Notes under the pieces: generated by a model | The model's input: only the letters and a program-made list of their open reading frames with translations | What the model was told of the DNA's origin: nothing | Database searches by the model: none | NCBI RefSeq assembly: GCF_000142905.1 | Contig: NW_013657610.1 | Location: 30,627-94,626, forward strand | Direction of reading: 5' to 3' | Origin: Thecamonas trahens ATCC 50062 | Taxonomy: Eukaryota > Protista > Apusomonadida | DNA length: 64,000 nucleotides | Position numbers and translations under genes: made by a program | Shown: positions 1-64,000 of the stretch, piece after piece | Position numbering within the stretch: position 1 is the stretch's first letter | Layout of the letters: the number at the start of each line of letters is the position of its first letter

Positions 1-3000
1 GCCGTGGCTGTTGCGGCCGCGCGTGAGGGCGTGGTCTACGCCCAGACCGAACCGCAGCCGACGGTGCCCGGCGTCATGGCGGTGGTGCTCAAGGCACTGG
101 CTTCCAACTCACCGTCGCTGGCCGGCGCCCTGGTCCAGGTTGTCGCCAAGGCCGTGGTCCCATTCGACTTCCTCATCTCACTCAAGGACGCCATAGTCAC
201 CATGGGCACTGGCGTTGCCGCCCTCATCCGCGAGTTCAAGGCCGGCTCGTCCTCGTCCTCGCGCGAGTCGTCGTTCAACATCGCCGGCCTCGCTGCAGCG
301 CTCGGGCAAGTGCTCGAGGTCATTTTCTCGCGTGTCGACCTGCGGCAGGTCGTTGAGCGCGGCCTGGTCCCTATGGCGTCGGCAGTCGTGGGCAGCATCC
401 CGCCCGACGCGCTCGACGAGATCTGCTCTTCCTGGTTCGACTCGCTGTACGAGGCCGTACTCTCGCAAGTGGTACCTGAGGTGGTCGAGGTCCTCCCCAA
501 GAGCCCTGCCTTCCGCGATGCCGTGGCCTCGGTCTTCAACCCGGCAGTGTTCGAAGACGTGCCGGGCCTCGCTTTCCTCGGTCCCAAGCTCCAGGCCTTC
601 CAGAAGAAGCTCTCGGGCCCGTACTACTTTGACATTACCATCGGCGATGTGTTTGCCTCGTTCAAGACCGCGGCAGTCAAGGCGCAGCGCGGCGACTGGG
701 CAAGCACGCTCAACGAGTTTGACCCGGACCCCAAGGTCACACCGCTGGTCAAAAGCCTCGTCCGCAAGCCGCCGCCGGGAACGCCCGCATCGCTAAAGGC
801 CTACGTCTCGCACTACGCCAAGAGCATCATGTCGGACTCGGTCTTTCCGCATTTTTGCGAGGCGCTCGTCTCAGAGATGGTCTACTCATCGACCACAGTG
901 GTTGAGGGGGTGTTCATGGTCCTTGTCGACGCGCTCTCTCGCGAGCCGGACCATATCCTGCGCAACGCGCTCAAGCCCATCCTCAATGCACAGGCGCGCT
1001 TCCGCAAACGCATCCAAAGCGACGGCGGGGCGGTCATGGGCGCCTTTGAGCGCAAAGCCAAGGTCGGCGGGCTGGTCCCGAGCTTGCTTGGCGTCCTCGT
1101 CTCGCTTCCGCTCCGCGGCCTCTCGCCGCTCATTGGCCTCGTCGCATCGCACTACGCCACGGCGCTGGAGGAGGAGGAGCTGCTGGCGATCGTCAACCGA
1201 GTGGGCTCGCGGTACCTTCCGCTGGCCACGACCTGGCGCGACTTTGTCATCACCCACCTCCATGCTTTTACACGCGAGCTCGTCGAGCCGGACCTCAAGG
1301 CCGAGGTGGACAAGATTGTGGACGACGGCGAGGCCGTCGGCCGCGAGCTGGTGGCCTTTGTGTACGAGATGGCGACGTCGATGGTCGAAGACGTGCTCGA
1401 CAAGGCATCCGGGACGGTGTCTGCCGCCCTCGACGAGCTACAGGGCCTGTCGTGGGACGAGGCGCAGGACGCAATCAAGGGTGCGATTCTGGAGGCGGAC
1501 GCGCTGGTGAGCCCCTGGGCCCGGGCGTACTCGACTCTGTACTCGGAGGGCGTGGGCGCCATCGTGGCCGACTTTGACCGCGACCTTGCACGGGCCCACG
1601 TGAGCGTGGCACTGACCAAGCTTAGCGAGCTTGTGCCCAAGATGCTTGTGCGGCGGTACGACGTGGTTGTCAAGGATGCCGCTGAAGCGCGTGGCCTGGT
1701 CTCTCAGGCCTTTGCGGACATGAACGTGGTGCTGGAGACCGATTTCGGCCACCGGAATGCAGAGAAGGCGCTCATCGACGTGCTGCTAGCCCTGTGCACC
1801 GCGCCACGGGGCGCTCTGCCTAGTGCCGATACGGCTGTTCGCGAGCGCGTGCTTGCCGCCATTGCGCGCGACGGAATTGTAGACGCACTCCGCGGGGTGG
1901 GCGAACGGTCGCCGCTGGAGCGGGCACTCGAGGTCGCCGAGCTGTGGACAAAAAACTCCCACGGCGATCTCGGTGAGATCGACGCGCTCGACGACTCACG
2001 GCGGAGCCGGCGGCACGACGTCCGCGACGCATTGCTGGTCGACAACGACGATGTTCAAGGCCGCTCGCCCGAGGCGCAGCTAGTCAAGCTCCTCACCTCG
2101 CTGGGGCTGGAGCGCGAGGTTGAGCGCGGTGCAGCGCGCGGCGCCCGGGTCGGTGCAACCGGTGGCGACTCGGACTCGGACTCGGACGACAGTGAGGCTG
2201 GCGGCAACGAGTGGCTCGATGCAGAGCTACGCGAGGCGGTGACGCTTTCGGAGGCCGGGCTCTCTATGTCGGACCGCGAGCGGCGGCTCTGCAAGACCCG
2301 CAGGGTGCTGCAGCGGGTGATGAGGATCTCGGGAAGCTCGACAAAGCAGTATCCAAAGCTCTCGCTGCACGGAATGGTGCTGCTCGCCCGGGTATCGACC
2401 AAGCTGCTCACTGACCTGCGGCAGCTCTTCCACATTGTGGGCGAAACGGACGAGGCCGACGGGGCGGTGCTCCGCGAGCTCTTTACCCTCAACTACGTCC
2501 TCATCCACGTCCTCCAGTTTTCAAGGCACGACTGCCCAAGACAATGGACGAGGTGGCGAGAGGCAAGGCCAACGCAGCCGAGGCTGCGCAGCTGTTTGAC
2601 ATCCTCGACGCGCTCTTTGAGCTCATGACCTCGATCGGCCACCGGGTGCGGGTGGTGCAAGGCGAGCTGGCAGTCGGTGCCCGGCTGACCCGCGGCTACC
2701 GGGAGAGCGCACAGGCGGTGGCAGTCGCCGCGCTGGATCTGGCGAGCTGCCTGCTGAACACGGGCCACGCGTTTGCGCGCCAGCTGGCAGGCGAAGTGGC
2801 CAAGGCCTCGGTCAAGGCTGCGCGCGTGGCGAGCAAGGCTAAGGGCAGCGCTGCTGATGCCGAGGCTAGCGGGAGCGAGGCCGAGTACGAGGCTGCGGTG
2901 ATGGAGGAGTTTGACTCGGCGGCATGCGAGGCCGTCGTTGTTCTCCTCATGATCCATGAGTCGTGGCCGGGCTTGCTCGTGGGCGGCGCGCGGGTGCCAG

Positions 3001-6000
3001 ACTATCTGGTGGCACACACCGCGGAGACGTCCGGATTCAAGGCCGGGAGCGAACCGCTGGACGCGTCGGCGTCACGGAGCGAGCAGCTGCGGGTCCTTGC
3101 CGCCCGCGAGGGCGAGGTTGCACTCGAGGTCTCGGGCTGCCTCTATGCCGTCTCGCGGATCTTTGCGTGTGCCCAGCTGAAACGGGTTGCTCGTGAGGCC
3201 GTGGTGCGTTACGGTCGGTCTGGTGCAACCGAAGGGGCGCTGGCAGCCCTGGTGGGTGGTCTCGGCGATGAGCGGGCTGGGTCGTTGTCGTCGTCGGACG
3301 AAGATGACGAGGCTCGCCCCAGTGGAGATCCGACCGGCGTGGGTCTCGACTCGCTGGGAGCCACTGTGGCCGAACTCTCCGAGAGTGGGCTGGACAAGGC
3401 CGGAGCCGAGGCTATCGAGCTCATTGAGTGGATGGTGCGGCAGGCAGCGCCGGTGCCGGGCGAGCTGCAGGATGCCGAGTTTGTCATTGCGCTTGCAGAG
3501 GAGGCGCTGGTGACGTACGCTGGGCAGGTTGTCGGGCGGAAGCGGGCACTCGGCTCGACGGCGCACAAGATGAAGCGGACGCTGGACGCAATGGGCAAGT
3601 GGCGCGAGACCAAGGTGAACACCCAGATGCCGCTGGCGTTTGTGGCGCACGCACTCGGACTTGGAGCGCTGGACGCGTCGGCAATTGCGGTGGCATCGTC
3701 GACAACCAAGACCGCGCTCGTGCGTGAGCTCATTGACATTGCCTACGACGAGGTTGTCGGTCGGCCCGAGGTGCTCTCGGAGGCGGTGGCAAAGCTCCCG
3801 ATGCGGACGAGCTCTGTCTCGCTCAGCGCGATTGTGGAGAGTGTGACGGCGGCGGTGGATCCGCACGCGCTGCTGGACCGACTCGTCGGTGCCATTGTAC
3901 GTGTGCTTCTGCGGCCGCAGTGCTACGTCGAGACTGTGCTGCAGTGCATCGGTGAGCGCGAGTCGCCGCGGTCTGTGCGTGCAACGATCATGAGCCGGCT
4001 TGCGATGATGAAGCGGCCATTTGACAAGGAGCTTGTCAAGCGGCTGCTGAACCCGAACGGGGCGCCGCTGTTTGTGGCGTCGACCAGGACGCTTGAGCGT
4101 TTCAATGCTGCAAGCAAGGTGGGCGACGCGATGGTCAGCTACCTTGCGGTTGCAGTGCCACGGATGGTGGCGTCGCTGCCGGGCACGCTTCAGGAGGAGA
4201 TGCAGAAAGAGGCGCGACTCGCCTTTCGTGCTATTCTCTCCAACTTTGTGCTCTCGTTCCAGCACATGCGTGGGCTGCTTGTGGAGGACACCTTTGAGGC
4301 AATGCTCGAGGTGTTTGGCCTGCCATACGGGACGATCCACCTCGGGCGTGCGTCGAATGTGATGTATGTAGAGACGCGCGCCGCGCGTGCTATTTTGGAC
4401 GGGCTCTCATCGGTACCGGCCGGATGGGCCGAGCAGGACTTGCTTGAAAAGATGTGCAAGGTGCACAGCTCTGCCGAGACCCAGGCCGGGGCCCTGCCCG
4501 AGGCGGCAACCGGCAACGAGACTGTTGAATCGCAGCGTGAGATTGTGTCTGTGGCCAAGGCAACGTCTGGCTGGGTCATGGCACGCATGGAGGGATCGCT
4601 CAAGTGGAGCGCCGCCGTGGAGGCTATCTTTGGCGACGAGGCTCAAAAATCATCATTTGGCCAAGCAGGGGAGCTGGAAGCCGAGCTGGAAGCCGAGCTG
4701 GCTCGGATGGAGTACGAGATCCGCGCGCGACGCGAGGAGCAGGCCGAGGTGCGGGCAACAGCAGCTGCCGAGGAGGGTGGGAGCGAGGACCGCACTGTCA
4801 AGGCCAAGGCCAAGTCCAAAGCCAAGTCCAAGTCCAAAGCCAAGTCCAAGTCCAAAGCCAAGAGCAAGGCCAAGGCCGATGCGCCCATGGAGCTGTTCAA
4901 GGTGGCGGACGCGGACGCGCGGATTCGGCGGTTGGAGTGGCGCGTCGAGGCATTGGGGCGGGTGCTCCGGGTTGGGCGCGAGCTCAGCCCGCACGCCGAG
5001 AACAGCGCTGTGCTGGAGGCGCTGTGCGAAGTGGGCGAAGCGCTCAACGAGTTGTGCAAGGTGTACACACCTGTGAGTGCACAGCGTGGCGTTGTGCTTG
5101 CGCTTGTGGCGCAGATCACGCAGCAGCTGTCAACAGAGGACTTTGGTGACCTCGTAGAGGAGGTGATCGAGGCCGGACGCGTGTTTGAGAGCGGGGCCGT
5201 AAGCGCAGTCGAGTTTGTGTGGCTGCGGATGGCGCTGACGCTGGACACGCGGCGGACGCTGGGTGGGCTACTGGAGCGGCTGCAGATCGGTGTGAGCGAG
5301 TTTGGGCTGGACATTTCGTTCAAGCCGAACGTGACCGACTGGTTGTACGAGACAATGACGGACGAGGCCGCTGGAGTGCTTGCCAACAAGTTTGGCGTGC
5401 GAAATCGCGAGACGTTTACGATGGGCAACCTGTTCGGCGACGCGACCGGCTCGTTTGCGCGGTATGTCCTGAGCAGCGACTCGTATCACGACAAGGTGCC
5501 TGCGCGACCGGGTACGTTTGCGCTGAGCGACGAGGAGGTGGAAGAGCTGCAGAGCCACCTATGCCAGCTGTTTACGCGGTGGAAGGTTGCCCTGACGGGG
5601 ACGCCACTGGAGCTGGTGGCGTACGCGCTGCAGTACAAGTGGACGGCAGACTTGGGCTCAGAGATGGGCCAGGTGTGGATGAACTTTATGTCGGGACGGA
5701 TGTTCGACTGGCTGCTGTACGAGGAGATGTTTGGCAAGGACGCGATGGGGCGGTGGCTCTACGCGCGCGAGGTGGAAGAGTACCTGCGGCTGTGTGACCG
5801 CGGAGCTGCCGGACGCGAGGAGGCTGTAGCGTTCTTCAGCAAGTGGATGGGCGGGATCAAGGGCTTCTCGTCGCGCAACAGCGCCCACGGCCGGGCTGGC
5901 AATGTGTACCTCTGGTTCCGTGGGATCATGGAAGACATGATAGCGGGCGACTACTTTTTCTGCTACTTTGACGAGGCTCGGGCCGAGGGCTTCAAGATCA

Positions 6001-9000
6001 AATCGATGCTGAAGACGCCCGTGCTCGAGCACGAGCTGTTGGGGCAGATGACGAAGCTGCTTGCGTCGTCGAAGCGTGCCAAACAGCTTGTGACGCACGC
6101 GGCGGTGGAGGCGGTGGGTCCTGTGGCACAGGTGGTGGTCATCAAGCTGCTGAGGCAGTTCCTCCGCAAAGTTGTGTTGGGCAAGCTGAAGGATGCGCTG
6201 CGCCGTGTGGACGCGCGTGTGCTGGAGGAGGTGATGGCCCAGGTTGTGGCTGCCGTCCGAACGTCGCCACTGGCCAAGCTGGCAGGTGTCTTTGAGGGAC
6301 TGTCGGGCGGCAAGGTGCGCGCGATTGTGGGCGCCTTCTTTTCTGCCTTTGCCGACGCGTTCCTCCGGGCGCTCGAGGCAGACATGGGCAAGATGACAGT
6401 GTTCGGCTCGCAGATTGTGGTCAGCTTTGTCGAGGCGCGGCGGAGTGGCGTATCTGTTCCCGAGCTGCTGGCGCTTGTGGAGGCGAACCTGGGCATGATC
6501 GTGGACATTGTGAAGGAGGTCGACATGGAGGTGTTCATGTCGAGTGTGGTCGGCGAGCTTGTGGAAGCGCTCATTCCGGGGCGCGTCCTTGTCTCGCTCC
6601 GCAAGCTCGGCGCGACATGGTCCAAGTCGGACTCGGAGGCGGCGACGCTCGGTGAAGGAAGCTCGAGCGGGTGCTGCGGATGCAGAGGAGGTGGGAGCCT
6701 TACTGCAGAGATCGACGACGACGACGGCGACGGCGAGGTCGGTGAAGAAGACAACGGGGCCGTGGACTTTGGCGAGCTTGTGGAGGCGCTGGCAGAGCTT
6801 GTGGGCGAACTGGTGACCGAGAGCGACTTTGGCGAGCTGCTGAGCAAGCTCAAGGGCGTTCTGGGTGTGCCTGCCATGGCTGTGGTCATGGACGGCTACC
6901 GGAGGCGCGGGCTGGACTACGGCGGCAGCGTCGTGGCCAAGTTCTACACGCGGGTGTTTGAGCGTGCCGGTGTTGGCTCTATGGCGTATGACGAGCTGGT
7001 GGAGATGAGCGAGCGTGCAGAGAGCGGCAGCGGAGCATCGTATGTGGCGATTGTGGACCGGCTGCTGAAGGCGTCGGAAGGCGGGGACGAGGAGAAGGAC
7101 GCCACCGACGCAGAGAATGCTTACGACGCCGACGAAGAAGGCGAGGAGGAGGAGGAAGGGAAGAGGAAGACTCGCTTGTCAAGGCGAGCATGGAAGAGGC
7201 GTTGAGCAAGCTGGCGCCGAAGCGGATTGCGAAGGCTGTGGCGCAGGCCGAGGGCGAGACCGAACTGCTGGGACAGTTCCTGCGGGAGCTTGTGGGGCTG
7301 GCCAAGGTCATCACGTCGCGGAGCGAGGGCGGAGCCGACGGAGCAAGGGCTGGCAACGGCGACGAGGGTGGCGACGATGCAGATGGTCGGTCCAGTCGGT
7401 CGATGTCGCAATCTGTACATGCGCTCGCGGAAGTGATGCACAACATGGTGTCATGGCGGGAGCTGGGCAAGGAGATGGTCGTCGAAGCAATGACCGGCGT
7501 GGAGCGCAAGTTCAACGCCGAGATCTGGCCAGAGTTTGCGGGGCGTCTGCGGACGCAGGTTGCCGAGGCGCTAGAGGCGCTGGAAGACGCTGAAGACGAG
7601 GACGATGAGCTGGAGACGGCGCGCGAGACCGTGACTTCAGTGCAGACGAGCCTGTTTGGGTACCTGGAGGTGGTGGCACAGGTCATGGTGGCATCGACCG
7701 AGAGCGGCGAGGTAGAGCTCGCGCTTGTGCGTTCGCTGTATGCCGATGGCGAGAGCGGGTCCATCTCGAACATGGTGTCTGGCAAGCGTGGCGGAGGCTG
7801 GGACGTGCTGGGCGTGCTCGGGACGGTGTTCCCGCTGCTGGGACAATCGCTTGCGGTGCTGAGCGAGGGTGTGCCTGGGGCGGATGAGTACTTTGCCCAG
7901 CGGAACGACGGGTTTGGTCTTCGTGTGCTTCAGGTGCTCAACGAGTGCCGCGTCGACACGGGGCGGCTGCTGAGCTCTGGGCACGAGTCTGAGGCATTCG
8001 AGTTTGCGGACGTGAGTGGGGCATCTGGAGCATGGGAGCAGGTTGTTGTGGATGCCATCAAGGCTGTGTTCTTCCCGTTCTCTGAGTCTCTTGGCCCGCG
8101 CGGGTTCGACATTGAGCAGAGCGCGAGCGAGGTGCTCGGCGATTTGGAAGAGCGGATGCTGGACTTGCTTGACTTTGTGCAGCAGACGCTGCGCGGGTTC
8201 TGGCGGAGCGCTGTTGCTGCGGTGGACGAAGACCAAAGCCTGGGTGCCCAGCTGGCCAAGCGGGCGTGGGCGGTTGTTGGCGAGGAGCTGCGGCGACTTG
8301 CGGTGACCGGGCGGGAGGTGCGGCGGATGGGACGTGAGGTACGTGGACGTCTGGAGTTTGCGTCGACCGAGGTGATGGAGCGTGTTGGCGGAAGCGTGGA
8401 GGAGGTGATGCGGTACGACGAGGCGATGCCTGCGGCACTGGAGGCGTACCAAGAGGCCGAGGGCGCGTATACGGCCGCCAAAGATCTCGTGGAAGGGCTG
8501 CTGGGCGAAGTGAGCGACTACGTGTTTGGTGAGCTGCTACCCGGGCTTGTGGGCGAGGTCTTTGACCTTGTCCTCATTCCGACGTCTGCAGCGACGGCGT
8601 CGTGGAAGGCTGTGCTGCCACTTGTTCTCGAGTTTGTGCAAGAGCTTGTGAGTGCGTCGCCGCTTGTGCTTGTGAACCAGATCCTTGGGCTTGCAGCGAG
8701 CAAGGTTGTGGACGGGCTGCACTCGCAGGAGGCGATGGTGCTCTCTGTGCTGCGATCGCTGCGGCTGCGGCTGCAGGGGCTCGTGCGGCAGCCGCGGTCT
8801 GTGTGGCGCGGCGTTCAGGCTGTGGGCGGCCTACTCGAGTCGGGCGCCGACGGCGACGTTGTGCTGCGGCGCGTGTTTGCCTGGGTTGACGTGCGCGGCC
8901 TGATGCAGGCGCTCGCTGCAGAGCTTTGCTCGCTGGTTGTGGCGCCGCACAAGGTGCTGCTCGGCGGGCTTGTCTCGCCGCTCGCGGCTGCGGCTGCGAG

Positions 9001-11731
9001 CCAAACGGAGGCGCTGCTGGAGCTGCAGGGGCAGCTGCTGAGGCAAGCGCCCGATGTGTGGAGCGAGGTTGGCGAGATTGTCAAGCGCGCTGCGATGGTC
9101 GGCCTCTCGCGCGAGACGCTTGTGTCCGGCATCCAGGGCCATGTGGTAGGCGTGGCCAACGACCAGGGATGGGATGCCGAGGAGGGCCTTGTGCTCAACT
9201 ACTTTTACGTGTTTGACCAGGTCCACGACGGCGTGCTCAAGCTGATGAAGAGCAAGTTTGTGATGCGGGTGGAGAATGCTGTGGCGCGTGCGCGGGAGCA
9301 AGCGCCTGCGGCTGTGGAACAGTTTGTGCTCCGGCTTGTGCTTGGGTGGCTGGAGGGCGGAGGGAGCGAGACGTCGCTCCGCGGCTTCCTGGAAGGCGCG
9401 ACCGAGAACGTGGTGACGTTTGTGTCGCAGGTCGAGGGCCTGGCAGAGGAGCTGCTTGTGGGCTTTCTGGAGTCTGCAGGCGAGGCGCTGGTCGAGTACG
9501 CAACCGAGACGCTGCTGGCCGGTATCGGGCAGGCTGCGCTTCGGAACGTGAGCGTTGTGGCGCAGCAGAACGCGAGCGTGGTCTCGTTGCGAAAGCTGTT
9601 CAACGCCATGCACGACCGAGTGCGGGACGTGGTGAAAGAGATGCTGCAGCACGAGGCGCTTGAGGATGTCCTGGCCAGCGGCGAGGATGTGGCCAGCTGG
9701 CTGGAGCCTGTGTATGGCTGGATGGCCGACGGCGGACTAGAGACGTTTGTCGGTGGCTCGCCGGACGCCGAGGATGACGAGGACGTGGTCGATCAAGTGC
9801 TGCGGCTGTGTAAGGAGGCGAGCGGCGGCGGACAAGGTGGCAGCAAGGTCAACGAGGTGCTCGCGGCTGTGGTGAGCGGGCTCCGGGCCGCGGTGGAGGA
9901 CGCGATGGAGGAGGGAAGCGAAGGCGTGTTTGTCATGGCGGCGCGAGCTCTGGAGGACGGCGTGCTGCAGAGCCTGAAGGACGGTGGCGAGGCCGGCGGC
10001 GCTGCGATGATGAGCCGGCTGATGGCGATTGTGGCCAAGGGCATGGAGGCTGTTGCGTCGCGGCGGAGCGAGGATGTGCTGGCGCTGCGGCGGTCGGGCG
10101 AGCGCGTGGACGAAGCCGTCGAGGTACTCGGAGGCGAGCTCTCCGAGTCGATCGGTGAGGACTACTACGAGCGTGCGTTTGTGGCGTCGTACGTGCTGGA
10201 TGTTGTGTGCGAGCCTGTGCTGCGGATGATGGTGTCGTCAACCAGTCCGGCGGCGATGCTGACGAGTCTTGTGGCGGCGCGAAAGAGCAGGAGCGCGCAG
10301 ATTGTGGTGAAGAGCTGGCCAAGAATTGTGGCGCAGTTTGCTCAGCGTGTGCTGTCCGAGGTAGGCGGCGCCGACGGCGACGATGAGAGCGGCGGCGAGG
10401 GGCGGCGGTGGAGACCGCTGGATTTTGTGCGGTCGTTCTTTGGCGACGACGTGGGCAGGGCGGCGATCAAGGTGGAGACGATGGAGGCCGTGGCGCGCGC
10501 GTCGGGCAAGTGGGTGTCGCAAGTGGTGGCGCCCGTGGCCAAGTCTGGCGCCGGGGCCAACAAGGCTGCTGGGGCAGGCGGAGCGTCGCTTGTGGCGCGC
10601 GGGCTCGGACTCCGTGGGCTCGGGGTGCAGGCGTACGTCGAGGGCGTGGTGGACGGTGTTCTGCTCAACGGGCCGCTAGGCCCGGTCTTTGCGCCACGGT
10701 CCGGTGTGATCAAGGCTGCAGTCGCCGGGCTCGATGAGAGCATGGCCGAGCGGAAGCTCGGGCAGCTCATCGGCGAGCTTGTTGCGGCGAGTGCACGCAA
10801 GGCGGCAGAGGGCTCTGAAGAGGCGCTGGTGTACCTCGTGCGGTTCCTGGCAGCGCCGGAGCTCGGCCCGCGATTTGTGGAAGCGCTGCTTGTGGGCGCG
10901 AGCGTGGGCATTGCGAGCGTGCAGGAGGCGGTTGCGAGCGTTGTGGCGTGGGCGCGGCTGATGGTGAAGAAGGGCGCCGGGAAGCGAGGCGAGGTGGTTG
11001 CAGCGCTTGTGGGCCAGTGGCGGGCGCTCCTCGCCGAGGTCCCCGCCCTGGCCAAGAAGGAGATGGAGTCTGGCGGAAGCGTGCTCGAGTCCGAAGTCCT
11101 TGCGCCGTACCGAGAGGTTGCGGAGGAGCTTGTGGGCAAGATCCTGAGCAACTCGCAGTCCACCATCCGGACGCTCAACTCTGTGCTCGGCAAAACGACG
11201 CAGGTTGTGGAGGGAGGGAAGCGGATGCTGTCGTCTGTAGACGAGAAGCTCAACCGTGGCTTTGCGGTGATTGTGGACGATGTGGTGGCCGAGGTGAAGA
11301 GCCAGACTGCGGGGCGGTCGTCGACTGTGGAGGAGAGCGAGCTGCGTGACAAGTGCGCAGATGCGACAAGCGTGGCGATGAAGCAGCGGGTGAAGAGCGT
11401 GTTTGGCGTGAGCGACACGCAGCTTGCAGTGAGTCTCGGCGTGGCCGTCCTCCTCCTGGCCATCATTCTCGCCTTTATCTTCCTCGGTGTGAGCGCGTTC
11501 CGCGGCGGTGGCGCGGCGACAGCGCTCATCAACTCGATCCTGGTGGTGGTGGGTGGGTTCGGGACGAGCGCCGGTAACTCGAAGAGCGGCAGCGGCGTGT
11601 TCCGCATGGTCATGCCCAAAATCCAGGCCTTCCTCGAGACGTGGGTGGGCAAGGCGATGGTGGGCGGGCTGGTGAAGGAGATTGCCGGCGAGGTGGTGGT
11701 GGAGATGGTGCGGGACGACGCGCTGCTGTGA
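1..11731 (+). CDS. Giant (>3,900 aa, 5' end outside the window) predicted alpha-helical protein with C-terminal transmembrane hairpin; function unknown
   Basis: ORFs 4-2628, 2544-7205 and 7190-11731 share the same composition. They join by adding one base at CAG TTTT CAAG (~2518-2521, giving Q-F-F-K-A-R-L-P-K-T-M) and at GAA GGG AAG (~7168-7170, giving E-G-E-E-E-D-S-L-V-K-A-S-M). The C-terminus has the hydrophobic segments LAVSLGVAVLLLAIILAFIFLGVSAF and ATALINSILVVVGG. Confidence 0.8.
4800..4877 (+). repeat. Coding (KA/KS)n repeat, KAKAKSKAKSKSKAKSKSKAKSKAKA
   Basis: Hexamer repeats aaggcc/aagtcc/aaagcc, in frame within the giant CDS. Confidence 0.9.
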
Positions 11732-11828
11732 GTCGCGTCCCAGCCCCGCAGACCTTGCCCGGCTCGGCACTGCCGATGTCAGCCACAGTGGTAAACAATG
11801 AGCAAAGTGCAGGCGGGCAGGCGGACCG

Positions 11829-13190
11829 TCATGTGCCCAGCCGGGCAAGGGCGCCGTCGACAAGATCGAGGAGACGGACGTCGCCAAAGCGGCCGTGCTT
11901 CCGGATGATAAAGGCGCGGAGCTGGCGGAGGCGGTGGAGGTCGGCGAGCGACTCCAAGGTGCGGGCGACGACGGCCCAGTGCTTGCAGCGGGTGGCGAGC
12001 TTGATGCGGGCCTCTGGGTCAGCGATGAGGCCAAGGAAGTAGTCGACGAGGTCGGGCGGGGCGTCGTGGGCGACGGCGGCGGCGACAAAGGGCTCCCAGC
12101 CGATGACCGACTTGGGCTTGCGGCGGCGAGCCTTGGCCGGGTTTTTGGCGAGTGCCTTGCGGGCGGCGTGGTAGTCGGCGCCGGCCCAGGCCAGGCTCCG
12201 CAGCAGCTCCCAGTCGCCGATCTGTGCGGCGGCAAGGGCCGACTTGCGCATGTAGGCCGCCGGCGAGAGGGCGAGGGCGGCAGCCAAGGCGCGCGGCGAG
12301 GCGACCGAGTCGTCGGGCGCGGCGCGGTGGTAGAAGAGCAGGTAGTGGGCAGTGGCGTAGACAGAGCGGCCAAGGAGCGGGCGCGGTGGGAAGCGGAGCA
12401 GAATGGGCGGCGGGTTGCTGCCAGCGGCGGCGGCAGCATCCATCTTCTGGACCTTGGCCTGGATGCGGAGGAGCGCAATCTGAGCAGCGATAGACGAGCG
12501 GAGGAAGCCGCGCGGCGACTCGCGGGCGGCCGGATCAGCAGCAGCCTTTGCAGCAGCCTCCAGCGCCGGCAGGCGGCGATCGGGCGGGGCGGCCAGAGCA
12601 GCGCGGAGGAGGGCCCATGCCGAGGCCGGCGGTGGGAGCAGGGCGCGGGTGGCGGCAATCAGCTCCGGGTACGCGCCAACGGCGCGGAGATGGGCCAGGT
12701 AGTAGGGGACGGCTGCAGGAGCGGCAGCGAGCATATCGTAGAACGCCGCCGCCGTCAACGACGCCCGCTCCCCAGCCAGCACATCGATCACAGCATGACC
12801 GGCACAGCGATCAGCCAGAGCGGTGAGCAGCGCAGCCTTTGCCGCCGGCGACGGCAGAGCGCGAAGAGCAAGCGGAGCGCCCGCCAAGACCGCCGCCACC
12901 GCCGCCGGCACCGGATTGGGAGTGGCCGCAGAGGCCGAGGCGGAGCGAGACGAGGCGGAGCGAGAGGAGGCGGAGCGAGACGAGGCGGAGCGAGACGAGG
13001 CGGAGCGAGACGAGGCGGAGCGAGACGAGGCGGATCGGAGGCGTGTGCGGAGGGCGGTGATGGTGGCATCACGGGCAGAGAGGTCTGCGGTGAGGGCGGT
13101 GATGGTGGCATGGCGTGCGGAGAGGTCTGCGGTGAGGGCGGTGATGGTGGCGAGGGCCGAGGCGAGGGCAGGGCAGGGGGAGGAGGGGGA
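11829..13190 (-). CDS. VIPAS39: VIPAS39/SPE-39 (Vps16B)-like protein; 5' end uncertain because it runs into low-complexity DNA
   Basis: RFPPRPLLGRSVYATAHYLLFYH...SVASPRAL, KPKSVIGWEPFV...APPDLVDYFLGLIADPEARIKLATRCKHWAVV are collinear with the remembered human VIPAS39 C-terminal half ([25 protein letters not shown]...SSPVNL; APIGF; KLNLATKFKCHDVV). The upstream part of ORF 11829-13964 is translated microsatellite. Confidence 0.8.
   Translation of the reverse strand, partial: SPSSPCPALASALATITALTADLSARHATITALTADLSARDATITALRTRLRSASSRSASSRSASSRSASSRSASSRSASSRSASASAATPNPVPAAVAAVLAGAPLALRALPSPAAKAALLTALADRCAGHAVIDVLAGERASLTAAAFYDMLAAAPAAVPYYLAHLRAVGAYPELIAATRALLPPPASAWALLRAALAAPPDRRLPALEAAAKAAADPAARESPRGFLRSSIAAQIALLRIQAKVQKMDAAAAAGSNPPPILLRFPPRPLLGRSVYATAHYLLFYHRAAPDDSVASPRALAAALALSPAAYMRKSALAAAQIGDWELLRSLAWAGADYHAARKALAKNPAKARRRKPKSVIGWEPFVAAAVAHDAPPDLVDYFLGLIADPEARIKLATRCKHWAVVARTLESLADLHRLRQLRAFIIRKHGRFGDVRLLDLVDGALARLGT
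12935..13150 (-). repeat. Coding tandem repeats: 15-bp (RSASS) x~6 and 39-bp (ATITALTADLSAR) x~2.5
   Basis: gaggcggagcgagac units and duplicated gtgatggtggca...gaggtctgcggtgagggcg are visible directly. Confidence 0.85.
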
Positions 13191-13922
13191 GCATTGGAGG
13201 GGGAGGGGGGGAGGGGGAGGGGGGGAGGGGAGGGGGGAGGGGAGGGGGTGGCGAAGGGGTTGAGGGCTGTGGAGGGGGGAGGGGGGGTGGGGGTGGGGGT
13301 GGGGGTGGCGAAGGGGTTCATGTCGTGGAGGGGTGACAGGTGACGGGGTGGGAGGGGAGGGGAGGGGGGGTGGGAGGGGAGGGGAGGGGGGGATCATGGT
13401 CAGTGTGACTGATGCCATCATGGTCATGGTCATGGTGGTCATGGTGGTCATGGTGGTCATGGTGGTCATGGTGGTCATCATGGTCATGGTGGTCATCATG
13501 GTCATGGTCATCATGGTCATGGTGGTCATCATGGTCATGGTGGTCATCATGGTCATGGTCATCATGGTCATGGTGGTCATCATGGTCATGGTGGTCATCA
13601 TGGTCATCGTCATCATAGTCATGGTGGTCATCATGGTGGTCATCATGGTCATCATGGTCATCATGGTCATCATGGTCATGGTCATCATGGTCATCATGGT
13701 CATGGTCATCATGGTCATCATGGTCATCATGGTCATGGTGTCATCATGGTCATGGTCATCATGGTCATGGTGGTCATCATGGTCATGGTGGTCATCGTCA
13801 TTGTCATCGTCATTGTCATCGTCATCATGGTCATCGTCATCATGGTCGTCACCATCATCACCACCACCACCATACCCCCCCCCCCCCCCACCACCACCAC
13901 TCCCCCCCACTCCCACCATCTC

Positions 13923-13964
<42 letters not shown>

Positions 13965-13965
13965 G
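13175..13965. repeat. Intergenic low-complexity block: G-runs, (GGTCAT/CAT) microsatellite, C-run, (CAT)n
   Basis: Seen directly between the receptor stop codon and VIPAS39. Confidence 0.95.
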
Positions 13966-13966
13966 G

Positions 13967-16900
13967 CTACATACGGTCGATGTCGGACACCTCGCTCTTG
14001 TCGACCCGGCCCTCGGCTCGTCGCCGGAGGTAGAGCGCAGATCGCCAGGCCACAACGCCAACGCTGACGATGATGACAAACGAGAGGAGGACGTTGCGCT
14101 GGATAGTCGACTTGCCGCCGTCAAGGCCGTCCGAGTCGGCAAAGATGACGAGCTGGACCGACGAGCCGATGCCGATGGTCAGCTGGAAGAGGTTGTTGTG
14201 CGTGCTCTTGAAGGGCCAGAAGAGGCTGATGAGGACAACGTTGACCAGTAGGCTGAGGCCGACCACCATGATCCGCACCGACGTGCCCGCGATGAGCACC
14301 GTCTCGAGCACAAGGACCACGCTCGTCACCAGCGTCGCCACGCGGAACCAGAACACGCCCGGCTGCAGGCCACGGACCAGAAAGGCAAACGCGCCGCCCT
14401 TGAGCTCGGCCATCGCCTCGGCGTTTGCCCCGTACGCCCGATACATCAGCCAGAGCACCACCACCGGGAACGCCACCAAGTACATCGCCGCGAGCAGGAT
14501 GGCCACAGCAAGCGTCGCCGTGTGTGCGCCCTGGAAGCACTCGGTCGAGAGCTCCACCGCGAGCCGTGCAGATCCGTTCACCGTCGTGCAGTGGAAGGCG
14601 TTGATGACCCGGAGCGTGATCTGGAGGTACACCGCCGCCAGGAGCATCACAATCGACACCCGTGCCCGTCGCGCCCATCGCTCGCCTCTCGTCCGCGGCT
14701 CGGTCTCGTCCTCGCCGCTTGTCAGCGACTCGATGTCGTCCACGGTCTTCGCCGGCACGATGCTGCTCGCGCGCGACGAGCTCCCACTGCTGCTGCCGCC
14801 GCTACTGCCGCTGGAGCTGCTAGAGCTGGAGCTCATCGATTTGCTTGGCATGCTCGCCGTCGATGAGCTGGTCGCGGTCGATGCCGAGCCTGTCTCCTCC
14901 TCCTCCTCCTCATCCTTATCCTCATCCTCATCCTTCTCGCCGCTCTCCGTGCTGGCCATGCTCTCCATCACCACGCCGGTCATGGCATCGTCGTTGCCCG
15001 AGCCATCGCCCGCCTCTGGCGTCTTGGACTTGTTGCGGCGGAGGACAAGGCGATGGCCGATGACGGCGTAGACCCAGGCGGCGGCGACAAAGAGGACGGC
15101 GGCGAGGGCGACGAGGACCAGGGTGCCCCAGAAGAGACGGGCAAAGTTGGATGAGCCGGCGCTGGCAAAGTAGCAGTTTGGCTTGACAAACTCGACGTCA
15201 AAGAGGATGAAGGAGAGCGCGCGGAAGATGTCCGAGAGCGTCTTGCCCGCATCGCCCGAGATCCGCGCACTCGTAGTCCTCCCCACAAACACAAACTGCT
15301 GCAGCGAGAGGACGATCGAGACAAACGACGACATGCGGACGACCGAGAGGAGCGCCACCGCGAGGGTGACCAGGCCGATGAGGATGAGCGCCGCCAGAAC
15401 CAGGACGGCGAGCTCGGCCGTATCGCCCCGCTCGCACGCCCGGCACACCCCGGCGTCCGAGTAGAAGTCAGGCTCGCGGCATTCGGCACAGTACCGGCCG
15501 GTGTAGCCAAGATCCTCGTCACATCGCGCCGTGACTCGCGCGCCTGAGTCGTGCAGCACCACAGGGCAAGCCGCCACCGCGCCCATGGCGCCACAGCACG
15601 CCTCCTCCAGCGTGCATCGCCCGGGCGCGTTCCGCTCGCTCGGCGACCAGTAGCCGCGGAGTGGCCAGATGCGGACGCCGCCGGGGCAGTACCCGCCCTC
15701 GGGGCACGACTTACACTGCCCATCGGCATAGTACTGACCGATGCGGACGCAGTCGGCCGCAACCGCGCCCGACAAGTCGACGTAGACCAGGCCGGTCAGC
15801 GAGATCGACGTCGCCGACACGTTGAGCGTAATCGACGGATAGCCGTCGCCGAGGCCTCCGGGCACGTCAAACTGGACCGATGTGTCGGTCACCACCAGCG
15901 CCCGTGCCGATGACATCTCCACCTTGGTCACGTTGCCGTTGATGGACACTGAGACGTCGCCGTCGCGGAAGCCCTCGCCGCCCACCACCACCGTCCCGCC
16001 CTGCGGACCGAGGATGCAGCCGGAGACGCATCCGTCGATGCGGACGCGGACAAAGGCCCGCTCCGTCGGTGCCCCGCCGCGCGCCAGCGAGCACGGCGCA
16101 GGCTCGACACGATTACCGATGCCAAAGGCGCCGGCGTCGATCGTCGGGTTCGCCGCCCCGCGGTCTGCATCCAGCAACGCGTTGAGCGGCGAGGACAGGT
16201 TGGCCACCGCGCTGGTGGCGAGATTGTGGACGATGATGCCGTGGGTCACCGTCGCGCTGCCTGGTGTCGCGCTAGCTGCCCGGCCCGAGGCCAAGAGGCA
16301 CCCGTAGCACGCCCGATTTTGCCGGACGGTGGTGTTGGTCATGACGAGCGCGCCGGGAGCCGTCCAGCCCATAGCCAGCTCGGCCGTCGTGAGCTCGGCG
16401 ATGTAGATCGTGCCGTTGCGCGCCGAGTTGGACGTCAGCGCCGATGACGCCACGTTGACGGTGGCGCCGAGGCCGACCGCCACCGCCGAGCCGAGGCTCG
16501 CCACATTGTCGGTGACAGTGAGATCGGCGAGGGAGACGTCGGCGTTGGTGGCAAAGATGCCGCCGCCGAGCTCGGCGGCAAAGCCGCTGACACTCCCGCC
16601 GGACCACACCACGTCGACCCGGCCCACACCCGGCGGCGCGCCGATGTACACACCGCCGCCAGCGGCCACAGACTCGCGATCGGGACGGGCGGTCAGGACG
16701 CCGTTGTTGATGGAGATCCGCGCGCCCACCGCCGCCAACGTCAGCGCCTGGCCCGAGCTCGCTGCGCCGGCCGAGACGTTGCAGTTGGAGAGCGAGAGAC
16801 CGTTGAAGACGACCGGACCGGAGAGGGTGCCGTTGACGACGACGCAGCCGCCTGATGTGGCCAGTGCCGATCCCGCCGAGAGGCTGCCGTCGACGGCGAG

Positions 16901-19900
16901 GTTGCTGACGGTGATGCCGGGCGAGTCGATGATGGTCATGACCTGGGTCTGGGCCGTGGCGCAGTTGAAGGTGACCGAGGTAAAGTCGATGACCATGCCG
17001 GGAGGAAGCGAGGAGGAGAGGCGGAGCGGGACGGAGCAGTCGGAGAAGACCGTCGGGGCAAAGGTGATGGGCCCGGGCGGCGATGGCGGGAGCGAGTCCA
17101 GATACGTCTGCAGGAGCGGGATGGACGAGTCCGGCACAGCCGACGTCACCGCCATGTTGGTGCACGGCGCGTGGACAACCCGTGAGCCAGAGCTCGACGC
17201 TCCCGACGTCACGGTGCGGATCCCGCTTGGGTCGGAGATCTCGCCCAGCGGGAAGGCCGACGACGGATCGGCCACGTGAGCCACGTTGTCGGTAAAGGCG
17301 CAGCCGGCGTCAAAGGTGACGGGCGGTGCGGGTGATGCCGCCGGATTGATGTAGAGGACCGAGGCGAGGCAGCCGCGGATGCGGGTGAAGCTCGTGCCGG
17401 TCACGGTCAGGCCCGGCGTGCCCGACGCGATGTACAGCGCGGCCCGGCCGGTGACCGAGTCGACAAAGGTCGAGCCGGTGACGACGGCCGTACCGGTGCT
17501 GCTGAGCGAGATGAGCGAGCCATCGCCGGTGCCGTATCCGCTGTGGCGCCGGATGGTGACGCTGTTGACGACGAGCGAGCCGCCGCCAAACGACTCGATG
17601 GCGCCGCCGATGGAGGTCGAGTCCTGGATGACGGCGCCTGGACCGAGGGTGAGGGTGCCTGTGCTCGTGTCCATGCCCACCACCGCTGACGAGGTGGACG
17701 AGCATCTCGTGATGGTGCCCAGAAAGGTGACGATGGGCGTGCCGCCGCCGCTGTGGCGAAGGTAGATGGCTCCGCCGCCGTCGTCGGCAAAGGCGTCCGA
17801 GATGGTGCAGTCGGCGTCAAAGGTGACCATCGGCGATTGGCCTGTCGACCGCACCAGCACGCCGCCGCCAAACGCTGACGACGAGCAGTGGGCGATGTGC
17901 ACGTTGTGGAAGCTGGCGGTGACGCCCACGCTGGAGATCGAGACGCAGCCGCCGGACGAGGCCGCTCCAAACCGGACCCGCAGCCCGGTGATGTCCACCG
18001 TGCCTGAGGTGGAGAGAGAGAGCCGATTGACGGTAAAGCCCGTGAGGTCGACGGTGTGCGATGCCGAGATGGAGAGCGTTCCGAGGTAGGTGCCCGGCGT
18101 GAGCGACGTGACCGTCCCGCCGGTGATGGCGGCCGCCAACGTGGCGGCGGTAGGGATGGCAAAGCCGCGCACCGCGTTGCATGGCGAGCCGTCATCGATG
18201 AGCATGGACGACATGTCGATCGACGGCACGCTCGACGATGCACTCAGTGACGCACCAGGCGTGAACGAGAGCTCGCCAAAGATCCACCTGGCCGTGTCCG
18301 ACGAGCCAAACGAGATCAAGTTGCTCTCAAAGGAGTGGAAGATGTTGACAAAGACCGATGGCCCGGCGATGAGCATGAACGACGCCTCGCACCCGATGTT
18401 GTTCTGGAACCGCGAGAAGCCCGGCGTCTGGACCACGCTGCTTGCGCCAGCCACGGCAAAGGCGCCTCCTCGGTTGCCGAGGCAGTCGTCGATGTTGACG
18501 GCGGAAAAGGTGAGCGGCGCGTCGTCGAGGGAGACGCATCCGCCATCGCCGCCAGCCACGTTGTTGTTGATGGTGGCAGTGTTGAGCGCGAGTCCGCCGC
18601 CGGCCACGTGCAGCCCGCCACCGTTGCTCCCGGCATCGCAAAAGGTGATCGAGGTCGTGTCGAGGGTGAGGGTGTGGGCGGGTGTGAGGGCGATGGCCAG
18701 CCCGCCGCCGTTGCCCGATGTGGCGGTGCTTGTGGTGATGGTGACGCCGGTCCAGACCGAGGCGCTCGATCCGGCCGAGACAGCGTAGTCCACTGCGCCG
18801 CCGTTGGCAGACGCCGTGCATGCCGTGAACGAGACCGAAGTGAGGTTCATGGCGGCGCCGCCGCCGGAAAAGGCGAGACAGCCGCCCGATGTGCTGGTGG
18901 CGGTGGCAAAGGCCGTGCCCGTCAGGCTAATCGGCGCAGCTGCATTCAGAGCCTGGAACAGCCCGCCGGGCGACGATGTCTGCAGACCGTTGGTGAGGGT
19001 GCCATCGGTGATGGCCAACGGAGCCGAGAGGCCCGAAACGGTGATGGCGCGGCCAGCGCCGGCGCAGTCGATGGTGGCTCCGGTCATGGTCCACGAGCGG
19101 GCGGTGGAGCCCGAGACGACGACGCCATCGGAGCCGCATCCGGTGTAGGTGAGCGGGGGGATGGTGAGCGGCGAGATCGCGGCCGAGTCGTCGACAAGGA
19201 CCTGGAGGCCCGCCACAGAGGCCACCGCCGGGAGACTGGCGTAGACAGCGCAGGCGAGCGGGAAGATGCCGACGTTGGTGGTGGAGGGCGAGGCAAAGGC
19301 TGCGGCCGTGCTCGCGGCGCCATTGAGGAAGACCGCGCCTAGCGGGAGCGATCCGTCGGCGTGATCGGCGGTGAGCGAGGTGGTGCTGGTGAGCGAGACC
19401 GTGCCGGCGACGGTGACGGCACCGGCGATGGCGGCGGGCGAGAGGCGGGCGATGGAGCCGGCGCACATGATGGTGTCGGAGACGGCGGTGGTACCTGCCA
19501 GGGCAAAGACAAACGAGCCGGACGCCGTCGACTCGAACAGCGTCCGCCCGCGGATGCCTGATACGACCGACCCGCCATCGATGGTAAAGGTGCCTGTGGC
19601 GGCCGACGTGGCGTGGACCAAGGCGCCGGCGTTGAGCGAGCCGGTGAGGGTGGTGATGGAGGCGGCGGTGAGCGTAGTCGTCGACGAAGAGGCCAGAGCA
19701 AAGACCGATGCGACGACGTTGGCGTTGAGCGACAAGCCCGTGGCACTGATGGCCATGGTAGACGAGGCGATGTCAAAGAGGTTAGCAGACGTGGCAAAGT
19801 TGGTGATGGTGAGGCCGGAGAGGACGAGGGTGGTGCCCGAGACCGACGCCGTGTCGCGATAGACAGCGCCAGAGGTACCTCCCGAACCCGAGATAGACGA

Positions 19901-20257
19901 CGATCCGGTAAAGGTGATGGTATTGGACGAGGCCGTGTTGGAGATGGCGACCACGTTGCCCGGGGCAAAGACAGCATCATTAAAGGTGATACTCCTCCCG
20001 GTGGCGGAGATGACGATGGGCACGACCGAAGAGAGTCCGCACGCAAAGTTGAGCCCATTGATGGTAAGATCGCTGCCCGTAGACGAAAACTCGAGCGCCG
20101 TGTTGCATGTCAGGCCCGTCTCCACCACATTCACCGTCGTCTGCGTATCCACCGCTGCTTGGTACGACGAAATGTCCGTCGCATCCGTCCGCTCCGTCAC
20201 GACCGAGACACCGACGATGACCACCGCCAAGACGAGAACTGCGCTGACGTGAGCCAT
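13967..20257 (-). CDS. 2,096-aa surface receptor/adhesin-like protein: signal peptide, GGA(I/L/V)-type beta-helix repeats, IPT-like segment, Cys-rich region, ~7-8 TM helices
   Basis: Uninterrupted ORF with N-terminal hydrophobic signal and repeated GG(A/G/C)x motifs in Ser/Thr-rich beta sequence. GPQGGTVVVGGEGF is IPT/TIG-like. CKSCPEGGYCPGG..IWPLRGYW and GYTGRYCAEC are Cys-rich. Several hydrophobic helices follow, split by an acidic/Ser loop. Confidence 0.8.
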   Translation of the reverse strand: MAHVSAVLVLAVVIVGVSVVTERTDATDISSYQAAVDTQTTVNVVETGLTCNTALEFSSTGSDLTINGLNFACGLSSVVPIVISATGRSITFNDAVFAPGNVVAISNTASSNTITFTGSSSISGSGGTSGAVYRDTASVSGTTLVLSGLTITNFATSANLFDIASSTMAISATGLSLNANVVASVFALASSSTTTLTAASITTLTGSLNAGALVHATSAATGTFTIDGGSVVSGIRGRTLFESTASGSFVFALAGTTAVSDTIMCAGSIARLSPAAIAGAVTVAGTVSLTSTTSLTADHADGSLPLGAVFLNGAASTAAAFASPSTTNVGIFPLACAVYASLPAVASVAGLQVLVDDSAAISPLTIPPLTYTGCGSDGVVVSGSTARSWTMTGATIDCAGAGRAITVSGLSAPLAITDGTLTNGLQTSSPGGLFQALNAAAPISLTGTAFATATSTSGGCLAFSGGGAAMNLTSVSFTACTASANGGAVDYAVSAGSSASVWTGVTITTSTATSGNGGGLAIALTPAHTLTLDTTSITFCDAGSNGGGLHVAGGGLALNTATINNNVAGGDGGCVSLDDAPLTFSAVNIDDCLGNRGGAFAVAGASSVVQTPGFSRFQNNIGCEASFMLIAGPSVFVNIFHSFESNLISFGSSDTARWIFGELSFTPGASLSASSSVPSIDMSSMLIDDGSPCNAVRGFAIPTAATLAAAITGGTVTSLTPGTYLGTLSISASHTVDLTGFTVNRLSLSTSGTVDITGLRVRFGAASSGGCVSISSVGVTASFHNVHIAHCSSSAFGGGVLVRSTGQSPMVTFDADCTISDAFADDGGGAIYLRHSGGGTPIVTFLGTITRCSSTSSAVVGMDTSTGTLTLGPGAVIQDSTSIGGAIESFGGGSLVVNSVTIRRHSGYGTGDGSLISLSSTGTAVVTGSTFVDSVTGRAALYIASGTPGLTVTGTSFTRIRGCLASVLYINPAASPAPPVTFDAGCAFTDNVAHVADPSSAFPLGEISDPSGIRTVTSGASSSGSRVVHAPCTNMAVTSAVPDSSIPLLQTYLDSLPPSPPGPITFAPTVFSDCSVPLRLSSSLPPGMVIDFTSVTFNCATAQTQVMTIIDSPGITVSNLAVDGSLSAGSALATSGGCVVVNGTLSGPVVFNGLSLSNCNVSAGAASSGQALTLAAVGARISINNGVLTARPDRESVAAGGGVYIGAPPGVGRVDVVWSGGSVSGFAAELGGGIFATNADVSLADLTVTDNVASLGSAVAVGLGATVNVASSALTSNSARNGTIYIAELTTAELAMGWTAPGALVMTNTTVRQNRACYGCLLASGRAASATPGSATVTHGIIVHNLATSAVANLSSPLNALLDADRGAANPTIDAGAFGIGNRVEPAPCSLARGGAPTERAFVRVRIDGCVSGCILGPQGGTVVVGGEGFRDGDVSVSINGNVTKVEMSSARALVVTDTSVQFDVPGGLGDGYPSITLNVSATSISLTGLVYVDLSGAVAADCVRIGQYYADGQCKSCPEGGYCPGGVRIWPLRGYWSPSERNAPGRCTLEEACCGAMGAVAACPVVLHDSGARVTARCDEDLGYTGRYCAECREPDFYSDAGVCRACERGDTAELAVLVLAALILIGLVTLAVALLSVVRMSSFVSIVLSLQQFVFVGRTTSARISGDAGKTLSDIFRALSFILFDVEFVKPNCYFASAGSSNFARLFWGTLVLVALAAVLFVAAAWVYAVIGHRLVLRRNKSKTPEAGDGSGNDDAMTGVVMESMASTESGEKDEDEDKDEEEEEETGSASTATSSSTASMPSKSMSSSSSSSSGSSGGSSSGSSSRASSIVPAKTVDDIESLTSGEDETEPRTRGERWARRARVSIVMLLAAVYLQITLRVINAFHCTTVNGSARLAVELSTECFQGAHTATLAVAILLAAMYLVAFPVVVLWLMYRAYGANAEAMAELKGGAFAFLVRGLQPGVFWFRVATLVTSVVLVLETVLIAGTSVRIMVVGLSLLVNVVLISLFWPFKSTHNNLFQLTIGIGSSVQLVIFADSDGLDGGKSTIQRNVLLSFVIIVSVGVVAWRSALYLRRRAEGRVDKSEVSDIDRM

Positions 20258-20980
20258 TTCCTCGTTCTGGATGTGGCGAGTGGTGCTGGGGGAGAGGGGT
20301 GTGTCCGGGGGTAGGTGGGGTGCTGAGTGTGGTGGGGTGCGGCGGGGTGCGGCGGGGTGCGGCGGGTGCGGAGTGGCGAGTGCAGCGTGGGTTTGGCGGA
20401 TTGAAATTATTTTTTGCGGGACTTTGCGGTAACTGGCTCATCCCATGGCTTGTGTTGGACAAGGGGAGGGTGGGGTGGATGGGGTGGAGTGGCAGTGGGA
20501 GGGGGGGGGGGGGGGATGAGAGGTAGGAATGCGTATTGAGGGGGAGGGACGGTGTGGGGTTGGTATGGATGGTGTGGATGGTGGGGATGGTGGCGGTGGC
20601 GGTGCGGATTTTTTGGCGGCTCGGTAGAGACGGGCGACGGAAAAAGAGGGAGAGGTTGATGGAGAGAGAGAGAGAGTGCTTGATGAAGGCAAGGAGGGTA
20701 GAATTGGGATAGCGAAGGGCCGTTGGGGATGAGCTGTGGTTGGAGATCGAAAGAGGTGGCGTCCAGAGTGCTGGTTGGCGTACATATGTGAGGTCTGTTT
20801 GGGAGATTTTTTTTCCGACTGCACATGGGTGTATCGCTGGCTTTGGGGGTAGGGACAGGGTTGTGTAGAAGCCTACGTGTGCCCATGCTTGAATTACAGG
20901 CTCCAATAGAGGTCGCCTGGGGTATGTGTGCGGGGAGGTGGTCCACAGCGAGCGCACTTGACTCTCCACTCCACGGGGAA

Positions 20981-20987
20981 TATATAA
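20981..20987 (+). promoter_or_regulatory. Candidate TATA box upstream of nagA
   Basis: TATATAA in a GC-rich context, 40 bp before ATG 21027, followed by a pyrimidine-rich leader. Confidence 0.4.
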
Positions 20988-21026
20988 GCGTCAGGGATCT
21001 TCCTCTCGTCCCTCCCCTCCTTCCTC

Positions 21027-22756
21027 ATGTCGGCATCAGCACCGGGAACTGTCCCACCTTTATCTAGCGGCCGACATGTAGCACCATGGCTTTGCATCGT
21101 TGCTAAGAGAGCTGTCCTCGCCGAGCCGATGGCCACCACGCCGACCACGACCGGCGGCACGGCCAGCGGCACGTCCGCCATCACTTTGCCGACGCCGACG
21201 CCGACAACGCCCCCGTCGATGATGAGACGGGCGAAGGCGGCTCAAGGAGTCACGACGGCACTCTGTGCGAGACGGACAAAGCGTGCATAGTGACGATCAG
21301 TAGCACGAGTGGGCGGATTGTGCAGATCGACTCGGCTGGATCTGCCTCTGCCGTGATCGCCGCCGTGTCTGCCGCCAAAGCCACAGCCGCTGCCTCTGGC
21401 TGTTCGCTCTCTGTCCTCCGCGCCGCGGTAGCCATCCCGGGCCTTGTGGACATGCACACGCACGGGCTGACGGGCGACGGCGACGGATGCGCCGACGTGG
21501 TGGAGGCATGGGCCGTGCCGGAGCCCTCGCTCGCACGCCTCGCCGCCGCAGGCACTACTTCGGTCGTCCCCTCGCTCACCTTTCCCACCCACAGGTGGGA
21601 CGCCACCTGCGCCGCTCTGTGTGCCCTGGCCCGTGCTGCCGGTGAGGGGCGGGGGGCGGGCGAGGCGAGCAAGGCGGGCGTGGGCGACTTGGCCGAGGCC
21701 GGCGACTCGGTGCGGGCGGGCGACTTGGCCGAGGCCGGCGACTCGGTGCGAGCGGGCGACTTGGCCGAGGCCGGCGACTCGGTGCGGGCGGGCGACTTGG
21801 CCGAGGCCGGCGACTCGGTGCGGGCGGGCGACTCGGTGCGGGCGGGGATCGGCAAGGCGGAGCGAAGCTGGATGGGCGCGCGGGTGCTGGGCGTGCATGC
21901 CGAGGGCCCTGTGGTAGCAGATGCGGGTGGGCTGCCTGATCCGGGCAAGCGGGCGTGGGCAAGGGAGAGCGCGGCGGCTGTGGAACGGGTGTTGGACGCA
22001 GCAGAAGAGGCAGGGATTGCTGTCAAGGTCATGACCATCGCGCCGTCGGCAGACGCAGTGTCTGGGTATGCGGGAATCGCAGCGATGGTCAAGCGCGGAG
22101 TGGTGCCGGCGCTTGGACACGACCGCAGCGCGCAGTGGGACCAGGTCATCGGCGCGCTCGAGGCCGCCGCCCCATCCCGCTGCCATCTCACCCATGTCTT
22201 TAACGTGCAGACCTTTCATCATCGGCTCCCATCGCTGGGCAACCTCGCGCTCATGCGAAGCCTTCCGCCAAGCCTGGCCCACGTCCCGATGCCGACAGCC
22301 GAGGCCGTGGGCGACGGCCTCCACCTCCATCCGACAGTCATGCACGCCCTCGCCACCATCCGCCCACCGACCTCGCTCGCCTGGATCTCCGACTCGATCC
22401 TCACTCCGTCGGCTGTCGGCGACCACGCGTACTGCGGCCGTCGGGTGGCCATCGGCTCGGTCCCGGGCTGCTCCACGCCGGCAGTCGTGCTCGCCAGCGG
22501 CGACACGGACGCTGCCCCAGTCATCGCCGGCTCGTGCAGTGCCCTCCTTGATACGGTTCGCCTCCTCGTCAACGAGCTCGGCATTGCGCTCGACGACGCC
22601 GTCCGCACTTGCGCTACCACGCCCGCAGACATTGTCGGCGCAGACCATGTCGGCCGCCTTGCTGTCGGCGCCATGGGCGACGTACTCCTCCTCGACGCCG
22701 ATCTCGCACTCATTGCTGTGATTATGGGTGGCGTGCTTGTCCCGGCATCAGGCTAA
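21027..22756 (+). CDS. nagA: N-acetylglucosamine-6-phosphate deacetylase (NagA/AMDHD2 family); one apparent frameshift near 21125-21215
   Basis: Motifs PGLVDMHTHG, GTTSVVP, GVHAEGP, ALGH, THVFN, DGLHLHP, ISDS, IAGS, TPA. ORF 21290-22756 has no upstream ATG in frame. ORF 21027-21290 supplies the first beta-strand (WLCIVAKRAVL) and joins by adding one base, plausibly in the C5 run at 21210-21214. Confidence 0.88.
21683..21844 (+). repeat. 36-bp coding tandem repeat x4.5 (GDLAEAGDSVRA)
   Basis: ggcgacttggccgaggccggcgactcggtgcg(g/a)gcg repeated head to tail with no spacers. Confidence 0.95.
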
Positions 22757-22839
22757 GTGAGCCGTGATGACGATGGTAATGTTGGTTTTAGCGCGCGGGG
22801 GAAAATGCTTGGGAAAACGGCTGCATGCAGTGGGGCCAC

Positions 22840-24717
22840 TCAGTCAAGCTCGGACTCGTTGACGACGGGCGTGGGAGCAGCCGGAGCAGCGGCGATGGAG
22901 TCGACAAAGGCGTGGAGCTCCTTAGCTTGAGCCTCAAACTCCTCTCGCTCGGCATCTTGGTTGGCGTCGAGCCAGGCAATGGCCTCGTCGATCCTGGCAG
23001 AGATCTTGGCCTTGTCCGGCTCGGTAGCAGAGACGGTACCGTCTCTCACGGCAGTGCGGAGGGAGAAGACGGCGGCCTCGAGGTCGTTGCGCGCCGAGAT
23101 GCGGCGGCGGATGATGTCGTCCTCTGCAGCGTACTTCTCCGACTCGGCCACCATGCGATCGATGTCGTCCTTGGAGAGGCGAGCCGAGTCGTTGGTGATC
23201 TTGATCGAGTGCTTGTGGCCCGACGACTTGTCCTGGGCCAAGACGTTGAGGATGCCATCGGCGTCGATGTCAAAGACAACTTCGATCTGCGGCTTTCCGC
23301 GCGGCATGGGCGCGATGCCCGTGAGCTCGAACTTGCCGAGGAGGTTGTTGTCCGCTGTCTGCGCCCGCTCGCCCTCAAAGACCTGGATGAGCACACCCGG
23401 CTGATCGTCAGCGTAGGTGGAGAAGATCTGGGTCTTCTTGGTGGGAATGGTTGTGTTCCGCGGGATGAGGTTGGTCATCAGCCCGCCAGCGGTCTCCAGC
23501 CCGAGCGAGAACGGGGTCATGTCGAGGAGAAGGAGCTCAGCGAGCTTTCCGCTGGTGTCACTCGCGCCCGATAGGACGGCGGCATGGACAGCAGCGCCGT
23601 GGGCGACAGCCTCGTCCGGATTGATCCCCTGCGACGGCGCGCGGCCGGCAAAGTAGTCTGCAAGGAGGGCGCGGACACGTGGGATGCGCGTGGATCCGCC
23701 GACGAGAACAATGTCGTGGATGTCGGCCTTGGCGAGCTTGGCGTCGGTCAGCGCCCGCTCGACAGGGCCGATGCACTTGGCAAAGAGGTCGTGGTTGAGC
23801 TCCTCAAAGCGGGCGCGGGTGATGGACGAGTAGAAGTCGACGCCCTCGTAGAAGGCGTCGATCTCGATGGAGGCGTTGGTCGAGGCCGAGAGTGTGCGCT
23901 TGGCGCGCTCGCAAGCAGATCGTAGCCGGCGCATGGCCCGGGCGTTGCCGGTGACATCGGCACGGTGCTTGCGCTTGAACTCGCGGACAAAGTGGTTGAC
24001 AAGGCGGGCGTCAAAGTCCTCGCCGCCGAGATGGGCGTCGCCAGCGGTGGCCTTGACCTCAAAGATGCCGTTGTCGATGGTGAGGACTGAGACGTCAAAG
24101 GTGCCGCCGCCCAGATCAAAGATGAGCACGTTCTTCTCAGCGCCCTCGTGGTGGAGGCCATAGGCGATGGCGGCGGCGGTCGGCTCGTTAATGATGCGAA
24201 GAACGTTGAGGCCGGCGATGGCGCCGGCGTCCTTGGTCGCCTGCCGCTGGGCGTCGTTAAAGTAGGCAGGGACAGTAACAACCGCGTTGCCCACGTCCTC
24301 GCCGAGGTATGCCTCGGCAACGCGCTTCATCTTGGTCAGGACCATGGACGAGATCTGCTCCGGCGAGAAGACCTTGGTCTCGCCGCGGAACTCGACCTCG
24401 ATCATGGGCTTGCCCTCGTGCTCGACAACGGCAAAGGGCCACGAGGCCATGTCGGCCGCCACAGTGGAGTCGGCAAACAGGCGGCCAATGAGGCGCTTGG
24501 CATCAAAGACTGTGTTCTTGGCGTTCATGGCAGCCTGCAGCTTGGCGCCGTCACCGATGAGTCGCTCGGCGTCGGTAAAGGCGACATACGATGGCGTCGT
24601 CCGGTTGCCCTGCTCGTTGGCGATGATCTCGACGCGATCGTTGCGCCACACGCCGACGCACGAGTATGTGGTCCCGAGATCAATGCCGACAGATGCGCCA
24701 GCAGTGTGAGAAGCCAT
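22840..24717 (-). CDS. HSP70: Cytosolic-type Hsp70 (625 aa) with non-canonical C-terminus
   Basis: [69 protein letters not shown]. No signal peptide. Ends VNESELD. Likely start ATG 24717. Confidence 0.97.
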
Positions 24718-25770
24718 GGTTGGGTTGATAGAGACTGATGGTGTGTGGAGAGAGGGTGGGGAGGAGGGAGAAAGAGAGCGAGTTTTGACATCCAAAAAGA
24801 AAAAATGCGCCTTCATGAAGGCGTTGATCTCCCACATGGACAACATGGCAACAAAGAGGATGACACAAGAGCATGAAGAGGTTAAAAGGTTGTCGCAATC
24901 ATGAGTACGTACATATGAATAGTGGTGAGAGGGTTGAAGAGTGGTCAGAAGGATGAACTAGGGGTAGGAGGACGACGGGAAGGAGAAGGGAGGGGGAGAG
25001 AGGGAGGAAGAAGAGGAGAAAAAATCTGTGGAGGCATGGTTCCATGCGCACGGAATGTTCCGGTTGTTGTGAGAGAGGGAGAGGGGGGGGGGGGGCTATG
25101 AGAGGATCTATTGGTGATGAGATGGGCTACTTTTCTCTGGTGGTGGCATTCTTCTTGCTTGTGGATGTGTGGTCTGGATGGTGGTGCCATAGACGATGAC
25201 GATGATGAACCGCTTGCGACTGACAGTGTGTGTAGAGCGGAGAGCAGCCATAAGCTACAGTGTCCGCATCCATCATCACTATGCTCTACACAAGCTATCC
25301 ATGATGGGCACAGGGGGGGGAAGGGTAGAGTGGCATGGGTTAGTGTGCTGATCTTGCTTCTCCTAAGGTCCATGCGCCCCCTTTCTCGTTCGCTGGTCCT
25401 CCGATCCATCGCCTCGACCGCTGCCGGACTCGCGGTCTGCGAAGAGCTGGCACTTCTGCATGATCTTGGCCTTGGCCTTGCCCTTGACCTTGACCTATCT
25501 TCGATCCCGTTCTCGCTCACGCTCACCCTGCACCCACCGCTCTCCCCTCGCTCGACAACGTTCGCGGCAATGACCTTTCACACCAAAAAAAACGCATTTG
25601 CAATTGCAAAAGTGCATTTTTGTGTGACGGCGGAGAATACTGGCGCCACCATCAGCATGGGAGAGGGCAGGCAGAGGCGTACTACTACTACTACCGCGAG
25701 ATACTTAACCTCTCTCGCAGGTTGATCTCGTGCAGGCTTGTAGGCTTGCTATCCAGCAGCAACAAAGAGT

Positions 25771-26775
25771 ATGGTCAAGGCGAAGCCCCTGTTGGAGGCG
25801 GAGGGGAGGAAGACCGGGTCGAGCGGGCGGAGGAAGAACCGGGGCAAGCGATGCACATTCCGGGCCTTCCTGAGCGTCGTTCTCCCACACACCATGGACA
25901 ATGCGACCAGGGTCAAGAGGAAGCAAGCCCTGACAAATGCCATCAAGAAGGCGGCAGGCGGCAAGGGTGAGGCGACCATCGACGAGGTGCACAGCGGCAT
26001 GAAGGAGTTCCTTATGGCTGACAGGTCGGCGACGGCACAGTACGCAGCTCGGAAGCTTACACCGAACATGTGTCTCGCCATGGCCCGGTGCTACGCCTTT
26101 GAGCCGAGCACGCGATCGGAGGACAACTCGTCCACCAGCAACGTGAATGACGACAAGCGTCGGGCGCGAGCCCTGGAGCAGACGGAGAGGGACCGCATCA
26201 AGATCAACACGCTGATGGGCGAGACAGTCACTCGGTATCACAAGACCAACCAGGCCAAGGTCAACCGCGAGAAAACCAAGGACAAATACGCCGGCAAGGA
26301 CGTGAGCGCCATCGAAGATGCCCTGGCGCCGACCATTGACGATGTGACCACGTCGATGAAAGCGATGGAGGAGTGTGGTGCGGGCGAAGCTGTGGTGTTG
26401 CGCAAGGCCGAGATGATGACCATCGACTTGCCGCTGGCAGAGCCATCGAGCAGCGACTCGAGCTCGACCTCATCCGTCGCGTCCTGTGCGGATACGCTGC
26501 TGCAGCCGACATGGTCGGACAAAGCTGGGGGGCTGTACAACGAGGTGCTGCCCGGGCTGATGACGCAGGATGCGATGTACGGCCAGCAGTTTTGCCTGCC
26601 ACCGATTATCCATGGGTGCGAGTCGAGTCTTCTTAGACGAGCTAGTCCTGTAGCCGATGCGATGACGGTCGCTGCAGGCGTGGGCACTGATTGGTGCTAC
26701 AATCTAGATCTGATCGAGTCTGAGGATGAGTCGAACAACAGCGACAACAGCACGGTGCTCTCGTATCTCAAGTAG
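25771..26775 (+). CDS. Hypothetical protein (basic N-half, acidic C-tail); true start may be upstream
   Basis: 334-aa ORF with GC3-biased codons and no recognised motif. Confidence 0.6.
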   Translation: MVKAKPLLEAEGRKTGSSGRRKNRGKRCTFRAFLSVVLPHTMDNATRVKRKQALTNAIKKAAGGKGEATIDEVHSGMKEFLMADRSATAQYAARKLTPNMCLAMARCYAFEPSTRSEDNSSTSNVNDDKRRARALEQTERDRIKINTLMGETVTRYHKTNQAKVNREKTKDKYAGKDVSAIEDALAPTIDDVTTSMKAMEECGAGEAVVLRKAEMMTIDLPLAEPSSSDSSSTSSVASCADTLLQPTWSDKAGGLYNEVLPGLMTQDAMYGQQFCLPPIIHGCESSLLRRASPVADAMTVAAGVGTDWCYNLDLIESEDESNNSDNSTVLSYLK

Positions 26776-26877
26776 TTGTTCTCGCTCCGTCAGTAGTGAA
26801 GCAGAAGGTGGCTGTGGTGGAGGGAGGGGTCTTCGCCCGTCTCCGTCTCCGTCTCCACCAACATGGCCATCCCTGCC

Positions 26878-27345
<468 letters not shown>

Positions 27346-27347
27346 CC

Positions 27348-30300
27348 ATGGGACGGCGCAACCGACGACGGCGCAAGAACGGGCGGCGACAGCAGCAGAG
27401 CTTTGGAGCATGGGCGAGTGGCGGTGGGCAGTCGGGCAGGACGAGTCAGCAGACGTCGACAACGAGCTGGCGGAGTCATACCAAAGTCACTGACGACACA
27501 CTCCGAGCTGCCTTTCGTCTTGCTCGCCCTGCTTGCGGTGAGCTGGCAGTTGGGCAAGTCGATCGGTCCGAGAAAATTGCCAGTCATTCGGCGGGCAACT
27601 GTGCTGCCTCTCCGAATTGTTTGATGAATCTGGCCTCCATCCCCAAGTCGATGACCGGCAAGTCGTCGATGGCCGGCCAGTCGGCGGGAAAGGGCGGCAA
27701 GGGGAAGAATGCAGCGAACAAGACAAAGCTGGCAGGAGGGACAAGTGGGTGCGGACGAGTCCGGAGTGATGCCATCGCGTTTATGGGCTTGGAGAACCTG
27801 GGCGCGACGTGCTACATGAACTCGCTGTTGCAGACCTTGTTCATGAACGAAGGCTTTACCAGCGGCTTGCTGGCCGCCCAAGTCAAGAATCCGGTTCTCG
27901 CCGAGCTCCAGCTTGTCCTTGCTCATCTGGTGGTGGACAAGCGGGTATCGCTGCGGCCAGAGGGCCTTGTCTCTGCCCTTGATCTCGCTCCGCGCGTCCA
28001 GCAGGACGCCCATGAGTTCTTCAAGCTCCTCATACACTTTCTGGACAACACTCTCAAGAGCGGCGACGGACCGGAGAGTGTGCGCAATCTTGTGGAGGAG
28101 ACCTTTGCCGGCCTCCTTGCCTACCACACCGTCTGCGAGGGCTGCGGCACGGATCGCGAGCGGACCGAGCCGTTCTACGAGATTGAGCTCAATCTGCTGG
28201 GCGAGGAGCGGAGCTTGGGCGGGCTCATCGAGCAGTACCTGGCGCCAGAAACGCTCGACGGTGACAACAAGTACCTCTGCTCGCAGTGCGAGAGCAAGCA
28301 AGTCGCCTCGCGCTTCCTCACCCTCAATGAGCTCCCGCGGGTCCTCAACGTCCAGCTGCTGCGCTTTGTGTACGACGTGGCGACGGGCCGCAAGAAGAAA
28401 GTCCACTACGTCATCAACTTTCCGCACGAGCTCGATATGAGCGCGTACGTGGCGAGCGGCGTCGGCGGGGTGTACCGGCTGCGGGCGGTCGTCGTCCACA
28501 TCGGGTCAACTGCCAACGGCGGGCACTACGTGACCCACGCGCGCGGACGCAGCGGCGACGCGCGATGGTGGAAGTTCAACGACTCGCGGGTGAGCGTGCT
28601 CGAGGAGCACGCGGTCGGATACGAGGCGCCGTCATCGCTCTCGGCCAAGGGCAAGGCACTGCTCCGGTCCGCCCCGGCCGGCACCTCGTCGTCGCACAAC
28701 GCATACATGCTGGTCTATGAGCGCGTCGACGGACCGACGGCGAGTGAGACCGTGCCCGGGATTGTGGTGCCGGATGAGCTCTTTGCGCAAACGCTAGGCC
28801 ACGGGGCGGTGGTCGACACTACCGGCCTGCTTGCCACCGAGTCGGGCGCGAGCCGCGCGGCTGCGGTTGCGAAGCACAATGAGCTTCTCTGCAACGTGTT
28901 TGAGATCGGGGCGCCCGCTGTAAGCGACGACGCGCCGGGCGCAGCGGCGCGGTATGTGTCGCGGGCATGGCTCGGCGAGCTCGCGTCTGCCTTTGACGGC
29001 AGCGAGGTGCCGCCGATGGACAATTCGGGACTCGAGTGCGAACACGGCCTGGTCTCGCCGGAGCGGGCGTCGGCGATGAAGCGGCTGAGTGTCGAGGCGT
29101 TTGATGCGCTGCTTGCGGCGTACGGCGGCGGGCCTGTGTTTACCCAGGACGACCTCTGCGTGCGGTGCGTCGAGGCTGCCTGCCGGCAGCAGAGCGAGGA
29201 GGTGGCAATGCTCGAGGCAAAGCGGGCCATTGCCTCGCGGCTGGACCCCGGCGGGGCCGACACGGACGCGGTGCTGGTGTCGCGGGCGTGGGTGACGGCG
29301 TGGCGGGCGGCCAAGAGCTACGAGGCGCTGATGAGCCTCGAGCCGCAGATCAACATCGACATCCTGTGCGAGCATGGCCAGCTGCAGATGCAGACGTCCA
29401 AGACGCGGCGACTCTCGCGGATGGCGTGGGACTACTTTGTGGGTCTTGTGGGTGACCGCAGCGCCCAGCCGCCGACGATGATATCTGCCGATGCCGAGCC
29501 GTGCGCCGAGTGCCGCGGCGAGGCAGCGAGCGTGAAGGAGGCATTGGCGGCTGAGCGTGGGGTGCGAGCGAACGAGCGGAGTGCGTTTGCCGCCGTCTTT
29601 ACCCTCCTTGCCGGCGGCAAGCGGGCCAAGAGCCGGCGCAACATCGAGTGGCAGGTGGGCGAGAGCGCGGCAGCGAGCGGCGGCAAGCTCGTTCCGACTC
29701 CGCTCTCGTGGCTCCATGCGTGGAAGGCGTACCTGCTTGATGCAAGTGCGCCGGGCCCAGGCCCGCTCTCGCTTGATGAGCTGCGATGCGAGGAGCACGG
29801 CGGCCTGACGTACGCGCCGTGGCATGCGGCGGAGAATGATGGCCTGGTGTACCGTCTGGTCAAGGCCAAGCTTGTGGAGGGGCTCGCAGCCATCCACGGA
29901 AGCGTCGGTGAGATTGTGGCGCTGGCGCAGGGAGCCACCGCGAGCGAGGCCGTGTGCGCGGCGTGCTCTGAGGCGCGTGTGGCGGCTATCGAGGCGGCGC
30001 AGTTTGTGTACGACAAGGCAAACGTGCGGATCAAGTTTGAGCGGGAGGTGACGAGCGGGCGCAAGGGCGGCGGGCGGCGCGGGCGGCGTGGGCCGCAGGT
30101 CCGAACGGTGGCGTCATCGGTGGAGCTCTCGGTCGGATCGAACATGACTCTGGCCACCTTTCGCCTGATGGTCTTTCAGCGGACAGACATTGCGCCTGCG
30201 CTCCAACGGCTGGTGGTAGAGAGCGGGACGGAGGCCGGTCGTGTGATCGGAGGCGGCGACGAAGAGGTCGTAACGCTCGAGAATGCCCGGATCGTGCCCA

Positions 30301-30503
30301 AGACCGTCCTCCGCCTCGCACGGCGTCCAGCAAGCGAGCTCTCCGAGGACGAGCTGGCGAGCGTGCGCCAGTTGAAGGCGGCCAAGGCGAGCAAGAAGGA
30401 CGTATCGGATGGGAAGAGCAGCGGGTATGTGGAGACTGGCTTTGCCGCCACCAAGCTGTCCGGCCTCGCCCCAGGAGGTCCTGACTTTGACCTTGATGAG
30501 TAA
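27348..30503 (+). CDS. USP48: Ubiquitin-specific protease USP48/UBP26-like (USP catalytic domain, DUSP-like repeats, C-terminal UBL)
   Basis: Cys box GLENLGATCYMNSLLQ, QQDAHEF, His box HIGSTANGGHY..WWKFNDSRV, NAYMLVY. Three W..W/CEHG DUSP-like segments. UBL (DIAPALQRL..TLENARI) and terminal ETGFAATKL. Confidence 0.9.
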   Translation: MGRRNRRRRKNGRRQQQSFGAWASGGGQSGRTSQQTSTTSWRSHTKVTDDTLRAAFRLARPACGELAVGQVDRSEKIASHSAGNCAASPNCLMNLASIPKSMTGKSSMAGQSAGKGGKGKNAANKTKLAGGTSGCGRVRSDAIAFMGLENLGATCYMNSLLQTLFMNEGFTSGLLAAQVKNPVLAELQLVLAHLVVDKRVSLRPEGLVSALDLAPRVQQDAHEFFKLLIHFLDNTLKSGDGPESVRNLVEETFAGLLAYHTVCEGCGTDRERTEPFYEIELNLLGEERSLGGLIEQYLAPETLDGDNKYLCSQCESKQVASRFLTLNELPRVLNVQLLRFVYDVATGRKKKVHYVINFPHELDMSAYVASGVGGVYRLRAVVVHIGSTANGGHYVTHARGRSGDARWWKFNDSRVSVLEEHAVGYEAPSSLSAKGKALLRSAPAGTSSSHNAYMLVYERVDGPTASETVPGIVVPDELFAQTLGHGAVVDTTGLLATESGASRAAAVAKHNELLCNVFEIGAPAVSDDAPGAAARYVSRAWLGELASAFDGSEVPPMDNSGLECEHGLVSPERASAMKRLSVEAFDALLAAYGGGPVFTQDDLCVRCVEAACRQQSEEVAMLEAKRAIASRLDPGGADTDAVLVSRAWVTAWRAAKSYEALMSLEPQINIDILCEHGQLQMQTSKTRRLSRMAWDYFVGLVGDRSAQPPTMISADAEPCAECRGEAASVKEALAAERGVRANERSAFAAVFTLLAGGKRAKSRRNIEWQVGESAAASGGKLVPTPLSWLHAWKAYLLDASAPGPGPLSLDELRCEEHGGLTYAPWHAAENDGLVYRLVKAKLVEGLAAIHGSVGEIVALAQGATASEAVCAACSEARVAAIEAAQFVYDKANVRIKFEREVTSGRKGGGRRGRRGPQVRTVASSVELSVGSNMTLATFRLMVFQRTDIAPALQRLVVESGTEAGRVIGGGDEEVVTLENARIVPKTVLRLARRPASELSEDELASVRQLKAAKASKKDVSDGKSSGYVETGFAATKLSGLAPGGPDFDLDE

Positions 30504-30736
30504 CACACACACACCGAATGCTCCACCATGATCTCCACCGCATCACCCTCAGCCACAAACACCATCAGCCGCATCACCATCAGCAGCATCTCCCGCCCTA
30601 CAGCAGAAAGTTTTGATCGCGACCGGCGAGCGGGCGGCGGGCGGCGGGTGGCGGGTGGTGTAGCCGGCGAGCGGGCGGTGGAGCCGGCGGTGATTCGGGC
30701 GACTCGGTGACTCGACGATTTGAGCGACAGCGACTT

Positions 30737-30770
<34 letters not shown>

Positions 30771-30861
30771 TACGGGCCTGACCACGACGACGTTGACGAC
30801 GACCACCCCACCCGCCCCCCCACCCCCACCCCCACCCCTACACACACACACACACACACAC

Positions 30862-31737
30862 ATGAGCACACCAAGTGGGACAACTGAAGCAGCGACGCCG
30901 CACCCTGCGCCGCCGCTGCGGTCGTTTGCAGGGCGAGTGAAGGCCTTCCACGAGCGGGCGGAGCGAGTGGTCAGCGGAGGAGGAGGAGGAGGAGAGATGG
31001 AGACGGGCATGGGTGGGATGATGGAGGGGAAAACGGAGGAGGGGGGCAAGAGCAAGGAATTGAAGTTGAATGTTCCCGAGAGTGAAAAAAGTGCCATTCA
31101 ACTGGTGCGACAGGTGGAGAAGACGGTGCCCAATGGAGAAGATCTGGAAGATGGAACGTGGCTGGCTCTCGTCACAGGTGTGCTCCAGGGCGTGGCGGCA
31201 TCTGGCTCGCAGCCCTTTCCCTGGCCACACCTCCGATCACTCCTCGCTGCTGTGGTTGTGGAACGCGGCGCTGCCTTTTATGCCGCTGTGGCCGATACCG
31301 ATGACTCCCGCAGGGGCCACTCGTACAGCGACAAGATCGCCACCATTGTGGCCCTGCTGTACGAGTTTGATGATACTCCCTTTACCATCCAGCGCCTGGC
31401 CGAGCTCCTCCTCTCGCCGCGGGCGCTTTACACTTCGACGCGCAAGTGGCTCAACGCCGTGACCAAGGCCGTCACTGTCTCGTCCGTCGCTCCCGGCGGC
31501 GCCTTTCCTGCCGATCCACCCAAGATGCTCGACGGTGAGCCGTCGCCGTTACCGCCTGATGTGGCTGCTGCACGGGCGAGCGTGCTGGCCGGCGAGAGTG
31601 GCGGCGAGTTTGTGGTTGAGGCCCACATCCCGCATGCGTCCTCAGCGCCATCGCCACAGGGCGGGGCATCAACGCCTGTGGAAGCCCATCACGAGAACGA
31701 AGCGGCTGTGGCGGCGCCCGAGGGCGTGTCTGGCTGA
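30862..31737 (+). CDS. PPP4R2: Protein phosphatase 4 regulatory subunit 2-like
   Basis: FPWPHLRSLL and PFTIQRLAELLLSPRALYTSTRKWLNAVTKAVTVSS match the PPP4R2 signature. Confidence 0.88.
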   Translation: MSTPSGTTEAATPHPAPPLRSFAGRVKAFHERAERVVSGGGGGGEMETGMGGMMEGKTEEGGKSKELKLNVPESEKSAIQLVRQVEKTVPNGEDLEDGTWLALVTGVLQGVAASGSQPFPWPHLRSLLAAVVVERGAAFYAAVADTDDSRRGHSYSDKIATIVALLYEFDDTPFTIQRLAELLLSPRALYTSTRKWLNAVTKAVTVSSVAPGGAFPADPPKMLDGEPSPLPPDVAAARASVLAGESGGEFVVEAHIPHASSAPSPQGGASTPVEAHHENEAAVAAPEGVSG

Positions 31738-31970
31738 ATAAAGCCAAGTTGTAGCCGGGTCACGGTATCATCGTCGTGGTTGTTGTGGTTGTCGTGGTGG
31801 TCGGTATCATCATGGTCACCTCCATCACCCCCCAGCCCCAACATGGTCATGGTCACCCCCCAGCCCCATCATGGTCATGGTCATCCCCCAGCCCCATCAC
31901 CCCCATCACCTCCATCATCATCACCCCCATCACCCCCATCATGGCCACCCCCATCACCCCCATCATCATA

Positions 31971-32201
31971 NNNNNNNNNNNNNNNNNNNNNNNNNNNNNN
32001 NNNNNNNNNNNNNNNNNNNNNNNNNNNNNNNNNNNNNNNNNNNNNNNNNNNNNNNNNNNNNNNNNNNNNNNNNNNNNNNNNNNNNNNNNNNNNNNNNNNN
32101 NNNNNNNNNNNNNNNNNNNNNNNNNNNNNNNNNNNNNNNNNNNNNNNNNNNNNNNNNNNNNNNNNNNNNNNNNNNNNNNNNNNNNNNNNNNNNNNNNNNN
32201 N
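31971..32201. other. Assembly gap (231 N) inside a C-rich low-complexity tract
   Basis: Run of N. Confidence 1.
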
Positions 32202-32617
32202 AGCAACCCCCCCCAACCCCCCAACCTCTACTTTGCGCATACTACGCTTGCGCAGCCCCCAGCCAAGCCACTGGTGGAGCACCTGGAGCGCAAGGCGCGT
32301 GCCGAGGCGGCCGAGTCGGACAAGCTGAGGAAGGAGGTGAAGGCGCTCAAGGGACGGATGATGAGTTTGGAAGGAATGGTGGCCGAAGAGAAGGAAGAGA
32401 ATCGCAAGTGGCGACAACGATGGTCACACGATCAAGATACCATATACTCGTTGAAGAAGCATCTGAGAGAGGTTCAGATGGCAACGGCCGCAGCATCATC
32501 ATCGTCATCATCATCATATTCGTATTCATCGTCATCGTTATCGTTGTCTTTGATTCGTCGTCAGAGTCCTGATCGCCGCTCTGCTGGTCGTCTTGCTGCT
32601 GCTGCTGGTGGTGCTGG

Positions 32618-32658
<41 letters not shown>

Positions 32659-33692
32659 GTCATGCCTCGTCGCCTTCTGTGGCCATCTCCGCCACTGGCG
32701 CCTCGTTGTCCTCCTCGCCTGTCTCGGCTGCTGCTTCCATGGCACGATCGTCGGGTGTTGCTTGTTGTGGTGCTGCGGATAAGCTGGTCAAGGCGAGGAG
32801 GAAGATCGGCTTGTTGCAGGCGGCGGTGGATGAGGCCAAGGCTGCAAAGGCACGGGCTGGGGCGGGATCGGCTGGAGGCGCGAGTGCGCGGGGGTCTGGG
32901 GGGGTGAAGCATCATGTCACTGCTGAGGATGATCTGAGGAGTGCTGTTGAGGCGGCCCAGCGGAAGGCTGCACGCGCCCGTGATGTCGCTGAGGCCCAGG
33001 CGCATGCCCGGAAGCGGGCAGAGGCCTCGCTGGCTGCCTCGCGGAACAGGATCACCCTGCTGGAAGAGCGCAATGCGGTGCTTGAAGCAAGGGTAAGTAA
33101 GCTCCTGGCCTCATCGGCGCAGGCTGCCGAGGAGGCCCGTTTTGAGCGTGACATCCTCCGCATGGAGGTCGAGCGTGAACGGCAGCGCAAGGCGCCGTCG
33201 CCAGCAGAAGCCCTCCTTCTCATGTACGAGCGCCAGGCCCACTGGCTGGGTAAGTACAAGGAGATGAAGAATTACGCCCGCGATCTCGAGGCTGAGCTCG
33301 ACCGCGTGTATGCCGCCCGGGCTGGCGCAGGTCCTCGAGTCGATACCACAACCGCGCGACCGTCGACCATGGACGATGACGAGGCCGACAAGGCCGCAGA
33401 GGCGGCAACAAGTGCCGCCGCCGCAGAGGCAGGCATCGCCGTGGAGGCCCCGGCAGTGGAAGACCCCGAGGCCGCAGCGTATGCACGGGCGCAGGCCAAG
33501 CTCTTTGAGCGGGTCGGGCGCAGAGGGGGCGGGCGAGGCGGGCGCAGTGGCAGGAGCGGAGCCGCAGCCGCGGCTGCAGCCGCGGCCGCAAAAGAGGCCG
33601 CAGCCACAGAAGCCGCACGCTCATCGATGGGAACATGGATGCAGGGGAGAGGCCGAGGGAGGGGTCGGCGCGCGAGAGGTCGAGGCAGTTGA
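32202..33692 (+). CDS. Coiled-coil protein of unknown function; 5' end lost in the gap
   Basis: Open frame from the gap edge with heptad-like E/K/R/A/L segments and Ser/Ala linkers. Confidence 0.7.
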
Positions 33693-34098
33693 TGAGCAGA
33701 TGAAAGCTGCTCAATGAACGCAGCGTGTCTGTGCGCTGTTTGACGATCACCGATTCTCTCCCAAAATGATTGCTTTGATGGCACTATGAAGACGTTAGAG
33801 ATGTGGATACAGACAGCGTCAGGAGAGTGAAGTAAACAAGGTGCGAGGAGCAGCATAACGTGATTGAGTTGATTGTGTTCAGTGTGCCAGTTGCTGTGCT
33901 TGTAATGCTTGCGAAGCAGGTCGCCAGCCGCACTAGGGCGTCATCATGCTTTCAACCAGTTTCGAACTCAGTACCACAAAATTCAGCCCCATATACAACA
34001 CCCATCAGCCATCATGACTCCGCTTGTCCACCAACACCACATCACGCCCAAGGTGTGGCTGCGCACGGTAAGAAGAGGGTGTGGAGGGTGGCAAAAGC

Positions 34099-34108
34099 AA
34101 AAAAAAAA
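34099..34108 (-). terminator. RNA polymerase III terminator (T10)
   Basis: A10 on the + strand, immediately 3' of the minus-strand tRNA. Confidence 0.9.
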
Positions 34109-34109
34109 G

Positions 34110-34181
34110 GGGCTCTGCCGGTGATCGAAACCGGGACCTCTTCAACCCTAATGAAGAATCATGCCACTAGACCACAGAGCC
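34110..34181 (-). tRNA. tRNA-Pro(AGG), intronless
   Basis: Reverse complement has acceptor stem GGCTCTG/CAGAGCC plus discriminator C, A-box TGGTCTAGTGG, anticodon arm CTTCA-TTAGGGT-TGAAG, and T arm CCGGT-TTCGATC-ACCGG. Length 72 nt. Confidence 0.97.
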
Positions 34182-34739
34182 GTAAGCTAACCGATTAGCT
34201 TGAAGACGTCGGTCAACTAATTGTCTTTAACTAGCACATTGCGTTCCCCTCTCCGGACCGATCGACTTGCGCGGCTCTCTTGGGCACACGACACACATCT
34301 AGCAACCAGACACTCCCACACAACACTAACAACTAAAAGGTCAAATAGTCCATGTGTGCTTGTGGTGTGTTTCTGCTTAAGAACAGTGAAAAGATGGTCC
34401 ACACGGCTGTGAGGCCAGCAGCCATCCTCCGTCCACCACTCGACGAGCCGACCAATTGATGGCAACGATAACTCACGTTGTCTGCTGCTTCACCACCATG
34501 ACACCGATGATTCCCACCACACCTCCATCCCTTCCATCGCCTTCGCGCCTCTCTATACTATGATCCCCCTCGCCATTCTTACCTACAATCGTACGATCAC
34601 ATCCTGATCGCATCCTTTACTAATAACCGGCCCATGCCCGGCTTTGACGCGGCGACTCGCCGAAAAATATGTCCTTTGCCTCTTCCACCCCTCTAACCCC
34701 CCCCCCCCCGCCCTCCCCCCGCCTGCCTCATAACTTGAC

Positions 34740-36362
34740 ATGGCTACACGATTGTACCGGGTACTACTTCCTTGGGTGGACGAGAAACAAGGAAGTGTGG
34801 TCTGGGCTGCAGAGGAGGTTGTCTCGCGTGTCGGCGTATGTGCGGCAATTTTTCTGTTTGTTACCCTCACCCTCCTCATCACCATCACAAACATGTCCTC
34901 GTCAAAGTGGCTGGCTCTTGCACTCCCCGCTCTAGCTGCATTTTATATCATTCGTGGCCTACATTGTTCTGCTTCGTCAGATGCTCGTCTCCTCGCTGCT
35001 TTCTGCATCGTCATCGAGCTCATCATGTTCATCGTCCTTGCCACAGCATGGTCTCACAAGGTCAATGGCCTTGCTCCAGAGGGCCCCATGATCATCATGT
35101 CTGTCATCTGGCTTGGATCTTCTGCAGTTGCTCTCATTGTAGAGGCTCTCGATCTGATGGCAAGCACATCATCGACTCTCATCCCCTTTGCTCATTCCAA
35201 ACTCCTCGCTGCCCGTCGCCACGTGCGCTCGCTCCTGAGCTTGGATCAAGGCCAGCCGCCGGCTGAGGTCTACTTTGTGCCGGTGCTCATGATCATCTCC
35301 GCGCTTCTTACCGTCTTTACCGTCTCTGTCGTCCTCACCCTCTCGTGGATGTTTGTGGACATCATCATCGTCATCCTCAAGGGCTTGGTCCTCGAGTTGG
35401 GCCTCAAGCCGGGCATGTTTGACTCGGTCATCGCCTTTCTCCGCTTTCTCCGGGTCGTGTGGACCATTGTCATGGCTCTTTTCTCTCTCCACGGCGCCTA
35501 TGCCATGACAGCCCAGTGCAAGCTCGATCAGAAGCGGATGGCACAGACCGGCGTCTTACCGGCTGAGGTCGAGATCGTGCCCTGGAAGCACCGGGTCACC
35601 ACCTCGCCGCTCGCCGCCGCCATCATGCCGTCCGTCACTATGCTCTCGGCCGCCGTAAGCACCACTATCCTCTCCGTTGTCGTCATCCTCTCCGGCCTCA
35701 CTGCCGCCCTCTTCTGGGTCTTCACCTCCTGGTTCTCAGACTGGTCCGTCCACTGGCTCATCGCCACCATCATCAGCTACTCCATCACCCGCGGCATCAA
35801 GCGCGCCGAGTACCAGTTCGTCTTCACCGGAGACGGCGAGATCAAGCGCCCAGTTGCGAGCGATCTCCTCTACTACGCCAACCTTGTCGTCTATCTCGGC
35901 ATTGGAGCCCCGCTCTCGCTCTTGCACTTTGTCGTCTTTGTCTTCCTCCACATCATCCAGTACTACCGCCCCGACAAGTCCTCCCAGCCGCGAGGCCTTG
36001 AGCTCACTCCTGTTGATGTCGGCTTTTGCTCTTATGTTGGTATGCTCCTTGCCGATCGCCAGGTGAACAACCCCGTGCTCCGCGTCGCCGTCGACATCTT
36101 CAGCTCGCCGCGCGATGGCCCCGCCTCCTCTCCCGCCCGCAACCGTTGGTTCCTCGCCCTCACTCTCATCAACAACCCAGCGCTCGCCCGCTACCGCCGA
36201 TCGGCGCCAAGAGCAGACTCTGTCGCGGACAACGAAAGTAGTAGCGTCGCAAGCAACAGCTCTACATTTACCACTAGCGACGGCGACGGCGACGACGACA
36301 ACGACAACATCTTCTTAGACTCCGACTCGTTTGATCCCGAGGCGCCGCTCATCCACCTGTAG
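34740..36362 (+). CDS. STRA6/RBP-receptor family multi-pass membrane protein; start uncertain
   Basis: About 9 hydrophobic helices. C-terminal RPDKS..PRGLE...DVGFCSYVGMLLADRQVNNPVL and ARNRWFLALTLINNPALARYRR match STRA6/STRA6L tail motifs (RARWGLAYTLLHNPTL). Confidence 0.8.
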   Translation: MATRLYRVLLPWVDEKQGSVVWAAEEVVSRVGVCAAIFLFVTLTLLITITNMSSSKWLALALPALAAFYIIRGLHCSASSDARLLAAFCIVIELIMFIVLATAWSHKVNGLAPEGPMIIMSVIWLGSSAVALIVEALDLMASTSSTLIPFAHSKLLAARRHVRSLLSLDQGQPPAEVYFVPVLMIISALLTVFTVSVVLTLSWMFVDIIIVILKGLVLELGLKPGMFDSVIAFLRFLRVVWTIVMALFSLHGAYAMTAQCKLDQKRMAQTGVLPAEVEIVPWKHRVTTSPLAAAIMPSVTMLSAAVSTTILSVVVILSGLTAALFWVFTSWFSDWSVHWLIATIISYSITRGIKRAEYQFVFTGDGEIKRPVASDLLYYANLVVYLGIGAPLSLLHFVVFVFLHIIQYYRPDKSSQPRGLELTPVDVGFCSYVGMLLADRQVNNPVLRVAVDIFSSPRDGPASSPARNRWFLALTLINNPALARYRRSAPRADSVADNESSSVASNSSTFTTSDGDGDDDNDNIFLDSDSFDPEAPLIHL

Positions 36363-36448
36363 CCGCACCAGCTTCAAGCTTGTTGTTAGCAAAGACATCT
36401 TACCAGTACTCTGTCCCCACTTTGCGCTGCAAGCACACGAACGCTGCT

Positions 36449-39400
36449 TCACGTAGAGCTGTCAGCAGTGTCGGCAGTGTCGGTGGTGTTGGCATTGTCG
36501 GCGGTGTCGATGGTCAAGGTGTACGGTGTCGTCGGCGGACCGATGAGAATCGGAGGTCGGCGAGGTGCAAATGCAAGCGCGAGCGGAGTCTTCGGCACTC
36601 GGAACACGAGCGGATACGTCTCACCAGCAAAGCAGAAATTCAGGTCTTCCACCGCGACTGCATCTCTTACTCGCTTCGGCCGCTTGATCTTACCGAGGTA
36701 GCGGAACACACCCGCGTCAAGCTGCCAAAGTCGCACATTGTCACTCCAGCTCGTTGTCGCTGTGGCGACCGTAAACGGTGTAAACTTAAGAAACCAGATT
36801 GCGCGCACAGACGCGCTGTGTCCCGACGAGGAGCCTGTCAGCACAGTCACAGGAGGATTGTAGCGCTTCGGGTCGCCTGGAGAGACATCTGGCGCATGCC
36901 ATACCCGTATGGTCCCATCCATCGCCCACGACACAAGTATTGGGAGCGTGTGGTCCGCGCTGGTAAGGTGCGCCACTGCGACCACACCACACACTTGGCC
37001 CGTGTGGCCGCGCAGCTTCTCACAGCTGCCATCGTCATGTATGACCACAATCGAATGGTCTGACAGCCAGGTCACGGCCAGCTGTGGTGACAACACCGCA
37101 GCGCCGATCACAGCTGCGCTGTTCAGCACGTCGACCGGTACGGCACCGCAAGTCTCCGCTACTTCAGAAGACGTTGACAGGAGCTGTAGCGGCTGACCGC
37201 GACCCGCCCACAACCACAGCTGGTCATGTTCTGTTGCCACCGCGAGTCGGGCGGCTTCGGCGTACACCACGCGCTCCTCGTCATCGTCACCCACACCGAT
37301 CTCGATCACCGTGCCGTTCTTGCGCCACACCAGGACACGGTCGTCATTGCTCCGAGTAGAAAACACTGCCTTGATCCCCTCCTTCACGTCTAGAGCGCCC
37401 ATCACACGGTAAAAGCTTCCGGACATGCGCCACACCTGGACACAGCTCTCGGTCCATGTGGCCAGAACAGGCGAGCTGTCAGAATTCTCGAGTTCGGTCG
37501 ACAGGACCACCAGCCCCGCCACAGCATGACCACCGGCAAGGATTCCACAGCACTCGCCCTCGTACCGCTCGCCGTTCCAGCGCCACATCCAAACCACAGG
37601 CACCTGTGCCCACTCGCCGGCGCGCGACCATGACAATAGCGCCGGGAGACCATCGGCACCAGCAGTCTCGATGACAATCACATCTTCCACGGCCATCGGA
37701 TGGCCACCCAGCACCGTGCTGTGGTAGAACGGTGGCTCATCCGTCGGCGTCCACACCCTCAATGTGCCGTCGGCAGACCACGACACAAAACTGTCGTTCC
37801 GCAGCAAGCTGATGCCGCGCACAGCCTCTGCGTGTCCATCGAGTACCGCCAGACGCTTGCCCGCCACAACGTCCAGTACATCAACGGTGGCACCGCAGCC
37901 CACAGCCACACGGCTGCCACTCAGCGCCGTACACACCGGGCCGGCGTTGGCCCCAGAAAAACGTACCGCTGCGCGCCACGATGTGAGCTTGGGTCCATGG
38001 CGTAGATGGGCACATATGTGAGATGAGACAGACTCGCACGCGCTGCCGCTTCCAGCGCAGCAAGTTCGGACGTCACACCTTTGTATGCCAACCGCCTGAC
38101 AATGGCCGCACCCAGCGTGCACTCGCCCCGCGCAATCATGTCCTGCGACAGTGCCAGTGCTCGCTCCAGCTCAGCAACGACACTCACCCGCTCAACACGC
38201 AGCTCAGCCACCGCACGGAGGTCTGCAAGCGCGCCGGCCACATCGCCGGCCACCCGCGCACTGAGCCAGTCCCATGACAGAACCACATCAACAGCAGTCT
38301 TGTGCGCTGCCGGAGTGTTGGCCGCCACAAGATGGTAAACACCGTGGACAAATGCCCACCTCTCGCGCTCGCTTGACTCGCCCGATTTGCACATGACGGC
38401 AACTGCTGCTGCGGGGAGGCTGACTCTGGAGGGCAGCCGCAGATGAGAGCAAGGTGCCGCGCGGCCAAGAGAGTAGGCTCGACATCAACTGCTTTGCGCA
38501 GGAACTCGCGATGGAGGTCGTGGAGTTCAACGCCAACGACCAAGCCTTCAGGATTGCGGATAGCAGAGAGCAGCGACGCAGCTTCCAGTGCATCCCACGC
38601 AACCTTGCGCACAGCCTCGGACATTTCCAGCGTTGGCTCAATAATGAGCATGTCAATCGTCGTGTCAGATGGAAAAAGGCCAAGCATGGCGTACACATTC
38701 CGCGCGTAGTCGTCAAGGCGCATCACGGCATGATACATAATGGCAAAGATGTCCTCATAGCGCGAGCCAGCAAACTTGTCCGAGGCGAGCGAGAGCATAG
38801 CATTAAAGTCGCGGTCAGCAGTGTCGAGCTTGTCAACGGTGTCGATCGAGCCACCCAGAACAGCCAATGCGATGGCGTGGTTGTGGCAGAGCTCGGCCAG
38901 TCGGCCAATCCTCTCGTCGTCGGGGCCAATACCGTCGAGTCCGACGTGGCGGGTAAGCACAAGTCGCGCGTCGGCTGGCGAGAGCATGCCGAGTGTCACC
39001 GTTGCAGTAGACGACACCATGTTGGCCGAATTGCGGGTTGTGACCAGGACGGCGTGCGGAGGACGGACAGCCTTCGTGAAAACCTCAGCTTGTCGCGCGG
39101 TCCACACATCATCGAGCACGAGAAGGACACGAGTTCCCGCCGCGGCAAGAACTATTAGTTGATCAGCAAGGCTGCGCTGGAGATCGTCCAGCTCGGCAAA
39201 CTGTGAGACTTTGTAACCGAGACCCTGCTCGAGAAGGTAGCCCAGCTTGCGCGTGAGAGCATCGCTCGAAGTGCGGTCCTCACCCAGCTCGAGCCAAAAT
39301 ACTCGAAACTCGGAGACGATGTCGGGCTGGGTGGCAATGTCGGCAGCCAGGAGTGACTTGCCGATGCCACCGAGACCTTTGAGACCCACGACCGTCACGC

Positions 39401-41428
39401 TCTCTTCCTTCAGCAACGCACAGACGGCAGCGGCACGCTTGGAGCGCAATGGCACGTATGCAGACGGGAGTGGCTTGGGCGGAAGGGTCGACGGCAGAAT
39501 GCGAACCTTTGAGAGCACCTTCAGCGAGCGGACCGCCAGGTCTTCTAACGACGTCTCGACAGAGATCTGACGCAAGTCATACAGTGCCAAGCCATGGTCA
39601 AGAAGCGCATAGGCCGTGATCACGTGATCGACCTTGTCGGTTGGAGTGAGATGTCTGTGGCGCCAGGTCCGGAACTGACGCTCTTGGTCTGGCACTTGGA
39701 AGAACGTGTACATGAGCTTGATGACAGAGTGGAGAGCAGACGTGGAGGCCTTAACTGCTATTTGCAGAGAAGCGTTGGATTGATCGCCTTGGAGCGCGGC
39801 ATGATCAGCCTCGGCAGCAGCGAGGAGGTCGTCGAGGTTGGCCAACTTGTGGGGTGCAGGGAATGATTTGAGCGTAGCAAGCGAAATGTTGCCATGGCCG
39901 GGAAACACCGGGAATACCTTGCAGTGGTTTGCCGGACAAAGTGCGGCCTTGGCCTCGGCCACAGCCCAGCGTGTAACGAGAAAGTACTCAGAGACGATGA
40001 CAACAACGACCCGCGACGCCTTGACAATGTCGGCGCAGTCATCTGGGTATGCACACCGCATGCCGTCAAGTGACTTGGTGTCCACAAAGACCTTGAGGGA
40101 TTGGTTCCGCTTGAGGATGCGATCGCGGAGGTCGATCGCAAGGCCCTTGTCGTACGAGCCATGACAGATGAAGAGGTCATAGGTCTTTGGGGGCACAGCG
40201 GGTGAGGATGACGGCCCGGCTCTGTCATCAGAGTCGGGCGAGAACTCGCTCAGAGTTGACGGGAGAGGCGTTGTAAGTGACGAAGTGGCGGAGTCAATTG
40301 GTGCCGAGAGAAGATCGGGGCGAGCGAGACGAAGAAAAGTAAAAACGTCGGGCGAGAGGTTGGGCGTATCGCGCGCGAGGGCATAGGTGACGTCGTCGGG
40401 GATGACGCGGTAAGAGACAATGAGCTGGACAAACTCGACGTCGTTCAGCAGAATTGCGTGCTGAAGCGCCGACTGATAGACGGAAATACCGGCTTTGGAC
40501 AACAGCCATCGCACAGTCTTGGCGTGGCGGCTGCGGATAGCAACATGCAACGGTGTCAATCCGTCCTTGTCGGCCACATTGACATCGGCTCCGCCTTCGA
40601 TCACCAGCCACTTGACCACCTCCCAGTTCTTGTCCTGAGCAGCAGCATTCAGCGGTGTCCCTCCGTCCTTGTCGGCCACATTGACATCGGCTCCCCCCTC
40701 GGTCACCAGCCACTTGACCACCTCCATGTGGCCGTTCCAAGCAGCAGCATGCAGCGGTGTCCCTCCGTACTTGTCGGCCACATTGACATCGACTCCGCCC
40801 TCGGTCACCAGCCACTTGACCATCTCCCAGTTCTTGTCCTGAGCAGCAGCATTCAGCGGTGTCATTCCGTTCTTGTCGGCCACATTGACATCGGCTCTGC
40901 CCTCGGTCACCAGCCACTTGACCATCTCCCAGCTCTTGTTCTGAGCAGCAGCATACAGCGGTGTCCTTCGGTACTTGTCGGCCACATTGACATCGACTCC
41001 GCCCTCGGTCACCAGCCACTTGACCACCTCCCAGCTCTTCTTCCGAGCAGCAACATACAGCAGTGTCCCTCCGTCCTTGTTGGCCACATTGACATCGGCT
41101 CTGCCCTCGGTCACCAGCCACTTGACCACCTCCATGTGGCCGTCCTGAGCAGCAACATACAGCGGTGTCCCTCCGTCCTTGTCGGCCACATTGACATCGG
41201 CTCCGCCCTCGGCCACCAGCCACTTGACCATCTCCCAGTGCCGTCCTGAGCAGCAACATACAGCGGTGTCCACCCGTCCTTGTCGGCCACATTGACATCG
41301 GCTCCGCACTCGGTCACCAGCCTCTTCACCTCCTCCTGGTCACCTCTCCTCACAGCCGAGCACACCTCCAACACCAGGTCACCCCCAGCAGTCCTCCACA
41401 CCATCCCGTCCCCTGCACCTTCAGCCAT
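36449..41428 (-). CDS. Ankyrin-TIR-NB-ARC(STAND)-helical-WD40 protein, ~1,660 aa, with three apparent single-base frameshifts
   Basis: Four ORFs join by adding one base at ~41240 (GGC[C]AC, as in sister repeats), 38413-38416 and 37951-37961. TIR: YDLFICH..KVFVD..SRVVVVIVSEYFLVTRWAVAE. NB-ARC: GLGGIGKS, LLVLDDVW, VLVTTRN, LHDL. WD40: LDGHAEAV..SWSADGTLRVW, LRGHTGQV..SWAMDGTIRVW, SWSDNVRLW. Confidence 0.88.
40500..41330 (-). repeat. Array of ~8 near-identical 102-bp (34-aa) ankyrin repeats
   Basis: cacttgacc recurs at 40609, 40711, 40813, 40915, 41017, 41119 and 41221. Confidence 0.97.
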
Positions 41429-41916
41429 ATGCCTCCCACACCCACAGCACACAACACACGAGAGAGGTGTACCCCCGTACCCCCTCTTCCCCTTCCCCTC
41501 CTCCCTCTGCCGGCTTCCTTGCCGTCACAGCGACACCGAATGCGTTTTTCGCCAGAGAATCCCCAAAAAATACATATCGCAAACATGCGACAGTGACTCT
41601 GTTCTGCCCGGCTGGAGCCATTACCAGCTACTGACCTGCGCAGTCGGTCTTGCTGGTAGTCGCTGTCATCAGAGGAGGTACATGAATGAGCGATCATGTC
41701 GGTCTACGTGGGTTGGGGAGTGTGTGTGTGCGAGGGGGTGGGGGTGGGTAGCTCGTCGGCGAGGGCGTTGTCCACCGCGTCGTTTACCGCGTTATGCGCT
41801 ATGTGGCGATGTTGCTCGTCCCCCTCCCTCCCCAAGCACTCCAACGTTGTCGAGATCATGACCACAATCCTCCTTCTTCCCTGTGGCTGCTGTTCACTGT
41901 TCAATCCACCTCGTCT

Positions 41917-43034
41917 TCATCCGCCCTCCTCAGAGTCATCGTCCGAGTCCACCTCGTCCACTTCCTCGACAACGACTTTGGTGACGTCGACAACTGCGTC
42001 GACCTCCTCCTTGCCCTTGGCTTTTGCTTGCCACTCGGCTGGGTCAAGCACCACCTCGAGCGGTGGCGGTGCTTCGGCCTCAGCCTCAGCCTCAGCCTCG
42101 GCCTCAGCAGCCGGTCCTGCCGCCGCATCTGGCTTGGCGGCCTCGGCTTCGCCGGCCTTGAGCGTCTCCATCAGCGCCTTGCTCTCCTCGGCCTCGGTCA
42201 CAAACGTCTGGTACGCCGAGTACTCTGTCGAGTCGAGGGCGGCAAGCTCTGCCGCCCGGACGGCATTCTCGTGCTCCTCGGCGTCGATGCCAGCTTCTGC
42301 GAGCGCCTCTGCCCTCAGCTGCTCCATGGCCTCGAACCGGCGCTGCGCCTCGGCTTGCTTGGCTGTAGCAACCTCTGCCCGGGCTGCCTCCTCGGCCTCC
42401 TTCCCACCGGCGGCAAAGGCCTCCGCATACTTGCGTTCATCGGGAAAGACTGGGCGGTCGTCGAGGTACTTGAGGTTCGGTAGGGCGGCGATGACGGTCT
42501 TGCGGTAGCGCGGAATTGCGCGGACCACCGGGTTGCCGACCAGGACGAGAACGCCGAGGTTCGGCAGAGCGCGAAAGACGTCAAGCACGGCAGGATCCTC
42601 CAACGAGTTGTGCGAGAGGTCGATGATGCCAAGCGAGGCAACACTCGCCAGCGCAGCCACATCCTCCACACTCGCCAGCCTGTTGTGTGTCATGTTGAGC
42701 GTGTGCAGCGAAGAGCACGACTCGAGTCCCTGGACCGACTCGATAAAGTTGTGCGACAAGTTGAGGGTGTCCAAGTTGACGAGAGCATTCAAGCCCGACA
42801 TGACGGAGATGCAGTTCTGCTGAAGATAGAGACACCTCAACTGAGTCATACCACTCAAGCCCGAGATCCTTGAGATGCCATTGCCCTCGAGCCACAATGC
42901 CTTGACACCGGTATACTCATCCAAGTTCTGATCCTTGTAAAGCCCTTGAAATGAAGATAGAGCTTATCATTGAGATGCGGAGTCACATACCCTCCATTCT
43001 CTCTACAGATAGCCACAATGGTCTTCTTGTCCAT
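41917..43034 (-). CDS. DNAAF1: Dynein axonemal assembly factor 1 (LRRC50/ODA7); one apparent frameshift at ~42930
   Basis: Upstream frame MDKKTIVAICRENGGYVTPHLNDKLYLHFKGFTRI joins (ATC[C]AG) to QNLDEYTGVKALWLEGNGI. LRRs follow, then the LRR cap GNPVVRAIPRYRKTVI..LKYLDDRPVF..ER..AEAF..GG.EAE. Confidence 0.93.
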
Positions 43035-43078
43035 CCTCCTCCGGCCGTCTCCATCACCACCACCACCATCACCCCATC

Positions 43079-43114
<36 letters not shown>

Positions 43115-43955
43115 GCCCGTCCCTCTCCCCATGGAGTTCGATCTACATCCGACCGACTTCCTCCTCCTTCAGAACAATCCCCTCCACTCGTTGCCATACT
43201 TCCCCGTCTGCCTTCCCCTCTCCCTGACAATGACGACGATGATGATGTTGTTGACGATGACGATGACGAGCCACTGCCTTGGTCCTGGTCAAAGAGCGAC
43301 GGACCGGTGGTGGTGCTGGTGATGGGAATGGACGACGACATGAGTACGTGTATGTATGCGCGCGTCTATGCCTATGTGTATATATCCTGATGTTCGTTCT
43401 CGTGCTTGTCCTCGTGTTGGGGCTAAGGGAGGTGTTGGCGACGTCGTCGTCGTCCTCCTCGTCCTCCTCCTCCTCCTCGCCATGTCGCATTGAGGTCGCT
43501 CTCTGTCTCACTTTGCCATCATGCTGTTTTCGCGCCAACTTTGGTTGAGAGTGGTGATGATGGGGGGTGGGGGGTGTCAGTAAATTTTTTATGAGCTGGT
43601 GTAAGGCTACAGCAGGTTGGTGGTGTAGTCGGTCCCTCTCACGTCGTCCAATCTCCACATGCGAACGTCCATCTCTGGTGACATGCCAACCATGACAACA
43701 TCGCGGTCGCGCGATGCTATCGACGCCCTGCTGGAGACCGAGTCGAACCGGTCGACAACATCATCGGCCCGGCGGCGCCGGCGGCGCAAGCAGAAGAGCA
43801 CGCAGCGAATGCACTCGTTTGCAGTGTTGCGACGATATTCGATGGGGGGGGGGGGGGCACGATCAAGCTCGGTACGCTTAGTCATCTCTGCTTTTGCCTA
43901 GAGACTGTGTATCTGCTGGTTTTCTGGTGGAGACAGCGCCCATGAGCTGGGTCGC

Positions 43956-45361
43956 CTACTTGCTGAGAACGGCCACGCCCGGGAGCTCGATGCCCTGCAG
44001 CAGCTCGAGGGTGGCGCCTCCGCCTGTGGAGACATGCGAGAAGGCGCTGGTGAGGTTCTGCTCAGCGACGGCAGCGACCGAGTCGCCGCCGCCGACAACA
44101 GTCACCACCGATGGGTCATCCGAGCGGAGGTCGGCGAGGAGGCGAGCGAGGCCGGCGGTGCCTGTGGCAAACGGTGGTGACTCGAAGAGGCCCATGGGCC
44201 CGTTCCAGAGCACTGCCTGCGAGCCCTTGAGGGCAGCGGCAAAGAGGTCAAGCGAGGCCGGGCCGATGTCAAGGCCCATGGCTCCATCCGGGATGCCGGC
44301 ACCCGGCGCGAGGTCGACAACGTCGCCCACGGTGGCAGCCGAGATCGACTCAGCGATGGCGGCGTCGCAGGGGAGGACGAGCGAAACGCCGGCAGCGGCG
44401 GCGTCGTCGACGAGCGATGCGGCGTCGGCAAGGAGCTCGCGCTCCACGAGCGAGTTGCCCACCGGCACGCCTTGCGCGGCGAGCAGGGTGTACGCCATGC
44501 CGCCGCCGACGATGAGGGTGTCGACCCGCGGGAGGAGCGCCCGGATGAGTGGGAGCTTGGACGAGACCTTGGCCCCACCGAGAATGGCGGTAAATGGCTT
44601 GGGCGGCTTGTCGACTAGCGGGAGCAGCGCGGCAAGCTCGTCCTCCATGCACAGACCGGCGACGGCGTGGCGGGCGGCGGCAGCAGCGCCGACCGTCGAG
44701 CCGTGGGCGCGATGCGCGGCGCCAAAGGCATCACCGACGTACAGGTCAGCGCCATGTGCTAGAGCAGCAGCAAAAGCCGGCTCGTTGACCGTCTCACCAG
44801 GATGCAGGCGTGTGTTCTCCAGCACCACGATCTCGCCCGGCCCGAGTCGATCCCGGGCGGTGGCCGCCTCTGCCGAGACGCACGACGAGGCGTTTGCAAA
44901 CGAGACCTTTGCCTCGCCAGCGAGCAACGATGCGAGCTCTGCAGCGACAGGTTCCATCGAGAAGGCAAGGTTATCCTTTGCCAGGCCGAGCACATCATGG
45001 TCGTGGTGATCATGTCCCTGCAAAGTGTGGTTTTCTGTGGTTTCCCCCGAAGATGCAAAACCGGCGGCCAAATCGGCCAGCGACCACTCGCCATGGCTCC
45101 CTTCCGCCGATGGCAGAGAGTGCATGGCAGACGGACGACCAAGATGTGAGACAAGAGTGATCCGTGCCTGTGCCTCGGTCAGTAGGCGGAGGGTGGGCAG
45201 GGCGGCAAGGAGACGGGTCGGATCTGAGATGGTGGGCATGTCGGTGGTGGTGGTGGTGGTGGTGGTGGTGGTCATGGGCGTGTTGAGGTCGGCACGGACA
45301 AGGACAGATGCCCCGTAGAGTGTGCCGCGGGGATGCTGCGGAGGGTGGCGAGACGGTGCAT
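43956..45361 (-). CDS. PGK: Phosphoglycerate kinase with insertions; one apparent frameshift at 45329-45332
   Basis: VRADLNTP, SHLGRP, LENTRLH, DAFGAAHRAH, LGGAKV, GGGMAYT, DIGP, WNGPMG.FE, GGGDS, HVSTGGGA. ATG 45361 (MHRLATLRSIP) joins the main frame by adding one C. Confidence 0.95.
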
Positions 45362-45364
45362 GGT

Positions 45365-45650
45365 GGGGGGTATGGGTGTGTGTGGGGTGTGGGGTTGGGT
45401 GGGGTTGAGTGTGTGTGTGTTTGTGGTGGTGGTGGTGGTGGTGGTGGTGGTGGTGGTCATTGTAATGGTGATGGTGATGGTCATTGTGATGGTGATGGTG
45501 ATGGTGATGGTCATTGTGATGGTCATTGTGATGGTGATGGTGATGGTGATGGCCATTGTGATGGTGATGGTGATGGTCATTGTGATGGTGATGGTGATGG
45601 TCATTGTGATGGTGATGGTCATTGTGATGGTCATTGTGGTGGTGATCATA
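45365..45650. repeat. Intergenic G/T-rich microsatellites: (TG)n, (GGT)n, (GATGGT/CATTGT)n
   Basis: Seen directly between the macrodomain stop and the PGK start. Confidence 0.93.
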
Positions 45651-45721
45651 GTCGCGGTCATACACGTGATCCTGGTCGCAGCTGTAGCCGCCCTGTGTCC
45701 GCTGCCCTGGTCGTGCACCAC

Positions 45722-46600
45722 TCACTCCTCCGCCCGCACAGTCCCGCTCTCGCCGATGTCGGCCTCGCCCTCGGCCGCCAATGCCACATCAAAGGCCTTG
45801 GCGAACATGGCTACGCCGCGCGGACAGATGTCCACCAGCCGGATGTTCCACACATGCCGACTAGTGCCATTCTCCCTCCGCCGCGCCAGCCACCTCATCA
45901 CCGCCTCGACCACCGCCGTCCGCGCCGCCATCTGTTCTGCAGCCTTGATCTTGCTCGTCGCGCTGTAGTGGGTGAAGATCCCGCCCGAGATGGCCGGCAC
46001 CGCCACAGACGCCATCATCACAGACTCGCCACCCGGAGCAAGACCATCATCTCTCACTTCGACCCCAACATCCTCCTCAACCGTATCTGGACGATCCCCA
46101 TCGCCCGCCGGCCCGGCCCGACCACTTTGCGAGCGGACAGAATCCAGGGCGGCAACGACGCGCTCTGCGGCCGTTAGAGCACGACGGACGGTGCGCCGGA
46201 TGCGCGGGACAACCTTGGCAAAGGTGGCTCTTGCCACGGGCCAGTCTGTCCAGATGGGACCGACGGCATGGACGACGTACCGCACACCACGGACAGCAAG
46301 ACCTCCCTCAGCCAGCTGGACTCCGGCCTGAGTCGATGGCACGCTGACGCCTGACCTCTCCTCGCCATCGTCACGCCACCATTGCTTGATCTTCCTCGTC
46401 ACGTCCACCGGATGGCTGGCTCGTCTCAGTGCACCCGATACGCCGCAGTCCATGGCCGTAAACGAGAGCGAGTTAGCCGCGTTGATCACCACATCGACCT
46501 CCTCCTCGGCAATGTCGCCTGCCACAACCTCCACCACACTCCCGCACGCCATCGTCGCCGTTCGCACAACACGTCGCCGCTGCTTTCGCCGTGACGCCAT
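45722..46600 (-). CDS. Stand-alone MacroD-type macrodomain protein (ADP-ribose binding/hydrolase)
   Basis: VVAGDIA..VDVVINAANS..CGVSGAL, VVHAVGPIW, SVAVPAISGGIF. Confidence 0.92.
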   Translation of the reverse strand: MASRRKQRRRVVRTATMACGSVVEVVAGDIAEEEVDVVINAANSLSFTAMDCGVSGALRRASHPVDVTRKIKQWWRDDGEERSGVSVPSTQAGVQLAEGGLAVRGVRYVVHAVGPIWTDWPVARATFAKVVPRIRRTVRRALTAAERVVAALDSVRSQSGRAGPAGDGDRPDTVEEDVGVEVRDDGLAPGGESVMMASVAVPAISGGIFTHYSATSKIKAAEQMAARTAVVEAVMRWLARRRENGTSRHVWNIRLVDICPRGVAMFAKAFDVALAAEGEADIGESGTVRAEE

Positions 46601-46789
46601 TTGATCCGATCCAATCCAATCCGATCTGTTCTGATCTGTCCCGTTCTGTTCCGTCCTGTTCCGTTTGCCGCCTCTCCGATCTACCGCGTCAGCAGCCGGA
46701 GATTGAGAGACGTGTCCGACCGCCCGACCGCCCGATCGCCCGCCCGATCGCCACTACCTTGGAGACAACACAGCTGCTGTCGCCCATCA

Positions 46790-49700
46790 CTACTCGAGCT
46801 TCATTTTCTCCTCCTCCTGCTCCTTTGCCCGTGCCCGTGCCCGATCCCGGACCCGCTCTCTTGCCCGGACTCGCGCCTCGCGTGCCCGCGCCGCCGCGGC
46901 CTGGCTCTGCTCACGGGTTAGCTCGGCCATGGCCGCCATCTCGCCCTTGGTTCGCGCGATGAGTGCTTCAGGCGACCGATACAGCTCGACAAGCTCGCCA
47001 TAGAGATCTTCCTCCAGCCGCAGGCCAGCTTTGCTCTGGCGCGCCACAGCCATGTCGCGGCAGAGCGTGAGAATCGGGTCCGGGTTCGGCTCGAGGTGGT
47101 TGAACATGATCGAGTGGGCCACGCCCGAGACGTACGACCGCAGCATCCGCCCGATGGCGAGCACAACGCCGACGTAGACTCCGATGAGCCCGCCGAGCAC
47201 CGCAAGCACCGTGTCCGGCAACTCGTTCGAGTATACAAAGATCATCGGCCGCGCCCCACTCCCGCGCACCGCGTCCCACATCCCGGCCTCGCTCCGCTGG
47301 CTCACAAACCACTGCACGCTTCCGTCGCTCAGCGAGAGCGCCCCGATCTCCAGCGGAATGGTCGTCGCCCCGCTCCCGCTCAGCGGACTCGCCGGCGCGC
47401 CGAGCACCACTATCCGGGGCAGCACTTTGGTGAGCCCGATCCCAAGCCCGGTCACGTTCCATCCGGCCTCCAGCAGACTATCGGTGCTGAGACCGGCGCC
47501 ACGGCTCGCGTTGCCTAGCATCATCCCGAGCTCCCCGGCCTCGGCCTGACTCAGCTCGCGGCCGTAGTTGGCGGCGACGACCCGATGCTCCTGCTCCTTC
47601 ACCCGCTCGACTCGCATTCGCACCACCAGCCGCGCCACCCGCTCACCGCGCCCGGCCGCTGCAAGATCCGCCGCCGCCTGCGCTGCCAACGCCCGCGGCA
47701 CAGGCCAGGCCCGCTGCGAGATGACCGGCAGCGAGGCCACCTGGACCGCATCCTTGCGAAAGAGCGACTCGGAGAGCAGGCCGGACGATGCCTCTACTGT
47801 CCGGGTAAAGTTTGTGGCTCCGCCCACCAGAGGTTGCACCTCGCGGACAACAGCCAGATCGCCTGTCTCCGTCGACACCATCGCCTCGTACAGCGGCGCC
47901 AGCGCGTCGAGCTGGATGCTCACCGTGACTCGCTCCACAGGATTGGCCGCCAGCGCAGGATTCGCTGATGAGAAGATGAACAGCGGGAGCCAGAGAATGA
48001 TGACCATGAAGACGAGCAGGACGCAGCCAGTAGAGAGCTTGACCGCCGCAGGCCGCGCTTCGCCGCGCGATCGCTCAGTGGCGGCCTCGGAGAGCAGCCG
48101 GCACTTGACGAGAAAGACCGATGAGAACACGTCCTCGACCTGGAGCCATTGGTAGAAGAGCAGTGTCGTCGGCGTGCACATCCAGTCGAGAAGGACCCGC
48201 AGCTCGTACACAAACGGCAGGGCGAGGTAGGCCGAGAACACATACCCGCCCATCTTCGAGGCCTTTTGGGTCAGCGCCTGCCCCGAGGTGTATCGTGGGA
48301 AGCCGCAACGGATCTGGATGGCCACGAGGACCAGCGATACCATCCGCAGGATGTAGAAGACCACCAGCGCGCCCGAGGCCGTAAACGGCTTGGCCGTTGT
48401 CTGCGGGACGTAGAGAAAGAGGAAGACGTGGAGGCCGATGGTCACTCCGCACGCATACACCAGCGCGCCCGTCAGCCATTGCTTGAGATACACGGCCCGA
48501 TAGGCGAGAATGAGGATGAACTGCGCGAGAAGCACAACGATAAAGGTGACAGGAATCTGGTTGGCGAAGAGGAACTGCACAAAGTTGGTCGACTTCCCGT
48601 CGTCCTTGCGGAACGCGCCCCAGATAAAGATGGTGAAGACAAACGAGGCCAGATCCGTCCCAAACGTTGCCATATACGTATCCACCTCGGCCGCCTTTTC
48701 CGCATACACGCCCTCGACAAATCCCATGATCTGGCTCTTGATCTCCGCCACCATCGCCTTGATCTGCGCCACCTTGCCCGAGCCCGAGCCCGAGTCCGAG
48801 CCCGAGCCCGAGCCCGAGTCCGAGCCCGAGCCCGAGTCACTCGCCTCTTCCTGCTCCTCCACTCCTCCCTCTTCCTCTCTCTCGTCCTCCTCCTTGTCAA
48901 GCCCCTTCCGCCGGATGATCCACATGTGGATGTACAGCACAACAAGGACGACGAGATCGATGGCGACGTGAGCGAGAAAGACCGTCTCGTTCGACTTGAC
49001 CACTCCGATGACCCACGGGAGCGAGAGCCGCTTGCTGTACGATGAGGCGATGAGGGGCGGACACGAGGTGTCTGCGGTGTTGAACGCGTACCCGATCCGG
49101 GTCGACGTTGACTCGACGTCGCGGAAGACCTTGATGCAGAAGAGCGGGAGCTGGAACACGAGCTTGATCATGATCATCGCCTCCACGTACCGCGACATGC
49201 CCACAAGGTAAGCCAGCGATGGCTCTGGGTAGCGCACAAGGCCCACCAAGACCAGCGAGATGGGAAGGACCGACGAGAGAATCGAGGCTCCGAGAAGGTG
49301 CGCGAGGACCATGGCCAGCGCCACGCCCACCATCGTCGAGTGGTAGGCCAGCCGCTGAGCCGCGAAGAGGGCAATGGCAACCGTCGATGCCCGCGGCAGC
49401 TTGGCCTCCACCGCCTCCAGCCGCCCACGGACACGCGCGCTCATGTTGTAGTACGGATCGTTGTTGTACGCGTACAGCGCCGCCGCCACCACACGCTCCC
49501 ACCGTAGCAGGACGGCCGATGCGGCGCCATCAGCCAAGCTTGCCTCCAACGCGTCCTCGGCCTCATCCATTGCCGCCAGCTTTCCCAGAAGCGCCTGCCG
49601 CTCTGCCGCAAGCATCACAACCTGCGGCGCCAACGGCGCGACCTTGCCCTCGGCTCGCATCGCGCCCAGCAGCGCCGCATCGGCCTCGGTGGCAAACTGG

Positions 49701-51902
49701 GTGTGCTCGGTCAGCATCGCCCGCCGCACCTTCTCGGTCTCGTACATCTCGCTGTCCACCGCCCACAGTGCCCACTTGATCACCCGCGCTCCGCCGGCCC
49801 CTGCCTTGTCACGCCCGGAGCTTACCACCGCCATCGCCGCTCGCTGCACACTCGCCAGCGCGTCCTTGATCTTGACTATGAGCGGCTTGGACTCGGACTC
49901 GGACTCGGACTCGGACTCGGAGTCCGAGTCCGAGTCCGAGTCGAGCGAATGCGGCGACGACGACAGCGCCTTCTTGTCCACCGCCACATCGACATCGTCC
50001 ATGGCGACGGCGTCTCCGCCGCCGTCGTCAACCTCGCCAGGCGGCGAGGCGAGCGAGACTCCACGCGATCGGGCGACAGCCTCGAGATGAGCGGCGGCAG
50101 AGTCGACGTCAAACAGGGCCTTGCGATGCTTGCGCTGCTCGCGTAGCTGAGCAGTGCGTTCGCGGCGGATGATGTCCTCGCGGGCGCGCGCAGCTGCAAC
50201 CTCTTCCTCGGCCGCCCGGCGCTGGGCCCGCACGTAGGCGGCCTTGATCTTGGCGTGGCGGAGTGCGGCGAGGTTGCGGGCGTGGAAGATCTCGTACCGG
50301 GCCGAGGTAAAGGCGACGGCCTGGACGTGGACGAGGAGAAAGATGATGATGTCGAGGCCGAGGCCAACCGATGAGAAGAGCTTCGAGTAGGGGAGCTTGA
50401 ACAAGCCGATGTTGGCCTGGACGACCGGCGCTACGTCGTGCGGGACAAGCGGGAACTGGAAGACGATCTTGGCAAAGATGACCACAAAGTTGTAGAGCTG
50501 GAGGAGGCCCCAGAGCTTGCGACGGCGCGGAAGGATCGAGTCCGCTAGCCGTAGGTACTTGAGCGCAATGGCAAAGTAGCCCATCGAGAGCAAGGTGATC
50601 TCCTCGCGCCCGGCCACAGCCACCAGGATTGCTAGCAGGACGACCCGATACGAGTGCCGGAGCACTGCGTCGGTTGCTGCCGACGCCGTCATGGCCAACG
50701 CTGCCTTGTTCTCGGCGGCCGGCGATCCAACGGCTGACTCTACCGCATCGGCCCCGGCAACCTCGCTGGCCACCTCTTCGTCGGCCGCGGCGTCCTCGGC
50801 GGACAGACCGGTCTGTGACGGAATGGCAAACGCAGCGGCCACCACAAGCGCGTCGAGGACGAGGAACCAGCGATTGGTCATGAGGAGGCCGAGCCACTCG
50901 GCGAGCGACGCATCCCATCCGACCCGGAGACCCGGCCGCCGAGCCGTCTCGCACCCGCCGCCGGCCGCATCGGGCTTGCACAGGCACGAGCCGAGCGGCG
51001 AGCACACGCCTGAGCCACAGATCGAGCCCAGATCATGGTCGCACCGGACCCGCCCGCGCCCGCCCACCACCATGGCGTACTGCCAGCCCATCGCCGCCGC
51101 CACCACCGCCCGCAGCACCATCCGCCGCCGGCTTGCCTTTTCTCGCGTGCTCACCACAAGCACTGCCGCGAGAACGAGGTAGCCCAGGCCGATAGCGTTG
51201 GCCTTGATCACCGCCGCGCCCGCAAGCATGCAGATGAGCACATCGCGCGCATACCGCCTTGGTCGAGAGCTCACCACCCATCGCCACCCCTCGGCCACTC
51301 TCGCCTTGGTCGTACTCCACCACGACTGCAGCCGAGTCTGCGATGACGACGACTTTGGCGACGATGCCGATGATGCCGATGATGCCGATGATGCCGATGA
51401 GCCAGAACCTGAGCCAGGCACAGCACCGACTCCAGCGGCAGACCACACAGACGGCCCCGGCGACATGGCCACGACCATCGTCATGACCACGACCATCGTC
51501 ATGACCACGACCATTGTCATGACCACGACCATCGTCATGACCACGACCATCGTCATGACCACGACCATCGTCATGACCACGACCATCGTCATGACCACGA
51601 CCATTGCCATGGCCACGACCACCGCCATCGGCATCGGCATCTTGCCACCTCGCCGACCACGACAACGACAGCGCCGAGTAGAAGGACTCATCCCCCGCAC
51701 CAGATGCAGAGCCAGCAACATCTCTTCCTCCAGCGCCAGCGCCAGCGCCAACGCCAACGCCAGCGCCAGCGCCAGCGCCATCGCCATCGGGATCACTGCT
51801 CGTCCGACTTTGGCCATGATCTGCTGCTCCTCCTCGGCCACCATCATCAGCTCGGCTCGAGTCCGAGGCCAAGCCCGACGAGCTCGAGGACCAGTCGCTC
51901 AT
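46790..51902 (-). CDS. PIEZO: Piezo-family mechanosensitive channel, short-blade form; probable start 51902 with a one-base frameshift near 51457
   Basis: Anchor LPFVYELRVLLDWMCTPTTL..QW..VEDV, outer helix ILWLPLFIFS, cap NPV, inner helix GLIGVYVGVVLAIGRMLR, CTD LEEDLYGELVELYRSPE. THU7-9 motifs SMGY..YNF, ASILS.VLP, VDTY..NQIP. Confidence 0.93.
51470..51620. repeat. 18-bp tandem repeat x~8 (catcgtcatgaccacgac; reads GRGHDD in the likely coding frame)
   Basis: Seen directly. Confidence 0.93.
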
Positions 51903-52195
51903 GCCGCACCTTGCTGGTCTTCCGGACAGTCTGCCTGTCTGTCACTCGCGTGCTCGCTCTCTGCCACCCGCAGTGCCGGCGAGGAGTACCGAGAGCTGTC
52001 GGTTGCTCCTGCTCTCTTCTGTCCAGCTTCTTGTTGTGTGCCGAGCTGCAGCGAGCGGGCAAGGTGCGGATCGTGGAGCGGATCAACCAGACCTGATCCA
52101 GGTATTCTGTGTAACACTAATTTTATGTGGCGCACCCCCACCCGCGGACACGCATGAAGGTTGCCGGCGGTGGCGGGCCGATCTCGGGCATGTGG

Positions 52196-53671
52196 CTACT
52201 CTCGAATGGAGAACTCGGTTCGCTCCTTGCCGCCGGTGGCCGGAGTTGACTGGAGGAAGCCGATGAGGGCGTTGAGGACAAAGTCGGGCCAGCGGTAGAG
52301 GTCGCGCTCGACAGGGACAAAGATGCCGTGGCCGGCCTGCGCAGCGGCAAAGACGGAGACCACATCGCCGGCGGCAACATCCTCCCCGCTAAGGTAGCGC
52401 GAGAAGAGGCGGGCCTGAAAGGCGGCCACCTCGGGCCCCGAGACAAAGAGGCCGAGCTCCGAGTCAGTCGGCTCGGACGAGAGCGAGCGGTCCGAGAGGT
52501 TTGACGAGGAGCGGATGAGGTGCTGCGAGTCGACGACGATCATATTCGAGTGGACCTTGACCAGGACAGAGTCGTGCTCGAGGAAGCCGACAAAGACATG
52601 CTGGTAGAGCTGCTCAGTGGAGACGCCTGCGGCGGCCACGGTCCGCTCCAGATGGCGGAGGCTCCAGACGAGCGACGACGAGCAGTAGAGGCGGGTGACA
52701 AAGGACGGCTCGTCCTGCTGGGCCATGTTGGTGAGGATGACGACGCGGAAGGCGTCGTCGCCCTCCTCCACGGCGCGCACCACCCGCGCGGCGATGGCGC
52801 CCACGATGCCGTTCTGCGAGGACTCGCCAGACATAAAGGCCTGGTTCTCGAGGTGGATGGACGACTTGGCGCCTTCGATGAGCTCGCGCATGAGCTGGGC
52901 CTCGGTGGCGTGCGCCACCAGTGGGAGCGGCGGCACACGCTGGGTGCTCACCTTGCCGCTGGTGTTGGACGAGAACCATGAGGCCATGGCCGCCTTGGTC
53001 TGTGAGCCGTTCCGGGCGTGGATGACGGCGCCTAGCTCGTGCCAGTAGTAGCCGAGCTCGTTGACCTCGAGCCAGCCGGCCCGCTCGGTGTTCATGTCGC
53101 AACCGGTGACCATGACCCACTCGGCCGAGTCGATGGCCACGTACTTCTGGTGGTGGTACGACCAGCTCTCGTTGTTGGAAAAGTAGAGCATCCATGGGGC
53201 AGGCCCCAGCGAGCCGCGGAGGCACACAATCTCCACGGGCGCCATCGCAGCCTTGAACTCAGCCACCGACAGGTTGCCGTAGCACGAGGCAGGATTGTAA
53301 GCCATCCGCACCTCGACACCGCGCTCGGCAGCCGCCACCAGCACGTCCCGCACAGTCGGGTCGTTGTCAGAGTACTCAACCTTGCCGGTCATCGGCTCGC
53401 CGTTGGGCCCGCCGCTCCACTGCGGCAGCCGCACAAACGGGTCGCAGATGAACGTCGAGTACTCGATCTTCTCCTTCGCCTGCTCCACCAGCCACCGCAC
53501 GCTCGCCTTGCACTCGTCAAAGTCTGCCAGGAGCCTCACCTCTTCACGATCATCGGCTAGCGCAAGCGCAGCCTCACGCCTCCTCGCCACATCCCCGAGC
53601 GACGACGACGATGCAGACGCCGTCAGCGTCTGCGACGACGACTGCGACGACGACGACGAGCTACTTGCCAT
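52196..53671 (-). CDS. Compact phospholipase D-family protein with a degenerate second HKD motif
   Basis: AAERGVEVR, HHQKYVAID, IHLENQAFMS, VHSNMIVVD..SSNLSDRSL..DSELG. Confidence 0.88.
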   Translation of the reverse strand: MASSSSSSSQSSSQTLTASASSSSLGDVARRREAALALADDREEVRLLADFDECKASVRWLVEQAKEKIEYSTFICDPFVRLPQWSGGPNGEPMTGKVEYSDNDPTVRDVLVAAAERGVEVRMAYNPASCYGNLSVAEFKAAMAPVEIVCLRGSLGPAPWMLYFSNNESWSYHHQKYVAIDSAEWVMVTGCDMNTERAGWLEVNELGYYWHELGAVIHARNGSQTKAAMASWFSSNTSGKVSTQRVPPLPLVAHATEAQLMRELIEGAKSSIHLENQAFMSGESSQNGIVGAIAARVVRAVEEGDDAFRVVILTNMAQQDEPSFVTRLYCSSSLVWSLRHLERTVAAAGVSTEQLYQHVFVGFLEHDSVLVKVHSNMIVVDSQHLIRSSSNLSDRSLSSEPTDSELGLFVSGPEVAAFQARLFSRYLSGEDVAAGDVVSVFAAAQAGHGIFVPVERDLYRWPDFVLNALIGFLQSTPATGGKERTEFSIRE

Positions 53672-54641
53672 CTTTCAGCAAGTGCTCGACGATAAATGTG
53701 TGTAAAGGGACCAAGCTGGTGACCTCAGGTGTCGGTACGATTAAACAACGTTCAAAAGATCGTTGCCTTGCCGCCAAAAACCAAAGGCTTTTGATGACGT
53801 GCGCCGTTTGTTCGGCACTTGCAGCGGGCGCGGGTGTGCGAGTTGGAGAGGGCGAGATTACACGCCTATTCGATCTAAACTCGGAGGCAATGCTGCACAT
53901 AGTACCATATACCTTCCATGTGAGTGATATCTCTCTAACTTGCCGCATTCTCTATACCTGCCCCTGGCTGGCTCCGGGACATGTCGCGTGACCGGCCGCC
54001 CATCCCGCGCATCGCCGACCATTCACTCTTCGTCAGCGCCACCCACCACCTTTCCGGCTCACAGAGGAGGGATATGCCCGCCTCTCACGCCAACAAAGGC
54101 CACCAGTTGCCCTTCCACCATCCTCTCTTCCACCTCAGCTGCTTTTTCCGCTTCGCTTCCGACCACCGTACCTGTTGTGGGTCACCTGTCGACACGTGTA
54201 GCGTGACCAGGGAGTGATGAACGACTTGCCTTCGCGAACAATCAACTTTAGTTGACGATATCGATTCCACCGCGTCGCTCTCCGACGCTTTACCATTCTT
54301 TCTCCTTTTGTTAATCGTTGGTCAACGCGGAGAATCGGAAGCTCATTTTCGCCGCCATCCCGCCGCTCGCCGAAACGGAGATTTGGCATGTGACTGACGC
54401 GCTGCTGTGCCGCTAACGCGCTGCTGTGCCGCTGACGCATTGCTGACGTGACGATGGTGATGAATGGTGATGGTGATCCGCTGTTGAAGACCGATCGAGT
54501 GGGGGATGGACGGCGGTGGTGGTGGCGGCGCCGATGGCTATCATTTAGTTGGGCGAGCGCGTGGGAAGCGTGCAGGCATGCGACGGGGCAGAGCCGCACG
54601 TGCGAGTGCTGGTCACCAGAGCTGGGCGCTAGAGCTGGGCG

Positions 54642-55887
54642 CTAGAGCAGGGCGCGCTTCTTGGTTGGCGGGCCGGCCGAGTCGGCAACGTTGGCAAGGA
54701 CGTCTTCGAGCTCGGTGATCGAGTACCAGCCCTCGCGGACGACCGGACCGCGGAGGAAGGGCGAGCCGGGCTCGCGGATGGTGAACAGGTAGCGATCGCC
54801 GTGGATGGGGTCGGTGTGAGCGCCCTTGAGCGTGTCAAACTCGACGGGGATGGTCCGCCCGTCGGCCGTCCGCAGCTCGAGATCGCGGAGGTCCATGACG
54901 TGCGGCATGCGGATGATGCCATTCAAGGATGCCAGGTCGCGCTTGCGGCTTGGCTGCGACGACGATGCGGCCAAGCCCAGTCCTGGCCGGCTGACCAGCT
55001 CAAGTGCCGGCGGCGGCGATGGCGGCGGCGGCGGCGAGGGGGAGTGTGGCGGCGACGGTGAAGCCAGTTGAGCGGCGGTGGCGGCGGTGGCGGCGACGGT
55101 GGCAGCGGCGCCACTCGCGTTAGCCTCGAGGGTGAGGCTGACCATTTTGCTCAGCTCGCCACTGTTGACGTGGTACCAGCCCGAGTGGAGGAGGGTGCCG
55201 TTGTAGCGGATCTGGGTGTAGACCATGTCGTCGGCGTCTGGATGGATGCCACGCCTGCGCATAACTGCCAGAGTCACACCATCGCGACTGAGCTGCTTGA
55301 CCTTGGCCACCATCTCGTCGGTCACCTCTCTCCGGTGGGGGGCTGGCACCAGCTTTGCCTTCGCAGCCCGGGCCAGGGCCAGGATCGACGGATCGTCGAC
55401 ATCTTCGGCCTCGACACGACCAAAGGCCCCCGACGGATCATCAGTCGTCGGCTCGTAGCCAAGCGAGTGACGAGCACTAGCTCCTCCCCGCTCTGCCCCG
55501 CTCTGCCCTGGCCAGCTCTGCCGACGCAACTCGTCGGAAGCTGCGTGTTTTTGGCTTGCTGACAACGGAGAAATCGCGATCAAGGATGACAGCATCCAGA
55601 GCATGATCAATGAGTTGACCATGAGCAATGCGATGAGCAAGAGCATTGGCCTCGGCCAATGAGAGCCAACCTGAGAAGCAGGAGGTCGAGTTGCCACGAG
55701 AGAAGAACTGCCAGTAAACGAGGTCCGAGTTGATGGGATGACGACGATTTCTCCATGTCACATACGCACGAATGCAATCCGATGAACCCTTGGCCACCAC
55801 ATGTGCTATCTCTTCCTTATTCAAAGCAATGCGATCAGCATGTTTCACACCACGGCCTTGTTTGACTCTCGCTCGCACCACCTCCAT
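54642..55887 (-). CDS. Hypothetical protein (~414 aa) with three internal ~55-aa repeats; one apparent frameshift near 55497
   Basis: The 3' part of ORF 55477-56178 (from ATG 55887) joins ORF 54642-55697 by removing one G (giving AERAERGGAS). Both halves carry the same HP..D.VY.Q....G...SGW motif. Confidence 0.65.
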
Positions 55888-55919
55888 GTCACGTAGGTCA
55901 CAGCCAAAGTGAAGGGGAA

Positions 55920-56850
55920 AGGGGTTGACCTTGTTTGGGTGGGGGAGGGTGTTACGGCTGGTTGTGGTGGTGGTTGTGGTGGTGGTGGTGGTGGTGGGGG
56001 GGGGGGTGAGGGGGGTGAGTGTGGTGGTTGTGGGGATGGCTATGGTGGTGGTGGTGGTGGTGGTTGGTTGGTGGTTGGTGGTGGCTGGTTGGCTGCTCGA
56101 CGGATTGGATGGCTCTTTTTTGGTGATTGCAATGATGGTTATTTTGGGGTGGAATGGGAGGGGGAGGGGGGATAGCATTGGATGGGATGGGATGAGGGGG
56201 AGGGGATGATGAGCATGGTTGCCGAGTTTGGTAAGGGGGAGGGGGAGGATGGGAAGGATGGGAAGGATGGGGAGGATGGGAAGGGGGGTATGAAGAGTGG
56301 TGGTGTCGTGGTGAGGGGGCTGACAATGCAGATGGGAGATGGGGATGGGGATGGGAGGGGAGGGGGGAGGGGGCGATGAGTGAGATCAGATTGTAGGTGC
56401 GTGTGTGTGATTTGTCTGTGCGTGTGTGCGTGTGTGTGTGTGTGTGTGTGATTTGTGTGTGTGTGTGTGTGTGATCTGCGCGTGGCTGGAGTAGACACCC
56501 TTCCTCTTCCTTGATCCGTCGATGATCACATAATATCATCGCCTGAAATACCTCCCTCCTCTCGCCAATACCAGCCCCAGGTACGAACAACAAGCAGCAC
56601 AGCCATCCGTAGCCCCATCCATCCGTAGCCCCATCCATCCGTAGCCCCATCCATCCGTAGCCCCATCCCCACCATCTCCCCATCCCCTCTCCCACCACCA
56701 CCACTGATCATATTCCCAGCCATTGATAGGCAACCATTAATTGTTCGTTTCTGGTTAGGTGTGTTTGGGCGGGAAGTGAGTTGGTGCCCCTCCTCCCCCT
56801 CTCCCCCTCCCCCCCCTCCCCCTCCCCCCCCCCCCTCCCCCCTCCCAGCA
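55920..56850. repeat. Low-complexity divergent intergenic region: G-runs, (GGT)n, (TG)n, a 16-bp repeat (56605-56668), then C-runs
   Basis: Seen directly; G-rich on the left and C-rich on the right. Confidence 0.9.
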
Positions 56851-56885
56851 GCAATACCCAACGCCATTGCCTCCGCACGGAACAA

Positions 56886-59800
56886 ATGGCTGTTGGAGAG
56901 GGAGGAGGACGACGAGGGAGAGGGACCAGGGAAGGGACCAAGGAAGGGACCAGGGAAGGGGGAAGGGGAAGGGGAAGGGGAAGGGGAAGGGGAAGGGGAA
57001 GGGGAAGGGGAAGGTCATGGCAGAGAGCCACGACGGCAACGGCAACGATGACCATTGCCAAAGTCACTGGTGATGCCAATGGTGCCAACGGCGTCAATGT
57101 CAATGGTGCCACTCGTGGTGGGAATGGTGCCACTCGCGCCACTCGTGCGACTCGTGGCGGTAATGGTGCGACTCGTGGCGGGAATGGTGCGACTCGTGGC
57201 GGGAATGGTGCGACTCGTGGCGGTAATGGTGCGACTCGTGGCGGTAATGGTGCGACTCGTGGCGGGAATGGTGCGACTCGTGGCGGTAATGGTGCGACTC
57301 GTGGCGGGAATGGTGCGACTCGTGGCGGGAATGGTGCGACTCGTGGCGGGAATGGTGCGACTCGTGGCGGTAATGGTGCGACTCGTGGCGGCAATGGTGC
57401 TGGCAAGCGTGCCATTGGTGGTGGTGTGACGGGCATGGTGGCTTCCTCGCGAACTGGGCTTGCTGTGGTGGCGGGTGATGGGGTGAGGGGATCGGGGACG
57501 ACGGGGACGGGGACGATATCGGCATCGGCATCGGCATCGGTATCGGTATCAGCAGCGGCATCGGCATCGGCTACTACTACTGCTGCTGCTGCTGGTGGTC
57601 CTGTTTCTGCTGGTGCTGTACTGGGTATGGCGGGCGGGACGGGGACGGGGACGGGGACGGCGACGAGCTCGTCATCGACGTGGAGCTCATGGTCGGATGA
57701 GGGTGGCGGGGAGAGGGATGGTCATGATGGTCATGGTCGTGGTCATGATGACGGTCGTCACAGCCATGCTCGAGGTGCTGGACCCGGGGCGGAAGGAGAC
57801 GACGGGTCCAAGCCGCTCGTCGATGGCCGCGGGCTGTTCACCTCGAGGCACCTGTACTACGCTGCCGGCGAGCGGCACTTCCCGGGACAGCTGCCGGCGT
57901 ACGAGGATCCTGAGGTGAGGACCGACGCGCTGCCTGCACCGTACGGGGCCATCACCGAGCTGGTCAACACCATTCTGCGGAGGACCATGGCGGCGGTGAG
58001 CAAGTTGGAGGCGAGCAATGCGGCGGCGGCGGCGGCGGCGCGCAAGGCCGCCAAGCACGCCCGCGTCGAGCCGTCCAACATGGTCAACAACCTCGCCGGC
58101 CACGTTGTCTCCATGGCCATGGCGCCCAACTCGTCGTCGGCCGTCGTCTTTGTCCTCCTCGACACAGGCACTCTCCTCGCCCTCGCCACCTTTCCTGCCC
58201 TGCAGATCCTCGGCGAGGCGAGCCTCCCGGCAGGCCTCGGCGACGCTGTCTACGCCTCGGTCTGCCCGCTCAACAACAGGCCGTTCTGCGTCGTCGCTGC
58301 CCATCACACCGCCCACGTCTTTGAGGTCCTCCCGGGTACCCACGCCGCCGCCCTCCGCTCGGTCGACGTCACCAAGCTTGCCGCCGTCTCGTGCGATCCT
58401 GGCGCGCCGCTCCCGCTCGCCGCCGCCCACTACGAGGCGCGCCACCACCATCACGCCGCGGGCTCATCGGGCGGGGCCGAGGCCGGCGACGCGGCCGACA
58501 CGCCGCAGGCCGGCTCTTCGGCGGCAGGCTTCCACCACGAGCCGGGTGCGGTGCCGAGCTCGGTCCCCTCGACCGCGCCGCCTCCGCTGCTTCCGCTCCG
58601 CCTTGTCGCGCGGTACTCGTTTCCGCACCTGGTTGGCTCGGTCGCCATGTCGCCTGTCACCGCCTCGCACTCCGGCGCCAAGCTTCCGGGCCAAGTTGTG
58701 GCCATTGTCACCACCGACGGCGCTATCGTCCTCTACCAGTGGCTCGTGCCGCCGGGCGAGCCCGACGCGCTGCCGGCAGCAGCCACGCCCGAGGCCCTCC
58801 CGCGCCTCGTCGCCCTCGCCCGCATTCCACATGCAAGACCCTTTGCCGCCTCGCCGTTCATGTCCAACCTCCTCGCCCGCTCCAAGCCGGGCCTCCTCGC
58901 CAAGCTCGCCGGCAAGCTCGGCGGCGCGCCGTCGGCGGCAGACCGAGCTGAAGGTGGCGCACCGGCTGAGGTCAGCTTGCAGGCCGGCGCGCCCGCCGGT
59001 GCCAGCGCCGGCGGAAACAGCGGCCACGATCCGTCGTTCCGCCGCTCGCGCTCGTCGCGCTCGCGGCCGCGCTCCGGCACTAGCCGGCGGTCCTCGCGGC
59101 ACAGCGAGAAGATGGCCGGTAGCGGTCACGGGCACGGTAGCGGTCACGGGCACGGTAGCGGTCACGGGCACGGCGGGAGCGGACTTGATAGCGGCAGCGG
59201 GCCGGGCGGGCCTGGCGGAGACGGTGGAAGCGGAACCGGAGGCGCAGCGCTGGTGCCGGGCTCGATCCTGGCGGCGCCCGAGGCACACGCGGTCGGCGAT
59301 GTTGTGGCCTCGCTCGATGCCATGTACGCCAAGCTCGACCTGGCTGTGGAGACCGTGGCCCACTTTAGCGTCGGCCCGCTTGACGACGTCCTCCGGCTTG
59401 TGGTGTGGTGGTCCGGCTGCAACCAGCTCCACACCTACCTCCACCCGCTCACACCGGCCGCCGCCGCAACCCTTGCCGCCACGCCCGGCACATCGGGCGC
59501 GCTGTTGGCGGGCGGGCCGGGTGGAGGTGCGGGCGCCAGCGGAGGCGAGAAGGGCACCGGTAGTGGGCACGGGCACGGGCACGGGCACGGGCACGGGCAC
59601 GGGCACGGGCACGGGCACGGGCACGGACACAGTGGCGACCGCAATGGCGCGGCGTCCAAAAAGTCCAAGCGGAAGAAGGCCGGCAAGGCGAGCAGCACGG
59701 CGGGCGGCGGGGGCGGCGAGCGCGGAAGCTCGTCGGGCCGCAGCCGGAGCAACGGCGGGAGCGGTGCGAGCGGCGGAGGCACAGCGGTGGCGGGCGAGGG

Positions 59801-61011
59801 CGAGGCCGGGCTTGTCGGCGGGATCGGGCGCGGCTCGTCTGCGGCAACCTACGCCGCGTCGCTGCTGCGTACCGGCTGCGGGATGGCGGCGATCAGCTCG
59901 CGCGGGCTCGGTGGCGAGCCCGTGGCCGAGCGCGGGCCCAAAGGGCCGGGCGCCGGGCATGTGCTCACCTTTCCGTACTCTGTGACGGCGAGCGCGACGT
60001 CGACGGACGCGCTGCTGTCTGCGGTGGGCCTCGCGAACGGCAGCGTGGTGCTCCGCGACGAGGCGCTAGGGACGGAGCGTGCAGTGGTGAGCGGGCACAA
60101 CAAGGCGGTGCACACGCTCGCGTTCTACTCGTCGCGGTTTCTCCTCTCTGCCGGCGACGACGGGCGGCTGCTGGTGTACAAGATCCGGCCGCGGCTGGAG
60201 CTGCTGCACAGCGTGGAGGAGAGCTCGCGGCCGCGTGTGCTGGACATCTTCCCGCTCGACGAGTCGATTCTGCCGTCGATGGCCGGGGCCGGGCCGGGCT
60301 TCCCGCTGCTGGCGCTTGTGGCGTGCGCCGGTGAGGCGTGCGTCCGCATCTACGAGCTCGCGCGCGGGCTCCGGGTGGGCAACCTAGTTATGGAGGCCGG
60401 GCTTGTGCCGACTATGGACGGGCAGTGGGTGGCGGTGGCGGACGGCTCGCTCACGCTTGCTGCCGCCTACGACGCCACGCACGAGGGCGACGAGACCGAC
60501 GACGGCTTTGGCTCGTCGTTCTCCTCGGTCGACGACTCGGACGAGGACGAGGCGCTCTCACGGGCCGCCACCGCTGCTGCGGCCGCTGCCCTGGCGAAGA
60601 GCATGCCGCGGCGCGGCTCGGGCCTCTCGCTTGGTAGCGGTGGCGGCGGCGGCGGTGGGAGCGCGGTGCCGACCACCGAGGCTGCGGCCAGCTCGTCGGC
60701 TTCGGCGGCGGCGGGCATTGTGTTTGGCATTGTCCCGGTCGTGGCCATCACGCCCGACCGCTCGCTCACGCCGGATGGGCTTGTAGCGAGCAGACTCGGC
60801 GGGCGGGGCCGTAGGCCGCGGCGGGCCTCGCTCGGCATCGACGCCCACCTGCTGGCGGTGCCGGGCGTCCTCTCGCCGCGCATCCGGCGCGGCCGCCACC
60901 ACAAGCGTGGCCATGGGCACACAGCTCGGCACACCCGCCGCGTCGAGTCGGCTGAGACGCACCTCAATCTTCTTGCTGGGAGCATAGGCTCGGGCTCGCG
61001 TCTCCGTCGGT

Positions 61012-61044
<33 letters not shown>

Positions 61045-61697
61045 TGGACGACGACGACGATGAAGGCGGAGACGGGAGTGGGCACGGGCAGAGTCGGAGC
61101 GGGCGCGGGACGCATAGTCGGCGGCAGCGGCGGAGCGGTGCCGGGCGGCGCGGCAGCGGGAGCAAGGCAAGCAGCCGGCGGGCGTCGCGCAAGGCGCGGC
61201 GGAAGCGCGGCAGCAGCAAGAAGGCAGGCGGCGGCAGCGGGCGGCGCGGGAGCAAGGCAGGCGGGAGCGCAAGTAGTAAGGGCAAGGCGTCGTCGTCGCG
61301 GCGGAGCGGACGGCGCGGGAGTAAGACCGGCGGCGGAAGCGGGAGCACGCGGAGCAAGGGCCGGAGCGGACGAAGCAAGGGCAAGGCTGGCGCGGGCGGC
61401 GGAGGCAGCGCGGCGCGAAGCGGACGGCGCGGGTCAAGCGGCGGGCGGAGCGGGAGCGGCAAGGGCAAGGCCAAGACGCGGAGCTCGCGGAAGAAGGAGA
61501 AGGAGAAGACGAGCGGGCGCAAGGGCAAGGCGCGCGAGAAGAAGAAGAGCAGCCGGCGCCGGTCCGGACGCAAGGCGAGCGGACACGGGCGGCGGGCGAG
61601 CGGCTCGCGCAAGGCTGGCAGCGGGCGTTTGCGGAGCGGGCGGGCTGGGGCGCGGCGGAGCAAAGGCTCGCGGCGGCGCGGCTCGTGGTCCGAGTAT

Positions 61698-61729
<32 letters not shown>

Positions 61730-62009
61730 GTTTGACGATGACGAGTACGAGTCGGATGACTCGAGCTCAGGCTCGGGAGGCACTGGCAGCACCGAGGCGA
61801 GCGGCAGTGACGGCGACGACGACTTTGCGTCGGACTCTGACTCGGATGGGTACGACTCGGGCGAGGAGGGCCGGGCCGGCGGGAGCGGCTGCTTGGGCAG
61901 CGGCGCCGAGCCGCAGCGAGTGGTCAAGCACAAGATCCTCATCTACCGGCTGTCCAAGGCGATCCGGGCGTGCCAGAAGGCGATTGCTGCGCGGGGCGGA
62001 GCGAGGTAA
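56886..62009 (+). CDS. WDR93: WDR93/CFAP297-like WD40 protein with long low-complexity insertions
   Basis: DALPAPYGAITELVNTIL resembles the remembered WDR93 motif (LPQPYRMINKLVNLL). FPYSVTASATSTDALLSAVGLANGSVVLRD and VSGHNKAVHTLAF..FLLSAGDDGRLLVY are WD40 blades. First in-frame ATG is 56886 (alternative 57048). Confidence 0.62.
57105..57400 (+). repeat. 21-bp tandem repeat x~13 (ATRGGNG)
   Basis: gcgactcgtggcgg(g/t)aatggt repeated head to tail. Confidence 0.95.
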
Positions 62010-62024
62010 AGCACGGGCAGGCAG

Positions 62025-62048
62025 AGAAAGAGAGCGAGCGAGCGAGCG

Positions 62049-62092
<44 letters not shown>

Positions 62093-62106
62093 TGTGTGAA
62101 TGTGTG
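62025..62106. repeat. (GAGC)n/(GA)n/(GT)n microsatellite between convergent stop codons
   Basis: Seen directly. Confidence 0.95.
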
Positions 62107-62125
62107 TATGGTGGCGAGCGGGCTT

Positions 62126-63465
62126 TTACGAGGCAGCGCCGACAAGGACAACTGTGGTGGAGACGAGGCCGACGACGACGCCAACGATGAGGACGGCCCA
62201 GGCGCCGATGCGCATGCGGGAGTCGTCGGGCGGTGCGGTGCGGAGGTAGAGGTAGGAGGGGACAACAAACTTGATGAGGACGGCGCCTGTGGAGCCGAGG
62301 AAGGAGAGGATGAACTTGATGTCCGGGAAGAGGATGGCGATGGTGTAGGTGGAGGCGACGATGCCGATGGAGAGAGCGAGGAGGCGGGCAAAGGGCGCCG
62401 GGCGGGCGTCCGGGAAGAGCAGCATGTCCAGCGAGTTGCGCAGCGACCAGACAAAGAGCGGGTAGGAGAGAGTGACGACGACAGAGATGGCGATGGCTGA
62501 AATCTGGACGAGGACGTCGGAGGAGGCAAACGAGAGGAGGACGTTGGCCTCGACCTCTGCGCCGTGCTGCATGTAGGCAAAGGAGGCGACGGCGGCGTAG
62601 AGCGAGGAGAGGCCGACGACGACGTACATGGCGATGAGGTTCCAGTTGGCGAGGCTCTGCTTCTGCGGAGCGAGGTCCTTGAAGATGGCGACGGACTGGA
62701 GGTGGCCGCCGAGGGCAAAGGCGATGATGGGCGTGGCCACAAAGATGTCCGGGGTGAAGGAGAACCAGGTGACGTGCTTGGCTACGTCCGAGCCCGGATG
62801 GGTGGCGATGTACTGCGCGGCGCGGAGGAGGACGGTGAAGACAAAGACATGATGGCGGCGATGGCGAGCATGGAGGCGTGGCGGAGCGAGTCGATGGAGC
62901 GGAGCGAGGAGAGCGGGAGCATGACGGCAAAGGTCGGCAGCGTCTGCCACACGGCCCGGGAGGCCCAGAACGAGCGGCTGGCCTCGTCATCGCCAGCGTC
63001 GCCATCGATCCAATGGCCGACCACCTTGGGCATGAGATCGCCGACGATGACAATGTAGCCCACGGCAACGCCCATCGAGTAGGCGACAATGAGGAGCTTG
63101 AACGCCGTGGCAGCCCTGTCGCCGGCGACTCTCGCCACCAGATCCTCGTACGAGTTGGCCCGAGTGGCCGTCGCGGCGTAGACGATGAAGCGGAGGCCGA
63201 GCCATGCGATGAGCGAGAGGAAGATGAGGAGGATCCAGCCGAGGGCAAGGCCAGCCGAAGCGATGGCAAAGGGCAAGCCGAGGACGCCTGCTCCCACTGC
63301 GCAGTTGGCCAGGTTGAACGTGGCGCCTGTCCGCGTGCCCTTGGGCAGCGGGTGGACCTTGGTGGTGGTGGTGGTGGTGGTGGTGTCGATGGAGACCGAC
63401 TCGACTGTGAGGAGGCTGGGGAGGGGAGGGGAGGAGGAGGAGGAGGACGACGACGAGTGGAGCAT
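62126..63465 (-). CDS. SLC38/AAAP-family amino-acid transporter; one apparent frameshift at ~62849
   Basis: TFNLANCAVGAGVLGLPFA, SYEDL, YIVIVGD, LPLSSLR, IIAFAL, SYPL, FLGSTG..FVVP. ORFs 62782-63465 and 62126-62950 join by adding one base (AAII-VFVFTV). Confidence 0.92.
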
Positions 63466-63496
63466 GGTGGGAGGGGTGGGCGTGGAGAGGGGTGTT

Positions 63497-63583
63497 GGGG
63501 GGGTAACGTGATTTATTGTTGGGGGTATGATTGTGGGGGGGTAACGTGATTTATTGTTGGGGGTATGATTGTGGGGGGGGGGG
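63497..63583. repeat. 38-bp direct duplication upstream of the transporter
   Basis: gtaacgtgatttattgttgggggtatgattgtgggggg at 63503 and 63541. Confidence 0.9.
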
Positions 63584-64000
63584 GTCGAGACACGATTGTT
63601 TCCGGCACAAATCGGTCAATGGCCAAGTCAATGGCAGACACGTCATGTCGACCACCGCACATTGTCGTCACGACTGACACGTAGCATGTTGCCTGCGCTT
63701 GTGGCGTGGCTCGCGCAGCACAGGCGTCCGCTACAAACCCTTCCAACTGGGCCTATGTCCCGCTCACAGCCTACCGGGCAGAATTTCTGCCACTTGCCTG
63801 CAAACTACCCGCAGGAAACGTTTGTCGCACACCATCTGGTCAAGCAAGACCAGGTCAAACTCACCCTGTCCTCCGCCCTGTCAGGTCCCTGCTGGTCATT
63901 GACAGTATGACCATGCTCGACTTTGGCACTTCGGATTCTGTGTGGTGTACCACGGTCTCAAGCCAGCCACCCTACCCGCCCCAAGCGCACCTGCGCTATG

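What the first reader, a model, noticed from the sequence alone, without database searches (positions are those of the whole stretch)
36449..41428. Hidden NLR/apoptosome-like receptor with a four-part ANK-TIR-NB-ARC-WD40 architecture in a protist
Seen: four ORF fragments rejoin into one ~1,660-aa protein. The TIR keeps the W-x-x-x-E motif (WAVAE, Glu codon 39954-39956). The NB-ARC has an intact P-loop, Walker B, TTR and MHD-like LHDL, while the GLPL motif reads HAIAL. Known: that Glu is the catalytic residue of NAD+-cleaving TIRs (SARM1, plant TNLs, Thoeris ThsB), and NB-ARC+WD40 is the APAF-1 layout. STAND receptors are normally tripartite with the effector at the N-terminus. Inference: this is an oligomerising immune or cell-death sensor with two repeat modules flanking an enzymatic TIR, a layout I do not recognise as described. 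Automated annotation would likely fragment it.
Basis: partly seen in the sequence, partly recalled or inferred. Interest (0 to 1): 0.9.

Follow-up and report, generated by a model that had tools for sequence, protein, structure and literature searches.

The report
Ankyrin-TIR-NB-ARC-WD40 receptor gene, Thecamonas
A marine flagellate (Thecamonas trahens) carries one long gene for an immune-receptor-like switch protein with an extra, highly variable ankyrin array in front of its TIR "executioner" domain. At least two of the three frame breaks that hide it in the reference genome are absent from independent sequence data.

Summary
On the minus strand, 41428 to 36449, four ORF pieces are collinear with intact paralogues. 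Pfam calls ankyrin repeats, TIR_2, NB-ARC and WD40 above their curated cut-offs, and every motif sits at the stated coordinates. The genome is Thecamonas trahens ATCC 50062.

Each break is a one-base deficit. Independent data carry an extra G behind 38412 (a 2020 run of the same organism and an estuary metagenome). They carry an extra A behind 37954 (the metagenome and a seawater RNA library). One metagenome contig bridges both sites. The third break (about 41241) is not covered, but it only affects the first ankyrin repeat.

The gene is a divergent member of a species-specific family: at least 29 TIR and 21 NB-ARC matches in the genome. Intact TIR-NB-ARC-WD40 paralogues of 1,271 to 1,733 aa lack ankyrin repeats. 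This scan already flagged the family on other DNA of the same genome.

What is particular here is the N-terminal ankyrin array: eight near-identical 34-residue units with ten hypervariable positions. No ANK-TIR-NB-ARC protein was found among the relatives searched.

The TIR-NB-ARC-WD40 core is already known from red algae, bacteria and plants (TNPs). I read this as a new variant of a known kind. NADase activity, oligomerisation and an immune role are inferred, not shown.

The parts
41426..41428 (-). Probable start codon (first ATG of the upstream ORF piece)
   Evidence: Translation of 41111-41452. The Met lies 8 codons into the open frame.
40410..41390 (-). Ankyrin array: one N-terminal unit, seven further near-identical 34-aa units (DNA period 102) and a divergent C-terminal cap
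   Evidence: Pfam Ank_2 E 9.7e-110. TRF finds period 102, 7.8 copies, 88% matches at 40539-41336. Units were extracted. At ten hypervariable positions pN is 0.39 against pS 0.008; elsewhere pN is 0.066 against pS 0.062.
41238..41244 (-). Join 1: one base missing relative to the repeat register (GGCC read as GGC). It shifts the frame between the first and second ankyrin units.
   Evidence: Three-frame view. The stretch is 187 nt where the six other repeat registers have 188. No run covers it, so it is unresolved.
40182..40409 (-). Ser/Pro-rich linker. Homology to the C26 TIR paralogue starts at about 40300 (residue 337), which marks a module boundary.
   Evidence: BLASTP. Contigs of X3 (40204-40406) and X6 (40196-40481) bridge it. 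There is no in-frame ATG between residues 195 and 417.
39750..40181 (-). TIR domain (TIR_2 type, starts YDLFICHGS; Pfam match 39897-40172)
   Evidence: Pfam TIR_2 31.1 bits and TIR 22.8 bits. PDB sequence match to AtTIR 3jrn. Model pLDDT is about 74-83 over the core.
39954..39956 (-). Glu codon of WAVAE, at the position of the catalytic Glu of NADase TIRs
   Evidence: Coordinates. It aligns with the E of WCLDE in 3jrn. It is invariant in 7 paralogues.
38413..39509 (-). NB-ARC module (Pfam match 38736-39419): P-loop 39354-39377, Walker B 39102-39125, TTR 39033-39041, HAIAL 38865-38879, LHDL 38514-38525
   Evidence: Pfam NB-ARC 55.2 bits. PDB matches to NRC4, NRG1-like and ADR1. Foldseek top hit is the RPP1 core, followed by other plant NLRs, Apaf-1 and CED-4. 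The motifs are invariant in the family.
38412..38413 (-). Join 2: the window has C4 on the gene strand where other data have C5
   Evidence: An extra G behind 38412 in X2 and X3. Sequence context.
37955..38411 (-). Linker between NB-ARC and WD40, with no Pfam family. I guess it is helical from its residue make-up; it was not modelled.
   Evidence: No Pfam hit. It is 36-37% identical to the same region of three paralogues, in order.
37954..37955 (-). Join 3: the window has one T on the gene strand where other data have two
   Evidence: An extra A behind 37954 in X3 (DNA) and X13 (RNA library). X3 record 19 (37837-38840) bridges joins 2 and 3. Context.
36452..37954 (-). WD40 beta-propeller (about 8 degenerate blades, residues 1-424 of the piece) plus a disordered tail of about 75 aa. 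The stop codon is at 36449-36451.
   Evidence: Pfam WD40 35.9 bits. No tandem DNA repeat and no internal BLAST repeat. The all-beta model has 35 strands, mean pLDDT 54. Foldseek hits are WD40 propellers, including 8-bladed ones.

Best explanation
This is one real and probably intact gene of Thecamonas trahens. It encodes about 1,660 aa in this order: ankyrin array, TIR, NB-ARC, linker, WD40 propeller.

It is a divergent member (38-47% identity) of a species-specific family of TIR-NB-ARC-WD40 STAND genes, and it has gained an N-terminal ankyrin array. The frame breaks in the reference are one-base deficits of that assembly or strain.

Inferred mechanism, by analogy with plant TIR-NLRs, Apaf-1 and bacterial STAND defence proteins:
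1. At rest, the ADP-bound NB-ARC keeps the protein monomeric.
2. A ligand binds a repeat module, either the WD40 propeller or the hypervariable ankyrin surface.
3. Binding permits nucleotide exchange and oligomerisation.
4. Oligomerisation brings the TIR domains together, so the Glu-containing active site cleaves NAD+.
5. The result is NAD+ depletion or a nucleotide signal, and then cell death or arrest.

Shown here: the gene structure, the domains, the motifs, family membership and the restored frames. Inferred: the enzymatic activity, the oligomerisation and the immune or non-self role.
For: - Domains are above the Pfam cut-offs, and the motifs are at the stated coordinates.
- The pieces are collinear with intact paralogues across all frames.
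- Intact paralogues of 1,271-1,733 aa have the order TIR, NB-ARC, WD40.
- The genome holds at least 29 TIR_2 and 21 NB-ARC matches.
- The organism was identified from named paralogue proteins on contigs whose lengths match this genome's.
- The extra bases at 38412 and 37954 appear in independent runs. One contig bridges both sites, and six contigs from an RNA library are 98-100% alike over the WD40 and linker parts.
- None of the listed strain variants creates a stop.
- ANK through NB-ARC is a single 1,041-aa frame, with no ATG between residues 195 and 417.
- The Glu aligns with the plant TIR catalytic position.
- The Foldseek top hit is the TIR-NB-ARC core of RPP1, followed by other plant NLRs, Apaf-1 and CED-4.
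- The ankyrin units show strong non-synonymous excess at ten positions only.
Against: - Join 1 is not covered by any run, so a real frameshift there cannot be excluded. A downstream ATG at 41231 would still give seven array units plus the cap, then TIR, NB-ARC and WD40.
- One contig of run X2 leaves the window at 40293 with 24 letters found nowhere in the genome.
- The GLPL motif is replaced by HAIAL.
- Both structure models are of low confidence (mean pLDDT 58 and 54).
- The TIR match is close to the cut-off (31.1 against 28 bits).
- Contigs from an RNA library do not prove transcription.
- No assay of any kind exists.
- No match to known bacterial defence families in PADLOC or NCBIfam reaches its cut-off.
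Confidence: 0.6

Rival explanations
1. Decaying pseudogene in the reference strain. The three one-base deficits are real in ATCC 50062, and the intact versions in other data belong to other strains or alleles.
For: There are three breaks in 5 kb, while neighbouring ORFs of 1,685-2,096 aa are unbroken. Several family members are clearly fragmentary, with stops. X2, X3 and X6 share substitutions against the window, so they may be a different haplotype.
Against: X2 is labelled as the same organism and has the extra G at 38412. The shared substitutions make the window the odd one out at several sites, as assembly errors would. Other genes in the window may also be split by single bases. There are no stops within the frames.
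Confidence: 0.12
2. The gene is intact but is not an NAD+-cleaving immune receptor. The TIR would act as a scaffold or adaptor. Alternatively, the protein would be a metabolic or stress sensor, in the manner of SARM1, rather than a sensor of non-self.
For: Many animal TIRs (MyD88, TIRAP, IL1RAPL) score almost as well as the plant TIR. There are no hits over the cut-off to antiphage families. The WD40 part of this copy is not diversified. The neighbouring genes are ordinary.
Against: The catalytic-position Glu is invariant across paralogues. The family is multi-copy, and several copies lie close to contig ends. Hypervariable repeat positions are typical of recognition receptors (PMC4986451).
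Confidence: 0.18
3. The ankyrin array is not part of the mature protein. This could be through an alternative N-terminus or a structural variant at the module boundary, or because the reference is mis-joined inside the repeat array.
For: The X2 contig diverges exactly at 40293, where paralogue homology begins. TIR cassettes in this genome are joined to many partners, including kinase, Ulp1 peptidase and LRR domains. Contigs break at the repeat array.
Against: X3 and X6 contigs bridge 40196-40481 exactly as in the window. The frame is uninterrupted, with no ATG between residues 195 and 417. There is no AG acceptor at the breakpoint. The foreign 24-mer occurs nowhere in the genome.
Confidence: 0.08

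Closest known systems
Thecamonas trahens TIR-NB-ARC-WD40 family (e.g. XP_013758908.1, XP_013758057.1; annotated only as 'WD repeat protein' or 'TIR domain-containing protein')
   Same: Collinear homology through TIR, NB-ARC, linker and WD40 at 38-47% identity. The same invariant Glu, P-loop, Walker B, HAxAL and HDLH stretch.
   Different: The other members begin 20-210 residues before the TIR and have no ankyrin repeats. They have 13 or more near-identical WD40 repeats. This copy has an N-terminal ankyrin array and a short, degenerate propeller.
Plant TIR-NLRs (RPP1, ROQ1) and TNPs (TIR-NBARC-TPR); TIR-NBARC-WD40 of the red alga Chondrus crispus (PMC9806590, PMC9153377)
   Same: The order is TIR, then NB-ARC, then a repeat sensor. 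The best fold match is the RPP1 TIR-NB-ARC core, and the best sequence matches are plant NB-ARCs. The catalytic-position Glu is present.
   Different: The sensor is WD40, not LRR or TPR. About 150 residues lie between the TIR and the P-loop. A repeat array sits N-terminal to the TIR. Orthology was not tested.
Apaf-1 / Dark / CED-4 apoptosome proteins
   Same: NB-ARC followed by WD40. Foldseek gives E 1e-10 to 1e-8.
   Different: There is no CARD. No sequence-level PDB hit at E 0.01 or better. One propeller is modelled rather than two.
Fungal NLRs with internally conserved, hypervariable ANK, WD40 or TPR repeats (HET-E/NWD type; PMC4986451)
   Same: Near-identical repeat units whose differences concentrate at a few positions, with a large non-synonymous excess.
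   Different: In fungi the variable array is C-terminal to the NOD and the effector is N-terminal. Here the variable array lies in front of the effector.
SARM1 (ARM-SAM-TIR) and oomycete ANK-TIR proteins (PMC9153377)
   Same: A helical repeat domain N-terminal to a TIR. In SARM1 that domain holds the TIR inactive (from my own knowledge).
   Different: They have no STAND ATPase and no WD40. T. trahens also has ANK-kinase-TIR proteins, whose TIRs form a separate clade from this one (weak support).

Membership tests
NB-ARC (AP-ATPase) STAND NTPases | Pfam NB-ARC score above the gathering cut-off | tested here: met
   55.2 bits against 23.5.
NB-ARC (AP-ATPase) STAND NTPases | Walker A GxxxxGK[ST], Walker B hhhhDD, and the RNBS-B TTR motif | tested here: met
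   GLGGIGKS, LLVLDDVW and TTR. All are invariant in 7 paralogues.
NB-ARC (AP-ATPase) STAND NTPases | Canonical GLPL motif | tested here: not met
   It reads HAIAL and aligns over the GVPLA of NRC4. HAxAL is fixed across the family, so it is a lineage variant and not decay.
NB-ARC (AP-ATPase) STAND NTPases | MHD-type His-Asp in the winged-helix domain | tested here: met
   LHDL at 38514-38525. The HDLH stretch is invariant.
NAD+-cleaving TIR domains | TIR fold or family match | tested here: met
   TIR_2 31.1 bits against 28, and TIR 22.8 against 21.3. The model core has pLDDT 74-83.
NAD+-cleaving TIR domains | Glu at the catalytic position | tested here: met
   The E of WAVAE aligns with the E of WCLDE in 3jrn. 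It is invariant in the paralogues.
NAD+-cleaving TIR domains | NAD+ turnover, and dependence on self-association | not testable with these tools
   This needs an enzyme assay.
Plant TNL | C-terminal LRR (plus C-JID) | tested here: not met
   The C-terminal part is WD40 and no LRR was found.
Apaf-1-type apoptosome protein | N-terminal CARD and a double WD40 propeller | tested here: not met
   No CARD. The model has 35 strands, consistent with about 8 blades. That model is of low confidence.
T. trahens TIR-NB-ARC-WD40 family | Collinear homology over TIR, NB-ARC, linker and WD40 | tested here: met
   E 1e-86 to 1e-127 and 38-47% identity.
Receptors with homogenised hypervariable repeats (fungal HET-E/NWD type) | Near-identical repeats with variation confined to a few positions and non-synonymous excess | tested here: met
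   Met for the ankyrin array. Not met for this copy's WD40.

The most novel reading that the evidence does not exclude
The hypervariable N-terminal ankyrin array is a working recognition or autoinhibitory module. The receptor would then read two different repeat surfaces. Alternatively, it would hold its TIR shut with a variable lid, as SARM1's ARM domain does. Either way, the sensor would sit in front of the effector, a layout not described for NLR-type proteins.
Probability: 0.3. Interest if true: 0.7.

Novelty: new variant of a known kind. Interest (0 to 1): 0.5.

Why it matters
Apusomonads are close unicellular relatives of animals and fungi, and little is known of how such cells sense infection or non-self.

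This genome holds an expanded, species-specific family that joins a TIR with the catalytic-position Glu to an NB-ARC switch and repeat sensors. That adds a lineage to the growing picture of NLR-like immunity outside plants, animals, fungi and bacteria.

This copy shows that the family shuffles modules. The same TIR cassette is also found with a kinase, a Ulp1 peptidase and LRRs. A variable repeat array can also be placed N-terminal to the effector. That placement offers a natural test of whether sensor position matters in STAND receptors.

On the practical side, single-base errors in the public reference hide the gene. No protein containing it was returned by the protein searches.

Tried and rejected
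- **Introns as the cause of the breaks:** rejected. Homology runs straight across each break. Independent DNA has one extra base at two of them.
- **A splice site at 40293:** rejected. There is no AG acceptor.
- **PADLOC and NCBIfam scans:** only hits far below the cut-offs.
- **First homology search by words:** four weak hits only.
- **Whole-ORF search:** swamped by ankyrin proteins. It returned no self hit and no ANK+TIR+NB-ARC+WD40 protein.
- **Representative search with a local domain scan:** among 163 proteins, 43 have both TIR and NB-ARC, and none has ankyrin repeats before them.
- **ESM Atlas:** busy on both attempts.
- **The look-up of encoding contigs for the neighbouring gene:** nothing on record.
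- **Structure models:** both are of low confidence, so fold matches are supportive only.
- **Own-genome DNA search for an allelic copy covering join 1:** none found.
- **Literature:** no paper in the library holds both "Thecamonas" and "TIR domain". The only papers holding "Thecamonas" and "NLR" were on unrelated topics.
- It was redone by reference.
- **Joined protein:** the joined 1,660-aa protein was never built, printed or searched. All searches used the pieces by reference.
- **Complex prediction:** not run, so there is no test of TIR self-association.
Full report
**What is there**

On the minus strand between 41452 and 36449 lie four ORFs: 41111-41452, 38184-41309, 37921-38394 and 36449-38122.

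Pfam gives the following:
- Ankyrin repeats in the first two ORFs (Ank_2 E 9.7e-110).
- TIR_2 (31.1 bits, cut-off 28) at ORF2 residues 380-471.
- NB-ARC (55.2 bits, cut-off 23.5) at ORF2 residues 631-858.
- WD40 (35.9 bits, cut-off 27) in the last ORF.

The Glu codon of WAVAE is at 39954-39956. The others are GLGGIGKS, LLVLDDVW, TTR, HAIAL and LHDL.

From the first ATG (41428) to the stop (36449-36451), plus three missing bases, the gene has about 1,660 codons.

**Organism**

Proteins found with a profile of this family carry NCBI and UniProt names from Thecamonas trahens ATCC 50062. They sit on contigs of 533,784, 456,871, 114,015, 716,227 and 578,410 bases. These are exactly the lengths of contigs C17, C22, C70 (the window's own), C1 and C10 of this genome. 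Earlier notes of this scan name the same organism. I checked the identification independently in this way.

**The three breaks**

Three intact paralogues align to the region in order. The alignment runs frame 1, then 3, then 2, switching at 38406-38454 and 37951-37975.

I laid contigs of four public runs on 36400-41500.
- An extra G behind 38412 appears in X2 (same organism, 2020) and in X3 (estuary metagenome, 2025).
- An extra A behind 37954 appears in X3 and in X13 (seawater metatranscriptome).
- One X3 contig (37837-38840) carries both.

On the gene strand these are C4 against C5 and T against TT. Each extra base puts the downstream piece in frame.

None of the listed substitutions in the four runs makes a stop codon. 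Several substitutions are shared by X2, X3 and X6 against the window. This makes the reference the odd one out.

The third break (about 41241, GGCC read as GGC) falls in the ankyrin array. The repeat phase is kept except for one missing base. The stretch is 187 nt where the six other registers have 188. No run resolves it. An X3 piece that ends there is only a 45-nt match, apparently from another ankyrin gene.

Join 1 matters little for the architecture, for three reasons:
- ANK, TIR and NB-ARC lie in one uninterrupted 1,041-aa frame.
- There is no in-frame ATG between residue 195 (inside the array) and residue 417 (inside the TIR).
- An ATG at 41231 would still give seven array units and the cap.

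X3 and X6 contigs bridge the ankyrin cap and the TIR (40196-40481) exactly as in the window.

One point remains unexplained. An X2 contig follows the window from 38212 to 40293 and then carries 24 letters found neither in the window nor in the genome. The breakpoint is the codon where homology to another TIR gene begins. There is no AG acceptor there.

**Family context**

The genome has at least 29 TIR_2 and 21 NB-ARC matches. It has 44 matching stretches to this gene's TIR-NB-ARC part, and several of them lie close to contig ends.

Five uninterrupted frames of 1,271-1,733 aa have the order TIR, NB-ARC, WD40, and none has ankyrin repeats.

In an alignment of the window copy with six paralogues:
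- The Glu, the P-loop, Walker B, HAxAL and the HDLH stretch that holds LHDL are invariant.
- The window copy is the most divergent, at 38-46% identity.

HAIAL is therefore a family-wide variant of GLPL and not a sign of decay.

The same TIR cassette is joined to other partners:
- An ankyrin array plus a TKL kinase in front of it (P0011, P0012).
- A Ulp1 peptidase behind it, on C26. That copy is 65% identical to residues 337-600 of this gene.

In a TIR tree the window's TIR pairs with the C26 copy (support 95/89). It then groups weakly with a TIR-NB-ARC-WD40 gene, and not with the ANK-kinase-TIR clade. The likeliest history is that an ankyrin array was added to a TIR-NB-ARC-WD40 gene. This step is inference.

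**The repeat modules**

The ankyrin array has eight 34-aa units plus a cap. Its DNA is a 102-bp tandem array with 88% matches.

Ten positions carry three or more different residues. At those positions crude pN is 0.39 against pS 0.008. At the other 24 positions pN is 0.066 against pS 0.062. By my own knowledge of ankyrin structure, the variable positions fall in the hairpin and first-helix region that forms the usual binding face.

The WD40 piece (about 500 aa) shows no tandem or internal repeat. It models as an all-beta domain of 35 strands followed by a disordered tail (mean pLDDT 54). It matches WD40 propellers, including 8-bladed ones.

So in this copy the array that looks diversified is the N-terminal one. 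In the paralogues it is the C-terminal WD40, according to earlier notes of this scan. I did not re-test those notes.

**Relatives elsewhere**

A profile search of 1.84 billion representatives gave 2,778 hits at E 0.001 or better, but only 10 below 1e-30. Seven of those ten are named T. trahens proteins. The other two full-length hits are unnamed metagenome proteins: one TIR-NB-ARC-LRR and one TIR-NB-ARC-TPR. The ANK-kinase-TIR proteins match by their TIR alone.

Among the 163 proteins retrieved, 43 have both TIR and NB-ARC, and none has ankyrin repeats before them. The word-based searches returned no protein containing this ORF and no protein with all four domains.

By sequence against the PDB, the NB-ARC is nearest to plant NRC, ADR1 and NRG1-type NLRs, and the TIR is nearest to AtTIR. 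Apaf-1 does not appear.

A low-confidence model (mean pLDDT 58) has the RPP1 TIR-NB-ARC core as its best Foldseek match. Other plant NLRs, Apaf-1 and CED-4 follow.

**Comparison with the literature**

- TIR-NBD-WD40/TPR/LRR proteins are described in plants and bacteria, and ANK-TIR proteins in oomycetes (PMC9153377).
- TIR-NBARC-WD40 is reported in the red alga Chondrus crispus, and TIR-NB-TPR in bacteria (PMC9806590).
- Internally conserved, hypervariable repeat arrays are known from fungal NLRs (PMC4986451).
- TIR-like NADases in NACHT-WD40 proteins of animals were reported recently (bioRxiv 10.64898/2026.09.21.753143).
- No paper in the library holds both "Thecamonas" and "TIR domain".

**Verdict**

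The gene is real and most likely intact in nature. The core architecture is known, and the family was already flagged by this scan on other DNA of the same genome. The N-terminal hypervariable ankyrin array in front of the TIR is the new element.

How it works is inference from family knowledge: a ligand-triggered NB-ARC oligomer that activates a TIR NADase.

The joined protein was not built or searched. All work used the pieces by reference.

Noticed in passing
window 4-2628, 2544-7205, 7190-11731 (+): Three abutting long ORFs (874, 1,553 and 1,513 aa) on one strand, with no Pfam family at 1e-5. This may be another giant gene split by single-base errors of the assembly.
   Followed up: partly
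L019:3260-5983 (-) = G000 C26: A 907-aa frame with three parts: a TIR cassette 65% identical to this gene's residues 337-600, a remnant of the P-loop region, and a C-terminal Ulp1 (Peptidase_C48) domain. This is a TIR-protease fusion.
   Followed up: partly
P0011, P0012 (G000 C1 and C10; L018, L017): T. trahens proteins annotated as 'TKL protein kinase' have the order ankyrin array, protein kinase, TIR. Their TIRs are 52-61% identical to this gene's TIR.
   Followed up: partly
L021:2251-5478 (ENA metagenome contig, P0009): The nearest relative outside the named T. trahens proteins is a TIR-NB-ARC-LRR protein (1,075 aa). This is a plant-TNL-like layout, found on an unnamed metagenome contig.
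   Followed up: no
window 45722-46600 (-): Another note of this scan calls this ORF a stand-alone macrodomain near the TIR gene. Pfam gave no family at E 1e-5.
   Followed up: partly
window 36527-36529: TGT in the window reads ATA in X2, X3 and X6 alike. So do several other sites (36781, 36785, 36787, 39726). The reference is the outlier at all of them.
   Followed up: partly
window 40293-40294: A contig of run X2 leaves the window here with 24 letters that are absent from the whole genome. This is the same point where paralogue homology starts.
   Followed up: partly
G000 C70:108000-114015 (beyond the window's end): A partial 2,359-aa protein (AMSG_11190, P0007) with several NB-ARC and TIR modules lies at the end of the same contig.
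   Followed up: no

Follow-up and report, generated by a model that had tools for sequence, protein, structure and literature searches.

Does the ankyrin array encoded in this stretch of the Thecamonas trahens genome (64,000 nucleotides, hereafter the window) record the kind of diversification seen in fungal non-self receptors? Near-identical repeats with hypervariable surface positions are the mark of such fast-evolving receptors and are rare elsewhere. The criterion that Dyrka et al. (2014; PMC4986451) apply to highly internally conserved NLR repeats is an amino-acid identity between repeats of at least 85% across 100 aa or more. Near-identical repeats of this kind occur in 0.4–1.2% of ANK, TPR and WD proteins overall, and the fungal cases include HET-E/D/R of Podospora, the NWD family and ANK loci such as Pa_3_8560 (PMC4986451).

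As read from its sequence, the gene carrying the array encodes a predicted NLR-like STAND protein with the order Ank–TIR–NB-ARC–WD40, all of whose features lie on the minus strand. It opens with the first ATG (41426–41428) and an N-terminal capping ankyrin half-repeat (together 41279–41428; placed from the translation of the upstream frame, ORF 41111–41452), which lies ahead of unit 1 and closes with the hairpin DNA that the internal units also carry. After the repeat units, capping helices close the ankyrin domain on its C-terminal side (40368–40463; model helices 231–243, 247–256 and 261–270). In plant TIRs, the glutamate of the W-x-x-x-E motif is catalytic. The TIR domain of the Thecamonas gene (39897–40181) was matched by Pfam TIR_2 at 31.1 bits (cut-off 28) and by Pfam TIR at 22.8 bits (cut-off 21.3), and its W-x-x-x-E glutamate aligned, in a weak match (E = 0.01), with W-C-L-x-E of the Arabidopsis TIR structure 3JRN. 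The NB-ARC NTPase (38736–39419; Pfam NB-ARC, E = 7.9e-15) shares, by this profile match, its reading frame with the ankyrin array; its Walker A motif (P-loop, GxxGxGKS) reads GLGGIGKS and its Walker B motif LVLDDVW, both in the translation of ORF 38184–41309. Last comes a WD40 region that runs up to the stop codon (36449–37963; Pfam WD40, 35.9 bits; ~30% identity to the WD units of the paralog P0001). The preliminary description had called these WD40 repeats old and degenerate; compared with the paralogs they are indeed degenerate.

The array itself occupies 40464–41278 and comprises eight ankyrin units of 102 bp (34 aa). Tandem Repeats Finder reported a period of 102 bp with 7.8 copies, 88% matches and 0% indels over 40539–41336. 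Anchoring on the conserved hairpin DNA set the unit boundaries, with starts at 41278, 41177, 41075, 40973, 40871, 40769, 40667 and 40565. The 102-bp array reported earlier is real, except that unit 1 (41178–41278) has 101 bp, as seen from the anchor spacing (101 against 102), the codon table and a change of frame. Units 2–7 (40566–41177; repeat finding, Pfam Ank and the structural model) are six near-identical copies of 102 bp that vary at the hairpin, helix 1 and the turn, and unit 8 (40464–40565; translation and model helices 209–215 and 219–226) is diverged and of the DGL..H..SRHAKT type. Among units 1–7, identity averages 89% for DNA (range 85–94%) and 75% for protein (range 68–85%), so that the near-identity claimed for the units holds for these seven. 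The 34-aa unit departs from the canonical 33-residue ankyrin period by an extra residue in the loop between helix 2 and the hairpin. The ankyrin assignment is given by Pfam Ank_2 (293.9 bits, cut-off 27.3) and Ank (210.4 bits, cut-off 21.1), with seven stretches (PF00023 / PF12796) and E values down to 3.6e-89. An AlphaFold2 model of the domain (pLDDT 83.8, pTM 0.78) has two helices per 34 residues, seven times, plus a cap, with helix 1 at unit positions 5–11 and helix 2 at 15–23. PDB sequence matches of the array include ankyrin-1/2 and DARPins.

The position of the array at the N terminus, described earlier as unusual, is not unique in the genome: ankyrin repeats stand upstream of TIR in Ank–kinase–TIR and Ank–TIR genes on C10 and C1. 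The Ank–(TKL kinase)–TIR genes (both ends of C10; C1, 66–70 kb) have the same 34-aa ankyrin unit type with the W-L-V motif in helix 2, and their array also precedes a homologous TIR (59% identity). They differ in lacking NB-ARC and WD40 domains and in that their arrays of ~20 units have diverged along the whole unit, positions 28–34 included; the identity of these units to the unit studied here is 48% for protein and ~70% for nucleotides. The 34-aa period is common to both, and the C10 arrays have an internal nucleotide identity of 66–72%.

Where the units of the array differ is not random along their length. All of the variants listed in the preliminary description were found (DGW/DGG/YRR/NGM/YGG/DGL; Y/N/H; QDGH/RKKS/QNKS/QDKN/WNGH), and the check proposed there, alignment of the repeats with estimation of pN/pS, showed differences that are neither mainly synonymous nor evenly spread. 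Synonymous changes account for 3 of ~30 inferred among units 1–7 (binomial p = 0.06, marginal when taken alone). The first 51 nt of the unit hold 20 of the 27 variable nucleotide sites (binomial p = 0.0096), and of the 17 codons in each half, 12 vary in the first and 4 in the second (Fisher p = 0.015). This variable zone, codons 1–17, corresponds to the hairpin tip, helix 1 and the inter-helix turn. The ratio pN/pS was 3.1 overall, 5.4 in codons 1–17 and 1.0 in codons 18–34, values that come from seven recombining units of one genome, and codon-based tests are unreliable under recombination. In absolute terms, pN reached 0.23 in codons 1–17 at a pS of ~0.045; pS was nearly equal in the two halves (0.042 and 0.047) and pN five-fold different. 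Unit pairs 2–4 and 3–5 combine a dS of 0–0.014 with a dN of 0.155–0.20.

The mosaic combinations noted earlier also proved real. The four-gamete test was failed by 43 of the 78 informative site pairs (Rmin = 4), and the distance matrices of hairpin, helix 1, turn and helix 2/loop were uncorrelated (r ≤ 0). Codons 13–15 occur in just two or three coupled states, as cassette types 6–7 nt apart, with almost invariant scaffold DNA adjoining them, which suggests that old cassette states were moved among young flanks. A search of the whole assembly at the DNA and protein levels for the array unit at a second locus returned no match above 71% nucleotide or 54% protein identity. The other STAND and TIR genes, on which a search for the same unit had been proposed, thus do not carry it; between-locus exchange is unsupported, and shuffling, if any, is confined to the gene itself. 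Together, the low pS, the concentrated nonsynonymous excess and the discordant patches support the presence of the signature of fungal NLR highly conserved repeats.

The variable positions had also been likened to the ligand-contact positions randomised in DARPins. The set originally randomised by Binz et al. in 2003 is said to consist of positions 2, 3, 5, 13, 14 and 33. In the numbering of a designed ankyrin library (scaffold DxxGxTPLHxAAx..., PMC4308713), the array varies at positions 3, 5, 10, 13 and 14, which gives the likeness partial support; positions 2 and 33 are fixed in it and variable in the paralogous arrays on C10. Variation also extends to library framework positions 9 (the TPLH histidine), 15, 16 and 17, and the biggest differences (G-H-M versus K-S/N-W) fall, on the structural model, in the turn and at the beginning of helix 2 (library positions 15–17). 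The inter-helix turn is not a classic contact site, and its cassettes resemble a pair of coupled states of the scaffold more than a set of contact residues.

With moderate confidence, we read the array as the ankyrin domain at the N terminus of a lineage-specific, NLR-like gene, shaped by concerted evolution together with diversifying selection, in a copy that is now most likely inactivated. From the alignment, 34-aa units appear to have been amplified and their DNA kept homogeneous by within-array exchange (unequal crossing-over or short-tract gene conversion), with amino-acid differences evidently kept or favoured at the hairpin tip, helix 1 and the inter-helix turn, and variant patches apparently redistributed among units to give the mosaic. 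By analogy, this regime may be the 'concerted evolution plus diversifying selection' of fungal NLR highly conserved repeats. The concave ankyrin surface could then have been tuned to a changing ligand, and the array might be a second sensor, an integrated decoy or a lid on the neighbouring TIR that is released by ligand. Once ligand was bound, NB-ARC-driven oligomerisation and TIR NADase signalling would be licensed.

Among the alternatives, the one that survives best, and which we nevertheless hold to be unlikely, is partial homogenisation in which diversifying selection had no part. Here two or three diverged unit types would have had their scaffold alone evened by gene conversion, and the hypervariability would be leftover dimorphism in place of an adaptive paratope: conversion needs high identity, and diverged patches, above all G-H-M versus K-S/N-W, would stay unconverted or be moved passively. 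The few coupled states of codons 13–15, the distance of 6–7 nt between them and their location at the turn and where helix 2 begins agree with such a history. So does a two-unit periodicity within the second half of the unit, where units 2 and 4 share R26 and units 3 and 5 share V27, a pattern that suggests block duplication, and so do the older C10 arrays of the 34-aa type, which at their lower internal identity are diverged throughout. However, unconverted old patches should retain synonymous differences, and pS is equally low in both halves of the unit. Moreover, three to four states each are seen at positions 1 and 3 of the hairpin and at positions 7, 11 and 12 of helix 1, and they arise via single-nucleotide nonsynonymous steps.

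The state of the gene bears on a second alternative. It has three frameshifts in ~5 kb and no single uninterrupted reading frame. The first (FS1) leaves codon 14 of unit 1 with only two bases (41238–41239), exactly at the junction of a G-H-type codon 13 and a W-type codon 15, as a hybrid of two cassette types. At the second (FS2; approximate position 38385–38406), paralog homology goes on colinearly in another frame, and at the third (FS3; approximate position 37965–37975, at or beside a T5 run) paralog homology is likewise colinear. Introns were considered as the source of the frame changes and rejected: four paralog proteins align colinearly and no residues are skipped at the switches, which identifies the changes as indels. 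The other genes in the window are intact ORFs of 1,000–2,100 aa. In the sequenced strain, the gene is likely a pseudogene, most likely inactivated not long ago within a family that evolves by birth and death; alternatively, base calls in the region are unreliable. The three frameshifts make any function today doubtful; this copy probably does not work as a sensor, and to that extent the 'rapidly evolving sensor or decoy' of the preliminary description is unsupported. Most likely, the pattern is a record of past selection and exchange and not a receptor working today.

Neutral decay or relaxed constraint, which the frameshifts beside intact neighbours would favour, seems to us a little less probable again than partial homogenisation. 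On that account a recently expanded array in a dead gene, or an ankyrin domain of structural, localisation or regulatory role whose surface residues are unconstrained, would have gathered changes at any site where the fold permits them; with no selection by a ligand and no sensor role for the array, the sensor of the family would be the WD40 domain. It is in line with this that the near-identical, loop-variable pattern sits on WD40 repeats in the paralogs, and that non-consensus variation is generic to ankyrin repeats (the entropy of this array correlates with that of the C10 arrays, rho ~0.4). Yet neutral change would be expected to give nonsynonymous and synonymous differences at ~3:1 and evenly spread, whereas the observed ratio is ~9:1, with 20 of the 27 sites in one half. 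Several changes lie within single codons, no reading-frame segment contains an internal stop codon, and surface positions 28–34 of the unit, free in the C10 arrays, are frozen in this one, which is not expected from simple relaxation. Finally, an assembly or sequencing artefact, with the array or its single-base gap arising from collapsed or chimeric reads, is very improbable: the unit 1 gap lies at a cassette-type junction, as a chimeric consensus might give, FS3 sits at a T5 run, and paralogous loci of the assembly contain masked or gapped stretches, but misassembly is made unlikely by the difference of at least 6 of 102 nt between all unit pairs, the array spans only ~0.8 kb, paralogs could not be collapsed into it because its unit type occurs nowhere else in the genome, the period is exact with one gap as the sole indel, and an artefact could account for the frameshifts and not for the substitution pattern.

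Concerted evolution with diversifying selection, our preferred reading, also finds a counterpart in the rest of the family. The genome has ~23 TIR loci and 18 NB-ARC loci, mostly no more than ~10 kb from contig ends, and a telomere repeat stands at the start of C10. Paralogs, again mostly near contig ends, bear near-identical WD40 repeats of 57 aa whose variable positions resemble those of HET-E. One such array repeats every 171 bp with 91% matches, the WD40 units of P0001 share 86% protein identity, and variation in the WD40 paralogs is found only in the GHT-xx-V-x-G and SWS-x-D-x-T loops. Since the WD40 paralogs have the same pattern, the diversification regime appears to be a family-wide property. 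The closest TIR paralog, on C26 (79% identity), was rejected as a source of a comparison array, having a different N terminus and a Ulp1 protease domain in place of ankyrin repeats. Among public proteins, no orthologues or alleles were found; the best TIR–NB-ARC relative is a T. trahens paralog (45%), and the best ankyrin matches are generic ankyrin proteins at ~50% identity. Outside Thecamonas, bacterial TIR/NB-ARC/WD40 proteins came closest in the protein search (~29% identity).

More broadly, we suggest tentatively, and with more doubt than conviction, that T. trahens, a unicellular organism from the sister lineage of Opisthokonta, has a fungal-type system of receptor diversification: a birth-and-death TIR–NB-ARC family that shuffles near-identical cassettes, mostly WD40, with an N-terminal ankyrin array as second sensor or decoy in the gene described here. 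If so, the NLR-repeat regime would be much older than fungi or repeatedly reinvented, and repeat sensors could sit on either side of the effector. The apusomonad case, through its N-terminal ankyrin array and more clearly through the WD40 repeats of the paralogs, would widen the phylogenetic range of this diversification mechanism. It suggests NLR-like immunity or allorecognition in free-living heterotrophic protists, for which the compact 28.7 Mb genome offers a setting to study how repeat shuffling yields specificities. As the copy in the window appears broken, it is of value for what it records of the process and for the family it leads to, rather than for any receptor working today. Within the literature collection searched, no paper joins Thecamonas with NLR and WD40, an absence that is no proof of novelty.

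The closest known parallel is with the fungal NLR repeats. As in these, near-identical DNA units are found on a STAND protein with a NOD (NB-ARC or NACHT), differences focus on a few hairpin and inner-helix ANK positions, the mosaic implies within-array exchange, and the family includes broken copies and comes in many architectures. With mean identities of 75% for protein and 89% for DNA, the array falls below the 85% amino-acid identity of the fungal highly conserved repeats, and the Thecamonas WD40 paralogs are closer to the HET-E pattern than the ankyrin array is. Further differences are the apusomonad host, the place of the array N-terminal to a TIR effector instead of C-terminal to the NOD, the 34-aa unit, the lack of detectable between-locus exchange and the frameshifted gene. 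DARPins and ANK-N5C (PMC4308713) share with the array a fixed scaffold with variation at the β-turn and helix 1, but the libraries keep positions 9 and 15–17 fixed. The Thecamonas array is natural and has a 34-aa unit. With plant TIR–NB-ARC–LRR receptors that have integrated domains and with bacterial TIR–NB-ARC–WD40 proteins, the gene has in common a TIR effector followed by an NB-ARC switch and then by C-terminal repeats, and its extra terminal domain resembles the integrated decoys of plant NLRs. It differs in having WD40 in place of LRR and in that the extra N-terminal domain is itself a diversifying repeat array.

In the ankyrin array of the frameshifted Ank-TIR-NB-ARC-WD40 gene, Tandem Repeats Finder identified a tandem repeat at 40539–41336, in which a 102-bp period recurs 7.8 times with 88% matches and without indels. 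Anchoring the unit boundaries on the conserved hairpin DNA resolved eight units, which start on the minus strand at 41278, 41177, 41075, 40973, 40871, 40769, 40667 and 40565. Unit 1 is preceded by an N-terminal capping half-repeat (minus, from the first ATG at 41426–41428), and unit 8 is followed in an AlphaFold2 model by C-terminal capping helices (minus) that extend to ~40368. Each unit comprises 34 residues, one above the canonical length, and alignment to ankyrin-1/2 places the additional residue in the loop following helix 2. Units 1–7 are 85–94% identical in DNA (mean 89%) and 68–85% in protein (mean 75%); unit 8 has diverged from them. A codon table of the units recovered every variant string listed in the preliminary description, and the repeat array reported there is confirmed and is no artefact.

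Substitutions among units 1–7 comprised 27 variable nucleotide sites (~30 inferred changes), only three of which, in codons 2, 24 and 25, were purely synonymous (binomial p = 0.06). The first 51 nt held 20 of the 27 sites (p = 0.0096), and variable codons numbered 12 out of 17 in the first half but 4 out of 17 in the second half (p = 0.015). Nei–Gojobori pN/pS was 3.1 overall, 5.4 for codons 1–17 and 1.0 for codons 18–34, and unit pairs 2–4 and 3–5 combined a dS of 0–0.014 with a dN of 0.155–0.20. In the AlphaFold2 model (pLDDT 83.8), the hot positions fell at the hairpin tip (1 and 3), in helix 1 (7, 8, 11 and 12) and in the turn and start of helix 2 (13–15). The scaffold of designed ankyrin libraries reads DxxGxTPLHxAAx... 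(PMC4308713); in that register, library positions 3, 5, 10, 13 and 14 vary in the array, positions 2 and 33 are invariant, and framework positions 9 and 15–17 vary. The earlier label 'DARPin-like' is therefore right only in part. Where the units differ most, the differences resemble alternation between two turn structures rather than variation of contact residues.

The grouping of units changed by segment: {2,3,7} in the hairpin; {1,2} and {5,7} in helix 1; {2,6}, {3,4} and {5,7} in the turn; and {3,5} in the second half. Distance matrices of the segments were uncorrelated (r ≤ 0), and 43 of 78 informative site pairs failed the four-gamete test, with an Rmin of 4 in 102 bp. The turn cassette was either G-H-M or K-S/N-W, two coupled forms that differ by 6–7 nt within 9 nt while the neighbouring scaffold DNA is almost invariant. 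Point mutation in a young array cannot easily produce such a difference, which implies that short-tract exchange has moved old cassette states among homogenised flanks. The interpretation given in the preliminary description is borne out in part: both the mosaic and the substitution pattern are consistent with repeats having diversified by exchange inside the array. The main rival is an array that was heterogeneous from the start and then underwent biased homogenisation, with no adaptive diversification; the equal synonymous divergence of the two unit halves (0.042 and 0.047) makes this reading less likely.

Pfam detected Ank (E = 3.6e-89), NB-ARC (E = 7.9e-15), and TIR_2 and TIR (each over cut-off) in the gene, which also contains P-loop and Walker B motifs and a W-x-x-x-E glutamate aligned to the plant TIR motif. 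The Pfam WD40 match falls in the next ORF, and this part is degenerate, as originally described. Three frameshifts, all on the minus strand, interrupt the gene. FS1 (41238–41239) leaves codon 14 of unit 1 with two bases, and a G-H-type codon 13 directly meets a W-type codon 15. FS2 (~38385–38406) and FS3 (~37965–37975, beside a T5 run) lie outside the ankyrin array, and at both the paralog homology continues in another frame with no residues lost. Given these breaks, the intact ORFs of other genes within the window (1,051–2,096 aa) and the split ORFs in about half of the paralog loci, we interpret this copy as a member of the family that was inactivated recently. The sensor role proposed earlier is doubtful for the present-day copy. 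The breaks may instead be base-calling errors. Introns are ruled out, as four paralog proteins align colinearly over the frame switches, which are thus indels.

Relatives of this gene occupy ~23 TIR and 18 NB-ARC loci in the assembly. In protein searches, the nearest relative of its TIR-NB-ARC part was the T. trahens paralog P0001 (45%); outside Thecamonas the nearest were bacterial TIR/NB-ARC/WD40 proteins (~27–32% identity; Acidobacteriota, Longimicrobiaceae and others), with no eukaryotic orthologue among those matches. Most of the ~20 TIR/NB-ARC paralogs lie within ~10 kb of contig ends (C10, C17, C22, C26, C39, C49, C57, C59, C67, C71, C79, C91, C97, C101 and C125), C10 opens with a telomere, the hexamer CTAACC repeated 75 times (L014:1–453), and several paralogs have a conserved upstream block in common. 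Together with the split ORFs, these features suggest a subtelomeric birth-and-death family. The studied gene is on a contig of 114 kb, at a distance of ~42 kb from an end where two more paralogs reside. The closest TIR (79% identity), on C26 (L057:6259–8982, minus), belongs to a chimeric architecture with a lysine-rich N-terminus, a P-loop-region remnant and a Ulp1 (Peptidase_C48) domain, which shows that domains are shuffled freely inside the family.

The possibility, raised in the preliminary description, that other genes carry the ankyrin unit was not borne out: DNA and protein searches of the whole assembly found no second locus with it. The nearest arrays, of ~20 units, belong to Ank-TKL kinase-TIR genes at both C10 ends (L014:3976–8190, minus; L007:1179–3208, plus). 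They share the 34-aa period and are ~70% identical to the studied unit in nucleotides and 48% in protein, but are diverged throughout, including positions 28–34, which are frozen in the studied array. The left C10 array has a 408-bp (four-unit) super-repeat, some units being 97–99% identical.

Paralogs of the studied gene carry 57-aa (171-bp) WD40-type repeats that are 86–91% identical to each other, differ only in the loops GHT-xx-V-x-G and SWS-x-D-x-T, and include duplicated two-unit blocks. One array outside the window (C70:110998–112158; L059:6983–8143) comprises 6.8 copies at a period of 171 bp, with 91% matches and without indels, and P0001 has five regular units with 86% protein identity. 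At L059:2726–8530 (minus), a 1,934-aa open frame joins near-identical WD40 repeats, NB-ARC, a second TIR and an nSTAND3-type P-loop; it is either a read-through of two genes or a tandem STAND fusion of an unusual kind.

Within the literature library searched, no paper linked Thecamonas to NLR and WD40. The ankyrin array bears the signature of the highly conserved ANK/TPR/WD repeats of fungal NLRs, for which repeat-number polymorphism has been shown; highly conserved repeats make up just 0.4–1.2% of these repeat classes overall (Dyrka et al., PMC4986451). It differs from them in its non-fungal apusomonad host, its position N-terminal to the effector, its 34-aa unit, a protein identity under the Dyrka criterion (at least 85% over at least 100 aa), the broken frame of its gene and the lack of detectable exchange between loci across the whole assembly. 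The WD40 repeats of the paralogs change this picture: they show the HET-E/NWD pattern of Podospora (PMC4986451) at the family level, in an apusomonad, and such near-identical repeats in a contig-end NLR-like repertoire are probably the more valuable lead.
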